A DNA stretch of 64,000 bases from positions 1,056,001 through 1,120,000 of the forward strand of contig CAVVPN010000012.1 in the NCBI GenBank assembly GCA_963750165.1, written 5' to 3'. The position numbers were made by a program, and so were the translations under genes. Within the stretch, counting starts at the first letter, position 1. Each line of letters starts with the position of its first letter. Below are positions 1 to 64,000 of the stretch, piece after piece. Below the pieces are notes generated by a model. It searched no databases. It was not told the DNA's origin and saw only the letters and a list, made by a program, of their open reading frames with translations. This DNA comes from an uncultured Gemmataceae bacterium (GTDB taxonomy: Bacteria; Planctomycetota; Planctomycetia; Gemmatales; Gemmataceae).

Positions 1-925
1 CGTCGCCGCCTCCCAGCTGTGGGTGGCGCCGTCGCTGTCGGCGACGAAGAGGCGGCGGCTGTCCGGCGTGAAGGTCACCTGGCCCGGACAGCCGAAATGC
101 CCGGTGACGCGCGTCAGGCGCTTGCCCGTGGCGACCTCCCAGACATCGAGGTGCTTGAAGTAGTTGCCGAGCGCTGCGAGCAGCTTGCCGTCCGGCGAGA
201 AGGCGGCGGAGGCGTAGGTGCCCTGGTCCTGGTTGTCGCCGAACTCGGTCAGGCGCTTGCCGGTGGTGGCGTCGTAGAGGACCACCAGGCTTTTCAGCGC
301 GGCCACAGCCAGCGCTTTGCCGTCCGGGGTGAAGGTGATGAAGGGGTAATAGCTGGTGTGCCGTTCGCAGGGCAGCGACCGCAGCAGCTTGCCCGTGGCG
401 ACCTCGTACAGTTCCACCGCGCCGTCGCTCTTGAGCAGGGCCAGGCGCTGGCCGTCGGGCGCGAACCGCACCATGCGCAGGTTCAGATAGTGCGCTTGTT
501 TGATCTCGAAGCACTCCTTGCCCGAGGGCACGTCGCGCACGCGGCAGGTGCCGACATTGTTGATTTCCGCCACGTGAACGCCGCCGGGCGACAGGACCGC
601 GGTGGTGAAGGGTGACGGCTCCGTTTTCGGGTTGTCCTTCAGGGCGGGCAGCGTATGCAGTTCCTTCCCGGTGAGGACGTCCCACACCTGGACGGCAGTG
701 CGGTTGGCCGTGACGATCTTCTGGCCGTCGGCCGAGAACGCCAGGGCCGCGAGCTGACCGCCGGCGCAGGCGAACGGTGCCGATGCGCAGCAGTGCCCCC
801 TTCGGGAGCGGGTCGCCGTGATAGTCGAACCCCGGTTTGGGGCCTGCGGTTTGACCGTGGGCAGGGCCGGCCGCCCACGACAGCGTCAGTGCCCCCAGGA
901 ACGTCGCCAACAGGAACCGCAACAT
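1..925 (-). CDS. WD40-repeat protein with signal peptide; runs off the window; apparent frameshift at ~765
   Basis: Manual minus-strand translation from ATG at 925: MLRFLLATFLG...DYHGDPLPKGALLRIGTVRLR, then in another frame GGQLAALAFSADGQ...FAPDGQRLA...FSPDGKLLA...VWEVATGK (typical planctomycete WD40 N-terminus and repeats). The + strand ORF 19..615 is its antisense shadow. Confidence 0.85.
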   Translation of the reverse strand, partial: MLRFLLATFLGALTLSWAAGPAHGQTAGPKPGFDYHGDPLPKGALLRIGTVRLRRRSARGPGVLGRRPEDRHGQPHCRPGVGRPHREGTAYAARPEGQPENGAVTLHHRGPVARRRSRGGNQQCRHLPRARRALGQGVLRDQTSALSEPAHGAVRARRPAPGPAQERRRGGTVRGRHGQAAAVAALRTAHQLLPLHHLHPGRQSAGCGRAEKPGGPLRRHHRQAPDRVRRQPGPGHLRLRRLLAGRQAARSARQLLQAPRCLGGRHGQAPDARHRAFRLSGPGDLHAGQPPPLRRRQRRRHPQLGGGD

Positions 926-1067
926 GATTGGGCCCTCACCGCGTCTTGATGGTTCCAGAAGCCCCGCACCTGGCACGCCGCCAGTGGGTCTGATTTCTCC
1001 CCTAACGAACGTTCGGGATCGATCAACTTGCGCGGCGGGTCAGTCGGACGGCACAACCTGTCATCGG

Positions 1068-1770
1068 TTATTCCAGGTAGGCACGCCGGGTGGCCTCACT
1101 GTAGGTGCCCTCCAGGTCGATCAGGAGGGAGCGCTCGGCGGTCAAGGCCAGTGGCAAGGTGGGCAACGGTTCGCCGACCGTCAGCGTCCGATACCAGCCG
1201 TCCAGAAACTGACCGCCTTCGGGAGTGGGGCCGCCCGCGTTCCAGCTCACGGCCTGGGGCGGTAGTCCGACCGGGAACTGACATTCCACCTCGGCCGCCA
1301 TCGCTTCAATGAACGAATAGCCCAGCGGCCGGCGGTGAACGTCGATCAGCATCAGGTGGACGCCGGACCACAGGTAGCTCAGGTAGCGGTTGCGGTAGAA
1401 CTCGCGGGAGGAGGCGCGGTCCTTGTTGCGCGGCGACACCAGTTCGATGGCCGCGACGAGTTGGCCCTCGCGAAAGATGTGGACGGCCGGGCGCGGTTCC
1501 GGGTGGAGCAAGGCCACGGTCTTGAAGTCAGGTTGCTGCGGTTCGACCAGTGCCTCGGACGGTGCTGCGGTTTCCTCCCCGCGCCTGCCAGGTGCGGACG
1601 CCCAGATCGGGCCGACCCGGTTCAGCGCCGATGCTCAGCCCGGGAACGGAGCCCAGGTACGCCCGGTAGCCCGGCGGCAAGCGATCCTGCGCCCAGAACA
1701 GCAAGGCGTTGATCCACAGCTGGTGGACGCTGTCCCAGCCACGGTCGTCGGTCCAGTCGTGTAGCGGCAT
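1068..1770 (-). CDS. DUF4058 family protein, split by a frameshift at ~1580
   Basis: MPLHDWT...W...HQLWI N-terminus (1528..1770) and LVAAIELVSPRNKDR...LPLALT...IDLEGTY C-terminus (1068..1517); paralogous to 27486..28208. Confidence 0.8.
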
Positions 1771-1849
1771 GGTCGCACCTTTCTGATCGCCTCATTGTCC
1801 TCTGCCCGTCGCCGTCTGCAAGGCAGTCGCACTTTGAAGTTAGCGCCAC

Positions 1850-2029
1850 TGGCCAAGCGGTCGGCTCCTCAAAAACCAGGTCGCCGGGCCGGTCCGCCTC
1901 CACGGCCTTCCAACCTTTGCCCTGAAGGTAGGCCACGACGTTCGCCACATGCACCTGATCCAGCCGCGGATCGAGCCAGCGCCGGTAGATATCGCGGTCG
2001 TCGAGATGTCGGCGGTGATATTCTTTCAT
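1850..2029 (-). pseudogene. Short hypothetical gene fragment
   Basis: RBS-like GGGAGAAG then MKEYHRRHLDDRDIYRRWLDPRL...YLQGKGWK...LVFEEP; protein-like character is lost after ~1860. Confidence 0.35.
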
Positions 2030-2085
2030 GGTTCTTCTCCCTGGCCCAGTCGAGCCATGTCATGCAGTATCACTTTCTCCTTCTC

Positions 2086-2502
2086 TCATGAGGAGAGCGT
2101 CTGTAGCAGTTGACCGATCAACCCTGGCGATACGTCCGCCGGTCCCGACCCGACCACCAGCGCCAGCGCCTCGGCAAGCGCTCGCCCCTCAGCCAAAGCG
2201 ACGCCAGCAGCCGCCACCCCAACCGACCGACTCATCCCAGCGGAGCAGCATATTAGCACCGGCACGCTGCTTCTCAATAGCGCAGCGACCGCATCGACCA
2301 CCAAACGCAGAAGCCACGGCGGGTTCTCGCCACCATCGGACAACGGAAACCTGCAGCGGATTAGATCCCGCGGCAGGGTGGCAAACGGCTCACTGTCGGC
2401 CAGTTCCACCACTGCTTCGACGCCGACGGCGAGCACCGCGCGGGCGTCGCGCAGGTCGGCGGCGTTCCCGAGCCACAAGGAACGACCAGCGACCTTACGC
2501 AT
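2086..2502 (-). CDS. Dual-specificity protein phosphatase family protein
   Basis: LWLGNAAD...FPLSDG...VLICCSAGMSRS (CX5R P-loop); start moved to ATG at 2502. Confidence 0.85.
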   Translation of the reverse strand: MRKVAGRSLWLGNAADLRDARAVLAVGVEAVVELADSEPFATLPRDLIRCRFPLSDGGENPPWLLRLVVDAVAALLRSSVPVLICCSAGMSRSVGVAAAGVALAEGRALAEALALVVGSGPADVSPGLIGQLLQTLSS

Positions 2503-2570
2503 GAGCACCCCCCATTGTACCCTGGCAGCCGGCTGGCACACGACAGCGCTTCGCCTCGCCGATTTTGCGG

Positions 2571-3917
2571 TCAACCGCCCAGGACGCCCCGCACCGTCGC
2601 GATCAACTCCCGCGCCTGGCTCGCCGCCGGCGCCTCCGCGATGATACGCACAATCGGTTCGGTGTTGCTCGGCCGCACATGCACCCAGCGATCCGCCCAG
2701 TCCAGCCGCAGCCCATCGACGGTGTTGCTCTTCACGTCCGGCCAGCGCTGTTGCAGCTGCGCGAACGCCTGCGGCAGCCGCTCGCGCTGGACGGTGCCTT
2801 TGTCCTTGACGATCTCATAGCGCGGCAGTTCCGCGACGACGGCGCTGAGCGGTTTGCCTTCCTCCGCGAGCAAATTCAGGATCAAGCCCATACCGATGAA
2901 TGGGTCGCGCACCCAGCCGACGCGCGGGTCAATGACGCCGCCGTTGCCCTCACCGCCGATCACCGCCCCGACCTCACGCATCTTCTCGACGACGTTCGCC
3001 TCACCCACCGCCGACCGGTGACAGGCCACGCCGCAGCGCCCCGCGATGTCCTCGACCAGCCGCGACGTGGACATGTTGATGACCACTGGCCCGCGCTCCG
3101 AACGCAGCCGGAACAGCACCGCCAGCGCCAGCGTCAGTTCCTCGCCGATGTAGTGGCCGTGTTCGTCGATGAGCGCCAGCCGATCCGCATCCGGGTCCAG
3201 GACGAGGCCCAGTGCCGCACCGTTTGCCGCGACGCGCAGACAAACCTGGTGCAGGTTCGCCTCGACCGGCTCCGGTTCGTGCCTGAAGTAACCGTCCGCG
3301 TCGCCGCCCACGACCTCGACCTTGCAACCCAGCGACTCCAGTAACTGCCGTCCCAGCGGCCCGCCGGCGCCGCCGTTGGCGTCCAGCAACACCCGCAACT
3401 GCCGGCTGCGGATGCGCGGCACGTCCACCAGTTCCAGCACGCGCTCGCGGTGCAGCGGTGCGCCGAGGGGAGTGTCAAACACACAGCCGATGCGGTCCCA
3501 GGCGACCTGGCGGAACTGGCCGCCGTCGAAGAGCGCTTTGATCTGCTGCCCCTGCGCCGCGGTCAGCACCGCCCCGTCCGGGCCGAAGAGCTTGAGGCCG
3601 TTCCACGGCGCCGGGTTGTGGCTGGCGGTGATCTGCACGCCGCCGGCCGCTTTCAGCTCGCGCACCATCAGCCCGACCGTCGGCGTCGGCGCCACACCAA
3701 TGTCCTGGACCGTGGCACCACCGGCGAGCATCCCCGCCAGCACCGCGTGCCGTAGCATCACCCCGCTGGGCCGGCCGTCGCGGCTCAGCACGAACGTACC
3801 GCCCTCGGTCGCCGTCGCCAGTGCCTGCGCGAACCGCAGCACCGCCTCCGGCGTCAGGCCGGCGCCGACCACGCCGCGAATGCCCGACACGCTGACAATC
3901 AGTTCGTCGCTCGTCAT
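2571..3917 (-). CDS. glmM: Alpha-D-phosphohexomutase (phosphoglucosamine mutase or phosphomannomutase)
   Basis: SGIRG, TASHNP (catalytic Ser), DPDADR (metal loop), GGEGNGG and RPSNTEP motifs. The exact substrate cannot be resolved by eye. Confidence 0.8.
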
Positions 3918-3986
3918 GCCACCTTCTCCTGTCCGGCGGCACGTCAGCTGCTATTCAGCCTGACAGGCCCGGGGTTTCTATCATAC

Positions 3987-4037
3987 GTGGTGCAGGCGGC
4001 CCGCCTGCCGGTTCCGCAGGCGGGCCGCCTGCACCAC
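3987..4037. repeat. REP-like inverted doublet (22-bp perfect arms, GTGG foot)
   Basis: GTGGTGCAGGCGGCCCGCCTGC-cggttcc-GCAGGCGGGCCGCCTGCACCAC. Confidence 0.8.
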
Positions 4038-4061
4038 GACAAAACCAAAGGTGACTCCCCC

Positions 4062-5999
4062 ATGACCACCCAGGTGCGCGAACGGTCCGCCGAGCACGTG
4101 ACGCTGCTCAGCGACCAGGACATTTACCTCTTCAACGAGGGCAGTCACTTCCGCCTGTACAACCACCTCGGCGCCCATCCGTTGACGGTGGGCGGCGTCG
4201 CCGGCACCTACTTCGCCGTCTGGGCGCCCGGCGCCGAGCGCGTCGCCGTCATGGGCGACTTCAACGGCTGGAACCGCGATAGTCATCTGCTGCGGCCGCG
4301 CGGCAGCTCCGGCATCTGGGAGGGTTTTGTCCCCGGCATCGGCCGCGGCGCTACCTACAAGTATTACATCACCTCGCGCTTCCACGGCCACCGCGCCGAG
4401 AAGGCCGACCCGTTCGGCTGGTTCCATGAGGTGCCGCCGCGCACCGCCTCCGTCGTGTGGGACCTCACCTATGAATGGGGCGATGGCGTCTGGATGACGG
4501 AGCGCGGCCGTCACAATTCGCTGCACGCGCCGATCAGCATCTACGAGATGCACCTCGGTTCGTGGCGGCGCGTGCCGGACCAGGACAACCGCTGGCTGAG
4601 CTACCGCGAACTCGCCGCGCCGCTGGCTGATTACGTCCAGCGCCTCGGCTTCACGCACGTCGAGTTTCTGCCGTTCCTGGAGCACCCGTTCGCGCCGAGC
4701 TGGGGCTACCAGGTCACCGGCTACTTCTCGCCGACCAGCCGCTTCGGCACACCGCAAGATCTGATGTATTTGATCGACTATCTGCACCAGCAGGGCATCG
4801 GCGTCATCCTCGACTGGGTGCCGGCCCACTTCCCCTTCGACGGCCACGCCCTGAGCTACTTCGACGGCACGCACCTGTACGAGCACGCCAACCCGCTGCA
4901 GGGCCAGCACAAGGACTGGAACACCGCCATCTTCAACTTCGGCCGCCACGAGGTCGTCAGTTTCCTCATCAGCAATGCCCTGTTCTGGCTGGACAGGTAT
5001 CATCTCGACGGCCTGCGGGTCGATGCGGTGGCGTCGATGCTGTACCTGGACTACTCGCGCAAGGAGGGCGAGTGGGTCCCGAACCGCTTCGGCGGCCGCG
5101 AAAACCTGGAGGCCATCGATTTCCTGAAGCGCTTTAACCAGGAAGTGTATCGCTGCTACCCCGACGTGCAGATCAGCGCTGAGGAATCGACGTCCTGGCC
5201 GATGGTGTCGCGGCCGACGTACCTGGGTGGCCTCGGCTTCGGCCTGAAGTGGGATATGGGGTGGATGCACGACACGCTCCACTATTTCGAGCACGACTCG
5301 ATCCACCGCCGTTTTCACCATCAGGAGTTGACGTTTCGCATGCTGTACGCCTTTAACGAGAACTACATTCTGCCGCTGTCGCACGACGAGGTGGTGCATG
5401 GCAAGCGGTCGCTGCTGAGCAAGATGCCGGGCGACTACTGGCAGAAGTTCGCGAACCTACGGCTGCTGTTCGGCTACATGTGGGCGCAGCCGGGCAAGAA
5501 GCTGCTGTACATGGGCGGCGAGTTCGGTCAGTGGATCGAGTGGCAGCACGACCAGAGCCTCGACTGGCACCTGCTGCAGTACGACGCGCACAAGGGCCTG
5601 AGCCGCTGGGTGAGCGACCTGAACCGGCTGTACCGCAGCGAGCCGGCCCTGCACGACCATGATTCCGATCAGGCCGGCTTCGAGTGGATCGACGCCAACG
5701 ACGCCGACCAGAGCATTTTCAGCTTCCTGCGCAAGTCGCGGCTCGGCGAGCGGGCCGTCGTGGTGGTGATGAACTGCACGCCGGTGGTGCGGGAGGGCTA
5801 TCGGCTGGGCGTGCCACACGGCGGCCGCTGGGTGGAGCTGCTCAATAGCGACGCGCAGATTTACTGCGGCAGCAACGTCGGTAACCTCGGCAGCGTCCTG
5901 GCGTTGCCGGACGGCTGGCACGGCCGGCCGGCGTCGTTGTTCCTGACGCTGCCGCCGTTGAGCATTCTGTTTCTGCAAGCCGAGGAACTGGTCCGATGA
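4062..5999 (+). CDS. glgB: 1,4-alpha-glucan branching enzyme
   Basis: [60 protein letters not shown]; start at ATG 4062. Confidence 0.97.
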
Positions 6000-6100
6000 G
6001 CGCGGCCTGACACGCGGACCTCGGAGCGGTCCCGGTGGTGGACGACGGTGGTCGGAGTCGTGAGCGAGTTGCGCTCGGCGCGCTGGAAAAGAGTATCCCC

Positions 6101-7159
6101 ATGCCCAGCCGAAAACGCCTGAACCTGCTGGTCCGCAACTTCCACGAGAACGGCCTGAAATTCATGCTGGAGAACCCCGGCAACGTCCGCGACCTGCTGC
6201 AGCTGCTCGGCGTGGAGCTGCTGCCGCGGATCGACTTCGCGCGGATGCAGGTGGTGCCGGGCCGCTTCGTGCAGCGCGAATTCCGCCACGTCGAAGCGGA
6301 CCTCGTGCTACAGGCGCCGCTGCGGCCGGAGCCCGGCAGCGGCCAGCGCCGCATCCTCCTCTACATCCTCATCGAGCACCAGTCGGAGCTGGACCACCTC
6401 ATGCCGCTGCGGGTGCTGGAGTACGTGGTGCTGATCTACAAGCGCCAGCTGCGCCTGTGGGAGCGGCAGCACGGCAACCTCGACCACTGCCGGCTGCAGC
6501 CGGTGCTGCCGATCGTGCTGTACACGGGCACGCGCACGTGGGACCGGCTGGGCGGCGTCCGGGAACTGGTGGAACTGGGCGACGAACTGGCGGAGCGTGT
6601 CCCGGAGCTGCAGCCGCTGTTCCTGAACGTGGGCCAGACGAGCGCGGAGGCGCTGGCGCAGGGGGGACCGTTCGGGCTGCTGCTGCTGCTGCTGGCGCAG
6701 CAGCGGCGCGTGCGGCTGCCGGTCTTCGAGCAGACGCTGCGCGAGGTGGTGCAGGGTCTGGAAGCGCTCGGGGAACAGGATCGGGCGCGCTGGCTGGAAC
6801 TGCTGTCGTTCATCGAGTCGCCGATTTATAATGAGCGGGAAGAATCGGAACGCGAGCCGTTGGTTGAAAAGGCGGCAGGCTCCGTGCAGAACGACGCCCG
6901 CCGTCAGGAGGTGATTGACATGGGCCGGACGATTGCGGATGCCCTCCGAGATGAGGGGAGAGAAGAAGGGCGGCAGGAGGGAGAATTGCGGACCCAGCGC
7001 CGATTGTTGGTGCGCATGCTGCGGAACAAGTTCGGCAGGATTCCCGCCGCAGTGGTGAGGCGCATCGAGGCGACGGAACGGCTCGCTCTGCTCGATCAGT
7101 GGTTCGATCAGGCGACGACCGCCAACACGCTCAACGAGGTCAATTTCAACGCCGAATGA
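6101..7159 (+). CDS. Rpn family recombination-promoting nuclease / putative transposase (PD-(D/E)XK)
   Basis: EADLVL...YILIEHQS...MPLRVLEY...PVLPIVLYTG; C-terminal EGREEGRQEG...LRNKFG tail. Confidence 0.85.
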   Translation: MPSRKRLNLLVRNFHENGLKFMLENPGNVRDLLQLLGVELLPRIDFARMQVVPGRFVQREFRHVEADLVLQAPLRPEPGSGQRRILLYILIEHQSELDHLMPLRVLEYVVLIYKRQLRLWERQHGNLDHCRLQPVLPIVLYTGTRTWDRLGGVRELVELGDELAERVPELQPLFLNVGQTSAEALAQGGPFGLLLLLLAQQRRVRLPVFEQTLREVVQGLEALGEQDRARWLELLSFIESPIYNEREESEREPLVEKAAGSVQNDARRQEVIDMGRTIADALRDEGREEGRQEGELRTQRRLLVRMLRNKFGRIPAAVVRRIEATERLALLDQWFDQATTANTLNEVNFNAE

Positions 7160-7227
7160 GTTTGCGTACCCAGGCTCTCCGCTGCGGTCACCGTCTTCGG
7201 CTCCAAGTCGTCCCCAAGGAAGAACCC

Positions 7228-9345
7228 ATGAAACGTTTCGCAGTCCTCGTCTGTCTGCTGGTCCTGGCGGCGCCGGCCGCGGCGCAACCGGCCAAGCGGC
7301 CGATGCAGATCGACGACCTCTTCAAGTTCAAGCGCGTCGCCGACCCGCAGGTCAGCCCCGACGGCAAGTGGGTCGCCTACACCGTCGCCACCGTGGACGA
7401 CGTCAGCAAGAACAAAATCTCGTCCGTCCTGTGGCTGGCGTCCACCGACGGCAAGACGCGCAAGCAGCTGACCAGCACCACGAAGAAGGACCGTCAGCCG
7501 CGCTGGGCGCCGGATGGCAAGGCGATCCTGTTCGTGTCCACGCGCTCCGGCACGCCGCAGTTGTGGCTCATCGCCCTCGACGGCGGCGAGGCCCGCCAGC
7601 TCACGCACGTCAGCACCGGCGTCTCGGACCCGACCTGGGCGCGCGACGGCAAACGCCTGGCGTTCGTCTCGGCGGTGTGGCCGGAGTATTCAGGCAAGCC
7701 GTTCAAGGAGAGCGACGCGGCCAACAAGAAACGCATGGCCGAGCAGGAGGCGGGGCCGGTCAAGGCGAAGGTGTTCACGCGGCTGTTCTACCGCCACTGG
7801 GACGACTACGTCGAGGACAAACGGCAGCACCTGTTCGTCTGCGACTTCGCCGAGGGCAAGGCCGGCGAGCCGCGCGACGTCACGCCCGGCGACTACGATG
7901 CGTTTCCCACCTCGACGACGTTCTCGTCGAGCGTCGATTACACCTTCAGCCCGGACGGCAGCCATTTGCTCTTCACGGCGCCGCCGAAGACCAACGCGGC
8001 GTGGAGCACCAACTACGACATCTGGCGCGTGGCGGTCGATGGCAAGGGCAAGCCGGAGAACCTGACCGGGAAGAACAAGGCGGCGGACAGCGGGCCGCAG
8101 TTTTCGCCGGACGGCAAGAAGCTGGCGTACCGGGCGCAACACCGAGCGGGATTCGAGGCCGACAGTTGGAGCCTGATGATCGTCAAGGTGGACCCGTCCG
8201 GCGCGTTCCAGGGCGAGCCGGAGGATGCCTTTATCGGAATCGCTTATTCCGCGGAGGAATTCGTCTGGATCGCCAACGACCTGATCGAGTTCACGTCGGA
8301 CCTGGAAGGCCGTGTAGAGATGGCCCTGCTGTCCTGGAACCGGGGCAACTTCGGGTTCAGCCCGCCCTCGAAGCACGGGGGCACCAGCGCATCGCTCTCC
8401 TGCGCCCCCAGGGCAGGGACCGTCGTCTGGACGCAGTCCACCCTGGGCCACCCGCCGAAGATCATGGTGACGGGCGAGGAAGCCAAATCGGACGGCCCTC
8501 GTGATCTGAGCGAGGACAATACCAAGCTCCTCGCAGAACTGGACCTGCCGCGCCCCGAAAGCGTTAAGGTGAAGGGGGCGGGCGGGACGCCGGTGCAGAT
8601 GTGGATCCTCAAGCCGCCCGGCTTCGACGCCAAGAAGAAATGGCCCGTCGTCTTCCTCGTTCACGGCGGCCCGCAAGGCGCCTGGCACAACGGCTGGAGC
8701 TACCGCTGGAACCCGCAGCTGTGGGCCGCCCAGGGCTACGTCGTGGCGCTGCCGAACCCGCGCGGCTCGACCGGCTTCGGCCAGAAGTTCGTCGATGAGA
8801 TCAGCGGCGACTGGGGCGGCAAGTGCTACGACGACCTCATGAAGTGCGTCGATTACCTCGAAGCGCTGCCGTATGTCGATAAGGACCGCATCGGCGCCGC
8901 GGGGGCGTCGTTCGGCGGCTACATGATGAACTGGTTCGCGGTCAACACCGGCCGCTTCAAGTGCCTCATCACGCACTGCAGCGTCTGGAACTTCGAGAGC
9001 ATGTACGCGACGACCGATGAACTCTGGTTCGACGAGTGGGAGCATGGCGGCCCGCCCTGGGGCAAGAACCGCGCCGCCTATGAGAAGCACTCGCCGCACC
9101 GCCTCGCCGCCAACCTGAAGAAGTTCAAGACGCCGATGCTCGTCATCCACAACGACCTCGACTTCCGCTGCCCCATCGGCCAGGGCCACGAGCTGTTCAC
9201 GACGCTGCAGCGCCTCGGCGTGCCGTCGCGCATGGTCAACTTCCCCGACGAGGGCCACTGGGTCCTCAAGCCCGCGAACAGCAGGTACTGGCACCGCGAG
9301 GTCTTCGCCTGGCTGAAGAAACATGTGCCGCCGGGCGGTCGCTGA
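7228..9345 (+). CDS. S9 family peptidase (dipeptidyl/acylaminoacyl peptidase), secreted
   Basis: Signal peptide MKRFAVLVCLLVLAAPAAA; PD40 propeller repeats; HGGPQG, GASFGGY nucleophile, DFRC, FPDEGHW. Confidence 0.95.
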   Translation: MKRFAVLVCLLVLAAPAAAQPAKRPMQIDDLFKFKRVADPQVSPDGKWVAYTVATVDDVSKNKISSVLWLASTDGKTRKQLTSTTKKDRQPRWAPDGKAILFVSTRSGTPQLWLIALDGGEARQLTHVSTGVSDPTWARDGKRLAFVSAVWPEYSGKPFKESDAANKKRMAEQEAGPVKAKVFTRLFYRHWDDYVEDKRQHLFVCDFAEGKAGEPRDVTPGDYDAFPTSTTFSSSVDYTFSPDGSHLLFTAPPKTNAAWSTNYDIWRVAVDGKGKPENLTGKNKAADSGPQFSPDGKKLAYRAQHRAGFEADSWSLMIVKVDPSGAFQGEPEDAFIGIAYSAEEFVWIANDLIEFTSDLEGRVEMALLSWNRGNFGFSPPSKHGGTSASLSCAPRAGTVVWTQSTLGHPPKIMVTGEEAKSDGPRDLSEDNTKLLAELDLPRPESVKVKGAGGTPVQMWILKPPGFDAKKKWPVVFLVHGGPQGAWHNGWSYRWNPQLWAAQGYVVALPNPRGSTGFGQKFVDEISGDWGGKCYDDLMKCVDYLEALPYVDKDRIGAAGASFGGYMMNWFAVNTGRFKCLITHCSVWNFESMYATTDELWFDEWEHGGPPWGKNRAAYEKHSPHRLAANLKKFKTPMLVIHNDLDFRCPIGQGHELFTTLQRLGVPSRMVNFPDEGHWVLKPANSRYWHREVFAWLKKHVPPGGR

Positions 9346-9355
9346 CCCGGAAGGA

Positions 9356-9431
9356 TTCACCACAAAGACACGAAGAACACAAAGGAAGACAAACAGGTCT
9401 TCCTTTGTGTTCTTTGTGTCTTTGTGGTGAA
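9356..9431. repeat. 35-bp-arm inverted repeat built from ~9-bp ACACAAAG-type units (REP-like, possible terminator)
   Basis: TTCACCACAAAGACACGAAGAACACAAAGGAAGAC-aaacag-GTCTTCCTTTGTGTTCTTTGTGTCTTTGTGGTGAA, one G.U mismatch. Confidence 0.8.
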
Positions 9432-9611
9432 CCCTCCCCGTAAAATCGCTACGATTCGCAACAATTGTTTGAAAAAGGCCGAATTTGCTGCATTTTGCGC
9501 GTGCGAAGCGTGTGTCCCCTCTGGTATGCTTCCCCCAACGAATGTGCATTGCGCGCCGGACTTGCGTTGAGTGCGGCCGCAGTGAGCCGCCCAAGCAAGG
9601 GGGATTCACGC

Positions 9612-10043
9612 ATGGCTGACTGGAAAAAACTCGCCCTCGACGCCATCCTGGCCGACGGCACCATCGACGAGAATGAGGTCAAAATCCTCAAAAAAGAACT
9701 CTACGCCGACGGCAAGATCGACAAGCAGGAGTTCGCCTTCCTCGTGGAGCTGCGCGAGGCCGCCCACAAGAAGGCCAAGGGCGCCGACCTGCATCCGAAG
9801 TTCGAAGCGCTGTTCTTCGATGTCGTCCAGCAGCGCATCCTGAGCGAGGCTGGCGTGCTGAGCAAGGACGCCGTCACGGTGCTGCGGCAGGTGATCTTCG
9901 CCGACAAGAAGGTGGATGAGAGCGAGAAGAAGTTTTTGACCAAACTCAAGAAGGCCGTGACCAAGCAGAACGCGGAGTTCGACAAGCTGTGCGCCGAGTG
10001 CCTCGGCCAACCCGCCCCCAAGCCGGCTGCCGCGGCCAAGTGA
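9612..10043 (+). CDS. TerB-like (tellurite resistance fold) protein
   Basis: Three ADG.ID..E-type repeats (LADGTIDENE, YADGKIDKQE, FADKKVDESE); start at ATG 9612. Confidence 0.65.
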   Translation: MADWKKLALDAILADGTIDENEVKILKKELYADGKIDKQEFAFLVELREAAHKKAKGADLHPKFEALFFDVVQQRILSEAGVLSKDAVTVLRQVIFADKKVDESEKKFLTKLKKAVTKQNAEFDKLCAECLGQPAPKPAAAAK

Positions 10044-10094
10044 ACACCTCGTCGGCCGCCCCGGGAAAAATCGGGACTTTCCCGGGGCCAACGG

Positions 10095-11009
10095 TCATTT
10101 CGCGAACAGCGCCTCCACGTAAGCGTCCGGGTCGAACAGCTCCAGGTCGTCCAGCTGCTCGCCGACGCCGACGAACTTCACCGGCAGGTCCAGCTTCTGC
10201 TTGACGCCGAAGATGGCTCCGCCCTTGGCCGTGCCGTCCAGCTTCGACAGAATGATGCCCGTACACTGGACGGTCTTCTTGAACATCTCCGCCTGCACGA
10301 TCGCGTTCTGCCCACTGGTCGCGTCCAGCACCAGCAGCACCTCGTGCGGCGCCCCGTCGATCTGCTTGGCAACGATGCGGCGGATTTTCTCCAGTTCCTT
10401 CATCAGGTGCGTCTGTGTGTGCAGCCGGCCGGCCGTGTCCACGATGAGCACGTCGAAGCCGCGCGCCTTCGCCTTCTCGCAGGCGTCGTGAGCCACGCTC
10501 GCCGGGTCGCTGCCCTGCTGGCTCTTGACAATGTCGCAGCCGAGCCGCTCGCTCCAGATGGTCAGTTGCTCGACCGCCGCGGCGCGGAAGGTGTCGCAGG
10601 CCGCTACCATGATCTTCTTGCCGTCCGCCTTGAGCCGGTAAGCCAGCTTGGCGATGGACGTGGTCTTGCCGCTGCCATTGACGCCCGCGACCATCACCAC
10701 CGTCGGCCCGCTCGCGGCGTATGCAATCCCCTGCGACGGCGCCGTCAGCAGTTCCTTCAGCTGGTCCTTGACGAACACCTCCACGTCGCCGGTGATCTCG
10801 CGGTCCTGGAACGCCTGGCGCACGCGGTCCACGATGGTCGTTGTCGCCACGGTGCCCACGTCCGCCAGGTACAGACGCTTTTCCAGCTCGTCCAGGAAAT
10901 GGCGGTCCACGCGGCCCTTGAACGAGAACAGCTCCGCGATGCCGCTGAACAGGCTGCGCGTCTTGGACAGGCCCTGCTTTAGCTTGTTGTAAAGGGCGCG
11001 AAAGACCAT
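10095..11009 (-). CDS. ftsY: Signal recognition particle receptor FtsY
   Basis: GVNGSGKTT, DTFRAAA, DTAGRL, KLDGTAKGG, GVGE. Confidence 0.97.
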   Translation of the reverse strand: MVFRALYNKLKQGLSKTRSLFSGIAELFSFKGRVDRHFLDELEKRLYLADVGTVATTTIVDRVRQAFQDREITGDVEVFVKDQLKELLTAPSQGIAYAASGPTVVMVAGVNGSGKTTSIAKLAYRLKADGKKIMVAACDTFRAAAVEQLTIWSERLGCDIVKSQQGSDPASVAHDACEKAKARGFDVLIVDTAGRLHTQTHLMKELEKIRRIVAKQIDGAPHEVLLVLDATSGQNAIVQAEMFKKTVQCTGIILSKLDGTAKGGAIFGVKQKLDLPVKFVGVGEQLDDLELFDPDAYVEALFAK

Positions 11010-11012
11010 CGG

Positions 11013-11849
11013 TTAGCTCTCCGCTATGCGTTGTCGAAGGTTTTGCAATTCCGCCCAGGTGACGCCGTGCCGGCCCGGCGCCCGCCGCGGATCGTCCGGC
11101 CCGTGGCAGTCGCTGCCGCCCGTCACCGCTAGCTCAAGCTGCGCCGCCAGGTCACGCAGTTGCCGCGCCCAGCTCGGCCGGCAATTTGGGTAGTCCACCT
11201 CCATCGCGTCCAACCCGAGCGCCTTTAACTCGGCCAGAAGCGCCGGCACGCCATCATAAGATGGATGCGCCAGGCTCGCAACGCCACCCGCGGCGTGCAG
11301 CAGCCCAATCGCCTCCGCCACCGGCAGGCCCACCGCCGCCGTCACATACGGGCTGTCGTCGTTCAGGTAGCGCGTGAACGCCTGCCGCACGCTCTGGGCC
11401 CGGCCCTCCCGGACCAGCAGTTCCGCCAGCTGCCGTCTGCCCGGCGACTCCGCAGCGGCCAGCGCGCGCACCGCCCCTTCGTCAAGGGATACGCCCTTGT
11501 CGCGTAATCGCTCGACGATCTCGCCGATGCGGGCGGCGCGGCCGGTGCGGACACGGTCGAGGGCGGCGGTCAGCGCCGCGTCGTCGGGGCGGAAGAAGTA
11601 GCCGAGCAGGTGCAGCGTCTGCCGGCGGCGGGCACGCACGGTCAGTTCGATGCCGGTCACCAGTTCGCAAGCGCTGCCCGCGGCCGCGGCCTGGGCCTCG
11701 GCGACGCCGGCAACGGTGTCGTGGTCGGTCAGCGCGAACGCGGCCAGGCCGCTGCGGCGCGCCAGGTCCACCAGCTGTGCCGGGGCATAGGCGCCGTCGC
11801 TGGCGGTGCTGTGCGCATGCAGATCAACACGACGGTTGGGGTCGGTCAT
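11013..11849 (-). CDS. PHP domain metal-dependent phosphoesterase
   Basis: DLHAHSTASDG, TDHDT, HLLGY, AHP, TGGSDCHG; start at ATG 11849. Confidence 0.92.
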   Translation of the reverse strand: MTDPNRRVDLHAHSTASDGAYAPAQLVDLARRSGLAAFALTDHDTVAGVAEAQAAAAGSACELVTGIELTVRARRRQTLHLLGYFFRPDDAALTAALDRVRTGRAARIGEIVERLRDKGVSLDEGAVRALAAAESPGRRQLAELLVREGRAQSVRQAFTRYLNDDSPYVTAAVGLPVAEAIGLLHAAGGVASLAHPSYDGVPALLAELKALGLDAMEVDYPNCRPSWARQLRDLAAQLELAVTGGSDCHGPDDPRRAPGRHGVTWAELQNLRQRIAES

Positions 11850-11853
11850 GGCG

Positions 11854-12273
11854 TCAGGTGATGGGCTCGGGCTGGGCGGTGCGACGCAGGCGGTCGAGGA
11901 CGCCGTTGACGAACGCGGGCGAATCCGCCGAGCCGTAGCGGCGGGCCAGTTCGATGGCCTCGTCGATGGCCACGGCGACGGGTGTCTCCTCGGGGTGCAG
12001 CACTTCAAAGGCGCCGAGGCGCAGAGCGTTGCGGTCCACGGTGGCCATGCGCACCAGCCGCCAGTTTTCCGCGGCGGCACTCAGGCGAAAGTCGATGTCG
12101 GCCCCCTCGGCGCGCACGCCATCGTACAGGCGCAGGCAGAAGCGTTCGGCCGCGGCGTCGCGCAGGCGGTCGTGGACGAAGCGCTCAATGTCGGCACGGT
12201 CCACGGTCGGGTTGTGGTCGTGCTGGAACAGCAACTGCAGGGCCACTTCGCGGGCCCGGGAACGTCGGTTCAT
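11854..12273 (-). CDS. nusB: Transcription antitermination factor NusB
   Basis: RSRAREVALQLLFQ, NWRLVRMATVDRNALRLG, VAIDEAIELARRY, FVNGVLD. Confidence 0.96.
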   Translation of the reverse strand: MNRRSRAREVALQLLFQHDHNPTVDRADIERFVHDRLRDAAAERFCLRLYDGVRAEGADIDFRLSAAAENWRLVRMATVDRNALRLGAFEVLHPEETPVAVAIDEAIELARRYGSADSPAFVNGVLDRLRRTAQPEPIT

Positions 12274-12497
12274 GGCGGCCTCCGCACGGCGTTGGTGCCA
12301 ACTACATGGTAGCAAAGCGCGGCCCGGAGGACAGCGCGGCGAGCAGGTCCGCCTCGCTTTCCACGTAAGGGGTTGTGTTCGACTGGCAGGTTCGCATAGA
12401 GTATACTATTGAGAACAAAAATCGAGCACCGCCGACAGACACTCCCCAAACCGGGGTGTACCAGCGTCACCGTCACGGGCCTCGCGGAGGAACAGCG

Positions 12498-14207
12498 ATG
12501 AAGTGTGCCTGTCCCAACTGCCATCGATCCCTGCCCGTGCAACAGGCGCTGCCCGCCCAGGTTTTCTGCCCCTGGTGCGGCGCCACCTTCTTCCAGGAGG
12601 CCCCGAAGCCCGGCGCCGCGCCGCCCACGCCGCCGCCGACCGTCGCCGCTGTGCCCGTTCTGGCGACGCCGACCCCCGCGCGCGGGATCCGGGCCGCGAA
12701 AACCGCCCCCACCACCATGCGCGCCGTGCCGGCCGCCCGGACGGCCCAGATGCACCCCGTTGCGCAGGGCCACACACCGCCGCCACAGTCGAGGCCATCA
12801 CCGCTGGTGACCGGGGCCGTGCTGGGCGGATTCGCCCTGCTGCTGCTGGCCGGCGGCGTGGTCGCGTACCTCTGCTTCACCGCCGGCAACTCGCCCGAAA
12901 CCGCCCGCCAGGAAACCCCGCCGCCCAAAGATCCCTCGCACAAGCCGCAAAACGGCAACCGCGACGTTGCCCCCCACAAGGACAGGGTCACCGGGGACCG
13001 GACCAACAAGGCCACGGCGAACAGGGATGGGGAGAAGTCGGTTACGCTCCCCGTGCCGGACAGGAACAAGGACAGGAAGGACGGGACCGAAAAGGACAAA
13101 TCCGGGAAGGACAAATCCACGCTCGTGAAACCCGACGGGCCGTCGAACAAGGACAGGACCAGACCACCGGAGGGTGTGGCTCCGCTGCAAATCAAGCTTC
13201 TCGAAACGGTCAAGAAGACGGAGAAGACGACGCCACGCCAACTGAGGCTGGCGGTCTCCGAGGCCATGTTCGACGACATGGGCAAACTGCTCCTCGAACT
13301 GGGAGAGGGCTACAAGTTCGCCGAACTCAACGAGAACGAGCTGCTGTCGCTGAAGCGGCTGAAGCACTACGACGTGATTTTCCTGACCTGCAAGCATTCC
13401 ACCGCGAGCAAACTGCGGCAGAACGAGGCGCTGCGCCTCTTCGTCGAGAACGGCGGCACGCTGTACGCATCGGACCTGCGCTTCGAGGCCCTGCGCGGGG
13501 CGTTCCCCGACTACATCGACCCCGGGCCGAACTTCGCCGGGGACAAGCAAAAGTTGACCGCGACGGTCGTGGACCCCGGGCTGCGCGAGGTACTGGGCGA
13601 CAGCGTCACGCTCAACTTCGACCAGCGCGGCTGGAAGCCGGCCCGGTTCAAGCGCAACCTGGTCAAGGTCTACATGGAGGCCGATTACGAGCCGGACCCC
13701 GCCTTCCAGCTCAAGGAGACGGAACTGTCCGGGCTGCTGCTGGTCAAGTTCACCTGCGGCAAGGGTTCCGTCATTTTCACGTCCTTTCACAACGCCAAGC
13801 AGAACAGCGAGGTCGAGCGGAAACTGCTCAAGTATCTGGTGTTCACAGCGGTGACCTCGTTTGAAGAGACGAAGGTCACGAAAACGATGATCCAGGGCGG
13901 CTTCTCGCCACAGCCGGCCAAACGGCTCAGCATCGGCGACGAAGCGCTCAAGGCGACGCACGTGTACAACCATCCGAAGAACGGACCGTTGCAGTTCGCG
14001 CTGGGCTTCAGCAACGCCGGCGCCAAACTCAAGCTGGAACTGGTGGCGCCGGACGGCCGCAAGGTCGAGCGCGAGGGCATCGCCTCGTTTGTCGTCGAGG
14101 TGGACAACGCCGCGGCCGGCGACTGGCGCTACACCGTCACGGCGGTGAGCGTGCCCTACGCCAACTTCCCGTTCACCCTGACGGTCGGCGAGCCGGTCAA
14201 GCGATGA
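12498..14207 (+). CDS. Hypothetical membrane protein: Zn-ribbon, Pro-rich linker, one TM helix, extracytoplasmic alpha/beta domain
   Basis: CPNC...CPWC, hydrophobic stretch LVTGAVLGGFALLLLAGGVVAYL, YDVIFLTC...FVENGGTLYASD...GKGSVIFTSFH (glutamine-amidotransferase-like pattern). Confidence 0.75.
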   Translation: MKCACPNCHRSLPVQQALPAQVFCPWCGATFFQEAPKPGAAPPTPPPTVAAVPVLATPTPARGIRAAKTAPTTMRAVPAARTAQMHPVAQGHTPPPQSRPSPLVTGAVLGGFALLLLAGGVVAYLCFTAGNSPETARQETPPPKDPSHKPQNGNRDVAPHKDRVTGDRTNKATANRDGEKSVTLPVPDRNKDRKDGTEKDKSGKDKSTLVKPDGPSNKDRTRPPEGVAPLQIKLLETVKKTEKTTPRQLRLAVSEAMFDDMGKLLLELGEGYKFAELNENELLSLKRLKHYDVIFLTCKHSTASKLRQNEALRLFVENGGTLYASDLRFEALRGAFPDYIDPGPNFAGDKQKLTATVVDPGLREVLGDSVTLNFDQRGWKPARFKRNLVKVYMEADYEPDPAFQLKETELSGLLLVKFTCGKGSVIFTSFHNAKQNSEVERKLLKYLVFTAVTSFEETKVTKTMIQGGFSPQPAKRLSIGDEALKATHVYNHPKNGPLQFALGFSNAGAKLKLELVAPDGRKVEREGIASFVVEVDNAAAGDWRYTVTAVSVPYANFPFTLTVGEPVKR

Positions 14208-14229
14208 CAAGGAGACAGCGGGGTTCATT

Positions 14230-14715
14230 TCTCCTTGCAGCCCGCCTCCGTTGGCCCGCTGCCCACGTCTCAGCCCCGCGCCCGGTACTCCGGGTAGCGC
14301 GTCCGGTGCCGGTGCTTCCACACAGGGTTCCGCACTTCGGTCCACTTCGCCACCGCCGCCACGTCCGGGAGTGAGGCCACGCCGCGGTTTGTTTTGATCA
14401 GGAGGCTGCTGTTCGCTTCCTTCGGGTCGGGTTCCCTGGGCGGTTGGCGAAGCAGCGCGTCAGCCGTTCGTCCTGGCGCAGCACGGCCGCGCGGAGTTGC
14501 AAGATCGCTTCGGCACCTTGGGGACGCAGCCAGTATTGCTGTTGGTTCTTCACGCGGGCAGTCACCGCGCCTACCAACGACGCCACCAGGCTGCTCGAGG
14601 ACCTGTGAACGGAAGCCCTGTTCATCCAGCTCCAGCGGAGTGCGGAGGGGAAAAAGTCCCGGCGACCGTCGGGACAATGAGCCATCGGTTCGACTTGGGG
14701 GATGGTCGCCCCCGT
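14230..14715 (-). mobile_element. Degraded ISKra4-family transposase remnants
   Basis: Fragments HRTRYPEYRARG*DVGSGPTEAGCK (~14235-14320), RVKNQQQYWLRPQGAEAILQLRAAVL (~14400-14590) and CPDGRRDFFP (~14650-14685). Confidence 0.6.
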
Positions 14716-15071
14716 GGATCAAAAAGATGAAAAAATCATTTGACCGCCCTCACATTTCGGTTAAACTCTCATGTTTAATAGCCCAACTTCTGGGTTTTCG
14801 GACACCGCTACCCGCCCCTGCTACTGTTCAGGCGGACACCGAAGGCAACTCCTTCCGCATCCCTTGCCTCTTCCGGCAAGGCCGGAGATGCGTGGTCTTC
14901 GCGCCCAACGCCGGGGCCGGTCGCTGACCGCCCAGTGCGGCTTCCAGTCCCGTTCCTATAAAAAGCCCGTCGGGGTCTCCCGATCATCTGACCCCGACCG
15001 ACGACGCAAGCATAATTTCCGGTCCCCTGTTCCGGGGCCATTGTCTCATCATTCGTCCTGAGGTGCCACCC

Positions 15072-18000
15072 ATGTCCTGGACTCGCTGGTTTCGCGGAGT
15101 GCAGCGCAAGAGCAAGCGTCCCACCGGCCATCGCCGGCCCCAACCGAGCCGACCCGCCCTGTTTCTGGAGTCGCTGGAAGAACGCACCGTCCCGTCCGTC
15201 AACGCCGCCTCCGCGACCGACCCGAATTTGCTGTCCGACACCGCCGCCGGCTTCACGCTCAACGGCCAGCTGGCCAACAGCATCGAGGTCACCGGCGCCG
15301 CCGCCGTCAGCAGCAACGGCCGCTACGTCGTCTTCACCGACGCCGCCGCCAACCTCGCCACCGGCCAGGTCATGAACTCGAAGACCACCACCAGCGTCTT
15401 CCTGTACGACCGCTCCACCGGCACCACCACCCTCGTCAGCCACGCCGCCAGCTCCACCGCCACGACGGCCGACGGCACCTCCGAGAACGCCGCCATCAGC
15501 GCCGACGGCAACTGGGTCGCCTACGTCAGCAACGGCGACAACCTCGTCAGCGGCCAGCAGCTGGCCGACGACACCTACAACCTGACGGTCTACGGCTACA
15601 CCGGCGGCACCTTCACGCTCAGCTACGGCGGCCAGACCACCGCGCCCATCGCCTACAACTTCGACGGGCCGACCGAACTGGCCAACATCCAGGCGGCCCT
15701 CGACAACCTGTCCACGGTCGGCCCCGGTAACTCCGTCGTCGCCCAGGGCAACCTCAACAGCCTGTTCACCGTCACCTTCACCGGCGCGCTCGCCCACGGC
15801 GCCTCCACCGGCACGCTCACCGGCCACGGCTCCGGCCTGACCGGCGGCAGCCTCTACGCCGACTTCGCGCTGACCGGCGCCCACAACACGTCCTACGGCA
15901 GCCAGTACAACGTCTTCCTCTACAGCGTCCAGACCGGCCAGACCACCCTCGTCAGCCACTACGCCGCCGACCAGGGCGCCGGCTACCAGACGACCGCGAG
16001 CGACGGCACCAGCGGCATCCTCAGCGGCTTCGGCGGCAGCGACAGCAGCGTGGCCAGCCAGACCACCAGCGTCTCGCTCAGCGCCAACGGCCAGTACGTC
16101 GCCTACCTGAGTACCGGCACCCATCTGGTCAGCGGCCAGGTCGAGGGCTTCTTCAACCCCGTGGACGGCGGCGGCATCCAGGGCCGCGGCAACGTCTTCG
16201 TGTACGACCGCACCACCGACACCAACTTCCTCGCCAGCCACGACATCAGCTCGCCGACCAACAGCGCCGGCCTGCCGATCGAGCCGAGCGACAACACCTG
16301 CTACGTCGCCACCATCGACCCGACCGGCACCAACGTCGCCTTCACCAGCCTGTCGGCCAGCCTGGTCCAGGGCGAAACGGATGGCAGTTCCGGCCAGGAG
16401 CCGGGCGACTTCCCGCAATTCTTCCTCGCCCAGCGCCCCGCCAGCGGCACCTGGGCGGGCGAGACCACCTATCTGGTCAGTCACCAGGTGAGCCTCGCCA
16501 CCCTGGACTCCCTCCCCAACACCAGCGGGCCGCTCGACTACCCCGCCCCGGTGTTCTCGGCGGACGGCCACTGGCTCGTGTACATGTCGGACCACGCCAT
16601 CGTCACCAGTCCGCTGACGCCCGGCGCCGGCATGGGCGACAACTACTACCTCTACGACACCACCCAGCCGACCTCCGGCTACAACAACACGCTCATCACG
16701 CACACGCCCGGCAACGCGACCCAGGTCGGCAACGCCGGCGACGACTCCTTCACCGCCTACACGGCCCCGACCGCCGCCGTCAGCGACAGCGACACCGCCC
16801 CCTACGTCGCCTTCTACAGCGCTGCCACCAACCTGGAAAGCACCGCCACCTCGCCGGGCTACAACGCCTACCTGTTCAGCGCCGCCACCGGCAACGTCAC
16901 GCTGCTGTCGCACCAGAGCATTCCGACCTCGGCCTTCCCCACCTTCAAGTCCATGCCGCTGACGATCAGCATCAGCGGCAACGGCCGCTACGTCGGCTAC
17001 ATCGGCTCGGCCGCCGCGGATGTCTCCGGCACCACCAACATCAACACCTGGTCGGGCACCAGGGGCTTTGACGCCATCGTCTACGACCAGGGCCCCAACA
17101 TCGGCGTGTCCTCGCCGGCCTATATCCTGGCCAGCCACGCCTACGCCTCGCCCACCACGACGGGCAACGCCGAGGCGTACGCCCCCGTCATCAGCGACGA
17201 CGGCAGTACGATGCTCTACCTCGACGACTCCTCGAACCTGCTGCCGACCACCATCAACAGCCACCCCGGCCAGGACCTCAACGACGCCGTGGCCGGCGAC
17301 GGCACCGACCTGTACGCCTACAGCCTGAGCACGGCGACCGGCTACACGCCGCTGGCGGCCGTCGGCACCAACGCCACGGTGTCGCTGCGCAACGCCAACC
17401 TGCCGAGCCTGACCGCCAATGGCATGAGCGAGATGTCGCCGGAGAACGCCGTCAGCAGCAACGGCCAGTACACCGTCTTCTTCAGCAACGCCCCGAACCT
17501 GGCGCCGAACGAGAACGACACCGCCCTGAGCCTGAACGTCTACCTGTACAACCGCAGCGCCCCCAGCGGCACCAACCCGGTGACGCTTATCAGTCACGCC
17601 TACGGTTCGCCGGCCACCACCGCCAACGGCATCTCGACCGACGCGGTCATCAGCGCCGACGGCTCGACGATCCTGTTCTACAGCACCGCCACCAACCTCA
17701 TCAGCGGCGGCACCAGCGGCACGCAGCTATACCTGTATGACAACAACCCCAACGACGCCGCCTACGGCACCGTCAAGCTGGTCAGCCATGCGTCCACGGG
17801 CGACACGACGGGCTCCAACGGCACCGTGCCGGTCAGCCCCGGCTACCCGCCGACGACGCTGCTGTACGACAACGCCACCGCCCAGGGCCTGCCGCTGCCG
17901 AGCGTCAGCAGCAACGGCCAGTACATCGCCTACCTGAGCAACGCCAGCAACATCACAGGCACTGGCTCCTCTGGTCTGAATGGTTCGATCACGGCGGTCA

Positions 18001-21000
18001 CCGACCCGTTACTCGGCACCGTGAAAATCACCACCACGAGCACGGCCGGCCTGTCCACGGGCATGTCGGTGACGATCGCCAATGCGGGCGGCGTGCCCGA
18101 CATCGACGGCACCTGGACCATTACCCTGGTCAATAGCACCCAGTTCACCCTGAACAGCTCGCTTGGCCTGGGAGAGACCTACACCGGCGGCGGCACCTGG
18201 ACGACGGGCGGCGGCAGCAACACCAACGTCTTCCTGTACGACCGCGCCAACGACGCCACCACGCTGGTCAGCGCCCAAAACGGCACGACGACGAGCGGCA
18301 ACGGCAACGCCAGCACCGTCGCCATCAGCGCCGACGGCAGCACCGTCGCCTTCACCGACAACGCGACGAACCTGCTGAGCACGAGCATCACCACCAGCGG
18401 CGCTCGAGCTGTACGTCTGGAGCCGCATCGCCGACAGCGCGACCGGCCTGACGGCGGGCCAGACGATCCTCGCTAGCCACGCCGCCAGCGGCGCCACCAC
18501 CGCGGCCAGCTTCGGCAGCGGCACGGCCAGCTCGCAGTGGGGTCCGCTGCCGGCGTCGCTGAGCAGCAACGGCGCCTTCGTGGCCTACTACTTCGGCGGT
18601 AACAACCTCGTCACCGGCCAGGCCGGCACCGCCAGCCCGCTCAACGTCTTCCTGTACAACGTCGCGGCCGGCACGAACACGCTGGTCAGCCACACCGCCG
18701 CCAGCGCCACGACGGCCGGCGACAACCCGACCAACAGCAACCTGTACGAGGCGAGCGGCCCGGCCATCAGCGCCAACGGCCAGTACGTCGCCTACGCCAA
18801 CAACTCGACGACGCTGCTGGCCACGGCGCTGACTGGCCAGAACGGCCAGGATAACGTCTATCTGTACAACGCCATGACCGGCACCAACACGCTGGTCAGC
18901 CACGCCGCCGGCTCGGCGACGACGCCGGACGCCAACGGCGGCACCTCGCCGAGCATCAGCAACGATGGCCGCTACGTCAGCTACATCGATTACGCGCTGC
19001 CGAGCAACGTCAGCCAATCGCGGCTGACCGCCACCTTCAGCCCCACCGTCTCGGTGCGCGTGTTCGACTCCCAGGCGTCAGCGACCGCGCAGCCGGCGGC
19101 GGTGGGCCTGGCCTTCGACCCGTCGGAACTGCTCGCGATCGGCGCCACGCTGGCGCCGACGGAGCTGAGCGGCGACGGCACCACGACGGCGTGGGTCGGC
19201 CTGGCCACCAACGCGGCCTTCGGCGTGACCGGCGACCTCAACGGCACCCTGGACGTGTTCGTCACGGCGCCGGCGGCGCCGAGCAACGGCCCGACCAGCG
19301 TGAGCCTGAGCAACACCACCGTCCACGCCGCCCAGCCGATCGGCACCACCATCGGCACGCTGACCGCCACGGACACCAACAGCGGCCAGACGTTCACCTT
19401 CACGCTGACCGGCCCCAACGCCAACCTGTTCACGCTCACCGGCAGCACCCTCACCACCAACACCGTCTTCGCGGTCGGCGTCCCGACCAACATTACTGTG
19501 GGCGTGCACGTCGTGGACACGCTCGGCCTGACGCTGGACACGACCATCATCGTCACCGTGCTGCCGGCGCCGCCGACGAACATCACGTTGAGCAACAGCA
19601 CCATCAACGCGACGCAACCGCTCAACACCACCGTCGGCACGCTGAGCACCACCGACCCGAACGCGGGCCAGAGCTTCACCTACACGGTGACCAGCAACCC
19701 CGCCAACCTGTTCACCATCACGGGCAACACGCTGCAAACCAACACGGTGTTCGCGGTCGGCAGCCCGACCACTTACAGCATCACGGTCACGACGACAGAC
19801 ACGCTGGGGCTGACCTACTCCAAGAATTTCACCATCACCGTCAACCCGGTGGCGCCGACGAACATCACGCTGAGCAACACGACCATCACCGCGGCGCAGC
19901 CGACCGGCACCACCGTCGGCACGCTCAGCACCACCGACCCGAACCCGAACCAGAGTTTCACCTACACGCTGTCCGGCCCCGCCGCCAGCCAGTTCACCAT
20001 CGCCAACACCAACACGCTGCAGACCAACACGGTCTTCTCCGTCGCCACCCCGACCACTTACAGCATCACGGTGACGACGACGGACACGCTGGGCTTGACC
20101 TACTCCAAGAGTTTCACCATCACTGTCAACCCGGCGCCGCCGACGAACATCGCGCTGAGCAACACCACCGTCAGCGCCGCGCAGCCGATCAACACCATCG
20201 TCGGCACGCTCAGCACCACCGACCCGAACCCCAGCCAGAGTTTCAGCTACACATTGACCGGCGCCAACCCCGGCCAGTTCACCATCAGCAATAACACGCT
20301 GCAGACCACCACGGTGTTCGCGGTCGGCGCCCCGACCAATTACAACATCACGGTGCAGACGACAGACACGCTGGGCTTGACCTACTCCAAGACGTTCACC
20401 ATCACCGTCAACCCGGCGCTGCCGACGAACATCGCGCTCAGCAACAGCACCATCGTGGCGGCGCAGCCGACCGGCACCACCGTCGGCACGCTGAGCACGA
20501 CCGACCCGAACGCCGGCCAGAGTTTCACCTACACGCTGACCAACAACGCCAACAACCAGTTCACCCTCTCGAACAACACGCTGCAAACCAATGCGGTGTT
20601 CGCGGTCGGCGCCCCGACCACTTACAGCATTACGGTCCAGACGATGGACACGCTGGGGCTGACCTATTCCAAGACGTTCACCATCACCGTCAACCCGGCG
20701 CTGCCGACGAACATCACGCTCAGCAACAGCACCATCGTGGCGGCGCAGCCGACCGGCACCACGGTCGGCACGCTGAGCACCACCGACCCGAACGCCGGCC
20801 AGAGCTTCAGCTACACGCTGTCCGGCACCGACGCCAGCAAGTTCAGCATCTCGAACAACACGCTGCAAACCAACGTCGTTTTCGCCGTGGGTGCCCCGAC
20901 CACTTACAGCATCACGGTCACGACGACGGACACGCTCGGGTTGACCTATCAGAAGCCGTTCACCATCACCGTCAACCCGGCGCCGCCGACGAACATCGCG

Positions 21001-24000
21001 TTGAGCAATAGCACCATCGTGGCAGCGCAGCCGACCAGCACCACCGTCGGCACGCTGAGCACCACCGACCCCAACGCCGGCCAGAGCTTCAGCTACACGC
21101 TGTCCGGCACCGACGCCAGCAAGTTCAGCGTCAACGGCGGCACCCTGCAAACCAACTACGTCTTCGCCGTCGGCGTCCCGACCACTTACAGCATCACGGT
21201 GCAGACGACGGACACGCTGGGCTTGACCTACTCCAAGAGTTTCACCATCACCGTCAACCCGGCGCCGCCGACGAATATCACGCTCAGCAACACCGCGGTG
21301 ACCGCCTACCGATCCTCCGGCACCGTCGTTGGCACACTCAGCACCACCGACCCGAACGCCGGCCAGAGCTTCAGCTACGCGCTGTCCGGCACCGACGCCA
21401 GCAAGTTCAGCATCAGCGGCGGCACCCTGCAAACGGCCGCGGTGTTCCCGGTCACCACCATGACCACGTACAGCATCACGGTCACGACCACGGACTCGCT
21501 GGGGCTGACCTACGCGAAGCCGTTCACCATCACCGTCAACCCGAGCACGGCGACGCCCACGGACATCAGCCTGTCGAACCAGTCCGTGGCGTCGAGCCAG
21601 CCGGCCGGCGTGACGGTCGGCATGTTCACCACGACCGACCCGAATGTCCAGCAGACTTTCACGTACGTGCTGTCCGGCCCGGCCGCCAGCTTCTTGACGG
21701 TCAACGGCAACATGCTGCAAACCGGCACGCTGCCGACGGTCACCACGCAGACCAATTACAGCCTGACAGTGCAGACCACCGACTCGCTGGGCTTCACCTA
21801 CAGCAAGACCTTCACCATCACGCTGTTCCCGAATGGTCCCACCAACATCGCGCTGAGCAACAGCACCATCAGCGCGGCGCAGTTGATCGGCACCACCGTC
21901 GGCACGCTGAGCACCACCGACACCAACAGCGGCCAGAGCTTCACCTACACACTGTCCGGCCCCGCCGCCAGCGATTTCAGCATCAGCGGCAGCACGTTGC
22001 AAACCAACGTCGTCTTCGCGGTCGGCGCCCCGACCATTTACAACATCACGGTGACCGCAACGGACTCCCTGGACCTGAGCTTCCCCAAGGGCTTCGCCAT
22101 CACCGTCAACCCGGTGGCGCCGACGAACATCCAGCTGAGCAACAGCACGATCATCGCGGCCCAGTCGGTCGGCGCCACGGTCGGTACGCTGAGCACCACC
22201 GACCCCAACGCCGGCCAGAGCTTCAGCTACACGCTGTCCGGCACCGACGCCAGCAAGTTCAGCGTCAACGGCAGCACCCTGCAAACCAACTACGTCTTCG
22301 CCGTCGGCGTCCCGACCACTTACAGCATCACGGTCACGACGACGGACACGCTCGGGCTGACCTACCAGAAGCCGTTCACCATCACCGTCAACCCGGCGCC
22401 GCCGACGAACATCGCGCTGAGCAATAGCACGATTGTGGCGGCCCAGTCGGTCGGCGCCACCGTCGGCACGCTGAGCACCACCGACCCGAACGCCGGCCAG
22501 AGTTTCACCTACGCGCTGTCCGGCACCAACGCCAGCAAGTTCAGCGTCAACGGCAGCACCCTGCAAACCAACGTCGTCTTCGCCGTCGGCGTCCCGACCA
22601 CTTACAGCATCACGGTCACGACGACGGACACGCTCGGGCTGACCTACCAGAAGCCGTTCACCATCACCGTCAACCCGGCGCCGCCCACCGACATCCAGAT
22701 GAGCAGCGCCGCGGTGACCGCCTACCAGTCCGCCGGCACGGCCTTCGGCCTGCTCACCACGACCGACCCGAACGCGGGCCAGACCTTCACCTACGCCCTG
22801 TCCGGCACCGACGCCAGCAAGTTCAGCGTCAGCGGCAACACGCTGGAGACGGCCGCGGTGTTCCCGGTCACCACGGTCACCACCTACAGCATCACGGTCA
22901 CGACCACGGACTCGCTGGGGCTGACGTACGCGAAGCCGTTCACCATCACCGTCAACCCGACCACGGCGGCGCCCACGGACATCAGCCTGTCGAACCTCAA
23001 CGTGGCCGCCAATGCGTCCGTGGGCTCGACGGTCGGCACGTTCACCACGACCGACCCGAACGCCGGCCAGAGCTTCAGCTACACATTGTCCGGCCCGGCC
23101 GCCAGCTTCTTGACGGTTAGCGGCAACGCGCTGCTGACCGGCACGCTGCCGACCGTCACCGCCCCGACCAGTTACAGCCTGACGGTGCAGACCACCGACT
23201 CGGCGGCCCTGAGTTTCAGCAAGACCCTCACCCTCACGCTGCTCCCCGGCAGTCCCACCGACATCGCGCTGACCGGCACCAGCGTGACGGCCTACCAGGC
23301 CGCCGACACCACCGTCGGCACGCTGAGCACCACCGACCCGAACGCCGGCCAGAGCTTCACCTATACGCTGTCCGGCACCGACGCCAGCAAGTTCAGCATC
23401 AGCGGCAACACGCTGGAGACGGCCGCGGTGTTCCCGGTCACCACGGTCACCACCTACAGCATCACGGTCACGACCACGGACTCGCTGGGGCTGACGTACG
23501 CGAAGCCGTTCACCATCACCGTCAACCCGACCAGGGCGGCGCCCACCAGCGTCAGCCTGAGCCTGGCGGGGCCGAACCCGGTGCTGCTCTCCGGCCTGGC
23601 CACGGGCGCGACCGTCGGCACCTTCAGCACCACCGACCCCAACGCCGGCCAGAGCTTCACCTACAGCCTGGTCAGCGGCACGGGCGGCACCAACAACGCG
23701 GCCTTCGCCATCAGCGGCAACAAGCTGGTGACCGCGACGCCGTTGACCGTCACGGTGCCGACCACGTTCAGCGTCCTCGTCCGCGTCACCGACAGCGCCG
23801 GCCTGAGCGTCAACCAGGTGTTGACCTTCAAGGCCATCCCCAACGCGACCGTCACTCCGCCGGCCGTCGTCTACGTCAACCAGGCCTGGGCCAGCCTGCC
23901 CATCGGCACCGACCCGGACGGCACCGGCCCGGCCCTGGCCATCGGCTATGACGCCTACGCCACGGTGCCGCAGGGCACCAGGGCGGTCGCGGCCGGCGGC

Positions 24001-26067
24001 ACCGTGAACCTCGCGGCCGGCACCTACCAGGAAAGTGTCAGCCTGTTGAAGTCCATGACGTTGCAGGGCGCCGGCTCCGCGAGCACGGTGCTGTCCGGCA
24101 GCGGCAGCGGCACGGGCATCCTGTCCGGCGGCGCCACGGTCAACATCGCGGGCCTGACCGTTCAGAACTTCGCGCTCGGCCTGGCCGCCGGCGCCATCAC
24201 GGCGCCGCAGACCGGCACAACCACCAGCGCCCTCGGCCTGACCGACGTGCGCTTCACCGGCAACACCACGGGCGCTTCGCTCAACGGCCTGGCATCGGTC
24301 ACCTACACCAGCACCGCCAACAATGGGGCCTATTACGTGGACGCCGGCATGTTCGGCCGGAGCGGCGACAATCTGGTGGAGTACGGCAACGTGGTCAGCC
24401 TGGTCATCGACGGCGCCGGCAGCAACAGCACGTACTTCGTCAAACTGGCCAACCTGGGCAGCGGTGTGACGATCCAGAACACGGGGCCCGGCAGCAGTGC
24501 GGCCGACTTCGTGGCCACCCCCGGCAACGACCTCATCACGGTCACCAACACGCAGGTCAGCATCGGCAGCGCCCTGGCGAGCTACAGAGGCCTCGCCAAC
24601 GTCGTGATCACTGGCGATGGCGGCGACGACGGCGTGAACATCGTGCGCAACACGCCCACCGCCACCAGCATCACCGTGGTCGCCGGCTCGAAGAACAGCT
24701 TCCTGATGGACAACCTGACCAGCATCGCCACGACCAATCAGGTGATGGTGGGTGCCAACACCATCATGGACTCGGGCATTGGCGGGCCGGTCTACCTGGC
24801 GGCAGGCGACGTGTTCGGCGTCGGCGTCATGGTGCAGACCGGGGTCGGCAATGACGTGATCCTGGTGGCCGGCACGCTGCCGGGCACCCCGACCACCGTG
24901 GACGCTGGCGACGGCGACAACACCCTGGTGGCGGGCTCGACCGCCAAACAGGCCAGCTCCGTGCTCAGCGGCATCGTCTCGCCGGTGATGCTGGAGGCGG
25001 GTAGCGGCGCCAACACGCTGGTGGTCAGCGACGCGGGCAACCCGGCGGCCAACACGGTCTACGTCACGGCCAACGCCATCCTCGGCTCCGTGCGGCCGTA
25101 CAACATCTACTACCAATCGAACGGCGGCACCTTCGTGAGCGGGCTGCTGCAGCTGGGCGCGGGCAACAACACGGTGGTCCTGGCGGGCAAGCCCGGCACC
25201 CAAACCTTCACCGTCTACGGCAACGGCGGCAACAACACCTTCGACGCGGTGGTGGCGCCGACCGATGGGATCGCCGGCGTGAACCTGATCGGCGGCTCCG
25301 GCACCAACACGCTGAACGTCACCGACTCGTCGAACACGGCGGTGATGCAGAACCAGCCCACCGGTGTCGGCCAGGGCGTGGTGAGCGTCGCCTACGCACA
25401 GGGCACGATGAGCCAGGTGAACTATTACAACATGGCCGGGGTCAACCTCAGCGTCAGCCCCGATCAGAGTTACATCCGCGAGGTGTACCAGAAGGTGCTG
25501 CAGCGCGACCCGACGGCGCAGGAGGAGGCCACAGGCGTGGTGACGCTGCAGCAGGCCGGCGCCCTGGCGTTCGTCGAGGGCGTCGAGAGCACGACCGAGG
25601 CGCACGACGTGGTGATTAAGCAGTGGTATCAGCAGTACCTGAACGAGGCGCCGGATGCGTCGTTCACCAGGTGGGTAAGCGAACTGGGGGCCGCGGGCTA
25701 CACCAAGACGCTGAGCGATTTCCTGGCGACGCAACTGGGCGGCACGGACGCGCAGTTCATCGCGGCGGTGTATCAGGACCTGCTGGGCACGTCGGTCAGC
25801 GCGAAGAACCAACCCGGCCTGCTGGCGCTGCTACAGAGCGTCGGACGGCAGGCGTTCGTCCAGACGGTGCTGGCGTCGTCGCAGTTTGAGCAGGTGATCG
25901 CCGCCGAGGATTACACGTATTTCCTGGGCCGGTCTGCCTCGGCCGCCGAACTGCAATCCTGGGCGACCTCGAAGCTGGACGAGATTTCAATGGACGAGGC
26001 GTTCCTGACCTCGGCGGAGTTCATGAGCTTGACGACGATCGTGAATCCGAGCCAGTCGGCCTCCTGA
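15072..26067 (+). CDS. Giant surface/adhesin protein (~3660 aa): planctomycete extracellular N-terminus, beta-propeller repeats, 16 cadherin-like repeats, beta-helix-like region, DUF4214-like C-terminus; frameshift at ~18400
   Basis: LFLESLEERTVPS motif; repeats NVFLYD..TG.TTLVSHA...ISADG..VAY.S...NL continue across the junction of ORFs 15063..18476 and 18580..26067; C-terminal YQKVLQRDP, YQQYLNEAPD, YQDLLG, YTYFLGRSAS, FLTSAEF. Confidence 0.88.
19291..23840 (+). repeat. 16 tandem ~282-bp cadherin-like coding repeats
   Basis: Unit PTNI.LSN.TI.AAQP.GTTVGTLSTTDPNAGQSF.Y.LSG.DASKFS..G.TLQT..VF.V..PTTYSITV.TTDTLGLTY.K.FTITVNP counted 16 times; many units near-identical at DNA level. Confidence 0.9.
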
Positions 26068-26095
26068 CGCCGGTTCGTTCGCAGCGGTTCATGCT

Positions 26096-26145
26096 GGCCG
26101 TCGCGGGCGGCGTAGTGGCAGAGCGCTACGCCGCCCGCGACGGCC
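26096..26145. terminator. 20-bp perfect hairpin between convergent genes
   Basis: GGCCGTCGCGGGCGGCGTAG-N10-CTACGCCGCCCGCGACGGCC. Confidence 0.6.
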
Positions 26146-26162
26146 TTCATGTTTTTCGCCGG

Positions 26163-27374
26163 TCATTGTTTCGGACCGCGGTCGAGGACCACGTTGCCCC
26201 GGCGGTCCAGGACCAGCAAGCGCTCGGGATTGGGCGCCTGGGCACCCACCGGATCGAGGAAGCAGCGCAGGGCCACGTACGCCCGGTTCGGGGAGGGCGT
26301 CGCAATCACGAACATCGCTTCGGGAACCAGCACCTTCGCTTTCTTCCCCGGCCGCTTCAATTCCACGCGCACATAGGGAAGCACCTGCTCACTGCGAGCT
26401 CGCTTCAACGGCAGAACCACCGTCCGCAAGACGGCCCCGTCCGCCAGCGGAAACTGATCCTTGACCAACTTGCCGTCCGCCTTGATTGGTGCGCCGATCT
26501 TCCAGCGGATTTGCTGGCCGTCCGTGTCGATCCGCAGCGTGACCCCCGAGAACGTGACCACCGCCACCCCCTTCTCCCAGTGCGAGGCGTGCAGGGCGGG
26601 TGAACCGGTCATTGTCACCCGAAAGACGTCGAGTTCCGGCGCGGGGAATTGCAGCGCGAGTTTCTTGGAGTCGAGGTTCGCGTCGGCCTTGATCTCCTTC
26701 ACGCCGCCGTGCCAGTCGATCATGGCGTAGCTCGGCAGTTTGTCCTGGTCGTCCGCAATGCGGACGACCAGGAACCCCGCGCCGTCGGGGTGAATGGGGC
26801 TCCCCTCAATACAGACGACGGCGGTCCAATCAAACGCAGTCATCCGCTGCGCCCGAAGGTCATACAGGCCGGTGACCCAGTCGCAAAACACGACGAGGTG
26901 ATTGCCCCCCGGCGACCAGTACAGCAGCGGCGGCAAGGCGCCGATGAACTGGGGGCCCTCTTTCTGACGGGGCTTGAACGGCAATTCCTTTGACCGCACC
27001 AGTTCGTCTTTCTCCGCGTCATAAATGATGATCTGGATCGGGTGGGGTTCGGTCCCATGCCAGTCGTATTTGGCAAAGGCCAGTCGCTTGCCGTCGGGGC
27101 TGATGGCCGCCTGCCCTGCCTGCTCGTCCCTGGGTGCATCCGTCAGGAAATCCCGGAGTTTTTTCGTGACCTTGAAGGGCTGCGGTGGTGCCTGTCCGTC
27201 GGTTCGGGGGATGGCAACGAAATAGTCCGCCGCTGCGGTTTCCGAAATGACAAGGAAGCCGCTGGAGTCCGGCAGCCAGGTGACGCCCGGGAAACAACCG
27301 GCGGCACAGGCAGTCAGGCACGCGACCACCGCGAAGCCCAGGCGCCGTCCGCGGGTCTTGCCAGTGCTGGCCAT
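26163..27374 (-). CDS. Hypothetical lipoprotein with propeller-like repeats
   Basis: Lipobox-like CAAGC after a hydrophobic segment; WLPDSSG, ISPDGKRLAF, WSPGG motifs. Confidence 0.65.
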   Translation of the reverse strand: MASTGKTRGRRLGFAVVACLTACAAGCFPGVTWLPDSSGFLVISETAAADYFVAIPRTDGQAPPQPFKVTKKLRDFLTDAPRDEQAGQAAISPDGKRLAFAKYDWHGTEPHPIQIIIYDAEKDELVRSKELPFKPRQKEGPQFIGALPPLLYWSPGGNHLVVFCDWVTGLYDLRAQRMTAFDWTAVVCIEGSPIHPDGAGFLVVRIADDQDKLPSYAMIDWHGGVKEIKADANLDSKKLALQFPAPELDVFRVTMTGSPALHASHWEKGVAVVTFSGVTLRIDTDGQQIRWKIGAPIKADGKLVKDQFPLADGAVLRTVVLPLKRARSEQVLPYVRVELKRPGKKAKVLVPEAMFVIATPSPNRAYVALRCFLDPVGAQAPNPERLLVLDRRGNVVLDRGPKQ

Positions 27375-27485
27375 GCGAGTCCCTCCCTGGAACGTGGCGA
27401 GAATAGAAGCGACAGAGGATTATCCGACCTGGGAAGCAAATGAGGAAGACCAATGCGACAGCGACCCGGTCGGCGGCGGAGATCG

Positions 27486-28208
27486 TCAAGACAAGCGCAA
27501 CATCCGGCAGGCGTCGAGGTAGCTTTTTTCCAGGTCAAGCGGCAACACCAGTTCGGGGGTCAGCCACAGTGGGACCACGGGCAGCAGTTCGCCGACCGCC
27601 AGCGCGAACGGCCACAGGTCGAACCGGGTCTGGTCTTGCGGCAGCCGAAGGGTGTGATATGACACGGCGTACCGGCTCGCGTCCGTCAGCGCCGAGCCGG
27701 CGAGTTGGGGTGCCACCAGTCGCAGCAGTTCGGCGTGCAGGTTGCCAGCCCGGGACGTGACCACGTCGATCAGGACCAGCGAACAGCTCTGGAGCAGATA
27801 ACTGGCGCACTTGATCGCGAGAGCTTGCCGGCTGGCCGGCCGGTCCTTGTTGCGCGGGCTTACCAGTTCAATGGCCGCCACCAACCGGCCGCCGTCGTCA
27901 TGCACCAGTACCTCGCTGGCGTCCAACTCGGACCAGTCCACGACCGCCGTCACCGCGGCTGCGGGCGAGGCGTACACGGCGGTCGCAACGCCGCCATTCT
28001 GCGAGCCGCCCTGAGTCTGGGCGCCGAACGTGCCGACATCCACTTCCACACTGCCGACGGTGACCTGTGGCACCGCGTAATAGTGCGGCGGCAGTAACCC
28101 CTCACTGAGCGATTCCGCGATGTAGGTGGGCCAGCTGCTGTGCATGGCCTCCCACCTGGACGCCCAGGTTTGTGGCCCTTGAAAATGTTCGCGCAGGGGC
28201 ATCGGCAT
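27486..28208 (-). CDS. DUF4058 family protein
   Basis: MPLREHF...WEAMHSSW...LVAAIELVSPRNKDRP...LPVVPLWL...LDLEKSY. Confidence 0.85.
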   Translation of the reverse strand: MPMPLREHFQGPQTWASRWEAMHSSWPTYIAESLSEGLLPPHYYAVPQVTVGSVEVDVGTFGAQTQGGSQNGGVATAVYASPAAAVTAVVDWSELDASEVLVHDDGGRLVAAIELVSPRNKDRPASRQALAIKCASYLLQSCSLVLIDVVTSRAGNLHAELLRLVAPQLAGSALTDASRYAVSYHTLRLPQDQTRFDLWPFALAVGELLPVVPLWLTPELVLPLDLEKSYLDACRMLRLS

Positions 28209-28222
28209 TCTCCCTCATACAG

Positions 28223-28259
28223 AATCGGGTTGCTGGTTGGCGTAACCAGCAACCCGATT
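28223..28259. repeat. 16-bp perfect hairpin (REP-like or terminator)
   Basis: AATCGGGTTGCTGGTT-ggcgt-AACCAGCAACCCGATT. Confidence 0.65.
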
Positions 28260-28264
28260 TGGTA

Positions 28265-29702
<1,438 letters not shown>

Positions 29703-29735
29703 CGGCTATCTCCCTCAAGGTGCCATTCGCCATGC

Positions 29736-29854
29736 TGTGGGCCGGTCTGCCGAGCAGCCCACGGCCGTGACCGAAGGTCTCCTCTTTGGGTGCTAAAACC
29801 CGGAGGAGACCTTCGGTCGCGGCCGTGGCTTGGTCCGGAGACCAAGCCACAACG
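29736..29854. repeat. Composite REP/BIME-like element, copy 1
   Basis: GTGGGCCGGTC..hairpin, GACCGAAGGTCTCCTC..GAGGAGACCTTCGGTC, GTGGCTTGGTCCGGAGACCAAGCCACAAC; direct repeat of 30735-30856. Confidence 0.85.
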
Positions 29855-29888
29855 AGTGTGAGGTGCCATTCCCAAAGACCATGCGTGC

Positions 29889-30647
29889 TCACTTCGCCTT
29901 GCCGGACGGCGGCACGGTAACGAGCAAGGCCAACCCGGGTTGCTTCTGGCCGTTGCGCGAGATCGTGCGGAGGTGCACGCCCGCCTGGAGCTGGGCCGCG
30001 GAAACGCCAACCCCCGCCAGCCACGGATCGATCTTCGCCAGGTCCGCATCCGCCCGGGCCGGTTGGGCCGGCGGGGCCTGCATGTACCGCCGGAAGTCCA
30101 CATACGGTTCGACGAACTTGCGGTAACACGTCCAGTCGTCCAGGATGAGGAGCCGGCCGCCGCGGCGCACGAATTCCAGGGCCGCCTCCACTTCCGGCGG
30201 CGAAATGGGCAGCCCGACCGGGCCGCTGTCCTGCATCATAATGATGAGGTTCGGCGGCTGTTTGTCCCTGAGCAGGTCGCGCAGCACGGTGGCCGTGTGC
30301 CGCAGTTGCTTGTAGGATCGTTTCGGCCCGGCGTTGCGGACGCGGTTCAGGTCGGCCATTGTCAGGTAACTGCCGATGAGCGGCGGCGTCCCGATGAGCA
30401 CGCCGCGCACCTCGTCCAGGTCCACTTCCATCCAGTCGAGAGCCGACCACGGCATCCGGCCGTAAACGCTCAGCCCGCACTTCTGGTTGGTGTTGATCGG
30501 CGCGGCCCAGTCCCAGTCGTCGTCATCGGCGTAGAGGAAGCGGCCCTCCGGCGACAACCGCGGCGCGGCGTTGTCCTGCCCGAGCGCCGGCGCGGCCAGG
30601 AACGCCGTGAGGATCAATGCCACGCAACGCGCGCGAATCATGAGCAT
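29889..30647 (-). CDS. Hypothetical secreted protein
   Basis: Signal peptide MLMIRARCVALILTAFLAAPALG; EVEAALEFVRRGGRLLILDD; start moved to ATG 30647. Confidence 0.7.
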   Translation of the reverse strand: MLMIRARCVALILTAFLAAPALGQDNAAPRLSPEGRFLYADDDDWDWAAPINTNQKCGLSVYGRMPWSALDWMEVDLDEVRGVLIGTPPLIGSYLTMADLNRVRNAGPKRSYKQLRHTATVLRDLLRDKQPPNLIIMMQDSGPVGLPISPPEVEAALEFVRRGGRLLILDDWTCYRKFVEPYVDFRRYMQAPPAQPARADADLAKIDPWLAGVGVSAAQLQAGVHLRTISRNGQKQPGLALLVTVPPSGKAK

Positions 30648-30681
30648 CCCTCCGCTGGAACGAACCACATTCCTTGTGCGC

Positions 30682-30856
30682 CACTTGTTGTGGGCCGGTC
30701 TCCCGACCGGCCCAAGGGCCGCGACCTCACTTGTTGTGGGCCGGTCTCCTGACCGGTCCACGGGCCGCGACCGAAGGTCTCCTCTTTTAACCACTGGAAC
30801 TCGGAGGAGACCTTCGGTCAGGCCCTGTGGCTTGGTCCGGAGACCAAGCCACAACG
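30682..30856. repeat. Composite REP/BIME-like element, copy 2 (first ~46-bp unit tandemly duplicated)
   Basis: CACTTGTTGTGGGCCGGTCTCC...GGGCCGCGACC occurs at 30682 and 30728, followed by the same hairpins as copy 1. Confidence 0.85.
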
Positions 30857-30890
30857 TACAAGACCAAACCACAACGAAACAGCAGCGTCC

Positions 30891-33188
30891 TCAATCCACG
30901 AACGCGAATTCGTTCGACAGCAACAGCACCTGGGCGTAGCGCTCCCACGGGCCGAGCCCCTGCGCCCCCGGCGGCGTCTCCCGCGTCGCCGCCTGGACGA
31001 ACGCCACGCCCAGCCGCACCTCGTCGGCGTCGGCGGCCCGGCCGAAGACGACGCGATACAGCTGCTGCACGCGCGCCGCCGGCTGGACCGGGCCGGTGAC
31101 CTCGGGCCGATGGGCCAGCAGCCGTGCCTGTTCCAGCACGAACGGGCTGTTCATCAGGAACAGCGCCTGCTGCGGCACCGTGGTCTGGTAGCGCTGCGCC
31201 GTGCTGGCGTCGGGGCTGGCGAAGTCGAAGGTGCGGAACAGGCCCGGCAAGTTCTGTCGCTCGATGAAGCCGTACACCGAGCGGCGGCCGCTAAACGGCG
31301 CGGTCACGATGTTCACCGCGGCGCCGCCCATTTTCAGGTCGAGCTTGCCGCTGACCGCCAGCAGACTGTCACGCAGTGCCTCGAACTCAAGCCGGCGGCG
31401 GTTCTGTCGCCACAGCAGCCGGTTCTCCGGATCGACGCGCGCCGCCTGCGGGACCACCCCGCTCTGCTGCCGATAGGCGTGCGCTAGCAGCATCAGCCGG
31501 TGCAATTTCTTGACGGACCAGCCCTCATCAACGAAGCGCTTCGCCAGGTAATCGAGCAGCTCGGGGTGGCTGGGCGGGTCGCTGCGCGTGCCGAAGTCGC
31601 TGGGCGTCGTGACCAGGCCCGCTCCGAAATGGTGCCGCCACAGCCGATTCACCAGGACGCGGGCCGTCAACGGGTTGTCCTTGCTGGCGATGGCCTGGGC
31701 CAGTTCCAGACGGCCGCTGCCCTTCTGGAACGGCTTACGCTGCGGGCCGGCCAGCACTCCCAGGAACTGCCGCGGCACCAGCGGCCCGGGAGTGTTCGGG
31801 CTGCCGCGCTTCAGCACCCGCGCCTGCACCGGGGCTGCCCTGTCCACCAGCACCATCGCCCGCGGCGGCGCGAACGGCGACCCCGCCTGCCAGGCATCGA
31901 CCTTCTTTTGCAGCGCCTTCAGGGCGTCGCGGAATTTACGGTTTTTCGCCGCCAACTCCTGCTTGTTTTTTTCCTTGAATTCGGCCACCGCCCGCTCGCG
32001 CGTCTTCAACTCCTTCTCGAACGCCAGGTACTCCGGCGTCCGCGGCGTCTCGCCGATGAGCGGCAGTTCCTTCGGCTCCTGCGAACTGAGGAAGACGCCG
32101 TGCAGCGAGTAGTAATCCGCTGTCGGAATGGGGTCGTACTTGTGGTCGTGACAGCGGGCGCAGCTGACGGTCAACCCGAGCAGGCCGCGCGTGGTCACGT
32201 CAATGCGGTCGTCGATGATGTCGTGGACGTTGTTCAGGAACCGGCGGCCGAGCGTCAGAAAACCCATCGCCGCCAGCGGCCGCTTGTCGGCACCCAGCGG
32301 CAGCTGGTCCGCGGCCAGCTGCTGCAGGATGAACTGGTCGTAGGGCAAATCCTCGTTGAAGGCGCGGATGACGTAATCGCGGTAGGTGTAGGCGAAGGCG
32401 TAGCGGCGCTCCTCGGTGAAGACGTAGCCCTTGGTGTCGGCGTAGCGGGCGAGGTCGAGCCAGTGGCGGCCCCAGCGTTCGCCGTAGCGCGGCGACGCCA
32501 GCAGCCGGTCCACCACCTTCTCATAAGCGTCCGGCGACTGGTCCTTCTCGAACGCCTCGATCTCCGCGGCGGTCGGCGGCAGGCCGTGCAGGTCAAACGT
32601 GACGCGGCGCAGCAGGGTGCGGCGGTCGGCGGCCGGCGCCAGGCTCAGGCCCTTCGCCTCCAGGGCCGTCTGCAGAAAGGCGTCCACGGGCGTCTTGACC
32701 AGGGTAGCGTTCTTGACCGGCGGCACTGCCACGGGCCGCACCGGCTGGAACGCCCAGTGGGTTTTCCAGGTGTCCTTGCCGGCGTGCTTGACGACTGCGG
32801 GTGTCTCTGGCCAGGGCGCGCCCATCTTGACCCACGCGGCCAGGTCGTCGATGGCGGACTGTGGCAGCTTGCTCTTCGGCGGCATTTTGAGGTCGCCCTG
32901 GTGCCGCACCGCTTTCAGCAGCAGGCTTTTCTCGGGGTGGCCGGGCACCAGCACGGGGCCGCTATCGCTGCCCTGCAGAGCGGCGGCGCGAGTGTCGAGT
33001 CGCAGGCCCGCCTGCTGTTTCTTGACGCCGTGGCAGGCCAGGCAGTGCTCCGCGAGCAGGGGCCGAATTTTCGCCTCGAAGAACTCCAGGGCCTGCGGTG
33101 ACGGCTTGCTGTCACCGGCACGGGCGGCCGGCGCCATCAGCAGCACCAGGGCGAACAGCGGCAGGGTCCAGCGGCAGGGGTGGCGCAT
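30891..33188 (-). CDS. PSD1 and planctomycete cytochrome c domain protein (DUF1549/DUF1553)
   Basis: FFEAKIRPLL..CLACH, HWAF, YGERWGRHWLD.ARYADT, CARCHDHKYDPI, NPLTARV.VNR.W, HPELLD.LA, PQQALFLMN. Confidence 0.95.
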   Translation of the reverse strand: MRHPCRWTLPLFALVLLMAPAARAGDSKPSPQALEFFEAKIRPLLAEHCLACHGVKKQQAGLRLDTRAAALQGSDSGPVLVPGHPEKSLLLKAVRHQGDLKMPPKSKLPQSAIDDLAAWVKMGAPWPETPAVVKHAGKDTWKTHWAFQPVRPVAVPPVKNATLVKTPVDAFLQTALEAKGLSLAPAADRRTLLRRVTFDLHGLPPTAAEIEAFEKDQSPDAYEKVVDRLLASPRYGERWGRHWLDLARYADTKGYVFTEERRYAFAYTYRDYVIRAFNEDLPYDQFILQQLAADQLPLGADKRPLAAMGFLTLGRRFLNNVHDIIDDRIDVTTRGLLGLTVSCARCHDHKYDPIPTADYYSLHGVFLSSQEPKELPLIGETPRTPEYLAFEKELKTRERAVAEFKEKNKQELAAKNRKFRDALKALQKKVDAWQAGSPFAPPRAMVLVDRAAPVQARVLKRGSPNTPGPLVPRQFLGVLAGPQRKPFQKGSGRLELAQAIASKDNPLTARVLVNRLWRHHFGAGLVTTPSDFGTRSDPPSHPELLDYLAKRFVDEGWSVKKLHRLMLLAHAYRQQSGVVPQAARVDPENRLLWRQNRRRLEFEALRDSLLAVSGKLDLKMGGAAVNIVTAPFSGRRSVYGFIERQNLPGLFRTFDFASPDASTAQRYQTTVPQQALFLMNSPFVLEQARLLAHRPEVTGPVQPAARVQQLYRVVFGRAADADEVRLGVAFVQAATRETPPGAQGLGPWERYAQVLLLSNEFAFVD

Positions 33189-33301
33189 GCGGTGGGATCC
33201 TCGGCCCGGGAGTGCAGGCGGGCGGGCGAAGTTTTGTTGATATACATGGTAACACGATCTGAGAGAGGGGCAAGAGGCTACCCGGCGCTGCCACCCGTCT
33301 T

Positions 33302-33379
33302 TCTGCCGCTTGCGGCTTAGCGCGCTGCGACCCTTCTCACGTGAGAAGGGCCGCAGTGCGCTAAGCCGCAAGCGGCAGA
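33302..33379. repeat. 78-bp palindromic REP-like element
   Basis: TCTGCCGCTTGCGGCTTAGCGC...GCGCTAAGCCGCAAGCGGCAGA; a partial arm CCGCAAGCGGCAGA recurs near 34406. Confidence 0.8.
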
Positions 33380-33387
33380 CACACCGA

Positions 33388-34263
33388 TCACTCGCCGCCG
33401 GTGCGGATGATCTGCGTGACGACGCGGTTGACCTCATCCACCGGGATCGCGAAACCGATGCCGGCCCACGCCCCGGACGGGCTCAGGATCGCCGTGTTGA
33501 CGCCGATCAGCCGGCCGTCGCTGTCCAGCAGCGGCCCGCCCGAGTTGCCCGGGTTGATTGGCGCCGTCGTCTGAATGACGTGGCTGATGGTCTGGCCGTT
33601 GGGCGACTCGATCTCGCGGTTTAGGGCGCTGACGATGCCGCTGGCCAGCGACTGATCCAGGCCGAACGGATTGCCGATCGCGAACGCCGACTGGCCCACC
33701 AGCAAATTGTGCGACTCACCGATGCGCAGCGGTCGCAGTTTCTGCACCGGCGCGTTGATGATTTGCAGCACCGCCAGGTCGTGCGACGGGGACACCCCGA
33801 CCAGCGCCGCGGGGGATGTCGAGCGCTTGCCCTGCGGGTCCGTCAGCGTCACCTGATAGTAGTTGCCGATCTCAACCACGTGGTAGTTCGTGACGATGCG
33901 GCCCTGGCTGTCCCAGATGAAACCGGAGCCGGTCCCCTTGGGGATGCGCGTGAGGTCGCGGCTCAGAAAGTCGCGCTGCACCACGTTGGTGGTCACGTGG
34001 ACGACCGACGGCGACGCCTGCTGATACAGGCGGATGACCGACTTCTCGTAATCCGCCAGTTCGCCGCGCGGCGACACGGATCGCAGTTCGGCATTGGGGT
34101 TGAGGAGGTTGCCCTCGGAGCCGGTGCGCTCCGGCCAGAAGCGCCAGACCAGCACACCAACGAGCAGCGCCAGGAACAGCAGCGCCAGCAGCAGTCCCAG
34201 CGGCGACGATTGCTGCGGGCGGCGGGGTTGGTAGGGGTAACGGGGGTCGTCGTACATTGCCAT
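33388..34263 (-). CDS. HtrA/DegP-like trypsin serine protease, membrane-anchored, no PDZ domain
   Basis: GSGFIW..IVTNYHVV, DLAVL, AIGNPFGL, INPGNSGGPLL. Confidence 0.92.
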   Translation of the reverse strand: MAMYDDPRYPYQPRRPQQSSPLGLLLALLFLALLVGVLVWRFWPERTGSEGNLLNPNAELRSVSPRGELADYEKSVIRLYQQASPSVVHVTTNVVQRDFLSRDLTRIPKGTGSGFIWDSQGRIVTNYHVVEIGNYYQVTLTDPQGKRSTSPAALVGVSPSHDLAVLQIINAPVQKLRPLRIGESHNLLVGQSAFAIGNPFGLDQSLASGIVSALNREIESPNGQTISHVIQTTAPINPGNSGGPLLDSDGRLIGVNTAILSPSGAWAGIGFAIPVDEVNRVVTQIIRTGGE

Positions 34264-34585
34264 GTTGGCCTCGCGTGTTCGGGCGGTCCCAGATGTATCA
34301 TTTTAGGCGCCGGCCCCCCACAAAAGACAATCGCCCGGGGGGCCGAGCGCTTTCGTCCACGAAGTCCGTGCAAGGCGCTTCCGTATTAGCGCTCTCCCCG
34401 CCAGACCGCAAGCGGCAGAAATGCCAGCGCCACCGCGCTGCTTTTCCCTGTCCGCCGAATCCCCCGCCGCATGTCCCGGTCGCGCAGCCGTGCTTGACAG
34501 CCACACCGTTTCCGACTAAAAGCCCATTCCGCCCCCCGGTGGAAACGACTTCCCCCGGACGACCGGTTCTCCAGGACGGACTGCC

Positions 34586-36229
34586 ATGCTCGACTCCCAG
34601 GCTGACCCGACGCCGACCGCCGGGGTGCTCCGCTGGCGCCTGGCCGCGGCGCTGCTCCTGCTCGGCACGGCCCTCTGGCGCATCCTCTACCTGGCCAACA
34701 GCCCACTCGACCTCTCGCCCGACGAGGCCCATTACTGGGACTGGTCGCGGCACCTCGACTGGAGCTATTACAGCAAGGGCCCGCTGGTCGCCTACCTGAT
34801 CCGCCTCGGCTGCGAGTTGTGTGGCGGCCTGTCGCTGGCGCTGACCGGCACCGAGACGCTGGCGGTACGGCTGCCGGCGGTCGTGTGCGGCAGCCTGTTC
34901 CTGCTCAGTCTCTACGTGCTGACGGCCCGGGTCACGCGCCGCGAAAGTCTGGCTCTGCTGGTCGTCGCTTTTGCCCTGACGCTGCCGGTGGTCAGTGTCG
35001 GTGCCTCGCTCATGACCATCGACGCGCCGTACACCTGCCTGTGGGGCTGGGCCCTGGTCGCCGGTCACCGCGCCGTCTTCCGGCCGACGCGCGGCGCCTG
35101 GGCCCTGACCGGTCTGCTCGTCGGCCTGGGTGTCCTGGCCAAGTACACGATGATCCTGTGGCTGCCCTCGCTTGGCCTGTTCCTGCTGACCAGCCCCGCC
35201 CACCGCCGCCAGCTCGTCCGTCCCGGCTTCTGGCTCATGGTCGCGGTCGCCGGGGTGTGCTGCCTGCCGATTCTGATCTGGAACGCCCAGCATGAGTGGG
35301 TGACCTTCCGCCACGTCAGCGGCCAGGCGGGCCTGGCGGAGCAGGTCGGCGGCGTCCGCTGGCTGGGGCCGCTACAATTCGTCGTCCTGCAGTTCGCTCT
35401 GCTGCTGGGTTTCTGGTTCGTCTTCTGGGCCCGCGCTCTGTGGACCTACGCTCCGTGGAAGGAGCCGGACGCCGAGCTGCGTTACCTGTGGTGGCTGTCG
35501 GTGCCGATGTTCGCGGTCTTCTGCCTGTTCGGCTTCAAGACCGGCGGCGGCGAACCGAACTGGCCCGTGACGGCCTACGCCTCCGGCCTCATCCTGGCGA
35601 CGGTGTGGCTGGCGCGCGAATGGCAAGCGCGCAACGTCTGGCGGCGGCGCGCGGCCCAGGTCTCAACGGTCGCGGCCTGCGGCCTGGGCCTGGCGCTGAC
35701 CGCGGCCGTGTATTTTAGCCCGCTGCTCTATCCGGTCCTGGTGCCGCTGGCGGGCGCGCCCACCGCCAGGGAACCGCTGCCCCTGCGCCGTTTCGACCCA
35801 ACGTGCCGACTGCGCGGCTGGCGCAGCCTGGCCGCGGCGGTGGACGAGGAGCGCGCAAAACTGCGCTCTGAGGACGGCGAGCCGGTGCTGGTCGCGACCG
35901 GCTGGAACCTGCCCGGCCAGGTCGGCTTTTACTGCGCCGGCCATCCGACGGTGCATTCGCTGGGCCTGGCGTTTGGCGACCGCCGCAGCCAGTACGACTT
36001 CTGGGGCCCGAACCCGCTCTGGCAGCCGGAGCAATTCCACGGCCGGACGTTCCTGCTGATCGCGCCCGGGGACGTGCCGCCGCCAGGCGGTTTCGAGCAA
36101 GTAGAGGCCGCCCGGGTGGTGACGCACACCGAGGCGGGCCAACCGGTGGCGCGCTGGACGATCCGTGTGTGCCGGGGGTTCCAGGGCTTCGGCGAACTGC
36201 CGTGGTTGGGGGCCAGGCACAATTTTTAA
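34586..36229 (+). CDS. Glycosyltransferase family 39 (ArnT/PMT-like) membrane protein
   Basis: LSPDEAHYWDWSRHLDWSYYSKGPLVA, MTIDAP, GVLAKY, many TM helices. Confidence 0.9.
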   Translation: MLDSQADPTPTAGVLRWRLAAALLLLGTALWRILYLANSPLDLSPDEAHYWDWSRHLDWSYYSKGPLVAYLIRLGCELCGGLSLALTGTETLAVRLPAVVCGSLFLLSLYVLTARVTRRESLALLVVAFALTLPVVSVGASLMTIDAPYTCLWGWALVAGHRAVFRPTRGAWALTGLLVGLGVLAKYTMILWLPSLGLFLLTSPAHRRQLVRPGFWLMVAVAGVCCLPILIWNAQHEWVTFRHVSGQAGLAEQVGGVRWLGPLQFVVLQFALLLGFWFVFWARALWTYAPWKEPDAELRYLWWLSVPMFAVFCLFGFKTGGGEPNWPVTAYASGLILATVWLAREWQARNVWRRRAAQVSTVAACGLGLALTAAVYFSPLLYPVLVPLAGAPTAREPLPLRRFDPTCRLRGWRSLAAAVDEERAKLRSEDGEPVLVATGWNLPGQVGFYCAGHPTVHSLGLAFGDRRSQYDFWGPNPLWQPEQFHGRTFLLIAPGDVPPPGGFEQVEAARVVTHTEAGQPVARWTIRVCRGFQGFGELPWLGARHNF

Positions 36230-36374
36230 CGGCGCGGCAAGGCGGCCAGGCGAGGGGAAGGTGGGAATTGTGATTCTTCACGAAACCCGGGCAGAGGCAA
36301 GGCCGATACCAATCCCACGGAGAGGTGGGGCCGCGGCGCGGGCCGTGCTCCGGATCCGGGGAGGGCGGACGGTA

Positions 36375-37244
36375 ATGCTGCAATTTGAGAACCCAGGCCC
36401 TTCTGGTCGGCGGACGGTCTGGCGGCGGCTGCGCTGGCTGCTGGGCGGGGGTCTGTTCGTGACGGTGGCGGTGCTGCTGGCACAGGTGGGCCACATCGTG
36501 CTGGGCGGCAACTTTCACGAGGTGGTGCGCGGCGAGGTCTACCGCAGTGCCCAGCTGTCGCCAGCGACGCTGGAGGCGTACATCCGGGCGTACCGCATTC
36601 GCACCGTGATCAATTTGCGGGGTGAGAATTTTGACGACGAGTGGTATCACCGCGAAATCGAGACGACCGTCCGTGCGGGGGCGGTGTTCGAGGACGTGGG
36701 ACTGTGGGCGTACAGTCCACCGCCGCCGGGCGAACTGATCCGCCTGGTGGATTTCCTGGAGCACGCCGAGACGCCCATCCTGGTCCACTGCCACACCGGC
36801 GCGGACCGAGCGGGGTTGGCGTCGGTGCTGGCCTTGCTGCTGCGCACTGACACCTCATTGTCACAGGCGCGCGGCCAGCTGACGCTCTACTACGGCCACA
36901 ACCGCTGGGGCAAGGCCGCCTGCCACGACCGCCTGCTTGACCGCTACGAAGAATGGTTGCAGGCGACGGGCAAGCCGCACAGCCCGGACATGCTGCGCCA
37001 CTGGGTCCGCCATCTGTACGATCCGGAACGGATCATGAATCAGCGCACCGAACACAGTTCACGTGCGGATCACTCGACTCAATGCTCAGCTGCAACCTCA
37101 GTTGGCCCGTCACGTGCAACAACTGGTTTGGGTCAAGAAAAATGTCCGCGTCCCCTTTTTCTTCTTGTCGATCTGAACATCTCCGCTTGTACTCAAAAGG
37201 CCCGTCCGCAGCAGTGGTTGGTTCGGCTCAACAAGCTACGCTGA
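36375..37244 (+). CDS. Protein tyrosine/dual-specificity phosphatase-like protein; C-terminal ~64 aa read through attC sequence
   Basis: NFHEVV.GEVYRSAQ, IRTVINLRG, PILVHCHTGADRAG (CX5R); start at ATG 36375. Confidence 0.85.
   Translation: MLQFENPGPSGRRTVWRRLRWLLGGGLFVTVAVLLAQVGHIVLGGNFHEVVRGEVYRSAQLSPATLEAYIRAYRIRTVINLRGENFDDEWYHREIETTVRAGAVFEDVGLWAYSPPPPGELIRLVDFLEHAETPILVHCHTGADRAGLASVLALLLRTDTSLSQARGQLTLYYGHNRWGKAACHDRLLDRYEEWLQATGKPHSPDMLRHWVRHLYDPERIMNQRTEHSSRADHSTQCSAATSVGPSRATTGLGQEKCPRPLFLLVDLNISACTQKARPQQWLVRLNKLR
37047..37132 (-). other. Integron attC site (complete, 86 bp)
   Basis: Minus strand CCCAAAC-CAGTT-GTTGCACG-TGACGGGCC...GATCCGCA-CGTGAAC-TGT-GTTCGGT: R''/L''/L'/R' with an extra base in L''. 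Confidence 0.8.
37169..37227 (-). other. Integron attC 5' half (truncated)
   Basis: Minus strand GCCGAAC-CAACC-ACTGCTGC-GGACGGGCC..., aligning with the first half of the 37702-37791 attC and ending abruptly at an AAGAAGAAAAAGGGGAC motif. Confidence 0.65.
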
Positions 37245-37276
37245 CCCCTTTTCTTCTTCCCGGATTTGACGCGCGG

Positions 37277-37687
37277 CTAGTCCGCGGGCGGCGACGGGGG
37301 TGGTTTGGGTTTAAGCCGTGGCTTGATCCACTCGGTGTCCAGGAACCCGGGTAGCGACTCGGCCAGTTTCTCTGGCCCGCTGTCGTCCGACCCGATCTTG
37401 TACACTGCCGGATCCCCGTCCAGACGCAGGCAAAAGTAGTCGTTGTCGTCGTCCGTCCCAATCAGCAGGTACTCTTTCCACCAATTCGGGTACGGCTCAT
37501 AGAGGCTACAGCGGGGATCTCGCTCGCGAAGGTTCTCGCTGAGGACATCGTCTGGCCGCGCCCAGATCCAACTGCCCAGTTGGCTGGCTCGAAACTCAGC
37601 CCCATGGGCAAGCATCAGTTCGCGATACGCGGTCGGGAGGGTTATTCCCAGCCCACCCGCGATTCGGTTCAAGTCTTCCTCAGTCAT
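37277..37687 (-). CDS. SMI1/KNR4 family (immunity-type) protein, integron gene cassette
   Basis: LGITLPTAYRELM...LLIGTDDDNDYFCL..VY...LAESL..FL; ATG 15 nt after the attC R' GTTCGGC, with a GGAG RBS in between. Confidence 0.8.
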   Translation of the reverse strand: MTEEDLNRIAGGLGITLPTAYRELMLAHGAEFRASQLGSWIWARPDDVLSENLRERDPRCSLYEPYPNWWKEYLLIGTDDDNDYFCLRLDGDPAVYKIGSDDSGPEKLAESLPGFLDTEWIKPRLKPKPPPSPPAD

Positions 37688-37701
37688 GCGCTTCTCCAAT
37701 C

Positions 37702-37791
37702 GCCGAACAACCCCAGTTCACGTGCGGGCCACTCGTCTCAATGTGTCCGATTTACCTCAGATAGCCCGTCACGTGCAACGGCTGGTTCGGC
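37702..37791 (-). other. Integron attC site (complete, 90 bp)
   Basis: Minus strand GCCGAAC-CAGCC-GTTGCACG-TGACGGGC...GCCCGCA-CGTGAAC-TGGGGTT-GTTCGGC. Confidence 0.88.
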
Positions 37792-37818
37792 CAAAATAAT
37801 GATGAATGTCCCCTTTTC

Positions 37819-37995
37819 CCTGGACCTGTGGGCCGCAGTGCAGCGCTTGCCGCTCTACGAAGCCGCCTTGCACCTGGCGGAGACCTTCGGCTTGCGCCGG
37901 AACAGAGAAGAGGAACCCGTGAAGAGAACCCGTTGACCGCTTCGCCAGAGAGGGCGGAAAAAAGAACCGTCATCACGACGGACGGTTCTTGACTT
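37819..37995 (+). pseudogene. 3' end remnant of a mobile-element gene (CHC2 zinc-finger-like tail) plus hairpin
   Basis: LDLWAAVQRLPLYEAALHLAETFGL...NREEEPV*, then AAGAACCGTC-N9-GACGGTTCTT; the 5' part is absent. Confidence 0.45.
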
Positions 37996-38179
37996 TCAAC
38001 GGTACATCTTTTCTTTCTCGGCCAGCCTCACATCCCGCACATCAGATCGAGCTGCGTCCTCTTTTCTTCGTCGCGTCGCCTGGTATCCCTTCGCGATTCC
38101 CGTTAAACTTGCCTTACCGTTGTGGACCTGCCCATCCGAATCTTTCACCCTTGTCGTGAAACTCAACCGGAGCAGTATC

Positions 38180-39475
38180 ATGCGAAATGTACGGCGTACC
38201 CGACCCACCCTTGAGTCCCTTGAGAACCGACTCTGCCCCACCGGCCTCACCGTTCGCTTCATCAGCGGCACTCTGTACATCAGCGGCGATTCCACCAGCA
38301 GGATCATTAATCTGAACCAGACCCTACTTACCGGCCAGATCCAGGTATTCGACAACACCTCCCTCCTGGGCACCTTCAGTGCCAACAGCATCAACCTCCA
38401 GACCGGCAACGCCGCGGAAACCGTCACCTTGACCCTGGCCGGCTCGCGCACCTTCAACGGCAATGTCTCCCTCACCACCGGGAACGGAAACGACCAGATT
38501 GTCGTCACCGGCGACGGCAGCGGTCTCCCGCAGATTTCCGGTAACCTCACCATTAACACGGGCCAGGGTACCAACCAGGTCACCACCGGCACAACCGGCA
38601 GTTTCCAAGTCAGCGGCAACGTCTTACTTCAAGGCGCCGGCAGCGACACCTTTACCATCGAGGGTGGCACCGTCATCAACGGCAACCTCAGCGCCACCGA
38701 TCCGACGGGGACCTTCCAGCTCGGCGGAAGCGGTGATGGTGCGGCGGTCAAGGGCAACGTGACCATCAACGGCGCGGGCAGCCACAACGTCACCGTCACC
38801 CCCAATGGGGGCGTCTTCGGGAACTTCCAATCCTCCACGGGTGGCGGTCTCAACCAGGTCACGATCAACGCCCCCATCCTGGGCAACGTCAACGTGACCG
38901 AGACCGGTAGCCCCAGCAACCTGACGCTGACCTCCCTGGTCGGCGGCAGCCTGACCTACACGGGCTCGGGGACCAATTCCGTCAATCTCATCCTCGCGTC
39001 CATGATCGGTGGCGATGCCACGTTGAACCTGGGCAACGGCGACAGCAATTACACGCTCGGCGGCGCCGCGACCATCTATGGCAGTCTGCGGGTCAATGCC
39101 GGCAACGGGACGGACATCGGCTTCCTGAACGGCACGATCAACCGCAACCTGTCGATCACCGTCGGCAACGGCGCCAATACGCTGACCATTGCGAACGCCC
39201 CGGGTGGTGTCCTGTCCTGGACGAGCGGCAATGGCAACAGCTCCCTGATGCTCGGGTTCAGTCTCTTCACCACCGGACCCGAAACCTGGACCGTCAACGT
39301 GCGCTTCGGCACCGGCAGCGACACGTTCGCGCTGAGCGGCGCGGTGGCGCCCACCCACTACCTCACCGGCTTTGTGGACATGGGCGGCCCTCCGGGCGGG
39401 AACTCCTTCGATCCGGCGCATGCGCTGGGGGTGAACTGGCAAGTGCTCGGGCCGTTCACGATCCAGAACGTGTAA
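38180..39475 (+). CDS. Planctomycete extracellular Gly/Asn/Thr-rich (beta-helix-like) protein
   Basis: RPTLESLENRLCP motif followed by repeated GNL.I.TG.G.D units. Confidence 0.8.
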   Translation: MRNVRRTRPTLESLENRLCPTGLTVRFISGTLYISGDSTSRIINLNQTLLTGQIQVFDNTSLLGTFSANSINLQTGNAAETVTLTLAGSRTFNGNVSLTTGNGNDQIVVTGDGSGLPQISGNLTINTGQGTNQVTTGTTGSFQVSGNVLLQGAGSDTFTIEGGTVINGNLSATDPTGTFQLGGSGDGAAVKGNVTINGAGSHNVTVTPNGGVFGNFQSSTGGGLNQVTINAPILGNVNVTETGSPSNLTLTSLVGGSLTYTGSGTNSVNLILASMIGGDATLNLGNGDSNYTLGGAATIYGSLRVNAGNGTDIGFLNGTINRNLSITVGNGANTLTIANAPGGVLSWTSGNGNSSLMLGFSLFTTGPETWTVNVRFGTGSDTFALSGAVAPTHYLTGFVDMGGPPGGNSFDPAHALGVNWQVLGPFTIQNV

Positions 39476-39494
39476 ACCGACCTGGCCGTTCCTC

Positions 39495-39559
39495 GGGCAG
39501 GATAAGGGGCACTCAACATGATAAGGCCTGAAAGGAATGAACGTCCCCTGTTCCTGCCC
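39495..39559. repeat. Palindromic GGGG...CCCC miniature element
   Basis: GGGCAGGATAAGGGGCACTCAACAT...AATGAACGTCCCCTGTTCCTGCCC; its arm AGGGGACGTTCAT matches AGGGGACATTCAT beside the 37791 attC. Confidence 0.6.
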
Positions 39560-39571
39560 AAAGCCTCTCGC

Positions 39572-39666
39572 GCCGAACCCGGGAGTTCTGTTACTCGGCG
39601 CGCTTCTGCCGCTGCCAGTCAGCTGCACCAGGCCGCGCGCCGAGTAACAGCAACGTGTGGTTCGGC
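39572..39666 (-). other. Integron attC site (complete, 95 bp)
   Basis: Minus strand GCCGAAC-CACAC-GTTGCTGT-TACTCGGCGCGC...GCGCGCCGAGTA-ACAGAAC-TCCCGG-GTTCGGC. Confidence 0.8.
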
Positions 39667-39886
39667 TTGGCGGACCGGTAGGCAGAGACCCCCGTGTTCC
39701 TGGGGGCCGGCCGGTTGCCCTTGGGCAGACCGAGGGGGTGCTGCTGGCAACCTCGAGCCAGCGCCCGCCTCACCAGCGTCGATGCACCTACCCTCGTCGT
39801 ACCGACGGAGCCGAGACCGTGACTGCCGGCCGGAGCGTGTCGGGCGGCTCAGGGCTGCCGGGGCGAGGCGGGCGGCGGCGGGGTGC

Positions 39887-39949
39887 CGCTAACGACTAAG
39901 CTCACTTGCCGGGGCCGCCTCGATCAACGTCATGCCGCGCAAAAAAACC
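39887..39949 (-). other. Integron attC 3' half, cut by ISL3
   Basis: Minus strand GGTTTTTTTGCGCGGCATGACG...GGCGGCCCCGGCAAGTGAGC-TTAGTC-GTTAGCG abutting the ISL3 end at 39950. Confidence 0.6.
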
Positions 39950-39989
39950 GGTTCTTCCGTTTTTAGAGCGGTTCGCGTTTGGGTAGCGC

Positions 39990-40062
39990 ACAAGTCGTGG
40001 GACGGCTCTCCAGAGCCGTCAGCGTTCTCCCGACGGCTCTGGAGAGCCGTCCCACGACTTGT
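39990..40062. repeat. REP inverted doublet (31-bp perfect arms) inside the ISL3 3' end
   Basis: ACAAGTCGTGGGACGGCTCTCCAGAGCCGTC-N11-GACGGCTCTGGAGAGCCGTCCCACGACTTGT. Confidence 0.85.
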
Positions 40063-40628
40063 AGTCCACGCGACTGGGAACCGCTCTAGGTGCAAGCGCC
40101 TGAGAAAATGGCCCGGAAGCCCGCCACCAGTTCCCGAATGTGGGCGATGGTCTGCCGCACCAGATCCTTGCCTCGGTTTAGGTCCAGGATCAACCGGCTC
40201 CACAGACTGTCCGCGGACTTCAGCCCGTAGGCACGCTTGACAATCACGCGCGCCTTGTTGTTGATCCCCTCCACTGGCCCACTCGTCTGCCGGCCCTCGA
40301 AGTAGTTCAGGATCTCGTCTTGCCAGGTCTCGAAGGTCACGATGAACTTCTCCATCGCCGGGAACTCCTCCAGGATGTCCAGCCACACCCCGGTCAGCCA
40401 CCGTAGCGCCTGCCGCCGGTCCGTGGCCGTGTCGAAGATCTTCTGGAAGCGCACGCGGATCTCGTACAGCCGCCGCAGCCGGGGCAACTGCTCAAACAAG
40501 GCCTCCAGCTTCGCTTGCTCTGCCTTGGTCAGGTCCTTGGGGTTGCGGCGGAACTCCCACATCAACGAGCGAAATTCCTTCCGTTGCGCCTTCGTGAGCT
40601 TCTGCTTGTGGCCCCGCGTGATTTTTTT

Positions 40629-42301
40629 CTAGGACAGCAAAGCCGGCTAGACAGCTAACCTGGGTTTGGGTTACGCTTTAGCGCCCCAACCCAGGAGCTT
40701 GCCATGGCCAGGAAGGCGCCCCGCCCCGAACCCACCTTCACCCAACACCTGGACGCCTTGTACCAGGACTGCCCCGCCTGCCACCGACGGATGTGGTCCG
40801 ACTACCGGAACGACCGCACCGTCGTCACCCTGCTGGGCCTGACACGGCTGGTGCTCCACATCCGCCGCTGCCACACCGCCGACTGCCCACGCCACCTGCA
40901 GCCCTACCGGCCCGAGGCCGAGGGCCGCCACGCCCTGCCCCAGCACGAGTTCGGCCTGGACGTCATCGCCCACCTCGGCGCCCTCCGCTACGCCGAGCAC
41001 CGCTCCGTCCCCGAGATCCACCAGCACCTGGTCGCCCGGGGCCTGGCCATCGCCGAGCGGACGGTCACCAACCTCCTGGAGCGCTACGACGAACTGCTGG
41101 CCGTCACCCTGACCGACGCCGGCCGCCTGCGCGGGTTGCTGGCCGCGCAGGGCCGCGTCATCCTGGCCATCGACGGCCTGCAGCCCGACGTCGGCCACGA
41201 GGTGCTCTGGGTGTTGCGCGACTGCCTCTCCGGCACCGTCCTGCTGGCCCGCAGCCTGTTGTCCAGCCGGCAGCAGGACCTGGCCGAACTCATCGGCCAG
41301 GTGCGCGACGGCCTGGCGGTGCCGATCACCGGGGTGGTCTCCGACGGCCAGCACTCCATCCGCAAGGCCGTGGCCGAAGCCTTGCCCGGCGTGCCGCACC
41401 AACTCTGCCACTTCCACTACCTCCGCGAAGCCGCCCGGCCCATCTACGAGGCCGACCGCCACGCCAAGAAGGAACTCAAGAAGCGCGTCCGCGGCGTGCG
41501 GCCCCTCGAGCGCCAGGTGGAGGGCCGCACCGACCCCGAGGCCCAGGCCATCCAGGGGTACTGCGACGCGGTCCGCAGTGCCGTGACCGACGACGGCCGG
41601 CCGCCCCTGGAAGCGTCCGGGCTGAAACTCCACGACCGCCTGAGCGCCGTGGTGGCCAGCCTGGACGGGGTGGCCGAAAAAAGGGGCTCCCGAAAGAACT
41701 CGTCCGGCTGAGGCTGCTGCTCGTGGCGGCGTTGGCGGCCACGGCGCCGCTGTGGCCCCCGGTGCGCGTGGCCTTCGCCTGGGTCTGGCAGGCGGCGCAC
41801 CTGCTGGGCGAACACGGCCCCGGGGTGGCCCCAGCCGTGCGGCAGCGCCTGGGTGGTCTGCTCGGGGCGATGACCCGCCACCGCGGGCTGGTCGGGGCGC
41901 TGGCGAGCGGGGTCGAGCACTTCGTGAAGGTCACCCGGAGCTACTGGCCGGGGCTGTTCCACTGCTACGCCGTCGCGGACCTACCGCGGACGAACAACGA
42001 CCTGGAGCAGTTCTTCGGCAGCCATCGCTACCACGAGCGCCGGGCCAGCGGCCGCACGGGGGCGTCCCCGAGTCTGGTGCTCCGTGGGGAGGCCCGCGTG
42101 TTGGCGGCCGCGGCGACCCGGCAGCACGTCTACACAGCGGAAGAGTTGGCGGAGGCAGACCCGGTCAGGCAGGCGGAACTCCGCCAACACCTGGAGTCCC
42201 GCCGCCGCCGCCGAGTCAACCGCACACGGTTCCGTCGCAATCCCCGGGCGTTCCTCCAACAGTTGGAGGAAAAACTGCTCCAGCCGGCTTTGCTGTCCTA
42301 G
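40629..42301 (+). mobile_element. Insertion sequence (unclassified, ISNCY-like DDE) with 20-bp perfect IRs
   Basis: CTAGGACAGCAAAGCCGGCT...AGCCGGCTTTGCTGTCCTAG, flanked by T7 and T8 runs. Confidence 0.88.
40704..42301 (+). CDS. Transposase, two ORFs joined by a probable programmed -1 frameshift
   Basis: ILAIDGLQP, VVSDG, HQLCHFHYLR in ORF1; PRTNNDLEQFFG in ORF2; A AAA AAG at 41677-41683 links the two frames. Confidence 0.85.
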
Positions 42302-43241
42302 TTTTTTTTCCGCTCCTGGTCCACGACCTCGTTGAACTTCTTGGCGACGTGGAAGCGGTCGATGACCGCCTGGGCGTTGGGCAGCAAGCCCCGACAAGCG
42401 GCGTGGAACGCCGGCCCCATGTCGGCCCGGTAGGTATGCACCTGCAGGCGCTGCGCCGCGGACAACTTCTCCAGGCACTGCTGCGCCGCCGCCGCGTCAC
42501 GGCCTGCGGTCACCGCCAGCACTTCGGGCCGGTCGGGGTTGGTCAGGTCGGTCAGGATCGTCACGTAGAGCTTGTGCCGCTTCTTCAGGCTCAACTCGTC
42601 AATGCCCACGTCCTGGATCACGCGCTGGGGGTCGATCGTCTTGGCCTGGGTGTCGGCCAACTGGTTGCGGACGATCAGGCCGACCGTCTCCGCCGAGATG
42701 CCCAGGCGGCGGGCCACCTCCTCCTCGTTACTGCCGATCAGCGCCCGCAAGACGTGCTGCTCGAAGCGGTAGGTGTAGCTCGTGTCCCGGCGCTTGAAGG
42801 GCGGGATCAGGTGTTGTCGGTGATGGCAGTGGGGGCAGCGGTGGAAAACCGGTTGGTAGATCCAGAAGCTCGGTTGGCCCCAGAGTTCCAGGTCGCGGAC
42901 GACTTGCACCGTCTCCTTGAACTCCAGGTGCGCGTCCTCCTCGCGGCGGCAGCGGTCGCAGCGACAGCGGTTGGGCAAGGGCCAGGAGACTTCAAAGCCG
43001 TGGCCGTCGCCGTGGCGCTCGTAAGCCACGATGGTGACGCCTTCCGGGAGATCCACGTCGATAGTGATGGTGGCCATGACCGTCCCTGACGAGCAAGCAT
43101 CGAGAACCCCAGGGCCGGCCGACGCACGGCACCTATCCAGAAATGTAAGCCCCGCACGCCGCCCAGAAAAGGCTCAAAAATCCAGGCACTCGCACTTTAC
43201 CCCGGAAGAACCCTTTCTTCGGGACGAAGAAGGATTCTTCC

Positions 43242-43363
43242 GGCTCTTCCGTTTTTAGGTGCGAAACACTGGATTTTCGGTGAACGGACGATCACGTGCC
43301 CCACGATTTTTCCAGGAAAATTGAGAATCGGGCCGATAACCCGCACCTAAAAACGGAAGAGCC
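43242..43363. mobile_element. 122-bp ISL3-type MITE
   Basis: 22-bp perfect IRs GGCTCTTCCGTTTTTAGGTGCG / CGCACCTAAAAACGGAAGAGCC, similar to the ISL3 end at 39950; no ORF. Confidence 0.8.
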
Positions 43364-43473
43364 GAAGAAAGCATGTCCTCTTCGTCAACGACGGTGGAGC
43401 GAATTTCCAGCTGCGACACTAGCTCGCCCAGGAAGAACTTGCACCATTACAGGGGGTAGATTATTTTCCCCAG

Positions 43474-44061
43474 ATGACACAGCCGCCAGAGCCTCTCCCC
43501 GATCCACAGCCCACGGCCCGCGACCTTCAAAACGCCCGCAGCCGTCAGGTAATCGCCGAGCGTCAGCAGCAGGAATATGATCGCGTGGTGCTCTGGGCGA
43601 TGGGGAAGTTCGGGGCCGGCTGGCTCCCGAGCGGGCGGCACTTTTTGTTGGATCACGAAGAAGAAGTCCGTTGCCGCCGGACGGGTGAACGTCCCGTTGC
43701 CGCCGCCACGGTATTCACGGTCAGGAACGGCGAAGGCCAGAAACGGCATTTTACAGTGAAGGACGGCCAGGTGACGGAATGCTCCGGCTATGAAGAGGGC
43801 TTCGGGCCGATGCTGCTGGAACGCCACCCAACGATGACCATCGAGGTCCGTGGGGAGAAAGTTCACCCGCACCGCTACTCGTTGTGTTGGGCGCCGATTG
43901 AAACGTACCAGCCGAGATCCGCCGAGCAACTCGCCGCGGCGAGGAGCACGCGGGAACGGAACAAGGCCGCGCGAGAGCAGCAAAAGTACGAACGGGAATA
44001 CCCCCTCTTTGCCGAGATTGAGCGGCAGGAAGAGGCAGAGCGGTCATCCGTCACCCGGTAG
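43474..44061 (+). CDS. Hypothetical protein (plasmid/ICE-like context)
   Basis: 195-aa ORF with natural composition; C-terminal RSAEQLAAAR...YPLFAE. Confidence 0.65.
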   Translation: MTQPPEPLPDPQPTARDLQNARSRQVIAERQQQEYDRVVLWAMGKFGAGWLPSGRHFLLDHEEEVRCRRTGERPVAAATVFTVRNGEGQKRHFTVKDGQVTECSGYEEGFGPMLLERHPTMTIEVRGEKVHPHRYSLCWAPIETYQPRSAEQLAAARSTRERNKAAREQQKYEREYPLFAEIERQEEAERSSVTR

Positions 44062-44204
44062 GACGGCATCATCGTGGCCAGTCTGCGAAGCGCAATCAGG
44101 CAGATCAGCGTCTGGCTAAAAACCTGGCAGAGGGTCTGTAGCTGGATAATGTCGATCCGCCGGTCGCCGCGCTCAACCCCGCTTACAAACGACTGTGACA
44201 GCCC

Positions 44205-45176
44205 CTAGAACAACTCCTCGACCGCCCTCTCCTTCTGCTCGTCCGAAGGCTTGACGTAACGCCAGATGTAATTGCTGCTGCTGTGGCCGGACAGCTCCAT
44301 CGCGAACTGAACGCCCTTCTTCTCCGCCGCCCGCCGGAGCATCGTGTGCCGCAGCACGTGGGCGGACAGGTGGATCTTCTGGTCCGCCGGAAGATGTGCG
44401 TTGGCCTGGTTGGCCAGCGCCTTCAGGGCATCGTCCACGTTGGAGCGGCGCAGCCGTTTGCCCGACCGCGACAGAAAGAGCGGCCCGGCTTCCTTGCCCC
44501 TCGTCTCGTCGATGTAACGGTCGAGTGCCTCCCTGGCTTCACCAGCCAGGAACACTTTGGCGGACACCTTCCTGCCTTTCCTCCTGACATCCACAAAATG
44601 CTTGCCCCGGTACTGGGCCAGGTCGAGGCCCAGCAGTTCCGACACGCGCAACCCCGTCTAGAGGAGGAGCAGGAACACCGCGTAATCCCGAAGCGCGTGC
44701 TGGTTCTTGGCCGTCTTCAGGCAGAGCAGTTGCTCGGCCGCTGAGCGGAGCCGGGTGACCTCCAGGTCGGAAAGGCCCTTCCAGGAGGGCTCGTCAATTT
44801 GCACGTCGGCGATACGGTCGGTCGGGTTGCCGGCAAGGAACGGCCGCTGACGGTGAACCCAGGTGGCCGCGTGGCGCAGAGTGGCGAGCGCCCGGTTGAC
44901 GGTGGTGGGCTTCTTTTCCGCGCGGTCAAGGGCCTTGAGGTAGCCGGCGGTGAGCGACCGGGTCCACTGGTCGGGGTGGTCGCTTCCCGACGTTTGGGTG
45001 AAGTACCCGAGGAAGGCTTCGAGGTCGCGTTGCTTCGCCCGGAACGTGTTCGGCGAGCCGGCGGCCGCTTCGACGGTCATGTACACCTCCAGCCAGGCGG
45101 TGAGGCTGTGACGCCGGTCGTGCGGCAGCAGCGAACTGGTCAGGGCGGGAACGGTCGTCAAGGCGCCGCGGCTCAT
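44205..45176 (-). pseudogene. Tyrosine recombinase (Xer-like) with an in-frame TAG at 44658-44660
   Basis: SAM-like N-domain (SPNTFRAKQRDL, KPTTVNRALATLR), RDYAVFLLLL*TGLRVSEL, KG, HVLRHT, SGHSS...RY catalytic residues. Confidence 0.9.
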
Positions 45177-45565
45177 CCGGGCTTCCTTATCAGATGAACT
45201 TTGATGCCGAGATCCACCTTGGTCCAGTCCTGATCGGCAGTGAGTACCGCCGTGCTGGCCAGCGCGGCCGTCGCCAGGCAGGCACGGTCGGCGAAGGAGA
45301 AATCGTGGGGGCGGGTTGCAGGCCGGAAAGAGGCGGCAGCCAGCGCGCGCGCCTCATCGAACGGCACGATGGTCAGGCGGAGGCCGTTCAGTGCGTGCTT
45401 GATCGTTTCAAACGGCACATTCCGGTCGAGTGATTTGGCAATGGCCTCGGAGAAAGAGACGGCGGACACCAACCCAGCCTGCCCACGGGCCTGGACCGTG
45501 TCGGCCCCCTTCTCGGCGAACAGGAGCGCGAGCAACGCCGACGTGTCCAGAACGAGTTTACTCAC
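45173..45565 (-). CDS. vapC: Type II TA toxin, VapC/PIN domain
   Basis: VLDTSALLA, SAVSFSE, SFADRACLATA, VLTAD. Confidence 0.92.
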   Translation of the reverse strand: MSKLVLDTSALLALLFAEKGADTVQARGQAGLVSAVSFSEAIAKSLDRNVPFETIKHALNGLRLTIVPFDEARALAAASFRPATRPHDFSFADRACLATAALASTAVLTADQDWTKVDLGIKVHLIRKPG

Positions 45566-45848
45566 CGGCCGGCCATTTGCGTGATTCCTTCTGAGCCTCT
45601 TTACGCCGCTCCTGGATCAACTCATCCACGACGCTGACCCCCGGAACGCGGTAAGGAGCGAAGGCTTCCTGAGCCGCCCGCACGGCCTGGGCGAAGGTTT
45701 GCAAGTGGATACCCTGGGCATCGGCCGAGATGATGAGGTCGGAGCCTGGCTCGATTCCAAGCTTCTGGCGAAGGTTGGCCGGGACCATGACGCGGCCAGC
45801 GGGATCGACACGGACACGGAGGTATTCTGGTTCCTGGTGAGTGGGCAT
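45558..45848 (-). CDS. vapB: AbrB/MazE/SpoVT family antitoxin
   Basis: VDPAGRVMVPANLRQKLGIEPG...SVVDELIQERRKEA; overlaps the vapC start. Confidence 0.9.
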   Translation of the reverse strand: MPTHQEPEYLRVRVDPAGRVMVPANLRQKLGIEPGSDLIISADAQGIHLQTFAQAVRAAQEAFAPYRVPGVSVVDELIQERRKEAQKESRKWPAGE

Positions 45849-45878
45849 GACGACTCAAACACTCTGTGTAATGGCTTA

Positions 45879-45914
45879 TCTGGCAATCTTGCCAGAATCC
45901 GAACAAGCTGTCAA
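45879..45914 (-). promoter_or_regulatory. Sigma70-type promoter of the vapBC operon with a palindromic operator
   Basis: TTGACA (45914-45909)-N17-CAAGAT (45891-45886), with the -10 overlapped by TCTGGCAA-N2-TTGCCAGA (45879-45896). Confidence 0.7.
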
Positions 45915-45986
45915 CGATCAGAGAATTGGGACTCAGAAGTGACCTGGCAGCCGGAGCGATTCCACCCGATTCACCCCGGATTCATC

Positions 45987-46087
45987 TTATGTCCTGCAAG
46001 ATTTTCGGTTTTGGTGAATTGACTTCCTGACACTTCCTTAAACTGGAATCATGGTTGCAGGACGTAAGGTACATTATGACCTGCAAC
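45987..46087. other. dif-like tyrosine recombinase core site plus an accessory direct repeat
   Basis: GTTGCAGGACGTAA-GGTACA-TTATGACCTGCAAC (46054-46087; 12/14 inverted, 6-bp spacer) and TTATGTCCTGCAA (45987-45999). Confidence 0.7.
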
Positions 46088-46277
46088 TGAGAGATCACAC
46101 ATGGAGACGGCAGCGCAATTGAACCACTAACAGAAATAAGAGATCAACAGAGGTTGTTACTCGTTTATAGCAAGATTTCTTGTAAACATGATTACTTGGC
46201 AACTTGCTTGCAAACATTTGGAGATAAGCGTCAGGGAAATGGCAAAGCACCCGTGGTTGACCGACCTTCCTGCCTTG

Positions 46278-47525
46278 TGAACCTCCCCACGAATGGTGGA
46301 CACCCAGTTAAGAGTGTAAACTCTCCTGAGGAGGTCCATCATGGCCAGAACCCGACGTACCTACACCCCGGAGTTCAAGCTCGAGGCCGTCAAGCTCGTC
46401 ACTGAGCAGGGCTACTCCGTCGCCGAGGCCGCACGCTCCCTCGGCATCCACGAGACCCTGCTCCGCTCCTGGAAGCAGGCGCTGGAGGCCAAGGGCGGCC
46501 AGGCCTTCCCCGGCCAGGGCAAGCTCTCCCCCTTCGAGGAAGAGAACCGCCGCCTCCGGGCCGAGAACCAGCGGCTCCTGGCGGAGCGCGACATCCTAAA
46601 AAAAGCGACGGCGTTCTTCGCCAGGGAGGCGACATGACCTTCCGCTTCATCGAGGAACACCGCGGCCAGTGGCCCGTGCGCCTGCTCTGCGAAACCCTGG
46701 AGGTCTCGACCGCCGGCTACTACGCCTGGCGCGACCGCCCCGCCAGCGACCGCGCCCGGCGCCGCGACACCCTCCTCGTGGAAATCCGCGCCATCCACGC
46801 CGAGGTCAAGGCCCGCTACGGCAGCCCGCGCATCCACGCCGAGCTGGTCGCCCGGGGCCAGGACTGCTGCGTCAACACCGTGGCCCGGCTCATGCACGAC
46901 CACGACCTCCGGGCCAAGACGGCCCGCAAGTTCCGCTGCACGACCGACTCCAACCACGACCTGCCCGTGGCCGCGAACCTCCTGGATCGGCAGTTCAACC
47001 CCGCCGCGGCCAACGAGGCGTGGGTGGCGGACATCACCTACATCCCGACCCGGGAGGGTTGGCTGTACCTGGCTGTCGTCGAGGACCTGTACTCGCGGCG
47101 GGTGGTGGGCTGGTCGATGGCCGACCACCTGGAGAGCCGGCTGGTCGTCGATGCCCTGGAGCTGGCGGTGCAGCGCCGGCTGCCGGGGGAGGGGTTGCTG
47201 GCCCACTCCGACCGGGGCAGCCAGTACGCCAGCGACCACTACCAACGCCTCCTGGGCAAGCACGGCATCACCTGCAGCATGAGCCGCCGGGCCGACTGCT
47301 GGGACAATGCCCCGATGGAGAGCTTCTTCGCCTCCTTGAAGAAGGAACTGGTGCACGACGCCGACTTCGCCACCCGGGCGGAGGCGCGGGCGGCGCTCGT
47401 CGAGTACATCGAGGTCTTCTACAACAGCCAGCGCCGGCACTCGTCGCTGGGGTACGTGTCCCCGGCCGAGTATGAACAGTCCGAATAACCGTTAACCCCG
47501 TGTCCACTTTTCGTGGGGAACTCCA
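46278..47525 (+). mobile_element. IS3 family insertion sequence (1248 bp)
   Basis: IRs TGAACCTCCCCACGAATGGTGGACAC / GTGTCCACTTTTCGTGGGGAACTCCA; no target duplication (TTG / CAG). Confidence 0.95.
46341..47488 (+). CDS. IS3 transposase OrfA (46341-46637) and OrfB (46634-47488), -1 frameshift
   Basis: HTH OrfA; WVADITY, HSDRGSQY, DNAPMESFF; A7G slippery site at 46598-46605. Confidence 0.95.
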
Positions 47526-49961
47526 CAGACGGTGCGTGTCACCTTCTCGAAGGCGATTGACACAACAACAGTTACTGCCACCAACTTTGAACTCCTCGAC
47601 GCGAATAACAACGTCGTCGCAGCAAGCAACATTCAGGTGCAAGACAGCGACCGCCTCGTGCAACTGACGTTCCCGTTGCTGCTAGCCGGAAGTTACCAAC
47701 TCGTGATTAACGGGGCGGCGGTCACCGACCGTGTTGGACATCCGCTCAGCACGGGCAACGTCACCGACTCCTTTACCCTGACGCCGCGCGAGACGCTGAC
47801 GGTCAGCAACCCCGACGCCGACACCACCACGCCGGGCTTACAGTTGTACGAGGGCGTGACGGTTCAGGGCAGCGTCACGGTGGTCACGGGCGTGTCCGTC
47901 CAGGAAGTGGATGTTCTCCTCAACGGCCAGGTGATCGCCACCGGCACGACATCGCCGCTCAACTACTCGTTCATCGCGCCGCTGCTCAGTGCGGGGGCCA
48001 GCAGTTTCACGCTCCAGGCGCGTGTCATTGACAACAGCGGGGTCACCACTATGTCCGGCGTGCTCACCGTCGGGCTGCTGAGAGACTTGACGCCGCCCAC
48101 GATCGTCAGCACTTCCCCCGCGAACGGCGGAACGGCCAATCAAGGACTGCAAACGATGACGATCAACTTCAGCGAGCCACTCGCCACGGCGAGCGGTGCG
48201 GCGGCAAACTTCCAGCTTGCCAAGGCAGACTCAAACGGCCTCTTCGGCAGCGGGCACGAAACGCTCGTGACGATCACGAACATCCAAATCCTGAGCGACA
48301 GCACGCAGGTGGTGTTGACGATGGCCGGGCTGGCGGTGGGAACCTACCAGCTGCGGCTCAACGAAGCCAGCATCACCGACCGGGCGGGTAACCCGCTCGG
48401 CACTGGGACGTTCGCCAGCAACTTCTCGGTTGTGGCGCGAGTGCTTCAAAATGGAAGTTTCGAGACGGGTGACTACACAGGTTGGACCCTACTCGAAAGT
48501 CCATCGCTACCAACCTATGGGACGTGGGGGATCGCATCGAACGGTCAAGTCATCACCTATGGCGAATCCACGTTTGATTACTTCGATCGCATTTTTGTCA
48601 CGCAAACTTCACCCGGCCTACCCAGAACTTACCATGCGACGGATGGAAACTTCCTTGCCTACCAACTGCAGAACGGCTCGCAACTTCACCGGATGTACCA
48701 GGATGTCACCCTGCCCGCTAATGCCACGACTCTGACGTGGGATATGCTGTACCAGAACTTTTACGGAATTTTCGACCCAAATTCCCAGTTCCTCACCGTG
48801 GACGTTCGTGACCTCTCCGACAACATTCGGAAGACTTTGTTCGTCACCACTCAAGGTGTCAACTCGCAAAGCATTCCAATGACGAGTTTTACGGGGGACA
48901 TTTCCGCATTCGCGGGGACTACGGTTCGGATCGACATCGAGATGAACGTGCAGGACTTCTACTTCGATGCCGCCTTCGATAATTTCGTGGTTCATACCGG
49001 CCAACCTCAGTTTCTCTCGGGAAACCCGAAACAGCCCAGTTCGGATACGCCCAACCTGACCCAAGCCCAGTTGCAACCGATCATCGCCACAGCCATCGCG
49101 GACTTGGCGGCCGCGGGCTACAATGTCAAGAGTTTGAGCCATGTGGTTTTTCAGTTGACCAACTTGCCGAATTCTCTCCTGGGCTTGACTTACCAGAACA
49201 CGATCTGGATCGACCAGAGCGCCCAGGGCTACGGCTGGTACACCGACGTCTCCGCTGCTTCCCAGGCGGCCTTCACGAAGCCCACCGGCCCCAACGAGAT
49301 GCAGGCTCTGCCGGGCAGCCCGGCGTACGGCCACGTCGATCTGCTCACCGTGGTCACGCACGAACTGGGGCACGTGCTCGGCTACGCCAGCATCGACGCG
49401 AGCATCCTGGACCACGACTGGATGACCGCCACCCTCGGGACCGGCGTGCGGCGTGCCCCTGACCTGGCCGCGCCGTCGGCACCGCCCATCACCTCCACAG
49501 CGGACGTGGTTCCGACAAATGCCGGTGGGGACATCCAACCCGTTCCCACGGGGGCCGCGTTGCCGGTGCCGCCAGCTCTCCCGGATGCGCCCGAACAACT
49601 CGCTCAGCAGGCCCCGCTCCCGGGGTCGAGTCCATCAAAGATCGCCCCGGCAACGCCTCCTGCATCGCTCGCTACGGTCGCCGGTGGCTTGACCGCAGTT
49701 GTTCCCGATGCCTTCGTCAGCACCTTCCTCGAAGAACAACGGCCGATCCTCAATCCGGGCGGCGGTCCTGTTCTGGCCGCCGCTTCCCCTGCGACGGGCC
49801 AGGCCGTGACCTTGCTGAACCCGGCCGCCCTGAAACCACAGCAGATCGACTGGCGGGACACCCCGGTCGGTGTCGAAAGAGAACGGCGACCCTCAGATCC
49901 CGATCCCGCATCCCTGGATCAGGTTTTCTCCACGGGGGAATGGCTCATCGAAGTGGTTTAA
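47526..49961 (+). pseudogene. 5'-truncated large surface protein: Ig-like (Big_5) domains, carbohydrate-binding-like domain, zinc metalloprotease motif
   Basis: Reading frame opens exactly at the IS3 end (QTVRVTFSKAID); DLTPPTIVSTSPANG, NGSFETG, DLLTVVTHELGHVLG; no signal peptide. Confidence 0.75.
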
Positions 49962-50607
49962 CCACGGAATGGCGAGCGGGCCAACGCTGCTGACCCGCTC
50001 GCCTCAACCCATTATTCTCGTCCCCGTGGTCATGCTTGTCGAGGTGGTCGCGGATACTAGCAGGGCTGTTTTCTGTTTCACACTGGGCAAATGGAGTAGG
50101 CGACTTCTTGTCGTAAGTCCTGAATCGTTGGTGCGTCGCCTTACCCAGCTTGAAACAACGAACGGCCCTGCGGATACTAGCCAGCTTGACTCCGGTAGCA
50201 TTGCGTGCTCCGGTCATGTGGATCGAGGAGACTCAGATTCCGCAACTTGACAGGGGCAGGAAAAGGCAGGAAACTCCGTGAAAAATGGACACTCTAGCAC
50301 CATGGGTGACCGAATTGGCGTCCGAGCCGGATAAGTCATGTGCTGACAAGCACTTTCGACTGCAACTACTGCGATAGCGAACCATCCGATCAATGTTGCT
50401 GAACGGGGCGCACGAGACCGCTGATGCAAATGACAACAACGAAGGGCTTTACGGCGCCGCCGACCGCATTTTGCTCACCTCTGGTGCTAGAGTGTCGAAA
50501 AATGTGTGATTTGGACTTGCGCCAGGGCCAACTTCCTGTAAAATATGAGAAGTGTGTGATTTGTAAGCCGTGAAATGCCTTGCTCTTGCGATTTCCAGTC
50601 CTGCTAC

Positions 50608-50657
50608 CGCCTGAATGGGGCTCAGGAGGTCGGAGGTTCGAATCCTCTCGGCCCGAC
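50608..50657 (+). tRNA. 3' fragment of tRNA-Pro(GGG); probable integration (att) site, not a complete tRNA
   Basis: Anticodon arm CCTGA-ATGGGGC-TCAGG, T arm GGAGG-TTCGAAT-CCTCT, acceptor 3' strand CGGCCCG-A; no complementary 5' acceptor strand or D arm upstream. Confidence 0.85.
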
Positions 50658-50662
50658 CTTGC

Positions 50663-50702
50663 AAGCCTCGCTGTAACAACGAGTTACAGCGAGGCTTTTT
50701 AT
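50663..50702 (+). terminator. Intrinsic terminator after the tRNA fragment
   Basis: AAGCCTCGCTGTAAC-aacga-GTTACAGCGAGGCTT-TTT. Confidence 0.8.
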
Positions 50703-51026
50703 GGAAACGTCGGCCTGCCTGGCGGAGGGCAGGGAATGCTTTTCCAGGACGCTCGGTGCGTACGCTGGAATGTCCCGCGGCTGTTGCCTCAGCCTCGGGC
50801 GTCAAGTGGACCTTCTGACTCACCCTCTGTTTTCCGCGAACAGAGTCAGGAGCTGCACTTTCCGAGAAAAGCTAACACGGAAGGCGAAAACCCTGAAAAA
50901 CACTGGGATTCTGAAAAACGGGAGGCCAGGCATCAACAGTCGTTGATGGGTTGTAAGTGACTGACCACAAACAGGTTGCCGCCGCTTGTTAGGTTTTCTT
51001 GGAAAGTGCAGTCAGGAGGTCAGCCC

Positions 51027-51107
51027 GTGCGTACTCCCACCAAGCCCTGGTATCGCGCGTCGAAGGACGCTTGGTACGTCGAGTTTAACGGCAAGACGGA
51101 CCGACTC
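51027..51107 (+). pseudogene. N-terminal stub of a phage-type integrase
   Basis: AGGAGGT RBS then VRTPTKPWYRASKDAWYVEFNGK, resembling arm-binding N-termini; degenerates after ~27 codons. Confidence 0.5.
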
Positions 51108-51267
51108 CAGGGAAGCCATGATTCAACTGAGTATGGTGAATCTCATGCTCAATCGCCTAATGTAACTCAACCGATTAAATTACTATCAAGAGTCCTCAAA
51201 TATTTTAAAAAAGCCCGAAAAATCCAGGAAAACTTTCCGGATGGTTTCTTACACTGGGGGGGATGCG

Positions 51268-52728
51268 ATGCTCAGAATTCTTGGTTCCAGCAAGCGGCTC
51301 TGCGACGGCTTGACGCGCCGGGAGCTCCTGCAAGCCGGTTCCAGCGGCCTGCTGGGATTGAGTCTGGTGGACCTGGCCGGCACACCGGCCGAGGCAAAAG
51401 TGAACAGGCCGCACCACCAGGGCCGGGCGAAAAATGTCATTCTGCTGTACCTTTACGGCGCCATGAGTCAGCTCGACACGCTCGATCCCAAGCCGGACGC
51501 GCCGGCGGAAATCCGCGGCCCATTTCAATCCATTGCGACTTCGATTCCCGGCGTGCGGATCGGCTCGCCTCTGCCACACCTCGCGAGCCGGCTGCACCGC
51601 GTGACCGTGGTTCGGTCCATGACGCACTCGCTGCCGATCCACAATGTCGCCAATGCCGTGACCGGCATTCGTCAAACCGACATCCCGATGGAGCTGAACC
51701 AGCGCGACCCGCGCCACTGGCCCTTTTTTGGCTCGGTGCTCGACCATCTGGAAACGACCCGGGATCGGGCTGCCCCCGCGCTGATTCCGCGCAACGTCAT
51801 TGTGCCCTGGCGGCAGAGCACCAACGCGCCGGAGAAACGCGCCGGGTTCTTCGGCGGTTTTCTCGGCCCGCGCTTTGACCCGACCCCGATCGAGTTCCAG
51901 GGACGCGGCACGTTGCCGACCTCGCTCCAGCCGAATAACCCCTATTGCGCCATCAGCCTGGGTTCTCCCTACAATTTCCCGGCAACTTCGCTGACTCCCG
52001 AAATCACTTTGGATCGCTTCCGCGGACGCCGCAGCCTGCTCGATCAGCTGAGCGATCAGCAACGGCACCTGTCGCGGTCATCCGGCATCCGCGGCTACGA
52101 CGAGTTGCAGCAGATCGCGTTGGGCCTGTGCGACTCCCAGACGTTGCCGGGCGCCCTGCGTCTGGATCGGGAACCCGTCGCCCTGCGCGAACGGTACGGG
52201 CGGCACCTGTTCGGCCAGTCCGCGCTGCTCGCGCGGCGGCTGATCGAGGCGGGTTCGCGCATTGTCACGGTCCTGTGGGATGAATTCGCCGAGAACAATT
52301 CCGCCTGGGATACCCACAACCACCTGACCCGTCGGCTCGGCAGGGAATTGTGTCCCGGCCTCGACCAGACGTTTGCCGCCTTGCTCGACGACCTCGACCA
52401 GCGCGGTCTGCTGGACGAGACTCTCGTGCTGTGCCTCACCGAACACGGTCGGACGCCGCGTCCGGAGGGGACCGATGGCCGGAATCACTGGTCGGGGACG
52501 TACAGTATTCTCCTGGCCGGCGCGGGAGTGAAGCAAGGCAACGTCGTCGGCGCCAGCGACCGGCAAGGCGCCTTCGTCCAGAATCGCCCCATCAATCCCA
52601 AGGACATCTTGCGCACGGTCTATCACCTCCTGGGCGTGGACGCGGACCGGACGATCTCCGATCGCCAGAATCGCCCCCTGCCGCTCGTGGACGGCGGACA
52701 GATTGTTCCGGAAATTCTTGAGGGTTGA
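51268..52728 (+). CDS. DUF1501 domain protein
   Basis: LTRRELLQAG, GAMSQLDTLDPKP, LLARRLIEAG, WDTH, EHGRTP, GRNHW. Confidence 0.93.
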   Translation: MLRILGSSKRLCDGLTRRELLQAGSSGLLGLSLVDLAGTPAEAKVNRPHHQGRAKNVILLYLYGAMSQLDTLDPKPDAPAEIRGPFQSIATSIPGVRIGSPLPHLASRLHRVTVVRSMTHSLPIHNVANAVTGIRQTDIPMELNQRDPRHWPFFGSVLDHLETTRDRAAPALIPRNVIVPWRQSTNAPEKRAGFFGGFLGPRFDPTPIEFQGRGTLPTSLQPNNPYCAISLGSPYNFPATSLTPEITLDRFRGRRSLLDQLSDQQRHLSRSSGIRGYDELQQIALGLCDSQTLPGALRLDREPVALRERYGRHLFGQSALLARRLIEAGSRIVTVLWDEFAENNSAWDTHNHLTRRLGRELCPGLDQTFAALLDDLDQRGLLDETLVLCLTEHGRTPRPEGTDGRNHWSGTYSILLAGAGVKQGNVVGASDRQGAFVQNRPINPKDILRTVYHLLGVDADRTISDRQNRPLPLVDGGQIVPEILEG

Positions 52729-52799
52729 GCTCCTTGACGAATTGAACCGCGTGTCTCACCGCAACGCGAATAGCCTCACCGAGCAGGGGACCTCCTACC

Positions 52800-55700
52800 G
52801 TGAAAAGTCCGCAAGCACTCGCCGTCTCGCTACTCCTCGTCTTGGCCGGACAAGCGTCCGCCGACTATCCGGGTTGGAAGCACTCCGGCTCCGTTTACAT
52901 CCTCACGACACCCGAGGGCGCCGATCTGCCCGCCTCGGCATCGGTTGAGGACTTCCCGCTGTTGGTTCGGTTACACAAGGACTTCTTCGATTTCAGCCAG
53001 GCGCAACCGCACGGCGAGGATTTTCGCTTCTCGTCGAGTGACGGGAAAGCGCTGGCGTACCAGATCGAGGAGTGGGACGCGGCCAACGGCACCGCCAGCA
53101 TCTGGGTGCGGATCCCGAAGATCCAGGGCAACGCGCGCCAGGAGATCAAGCTGTTCTGGGGCAAGGCCGGCGTGGCGAGCGTGTCCAGCGGGAAGGCGGT
53201 CTTCAACGACACGAACGGCTACCTCAGCGTCTGGCACATGGACGATCTGGTTAAGGACGAGGTTGGCACCCTGAAGAGCACGGACACCGGGACGACGACG
53301 ACCGCCGGCATCATCGGCAAGGCGCGGCACTTTCCGGGCCAGAAGGGCATCTTCTGCGGCGACAAGATTCCGAACTATCCCAACGGTTCGAGTCCCCACA
53401 GCAGCGAGGCGTGGTTCCGCGCCGACAACATCAATTGCCGGGTGCTTGCCTGGGGCAACGAGCACGGCCAAGGCAAGGTGACCATGCGCTACCGCAGCCC
53501 GCCGGGCGTGCAAATGGAGTGTTATTTTTCGGGCGCGAATGTTGCCAATCGGACTCCCGTGCCGAAGCAGCAGTGGGTTCATGTCGTGCACACGTATCAG
53601 AAGGGTGAATCGCGCATTTATATCAACGGGGCCCTTGACGGTGTATCAAAAACCGCATCCGCTCCGTTAACGATCAAATCGCCGGCCCGGCTGTGGATCG
53701 GCGGCTGGTACCACAACTACGACTTCGTTGGCGATATCGACGAGGTGCGGATCTCCAGGATCGTCCGCTCGCCGGAATGGATCCGGTTGCAGTACGAGAA
53801 CCAGAAGCCGCTGCAAACGCTGGTCGGGCCGCTCGTCCAGAAGGGAAATGCGTTCTCCGTTTTGCAGCAGAAAATCGTGATGGCCGAGGGCAAGATCGTC
53901 GCCCTGTCCGCGAAGGCCGGCGGCGCTCAAAAGCTCTACTGGGTGGTATCCCGCGACGGCAAGGAAACGGTTGCCGCCGTAGATCGGCTGTCCTTCGCGT
54001 TCTCAGCGGGCCGGGTGGTTGGCGATCGGTCGCTCACTATCCGTTTCAAGGCGGTTTATCCCAACGGCGTGAAAACCATCGACATCCCCGTCACGATCCG
54101 GGAAGCCATCCCCGAGCCGGTCTTCACGCTGCAAGCCCCTGCCGCGTGGGACGGGCGGAAGACGATCGAGATCGTGCCTCAGATCACGAACCTGGACGCG
54201 CTGCGGGCCAAGGGCGCGGACAAATTAAATTACACCTGGACGGTTTCCGGTTTGGCGGTGCTCAAGGAAACGGCGCCGGGCAAACTCGTTCTCAAGCGCT
54301 CCCAGAACAGCGGGCCGCTGAGCGTTTCGGTCGCCATCGACAACGGCGGCGCGGCGTCCGTGCGCTCGACGATGATTGCGGTGAAGGAACCCGACACCGA
54401 CGCCTGGGTGCAGCGCGTCCCCGCCAAGGACGAGAAGCCCGAGGACGGTCAGTTCTACGCCCGCGACGATAAAAACGAGGGGACGCTGTTTTATAATGGT
54501 GTGCTCGATCAGCCCGCGAAGGCGGTGTTCTTGAAAGTCTATGCGGACGGCAAACTCTTCAAGTCCGAGAACCAGAAACCCGCCGCCGGCAAGGCGTATG
54601 CCTTCACGGTGAATCTCAAGCCGGGGCTAATCAAGTACCGAGTGGAGTTCGGTACGCAGACGGACGGCAAGGAGAACGTGCTGCACAAGGCCAACAACCT
54701 GGTGTGCGGCGACGCCTATCTTATTCAGGGGCAATCGAACGCGCTGGCCACCGACACCGGCGAAGAGGCGCCGCGTGAGACGAGCGAGTGGGTCCGTAGT
54801 TATAGCGGTCCCACGGGGCGGGGCGATGGCAACAACTGGGTCCGCGACCGATTCTCGAAGAATCCGCGACCGAATCTCTGGTGTTACCCGGTCTGGAAGG
54901 CCCGGCCGCAAGATAAAGCGGAACTCGGCTACTGGGGCATGGAACTCGCCAAACGGCTCGTGGCGCGTCAGAAGATGCCGGTCTTCATCATCAACGGGGC
55001 TGTGGGCGGCACCCGCATAGACGAACACCAGCCGTCGCCAACCAATCACGGAGATTTGAAGACGATCTACGGCCGCACTCTTTGGCGGGTGCAGCAGGCC
55101 CGGCTCACGCACGGCATTCGCGGCGTCATCTGGCACCAGGGTGAAAGCGACCAGGGCTCGGACGGTCCCACTGGCGGTTATGGCTGGGAAACCTATCAGC
55201 ATTACTTTTTGGAGCTGGCGGCGGCCTGGAAACAGGATTTTCCCAATATCCAGCACTACTACGTTTTCCAGATCTGGCCCAACGCCTGCGGCATGGGGAA
55301 TGGACATGGCGACATGTTGCGCGAGGTGCAGCGCACGCTGCCGCGTCAATTCTCCAAAATGCACATCATGTCCACGCTGGGGATCAAACCGTCCGGTGGC
55401 TGTCATTATCCGCTGACCGGCTGGGCGGAGTTCGCACGGTTGATCCAGCCCTTGATCGAGCGCGACCACTACGGCAAGGTGCCCGCCGCCTCAATTACGC
55501 CGCCCGACCTCAAGCGGGCTTACTACACGAGCAAGGCGAAGGATGCGATCGCTCTGGAGTTTGACCAGCCCGTTGCCTGGGCGGACGCGCTGACAGGTCA
55601 GTTCTATCTGGATGGTGCGAAGGATAAAGTCGCTTCAGGGGCGGTGTCCGGGAACGTGGTCACGCTCAAATTGAAGGAAGCCTCGACGGCGCAAACCATC

Positions 55701-55811
55701 AGATATCTTAAAGAGATGAACTGGAGTCAGAACAGGCTGATCGTCGGCGCCAACGGCATCGCCGCGCTGACCTTTTGTGAGGTGCCGCTCGCGCTGGTAG
55801 CGCCCAAATAG
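52800..55811 (+). CDS. Secreted DUF2341 / LamG-like / sialate O-acetylesterase-type (SGNH) multidomain protein
   Basis: Signal peptide; FPLLVRL..DFRF...YQIEEWD...IWVRIP (DUF2341); WVHVV...IYING...GDIDEVRIS (LamG); GQSNA, WHQGESD, GGCHY (SGNH). Confidence 0.85.
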   Translation: MKSPQALAVSLLLVLAGQASADYPGWKHSGSVYILTTPEGADLPASASVEDFPLLVRLHKDFFDFSQAQPHGEDFRFSSSDGKALAYQIEEWDAANGTASIWVRIPKIQGNARQEIKLFWGKAGVASVSSGKAVFNDTNGYLSVWHMDDLVKDEVGTLKSTDTGTTTTAGIIGKARHFPGQKGIFCGDKIPNYPNGSSPHSSEAWFRADNINCRVLAWGNEHGQGKVTMRYRSPPGVQMECYFSGANVANRTPVPKQQWVHVVHTYQKGESRIYINGALDGVSKTASAPLTIKSPARLWIGGWYHNYDFVGDIDEVRISRIVRSPEWIRLQYENQKPLQTLVGPLVQKGNAFSVLQQKIVMAEGKIVALSAKAGGAQKLYWVVSRDGKETVAAVDRLSFAFSAGRVVGDRSLTIRFKAVYPNGVKTIDIPVTIREAIPEPVFTLQAPAAWDGRKTIEIVPQITNLDALRAKGADKLNYTWTVSGLAVLKETAPGKLVLKRSQNSGPLSVSVAIDNGGAASVRSTMIAVKEPDTDAWVQRVPAKDEKPEDGQFYARDDKNEGTLFYNGVLDQPAKAVFLKVYADGKLFKSENQKPAAGKAYAFTVNLKPGLIKYRVEFGTQTDGKENVLHKANNLVCGDAYLIQGQSNALATDTGEEAPRETSEWVRSYSGPTGRGDGNNWVRDRFSKNPRPNLWCYPVWKARPQDKAELGYWGMELAKRLVARQKMPVFIINGAVGGTRIDEHQPSPTNHGDLKTIYGRTLWRVQQARLTHGIRGVIWHQGESDQGSDGPTGGYGWETYQHYFLELAAAWKQDFPNIQHYYVFQIWPNACGMGNGHGDMLREVQRTLPRQFSKMHIMSTLGIKPSGGCHYPLTGWAEFARLIQPLIERDHYGKVPAASITPPDLKRAYYTSKAKDAIALEFDQPVAWADALTGQFYLDGAKDKVASGAVSGNVVTLKLKEASTAQTIRYLKEMNWSQNRLIVGANGIAALTFCEVPLALVAPK

Positions 55812-55825
55812 CCGCCGGGGCAACA

Positions 55826-55968
55826 TCACGCCAGCACAGCGTCCACCACGCACCCATGCACGTCGGTGAGCCGGCGTTCGATGCCGTTGTGGTAGAAGCG
55901 CAACTGCTCGTGATCCAGGCCCAGCAGGTGCAGGATCGTCGCGAGCAGGTCGTAGATGGTGGTGGGTG
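55826..55968 (-). pseudogene. C-terminal remnant of a DUF1501 gene
   Basis: [42 protein letters not shown], similar to the end of the 28265 gene. Confidence 0.75.
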
Positions 55969-55969
55969 A

Positions 55970-57475
55970 TTATTTCGCCACGGGAACTTCATTCACAGTG
56001 TAATACGCCTTTCTGTGCAATAACTGTTCCTTGTCGCGGGCACGCAAGTTGAAGAGGTCGAAATCATACACGTGACCGCGAAGCAACTGGTTCAGGACCA
56101 GCGTCGCAGACATGCCGTCCTTGGAAACCTGAACCGATTTGACGACGGGCGTCGTTTTCTCGATTTCCGGCCCGCCATAGCCGCTGTGGTAGGGATGCGT
56201 GAAAGTGGTGATCTGATAGGATTTGGGGTCGCTGCCCGTCTTCGCATCGACCGGCTTCGTGAAGGCAATCTTGAAGCCATTTGGTTCAATGTTGATGCGT
56301 TGGATTTCAAACGGCACCTTGCCGTTCCATTCGAGCCGTTCGAGAGCAAACGGTTTGTTGCCGCGCACCGGCCAGCCGCGATTTGTACCACCGCACATCA
56401 AGTTGCCCCCCGGCGTGAACACCACGTTCAGAATGCCCGTCGATAGTCCCTCGCGGAAGGGATAACACGCGCCCTGCCAGACGCCGTTGACCTGCTCAGT
56501 CGTGGCACGCATGATGACCGAGAGCGTGTAGTCGCCGATGAACATTTGGTCCTCGAACGGACCAAACTTGCCTTTGGTGCGGTTCACATCGAACCCCGTG
56601 ATCGAGCGCCCCATGCGGACATACGGGAAGACGACTGCGGTGGGGACGAGTTGCTTCACCCGGGACTTTTCAATGATGACGCGCGAGCCGGATTTGGGCA
56701 TTTCCGGAACCGGGCCCATTTCCGGGGCGTACTTGTACCAGTTGAAGCTCGCGGGGTGTCCCTGGAAACTGCGAGGCGTGACGGCCTTGAGGCTGCACGA
56801 GCAGTTCCATGGCCCCTGACTCTCGGCATAAAACAATGCCCCGTGTTCGTTATACCCGATGCCGCCAGGGCTGCGCAGCCCGCTGGCCAGCGCCAGCGTT
56901 TTGCCTTCCGGCGTGACCTTCATCACGAAGCCGCGATACAACGCACGCGATTCGTAGGAGAACGACAACCCGAGCGCCACGTACAAGTTTCCGTCGCGGT
57001 CGAACTTCGAGCCGAAAGCGTATTCGTGGTAATTCGCATAGCCCCAGGCGTCCGAAAGGGTTTCGAACCGGTTGGCCTTGCCGTCCTGTTTCGTGTCGCT
57101 GACGCGCGTGAGTTCACAACTTTGCGTGACGTAGAACGCTTTGTCCTTGTAAGCCAGTCCGAAAATCTCATCCAGCCCGGTCGCGTACAGGTGGTACGCT
57201 GGGTTCGGCTTCCTGGCATCAACGCCGCTCAGGATATGGATCTCACCGTGGCGCGTGCCAACTGCCACGCGACCGTCGGGCAATACACAGAAGGCGCCCG
57301 CCTCGATCACCATGCTTGGCGGGATCGGGATGTTGACAATCGGGTAGTATTCACGCTCGCGCTCTTCGGTGCCCCAGCGGGCACCGACCTCCTCGGCCCC
57401 GGCGTTCGAGACATTGAGCGACCAGGCTGCGAGCAGCAACAGGAACAGGCGCGCATGGTTACTTGAGCAGTTCAT
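55970..57475 (-). CDS. Secreted beta-propeller protein (sugar/sorbosone dehydrogenase-like fold), cytochrome-associated
   Basis: Signal peptide; LPDGRVAVGTRHGEI, NYHEYAFG, SGLRSPGG, FGPFEDQMFIGD, GVWQGACYPF. Confidence 0.75.
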   Translation of the reverse strand: MNCSSNHARLFLLLLAAWSLNVSNAGAEEVGARWGTEEREREYYPIVNIPIPPSMVIEAGAFCVLPDGRVAVGTRHGEIHILSGVDARKPNPAYHLYATGLDEIFGLAYKDKAFYVTQSCELTRVSDTKQDGKANRFETLSDAWGYANYHEYAFGSKFDRDGNLYVALGLSFSYESRALYRGFVMKVTPEGKTLALASGLRSPGGIGYNEHGALFYAESQGPWNCSCSLKAVTPRSFQGHPASFNWYKYAPEMGPVPEMPKSGSRVIIEKSRVKQLVPTAVVFPYVRMGRSITGFDVNRTKGKFGPFEDQMFIGDYTLSVIMRATTEQVNGVWQGACYPFREGLSTGILNVVFTPGGNLMCGGTNRGWPVRGNKPFALERLEWNGKVPFEIQRINIEPNGFKIAFTKPVDAKTGSDPKSYQITTFTHPYHSGYGGPEIEKTTPVVKSVQVSKDGMSATLVLNQLLRGHVYDFDLFNLRARDKEQLLHRKAYYTVNEVPVAK

Positions 57476-59783
57476 AAGTAAGTGTCCGCGTGGATTTGCC
57501 CTTGGGGATGTCGAATTTAAGCAGGAGTTCCGTGGTATTTTGATCAGCAGAATTGGGCCGCAGCACCGTTGGGACCGGTGGGATGTTCAGACGTAATTCG
57601 GCAGTTTTGAATTGCTGCTTCGACTCCGCTTCGATCTTCCCCGTGAGGGCGCGAAACCAAACGGTTTGGGCCTTCGGCGAGTTGAACGTCAGCTGGCGCA
57701 GGAGTCCGCCATTTTTGCCTTGGGCTGCGGGGGCTGAACGATCCTCAATCTCGATGGTGCCACTGAGGTACAGGAAGGTCGGGATCGACGCATCATCCAG
57801 GTGATAGCCCTTGAATTGATAGCCGCGATTTTTGGGGTATAGTGGGTCGGGATTGACCGGTGCTTCCTTCGTCATCACCGGGCGGAGCGGCCAGGGCGTT
57901 TTCTCGTCCTTGAGGGGGAAGAATGACACGTCCTGCGCCAGGGCCACGAACTTACCAGCCGGGTGGAATGCGCCCGACCCCTGGCCGCCGCGATCAACGC
58001 CCACGAAATCGCCGCGCCACAGCGCCGACAGAGTGCCCGTCTCGGCATTAAATGCGTAGCTCAGCTTTTCTGGGAAACCGACAGCAATACCGCGATAGCC
58101 GGCGACACTGCTGCGGCCGCGGTACGTGCGCGTGGCATCGGTCACCGTGAGTTTTGTTGCGATCGTGCGGATTCCGGACGGGTCCGCCGCCGACGTTCCC
58201 AGAGACAGGTAATACCAGATCGCTTCAATTTGCCGATCCGTGCTGCCGTTCAGAATGGTATTCTGCATCGCCTTGCCGTCGGGCCAGGCACTGGGCATGA
58301 CTGTTCGTGGGCGAAAAGCGTTCGGGTCGCGCATGTAATGATAAAACCAACTCGCCTGGAGCCTCTGATAGGAGAGCATCAGGTCGATGCCTTTGAAATT
58401 AGACGATTTTCCATTGAAGGTGTGGCAGGCGACACAATTCAGGGCTTTATCCCCGAGTAACTCGCGGCCGGCAGTCCGCAACTCCCGCTCGCGCGCCCGC
58501 TCCTTCCCATTCGGGCTCTCCACATTCGGCAACTTGAACTCGAATTTTGGGAAGGTATCCAGACGTGCAAACAGTTCCGGCAGGTGCCGCAGGTTCGACT
58601 CTCCGAACTGAGGCATGCGTGTGAACATGTACGGCCGCACGCTTTCACCATCGAAGAGCACTTTTTTCAGCGTCAGCATTTTCAGCTTGGCGCCGACCAA
58701 CGTCAGCGGCGGCGGTATGCGCGCTTCATCCCCCAGATTGATCTCGCTCGTCCGGAAATGCGGGTTGTTCGCCGCCGAGACGCCGCCGAAGTCGCCCCGA
58801 GCGTGACACGCGATGCAGTTGAACGCCGTCAGTGTCGTCGCCAGTCGTACCTTGTCAGTGACCGGGTCGGCTGGCTTCGCGAGCGCTGCCCGAATTGCTT
58901 TTCTCTGGTCGATGCTCAGGTGATAGCGCGGGCTCTTGCCCGGCTTGTCGGCGAGGCAGCCGCGTGCCGAATTGGCGGCCTCCAGGGCGGCGGCGGGCGC
59001 CGCGGCGGGAATGTCGCCGAGTTTGTGGCACGAGGCACAGTTATGTTTTTGAAAATACTGCTTGCCGAGGGCAACCAGTTTGGCCTGTGGCTGAAGCGAT
59101 TTGATCGAGGTGTCGGCTTTGCCGAGCAAGTAACTGGCAAGCGCCCTGGCCTCGACCGGTGTCAACTTCATGTCCGGCATCCGGCCCGACGGCCGCACTC
59201 GCAGGGGTTCCAGCAGGAATTCTGCCAGTGAAGCGCGGCTGTATTTCATGGGGATGTGTCCCAGGGCGACTACCCCTGCGTTCGTTATCTCCTTGCCGGC
59301 ATCGTCGCGCGGCGCGTGACAGGCGACACAGCCCACCGTGTGAAAAAGGGTCTTGCCCCCTGAGACCTCTGGTTCGTTGAGCTTTTCGCCCTGGTACTTG
59401 CGAGGCGATTGCGCGATCAGGAAATGAGTAATGGCCTCGGCGATCTTTTCCCGCTCGCCGGCGGATTCGGCGGCCAGCAGATCCGGCATGGTCGTACCGG
59501 AATGTGCCGCCGACGAGGACGCAATAAACTTCCGCAGATAATTCGGCGCGACACGCCCACCCACGTCAGCCAGATCCGGAGCCGCTCTGGCGTCCGGCTG
59601 AGGGCCCTCTTTGAGACTGTGACAGGCGACGCAGCGCAATTCGCCCAGTAACAATCGACCAACTTGTTGCTGGGACAGCGGATGCCTGTTGGCGAGTCCG
59701 GGCACGATGGGAGAGGCGGAGGCTATTGCTGGGAGTAGCGGTGTGATCAGCGCTGCCAGCAGGGTGAATTGAAACGGTTTCAC
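57459..59783 (-). CDS. Multiheme c-type cytochrome (5 CxxCH)
   Basis: Signal peptide; CVACH, CVACH, CASCH, CIACH, CVACH; distal TMP/RMP/VMP Met ligands. Confidence 0.9.
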   Translation of the reverse strand: MKPFQFTLLAALITPLLPAIASASPIVPGLANRHPLSQQQVGRLLLGELRCVACHSLKEGPQPDARAAPDLADVGGRVAPNYLRKFIASSSAAHSGTTMPDLLAAESAGEREKIAEAITHFLIAQSPRKYQGEKLNEPEVSGGKTLFHTVGCVACHAPRDDAGKEITNAGVVALGHIPMKYSRASLAEFLLEPLRVRPSGRMPDMKLTPVEARALASYLLGKADTSIKSLQPQAKLVALGKQYFQKHNCASCHKLGDIPAAAPAAALEAANSARGCLADKPGKSPRYHLSIDQRKAIRAALAKPADPVTDKVRLATTLTAFNCIACHARGDFGGVSAANNPHFRTSEINLGDEARIPPPLTLVGAKLKMLTLKKVLFDGESVRPYMFTRMPQFGESNLRHLPELFARLDTFPKFEFKLPNVESPNGKERARERELRTAGRELLGDKALNCVACHTFNGKSSNFKGIDLMLSYQRLQASWFYHYMRDPNAFRPRTVMPSAWPDGKAMQNTILNGSTDRQIEAIWYYLSLGTSAADPSGIRTIATKLTVTDATRTYRGRSSVAGYRGIAVGFPEKLSYAFNAETGTLSALWRGDFVGVDRGGQGSGAFHPAGKFVALAQDVSFFPLKDEKTPWPLRPVMTKEAPVNPDPLYPKNRGYQFKGYHLDDASIPTFLYLSGTIEIEDRSAPAAQGKNGGLLRQLTFNSPKAQTVWFRALTGKIEAESKQQFKTAELRLNIPPVPTVLRPNSADQNTTELLLKFDIPKGKSTRTLTYELLK

Positions 59784-60044
59784 GAAAAGTCACCATCAAT
59801 GTTTTTGCAGCCGCGAGTCAAGAATCCCACGCCGAGTTTTGGCAATTTACTGCACTGCCCAAATTGTGGGGGATCGAAGCGGCGGGGGATTCAAGATGCT
59901 AGAAATTATCCTGGTCCTTCTCGGGTCGATCATTCTGACTGTCGTCCGCGGAGAGCAACGATGCTGTAGCGTTATGATATGGAAAAGCGAACGGCCTGGT
60001 CCAGATCTACTGAGAGGGAAATGGACACTTCTCGCTCATTCTAC

Positions 60045-61546
60045 TTCTACTGTGCTACTTTCCTCTTTTCGGTCGGCCGCGCGGCCGCGGCCGACGCGGC
60101 GGGAACTGCCCGGTCGCGTTGTGCCAGTGGTAGATGCGTGCCTCCTCGTTACGCCGCAGCACTTGGCTCACGATCTCCGCGACCCGGGCCGCGCTGGGGC
60201 TCGGCTCGCGCAGCAGTTCCGTGAAGATCTGCCGCACCTGCGGCACCGTCAGCGCTGGTGTTTTTCCCCCCAGCCGCAGCTTCTCGGTCTGCAGGAACCA
60301 CAGGGCCAACAGCGACAGCGTCATGTGGTGGTGCCAGCCCACCCAGCTGCGCACCTCGTAGTGTCCCAACCCCACCTCGCCCTTGGCCTCCGCCAAGAGT
60401 TCCTCGACCCCGTGCCGCGCCCGTGTACCCGCGCCGCCTGCCCGCGCCGCGCCGGTGCGCGTTGGAGAGCGTGTACCACGTCTGCGGCTTGGGCTCGCAA
60501 CTCTTGAGGATCGCCAGACGTTCGCGCGGCCCCACGCAGCCGTCCTCGTCCTTGGTCTGCACCGCCGCCAACAGCACCTTGACCCACTGCGGCCCCTTGG
60601 CTCCGTCACGCACCTTCACCTTGCGCCACCGCCCCGCCGGCTGCCGCGCCGCCCACCGATCAACGCGCTCGAACGCCGGCAACCGCGGCCGGCCGCCGGG
60701 GCGCACCGGCGGCAACCGCTCGGCCAGGTCACGCACCAGGGTGTTGCAGGGCACGTCCAGCACGTACCGGAGCCGCCGCTGCCGCAGGGCCGCCCGCAGT
60801 TCCGTGCAGCGGCCGAACTCGTCGTCGCCAGCCACCCAGTCCCCGGGCAGGTCGGCGCAGGCGCGGTCCAGCAGTTCCAGGCCGACCCGCCACTTCTCGG
60901 CGAAGGCGACCGCCGCGGGCACAAACGTGGCGGCGCGGCGCCTGGGGTCGTGGGCCCAGTCCTGGTCCAGATAGAGCTGGGCGTCGAGCAGGGCCTTGCC
61001 GCGCGGGGCGACGTAGGCCAGGAAGACGCCGACCTGGCAGTTGTCGATCTTGCCCAACCGGCCGCACCACTGGCGGGCCACCCCACAGGAAGCCGCCCCC
61101 TTCTTGGGGAACGCCGAGGGGTCCAGGACGAAGACGGCGTCGTCGTCGGCCAACTCCTCGGCGATGTGGCGGCGCAACTCGCCCAGGACGGCCTGGTCGT
61201 CCCAGCCGCCGCCACCGACGAACAGTTGCAAGGGGCGGCGCTTGAGGCCGGCCAAGGTGGCGATGGGCTCGGTGGTCTTGCGCTGCAGGCCGCTGAGCTT
61301 GCCGCGCAGCACGGTCAGGGCGTGGCCGCGGTGCTCCTCTCGGTGGAACCGGGGCAGGTAGCGCTGGGCGAAGGCGGTCAACTGGTCCGCGCAGGAGCGG
61401 ACGGCAGCAGCGGAGAGTTCGGCGTCGTTCAGCAGGGCCTGCGCGTCGGGGTGGTCGAGGATGTCCATGGCGGCCTCCACAAAGATACCGCCGTTCAGTG
61501 TAGCCACCGCGTCAGCTGCCGGCTAGAATCATGTTGCACAGTAGAA
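60045..61546 (-). mobile_element. IS701 family insertion sequence
   Basis: IRs TTCTACTGTGC / GCACAGTAGAA flanked by a CTAC direct repeat (60041-60044, 61547-61550). Confidence 0.85.
60055..61468 (-). CDS. IS701 transposase, frameshifted at ~60415-60460
   Basis: FPKKG..SCGVARQWCGRLGKIDNCQVGVFL, GDDEFG, KGEVGLGHYEVRSW.GWHHHMTL. Confidence 0.92.
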
Positions 61547-61763
61547 CTACCTCTGCACAGAGTAGTGTACATCCCTGGACGGGTACTGAACAATCGGCTA
61601 GGCTCGGTTTTCGTCCGACGCGCAGGGGGCCGCCTTTCCGGCCGAGGATCCGGTCGCGGGTCGCCCCTGCTGCTGCCCCAGGAACGCTGAGCGGGGCCAG
61701 GGCGACATCGGCGTCAACGTCCTGCGCCGCGAGGGCTCGGTCACAGTCGCGAAGTGGTGCCGC

Positions 61764-62444
61764 TCACGACGTCGGGGCCGGAGGGCGCCAGTATTCCGGT
61801 TCCTCCGACCGGACGCCGAAGTTCGGGTCATGGTTGCCGGTGTAGATCAGCGCATGTTCGCGCCAGAAGCGGACGCTCTCCTCCCACCGCGCCAGCGTCG
61901 CCTGCCCGGTCTTGCTGCACGGCTCGGCCGGCGCCAGGGTGCCGAAGTACGCCGTCATCAGCGCCACCACGCCGTAGGCGTTGCGGTGCAGGATCACCAC
62001 CAGCGAGCTGCACGGGATCGGCTCGCGGCCCTTGACCATACGCGAGCAACCCAACTTGCGGCCGGTTCGGCGGACGTAAACGATCTCGTCCGTCTCGGTC
62101 GTGGGCACGCAGGCCGAGTGGCCGACCGGATGCCCGAAATCGTGGAGGAAGGGGCGGGTGATCCTGAGGGTTGGGTCGAGCACGATGGCCCGCAGGGCCT
62201 CGTATAGGTGCGGGATGACGTCCGGGTGGGCGATCAGGTGATCCTTGTCCAGACCGGACCACACCGTCTCGCCGTTGGCCAGCCAGCCGACGACCTTCCG
62301 CCCGTCCCGCATCGCCCGAAGGGTGACGCGGATGCGATCCAGCGAGGGGATACGCTGGATGAACCAGCGGACCAGTGAGAGTTCGGTGAGGGTGCTGAGC
62401 AGCCATAGCGGGGCGAACCGCCAACGGAGTTTGCTTGCTTTCAT
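61764..62444 (-). CDS. Hypothetical protein
   Basis: ORF with HDFGHPVGHSACVPT...DEIVYVRR...SRMVKGREP...TAYFG..APAEP...ESVRFWREHAL; function unknown. Confidence 0.65.
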   Translation of the reverse strand: MKASKLRWRFAPLWLLSTLTELSLVRWFIQRIPSLDRIRVTLRAMRDGRKVVGWLANGETVWSGLDKDHLIAHPDVIPHLYEALRAIVLDPTLRITRPFLHDFGHPVGHSACVPTTETDEIVYVRRTGRKLGCSRMVKGREPIPCSSLVVILHRNAYGVVALMTAYFGTLAPAEPCSKTGQATLARWEESVRFWREHALIYTGNHDPNFGVRSEEPEYWRPPAPTS

Positions 62445-62937
62445 CGTGTCGAGCTGTGTTCGGGGAATGCCGGCGAACGGTGGCATCCACGGGCGCAGAC
62501 GGGTTCGTCTGCACGCGAGCGGAGATGGGTGCGCGGGTCATCGTACAGCGAACGCACGCCTCTGCCGTGAGTCGTGAATGGGTCATTCGCGGGCCGCTCG
62601 AAGCGCCCCGTGATTGGAGGATGGAATCGAGCCAGGTAACGCTCACAAGCGTCACCAATCAGACACACTCAAGGACAGCAAGGTTCGCCGGGCAGGTCAG
62701 GAGATTTCCAGCGCGTGTCATTCGCAGATCGAAGCCCTGGATTGCCTGGTCAAGGAGTCTTGATGGATACCGTGTGCGCGGTCGCTCGGCGTCCGCCAAG
62801 TTGGGTCGATGGCAACGGGGCGGACGGGGTTGCCGAATACCCAAGGGTGAGCATCCTGAGACCGAAACCGGTCGAAACCGGTCGGATCATGGTGCGCACC
62901 TCGGAATGAAGGCGGATAGTGTTTGTCCTCAAGTACC

Positions 62938-64000
62938 TCAGTCCCTCGTGACGATGTCGGAAAACTCGCCCGCGTTGTCGGCGAACGACCGCACGGGAAT
63001 GTCGAAGCGGTGGAGCATCGTGAGGAAAAGATCGCCGAGGGGGCGCTCGGTTTGCTGTTTGATGAAGCGGCCGTGGCGCAGTCCGAGGTTTCTGCCGCCC
63101 GCGAGGATCGTGGGGTAGTTGCGGGCGTTGTGCGTGGTGCTGGTGCCGCTGCCGTAGAGGGCCACGGTGTTGTCGAGCAGCCGATCGTTGCCTTCGCGGA
63201 TCGAGCCGAGGCGGTTGAGGAAGTAAGCAAACTGCTCGGCGAGGTAGCGGTCGTATCGGCCCCAGGGCGTGGTCGGTCCGTGGCTGAGGCCATGATGTCC
63301 GTTGCCGAAGCCGAGAATTGACGGGAAGCGGTCGCAGATGCCGACGCCGTCTTCGGCACACAGCTGGTAGGCGGCGACGCGCGTCGTGTCGGTCTCGAAC
63401 GCCAGCACGATCAGGTTGAGCATGGTGCGGATGTAGTCGGTCGGCCCGCGCGGCGAGACGTCGAGGTTGATGGCCTGACGGTTGACCTGCGGCAGCGCCC
63501 GGCCGAGCCATTCCTCGGAACGAACCAATCGGGTTTCGACCTCACTGAGCGATTGCAAGAATTCATCGAGCCGTTGCTGATCGGGCCGGCCGAGGTTGTT
63601 GCGCAGCGAACGCGAGTCTTCTAGCAGGAAATCGACCCGGCGGCGGCCGGAGGCGAGGGCCCGCGCACGCGCGGCGCGGTCGCCGTCGGTGGGCGGCTCG
63701 AACAGGCGCTCGAAAATGCGGCGCGGGGTCGATTCGGCGGGAATCGCGCGGCCCTGGGCGTCGAAGGAAATCGTCGTCGATCGGCTCTTGGTGCCGACGC
63801 CGCCGTGGCTCGAAAGCACCAGCGAAGGAATACGCGTCTGCGAGCCGTACCGGCGGCCGATCGCCTGGTCGATCGAAATCGAGTTTTGCAGATTGACGCG
63901 GATGTCGGCCCCGGTGAGCCAGACATCGACCGTGTTATGCCCGACGAGCTGGCGGCTGGTCGGGTGCGACAGGCCGCCGAAGATGGTCAGGTCGCGGCGA
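62938..64000 (-). CDS. DUF1552 domain protein (5' end outside the window)
   Basis: GHNT..WLTG..ISIDQ, PRRIFERLF, RLDEFLQSL.EVE, LAFETDTTRV, HHGLSH, LLDNT..LYGSG...H...NYP.ILAGG. Confidence 0.9.
   Translation of the reverse strand, partial: RRDLTIFGGLSHPTSRQLVGHNTVDVWLTGADIRVNLQNSISIDQAIGRRYGSQTRIPSLVLSSHGGVGTKSRSTTISFDAQGRAIPAESTPRRIFERLFEPPTDGDRAARARALASGRRRVDFLLEDSRSLRNNLGRPDQQRLDEFLQSLSEVETRLVRSEEWLGRALPQVNRQAINLDVSPRGPTDYIRTMLNLIVLAFETDTTRVAAYQLCAEDGVGICDRFPSILGFGNGHHGLSHGPTTPWGRYDRYLAEQFAYFLNRLGSIREGNDRLLDNTVALYGSGTSTTHNARNYPTILAGGRNLGLRHGRFIKQQTERPLGDLFLTMLHRFDIPVRSFADNAGEFSDIVTRD

What the first reader, a model, noticed from the sequence alone, without database searches (positions are those of the whole stretch)
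37133..39705. A GGGG(A/T)C motif sits 18-23 nt upstream of every attC start and marks breakpoints: candidate attC-linked mobilisation system
Seen (minus strand): AAGAAGAAAAAGGGGACGCGGACATTTTTCTTGA|CCCAAAC (37132), AAGAAGAAAAGGGGTCAGCGTAGCTTGTTGA|GCCGAAC (37227), GGGAAAAGGGGACATTCATCATTATTTTG|GCCGAAC (37791) and, more loosely, AGGAACACGGGGGTCTCTGCCTACCGGTCCGCCAA|GCCGAAC (39666). In two cases the DNA upstream of the motif is cut abruptly (a half attC at ~37169, a gene remnant at ~37819). A complete two-armed GGGG...CCCC palindrome with a matching arm lies at 39495-39559. Inference: one arm of a miniature element family, possibly served by an HUH/Y1 transposase, is repeatedly fused to attC. It may deliver attC sites behind genes, or target DNA next to attC hairpins. 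This would bear on the open question of how cassettes are created and dispersed. I do not know of this motif-attC coupling being described; it is speculative.
Basis: partly seen in the sequence, partly recalled or inferred. Interest (0 to 1): 0.75.

Follow-up and report, generated by a model that had tools for sequence, protein, structure and literature searches.

The report
Transposon ends re-tailing integron cassettes
The motif is the end-repeat of a known small single-strand-DNA transposase element (TIRtron); in this bacterium such ends sit just in front of about a fifth of integron recombination sites and at cut points in neighbouring genes, and they likely let the transposase splice new DNA, including one ordinary chromosomal-type gene, into cassettes.

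Summary
Three of the four motifs are terminal inverted repeats (TIRs) of TIRtrons (TIRYT Y1/HUH transposases; published consensus GGGGWSAS). The same end types flank such genes in this genome and in relatives. The fourth (39692) matches no type.

"Every attC" is false. RAAAGGGGWC precedes 11 of 94 attC sites (10 of 46 in one attC family, 1 of 48 others), against 4 of 965 low-GC ORF ends (p≈2e-9), and never on the opposite strand.

Breakpoints hold up. Five half-attC sites, a truncated intI copy and an IS110 gene end are cut outside an arm, 6–20 nt from its G-run where an intact reference exists. The 431-aa gene at 38180–39475 has an 85%-identical non-cassette allele in G088. The shared block ends 13 and 27 nt outside two outward-facing TIRs, inside an attC-bounded unit.

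The same arm+attC junctions recur behind unrelated DNA and in other genera, but rarely (2 of 200 relatives).

Best reading: TIRYT-type strand transfer re-tails and reloads cassettes. This is inferred; no enzyme activity is shown. Both parts are known; I found no paper coupling them. It is not a general cassette factory.

The parts
37047..37132 (-). attC (family A, 86 nt); its R' crossover meets the 3' end of a conserved host phosphatase gene
   Evidence: phosphatase homology in 36 of 40 relatives ends at query aa ~214-224, next to the crossover
37133..37166 (-). TIR arm type T3 with purine tail; resembles a TIRtron left end up to the TTGAC hexamer, fused to R''
   Evidence: (L248, L252, L254); same fusion at C12+1304462 and in G088
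37167..37227 (-). left half of an attC, cut at the tail of the T3 arm
37228..37258 (-). TIR arm type T6 fused to the half attC
   Evidence: resembles left ends of the TIRYT genes at C4:530.7k and C12:61.3k, one mismatch in the core
37277..37687 (-). SMI1/KNR4 cassette gene
   Evidence: Pfam PF09346 E 7.6e-12; 81% DNA allele in G241 has a longer C-terminus, another attC-like site and no arm
37702..37791 (-). attC (family A, 90 nt)
37792..37820 (-). TIR arm type T2 fused to R''
   Evidence: free T2 dimer at C11:1121113; near-identical junction at C12+1194962 and C3+1722054
37820..37936 (+). 3' remnant (38 aa) of an IS110 + CHC2 zinc-finger transposase, cut at the T2 tail
38048..38069 (-).
   Evidence: (L253)
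38075..39478 (+). captured block: 105-nt upstream region plus 431-aa secreted-type gene (38180-39475), antisense to the array
   Evidence: 85% identical over 1,414 nt to a G088 locus with no attC or TIR in 4.3 kb; no Pfam hit
39495..39559 (.). two-armed TIR dimer (decayed, T2-like)
39572..39666 (-). atypical attC-like hairpin (95 nt)
39687..39692 (-). GGGGTC core without A-rich tail; not assignable to a TIR type
39887..39950 (-). right half of a further attC, left half lost at an ISL3 end

Best explanation
The motifs are TIRtron end-repeats lodged in an integron cassette cluster, and a TIRYT-type HUH transposase likely cuts single-stranded DNA on either side of them and joins it to other DNA, which would re-tail existing cassettes and occasionally load a new gene in front of an attC. 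Step 1 (inferred): an inner-side join fuses an arm to the base of an attC 15-50 nt from the G-run. This happened for at least six TIR types, and the same inner distance gives the free two-armed dimers. Step 2 (junctions shown, enzyme inferred): outer-side joins attach the arm+attC unit to new upstream DNA 6-27 nt outside the G-run, often leaving a duplicated purine tail; some swaps map to the G-run itself. Step 3 (established integron biology): IntI then moves the resulting unit by attC recombination, including into host sites, as appears to be the case at 37054.
For: Identity: this genome's Y1 genes carry these ends; 21 of 30 TIRYT loci have a left arm, mostly 52-58 nt before the start codon; 28 of 30 were typed and types follow enzyme clades. 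Enrichment and polarity: 11 of 94 attC vs 4 of 965 low-GC ORF ends; 32 of 58 arm loci lie within 3 kb of an attC (2.2% of the genome); single arms 24 same-strand vs 3 opposite. Breakpoints against intact references: intI copy 291/291 identical then 9 nt to the G-run; two attC at 10 and 20 nt; IS110 6-7 nt; G216 allele 9-10 nt and G147 allele 26 nt; G088 allele 13 and 27 nt. Three loci share the outer flank up to the G-run and differ in arm type. Duplicated tails in 11 of 70 arms vs 0.9% of control sites. Same arm+attC types sit behind unrelated DNA: 0 of 30 pairs similar. 5 of 9 broken attC end at a TIR tail (hand count). TnpA-REP relatives cut 5' and 3' of their motif and do strand transfer (PMC8266576 passages).
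Against: No activity has been shown for any TIRYT in the papers read. The only intact TIRYT found here has T7 ends, which lie at just 1 attC; enzymes for T1-T4 were not found in this 93%-complete assembly. No attC was detected in the 30 TIRtron loci. REP-type C|T or C|A cut sites fit only 4 of 6 junctions (chance 0.31-0.37 each). 26 of 58 arm loci are far from attC. Strict arms precede 0 of 73 non-A attC from a GTDB sample, 2 of 111 in the G168 superintegron, 0 of 20 others and 1 of 45 metagenome sites. The SMI1 allele's homology ends 64 nt from the G-run. The 3' G088 breakpoint lies 3 nt after the stop codon, where homology would often fade anyway. Arm type tracks attC body only weakly (14 of 45, p=0.058).
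Confidence: 0.55

Rival explanations
1. TIR dimers land in arrays as selfish hairpins; host replication slippage or hairpin cleavage and repair then deletes DNA between a dimer and a nearby attC, with no role for TIRYT after insertion.
For: Dimers and attC both fold; arrays are tolerated, low-GC DNA (median GC 0.61 around arms); cognate intact enzymes were not found here; no fixed cut dinucleotide.
Against: It predicts leftover reverse arms after attC, but the 3 opposite-strand cases look like degenerate dimers. It does not explain swaps at the G-run, duplicated tails, or a gene bounded by outer ends on both sides.
Confidence: 0.2
2. The arms are passengers: the unknown cassette-making process of this lineage copies attC family A with a variable length of upstream leader that happens to contain an old TIR.
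For: 17 of 46 family-A sites share one decayed leader (T9) at a fixed distance, also seen in 11 of 21 metagenome family-A sites; no TIRtron end of that type was seen; weak similarity extends upstream of its core.
Against: Six distinct TIR types are fused, also to other attC families (4 in this genome; 3 in G168); half-attC, intI and IS110 cuts at arms are unrelated to cassette creation.
Confidence: 0.17
3. TIRYT is the general machine that puts attC behind genes.
For: One clear capture; 5 of 6 cassettes with a reverse arm at their start end in arm+attC, vs 24 of 65 others (p=0.038, hand-curated).
Against: Most attC have no arm; the G216-like cassette has attC directly after its stop codon with no arm; strict fusion in 2 of 200 relatives.
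Confidence: 0.04

Closest known systems
TIRtron / TIRYT and TIR repeat families (Di Nocera et al. 2013, PMC3733652; subclass 2.1 of Quentin et al. 2018, PMC6006769; RAYT group 1 of Bertels et al. 2017, PMC5581495)
   Same: Y1/HUH gene between inverted repeats at a fixed distance; GGGGWSAS-type core; dispersed single and dimeric repeats.
   Different: The passages read report no link to attC, no polarity and no role at rearrangement junctions; a term search of PMC3733652 and PMC6006769 finds 'integron' 0 times.
Sedentary chromosomal integron, CALIN and attG-type insertion (attG cited in PMC12614218; Loot et al. 2024 itself not read)
   Same: IntI over cut-off at C4:1198898 with an array of 59 listed sites; the window cluster has no IntI and abuts a host gene at the crossover.
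   Different: Cassette 3' ends and some 5' ends are made of transposon ends.
REPtrons / TnpA-REP (PMC8266576)
   Same: Closest solved relative of the enzyme is 4ER8; cleavage on both sides of a motif and strand transfer are the model for the mechanism.
   Different: No GTAG-tagged hairpin; C|T or C|A preference not established here.
Group IIC-attC intron model of cassette formation (Leon and Roy 2009, seen only as summarised in PMC7923331)
   Same: A mobile element proposed to join attC to a gene's 3' end.
   Different: DNA-based HUH element; leaves an arm as a scar; no intron sequence at these junctions.

Membership tests
TIRtron TIR (motif) | core fits GGGGWSAS | tested here: inconclusive
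   GGGGWC in 3 of 3 strict window arms, but the last two letters fit fully only for T6 (GGGGTCAG); T2 and T3 deviate, as do genuine TIRYT-flanking ends in relatives
TIRtron TIR (motif) | same repeat flanks a Y1 transposase gene in inverted orientation | tested here: met
   T1, T3, T4, T5, T7 at TIRYT genes in relatives; T6/T5 and T7 in this genome; T2 seen only as free dimers and attC fusions
TIRtron TIR (motif) | dispersed single and dimeric copies | tested here: met
   70 arms: 25 in dimers, 22 lone, 20 at attC, 3 unassigned
TIRYT / TnpA-Y1 subclass 2.1 (enzyme at C11:133772-134473) | HuH motif, Y---NP-like signature, about 238 aa, no REP hairpins | tested here: met
   NHWH and YVERN[AP] across 30 homologues, 234 aa (Table 1 read); Pfam Y1_Tnp over cut-off; below the NF047646 cut-off, 53.9 vs 80
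TIRYT / TnpA-Y1 subclass 2.1 (enzyme at C11:133772-134473) | C-terminal HTH (Bac_DnaA_C, HTH_23, HTH_28) | tested here: inconclusive
   conserved helical extension in the model but no Pfam HTH hit; assignment to 2.1.1 or 2.1.2 not tested
TIRYT | cleaves or joins DNA at its TIRs | not testable with these tools
   needs biochemistry
integron cassette / attC | R''/R' and L boxes folding into a bottom-strand hairpin with extrahelical bases | tested here: met
   37791 and 37132; 39666 atypical; same family as sites in the IntI-linked array
integron cassette / attC | recombined by IntI | not testable with these tools
   IntI present; activity untested

The most novel reading that the evidence does not exclude
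TIRtron ends are a gene-intake port for integrons in Gemmataceae-like planctomycetes: TIRYT exchanges strands at or beside the G-run between a resident arm+attC and a circle of [gene + TIR dimer], giving dimer-gene-arm-attC, a new IntI-mobile cassette built from a chromosomal gene. This would be a concrete DNA-based route of cassette creation.
Probability: 0.3. Interest if true: 0.85.

Novelty: new variant of a known kind. Interest (0 to 1): 0.6.

Why it matters
How genes acquire an attC is an open question, and TIRYT enzymes have no demonstrated activity in the papers read. This locus gives named substrates (arm types matched to enzyme clades), mapped junctions and a candidate before/after pair (G088 allele vs window). 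A single in vitro cleavage/strand-transfer assay would therefore test both questions. Even the conservative reading makes TIRtron ends polar rearrangement hotspots that remodel superintegrons.

Tried and rejected
- First attC regex missed family A.
- The automatic complete/half classifier was faulty, so I counted by eye. Two false reverse arms were moved to the 'no' group before the test.
- REP-type C|T or C|A cut rule: not significant.
- T9 leader as coding sequence: no clear 3-nt periodicity.
- Three 'attC?' sites behind T5 arms are another repeat, not attC.
- TIR dimer as the exact inversion point of the G168 array: unresolved, an IS lies between.
- No allele of the 293-aa bracketed gene in 180 relatives.
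- Arrays beside intI in relatives were too fragmented (12 attC, no arm upstream).
- No intact forward-arm / attC / reverse-arm unit was evident at solitary attC sites; the nearest reverse arms lay 573-1,593 nt downstream in 3 cases.
- Viral scan gave 10 loci, not analysed.
- No sigma-70 promoter match in 36900-40000.
- Sequencing runs: none was listed.
- Three look-ups of earlier findings returned nothing or nothing further.
Full report
SETTING. The window is G000:C12:1056001-1120000 of a 9.6-Mb, 66% GC genome. From gene content and named homologues I take it to be a Gemmataceae-like planctomycete (inference; one search lists Gemmataceae names). It has a complete integron: IntI at C4:1198898-1199845, 426 bits vs cut-off 265, and an array of 59 listed attC-like rows, two of which are remains behind an IS. 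My inventory has 94 attC-like sites, 46 of an 86-90-nt family A and 48 others; the 39666 site was added by hand.

OBSERVATION. The quoted strings are correct. The strict motif RAAAGGGGWC is within 66 nt upstream of 11 of 94 sites (10 of 46 A, 1 of 48 other; p=0.003 between them). Controls: 14 of 18,254 long-ORF ends, 4 of 965 low-GC ends (p=1.6e-9), 0 of 94 on the reverse strand, 1 of 94 downstream. GGGGWC alone gives 21 of 94. The coupling is real and polar but not universal. Counting decayed forms by eye, 37 of 45 family-A sites scored carry some arm-like leader, 17 of them the decayed T9 type; those labels are mine and partly circular.

IDENTITY. Di Nocera 2013 (passages) and Quentin 2018 (passages and section 17) describe TIRYT genes flanked by inverted repeats with a GGGGWSAS core. 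This genome has an intact one at C11:133.8-134.5k, a broken one at C4:530.7k and a truncated one at C12:61k, each with such ends. Homologues occur in 54 of 150 family genomes. In the 30 best loci, 21 have a left and 13 a right arm by my rule. 28 could be typed and types follow clades (cis-linkage alone predicts this). The arm at 37166-37133 has the build of T3 left ends down to the TTGAC hexamer, where attC begins. The enzyme's closest solved relative is E. coli TnpA-REP.

ANATOMY IN THE WINDOW (minus strand): ISL3 end, right-half attC (39.9k), short cassette, attC-like 39666, TIR dimer 39559-39495, antisense gene 39475-38180, T4 arm 38069, IS110 remnant, T2 arm, attC 37791, SMI1/KNR4 gene, T6 arm, half attC 37227, T3 arm, attC 37132, then the end of a conserved host phosphatase gene.

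BREAKPOINTS WITHIN THE GENOME. Of 70 typed arms, 28 had an outer-flank match elsewhere in the genome. Many of these are IS ends or repeats and uninformative. The informative near-identical ones: an intI copy (291 of 291 nt) cut 9 nt outside a dimer; an attC cut at 20 nt (94%); a cassette-gene copy cut at 27 nt (96%); a repeat cut at 12 nt (97%). A further attC is cut at 10 nt (81% reference). Four identical T1 dimers sit in the array with different flanks. By eye, 9 attC are broken: 5 at a TIR tail, 3 by one IS, 1 otherwise. Three loci share their outer flank up to the G-run and continue as T3, T4 or T5. Tails carry tandem duplications in 11 of 70 arms vs 0.9% of 5,000 control sites.

ALLELES IN RELATIVES (five comparisons touch arm-bearing units). 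(1) G088: the window's 431-aa gene, 85% identical over 38075-39478, with no attC or TIR in the 4.3-kb locus; the shared block ends 13 and 27 nt outside the two outward-facing G-runs. Four more distant homologues also lack attC. Caveats: the 3' end is 3 nt past the stop codon; the G088 locus has a duplicated ~60-nt segment on both sides, so its ancestral state is inferred. (2) G147: homology ends 26 nt outside a decayed T4 arm. There the gene follows an attC-like end and precedes a second gene, which suggests re-tailing of an older cassette. (3) G216: non-cassette allele cut 9-10 nt from a dimer, but our copy has attC right after the stop with no arm, so the arm did not supply that attC. (4) G241: the SMI1 allele is a longer cassette gene without an arm; homology ends 64 nt away, which is neutral. 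(5) The 293-aa gene had no allele in 180 genomes.

REUSE. Sites sharing an arm type have unrelated upstream DNA: 0 of 30 pairs for T1-T5, 1 of 136 for T9. Cassettes with a reverse arm near their start end in arm+attC in 5 of 6 cases vs 24 of 65 (p=0.038; post hoc, hand-curated). Two such cargo regions are only 45-49% GC.

BREADTH. The strict fusion pattern occurs in 2 of 200 relatives. G168's superintegron has 2 strict of 111 sites, plus one my scan missed; 20 other sites have none. Of 45 metagenome sites scored (48 distinct, 3 too short), 21 are family A by eye: 11 with the T9 leader and 1 strict. The 23 sites of another family have no strict arm. The phenomenon recurs but is lineage-limited.

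MECHANISM. Shown: identity, enrichment, polarity, junction positions, reuse. Inferred: TIRYT-mediated nicking and strand transfer, by analogy to TnpA-REP, which cuts 5' and 3' of its motif (PMC8266576 passages). The specific C|T or C|A rule is not supported (4 of 6), and the enzymes matching most fused types were not found here. Confidence 0.55; host repair 0.2; passenger leader 0.17; general factory 0.04.

LITERATURE. Searches (listings) found no paper linking TIRYT repeats to attC. Passages were also read in PMC5581495, PMC7923331, PMC8352920 and PMC12614218. Figures and supplements of Di Nocera 2013 (TIR lists, alignment) were not seen, and subscription papers are not covered. The IS1111-attC label in the passing notes is recalled, not tested. 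Earlier AI notes agree on the family and differ on attC preference; they are leads only.

VERDICT. A known element in a coupling I could not find described, with one good capture candidate. New variant of a known kind; interest 0.6.

Noticed in passing
G000 C4:1186315-1187960, C4:1179827-1181471, C3:2408182-2409812: Three ~99%-identical 1.63-kb IS copies inserted at the same point in the L' box of one family-A attC subtype; looks like an attC-targeting IS110-group element (label recalled, not typed).
   Followed up: partly
G000 C4:1189735-1190720: A 97.5% copy of the integron's own platform (upstream region plus intI codons ~1-148) sits inside the array, joined to a half attC through a TIR dimer.
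   Followed up: partly
window 39964-40088: Long REP-like palindrome of a very abundant family that also flanks and interrupts a Y1 gene at C11:2305.6k.
   Followed up: no
window 36372-37244 (+): Conserved phosphatase ORF reads through attC 37132 and the T3 arm; homology stops at the crossover, suggesting integration at a host (attG-like) site.
   Followed up: partly
family-A attC, -36 to -5: Conserved purine-rich leader (T9) shared with metagenome sites; possibly an old T1 arm, possibly a signature of cassette creation in this lineage.
   Followed up: partly
L172 (G128:C3 ~68.9k-76.8k): Array with group II intron RT-like stretches (recognised from recall) and four TIR arms iterated head to tail.
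   Followed up: no
L277 (G168:C11 870.8k-873.3k): A 100+-site superintegron flips orientation here; an IS and a TIR dimer with a duplicated tail lie next to the flip.
   Followed up: partly
window 39950-43352: ISL3 element interrupted by a second IS (ORF 40704-41711); beyond it a split tyrosine recombinase, a PIN-like/AbrB-like pair (by eye) and an IS3-family element.
   Followed up: no
G000 C12+63790, C3+2672850, C3+2678120: A ~150-nt structured repeat follows T5 arms in three places; begins like an attC R'' but is not one.
   Followed up: no
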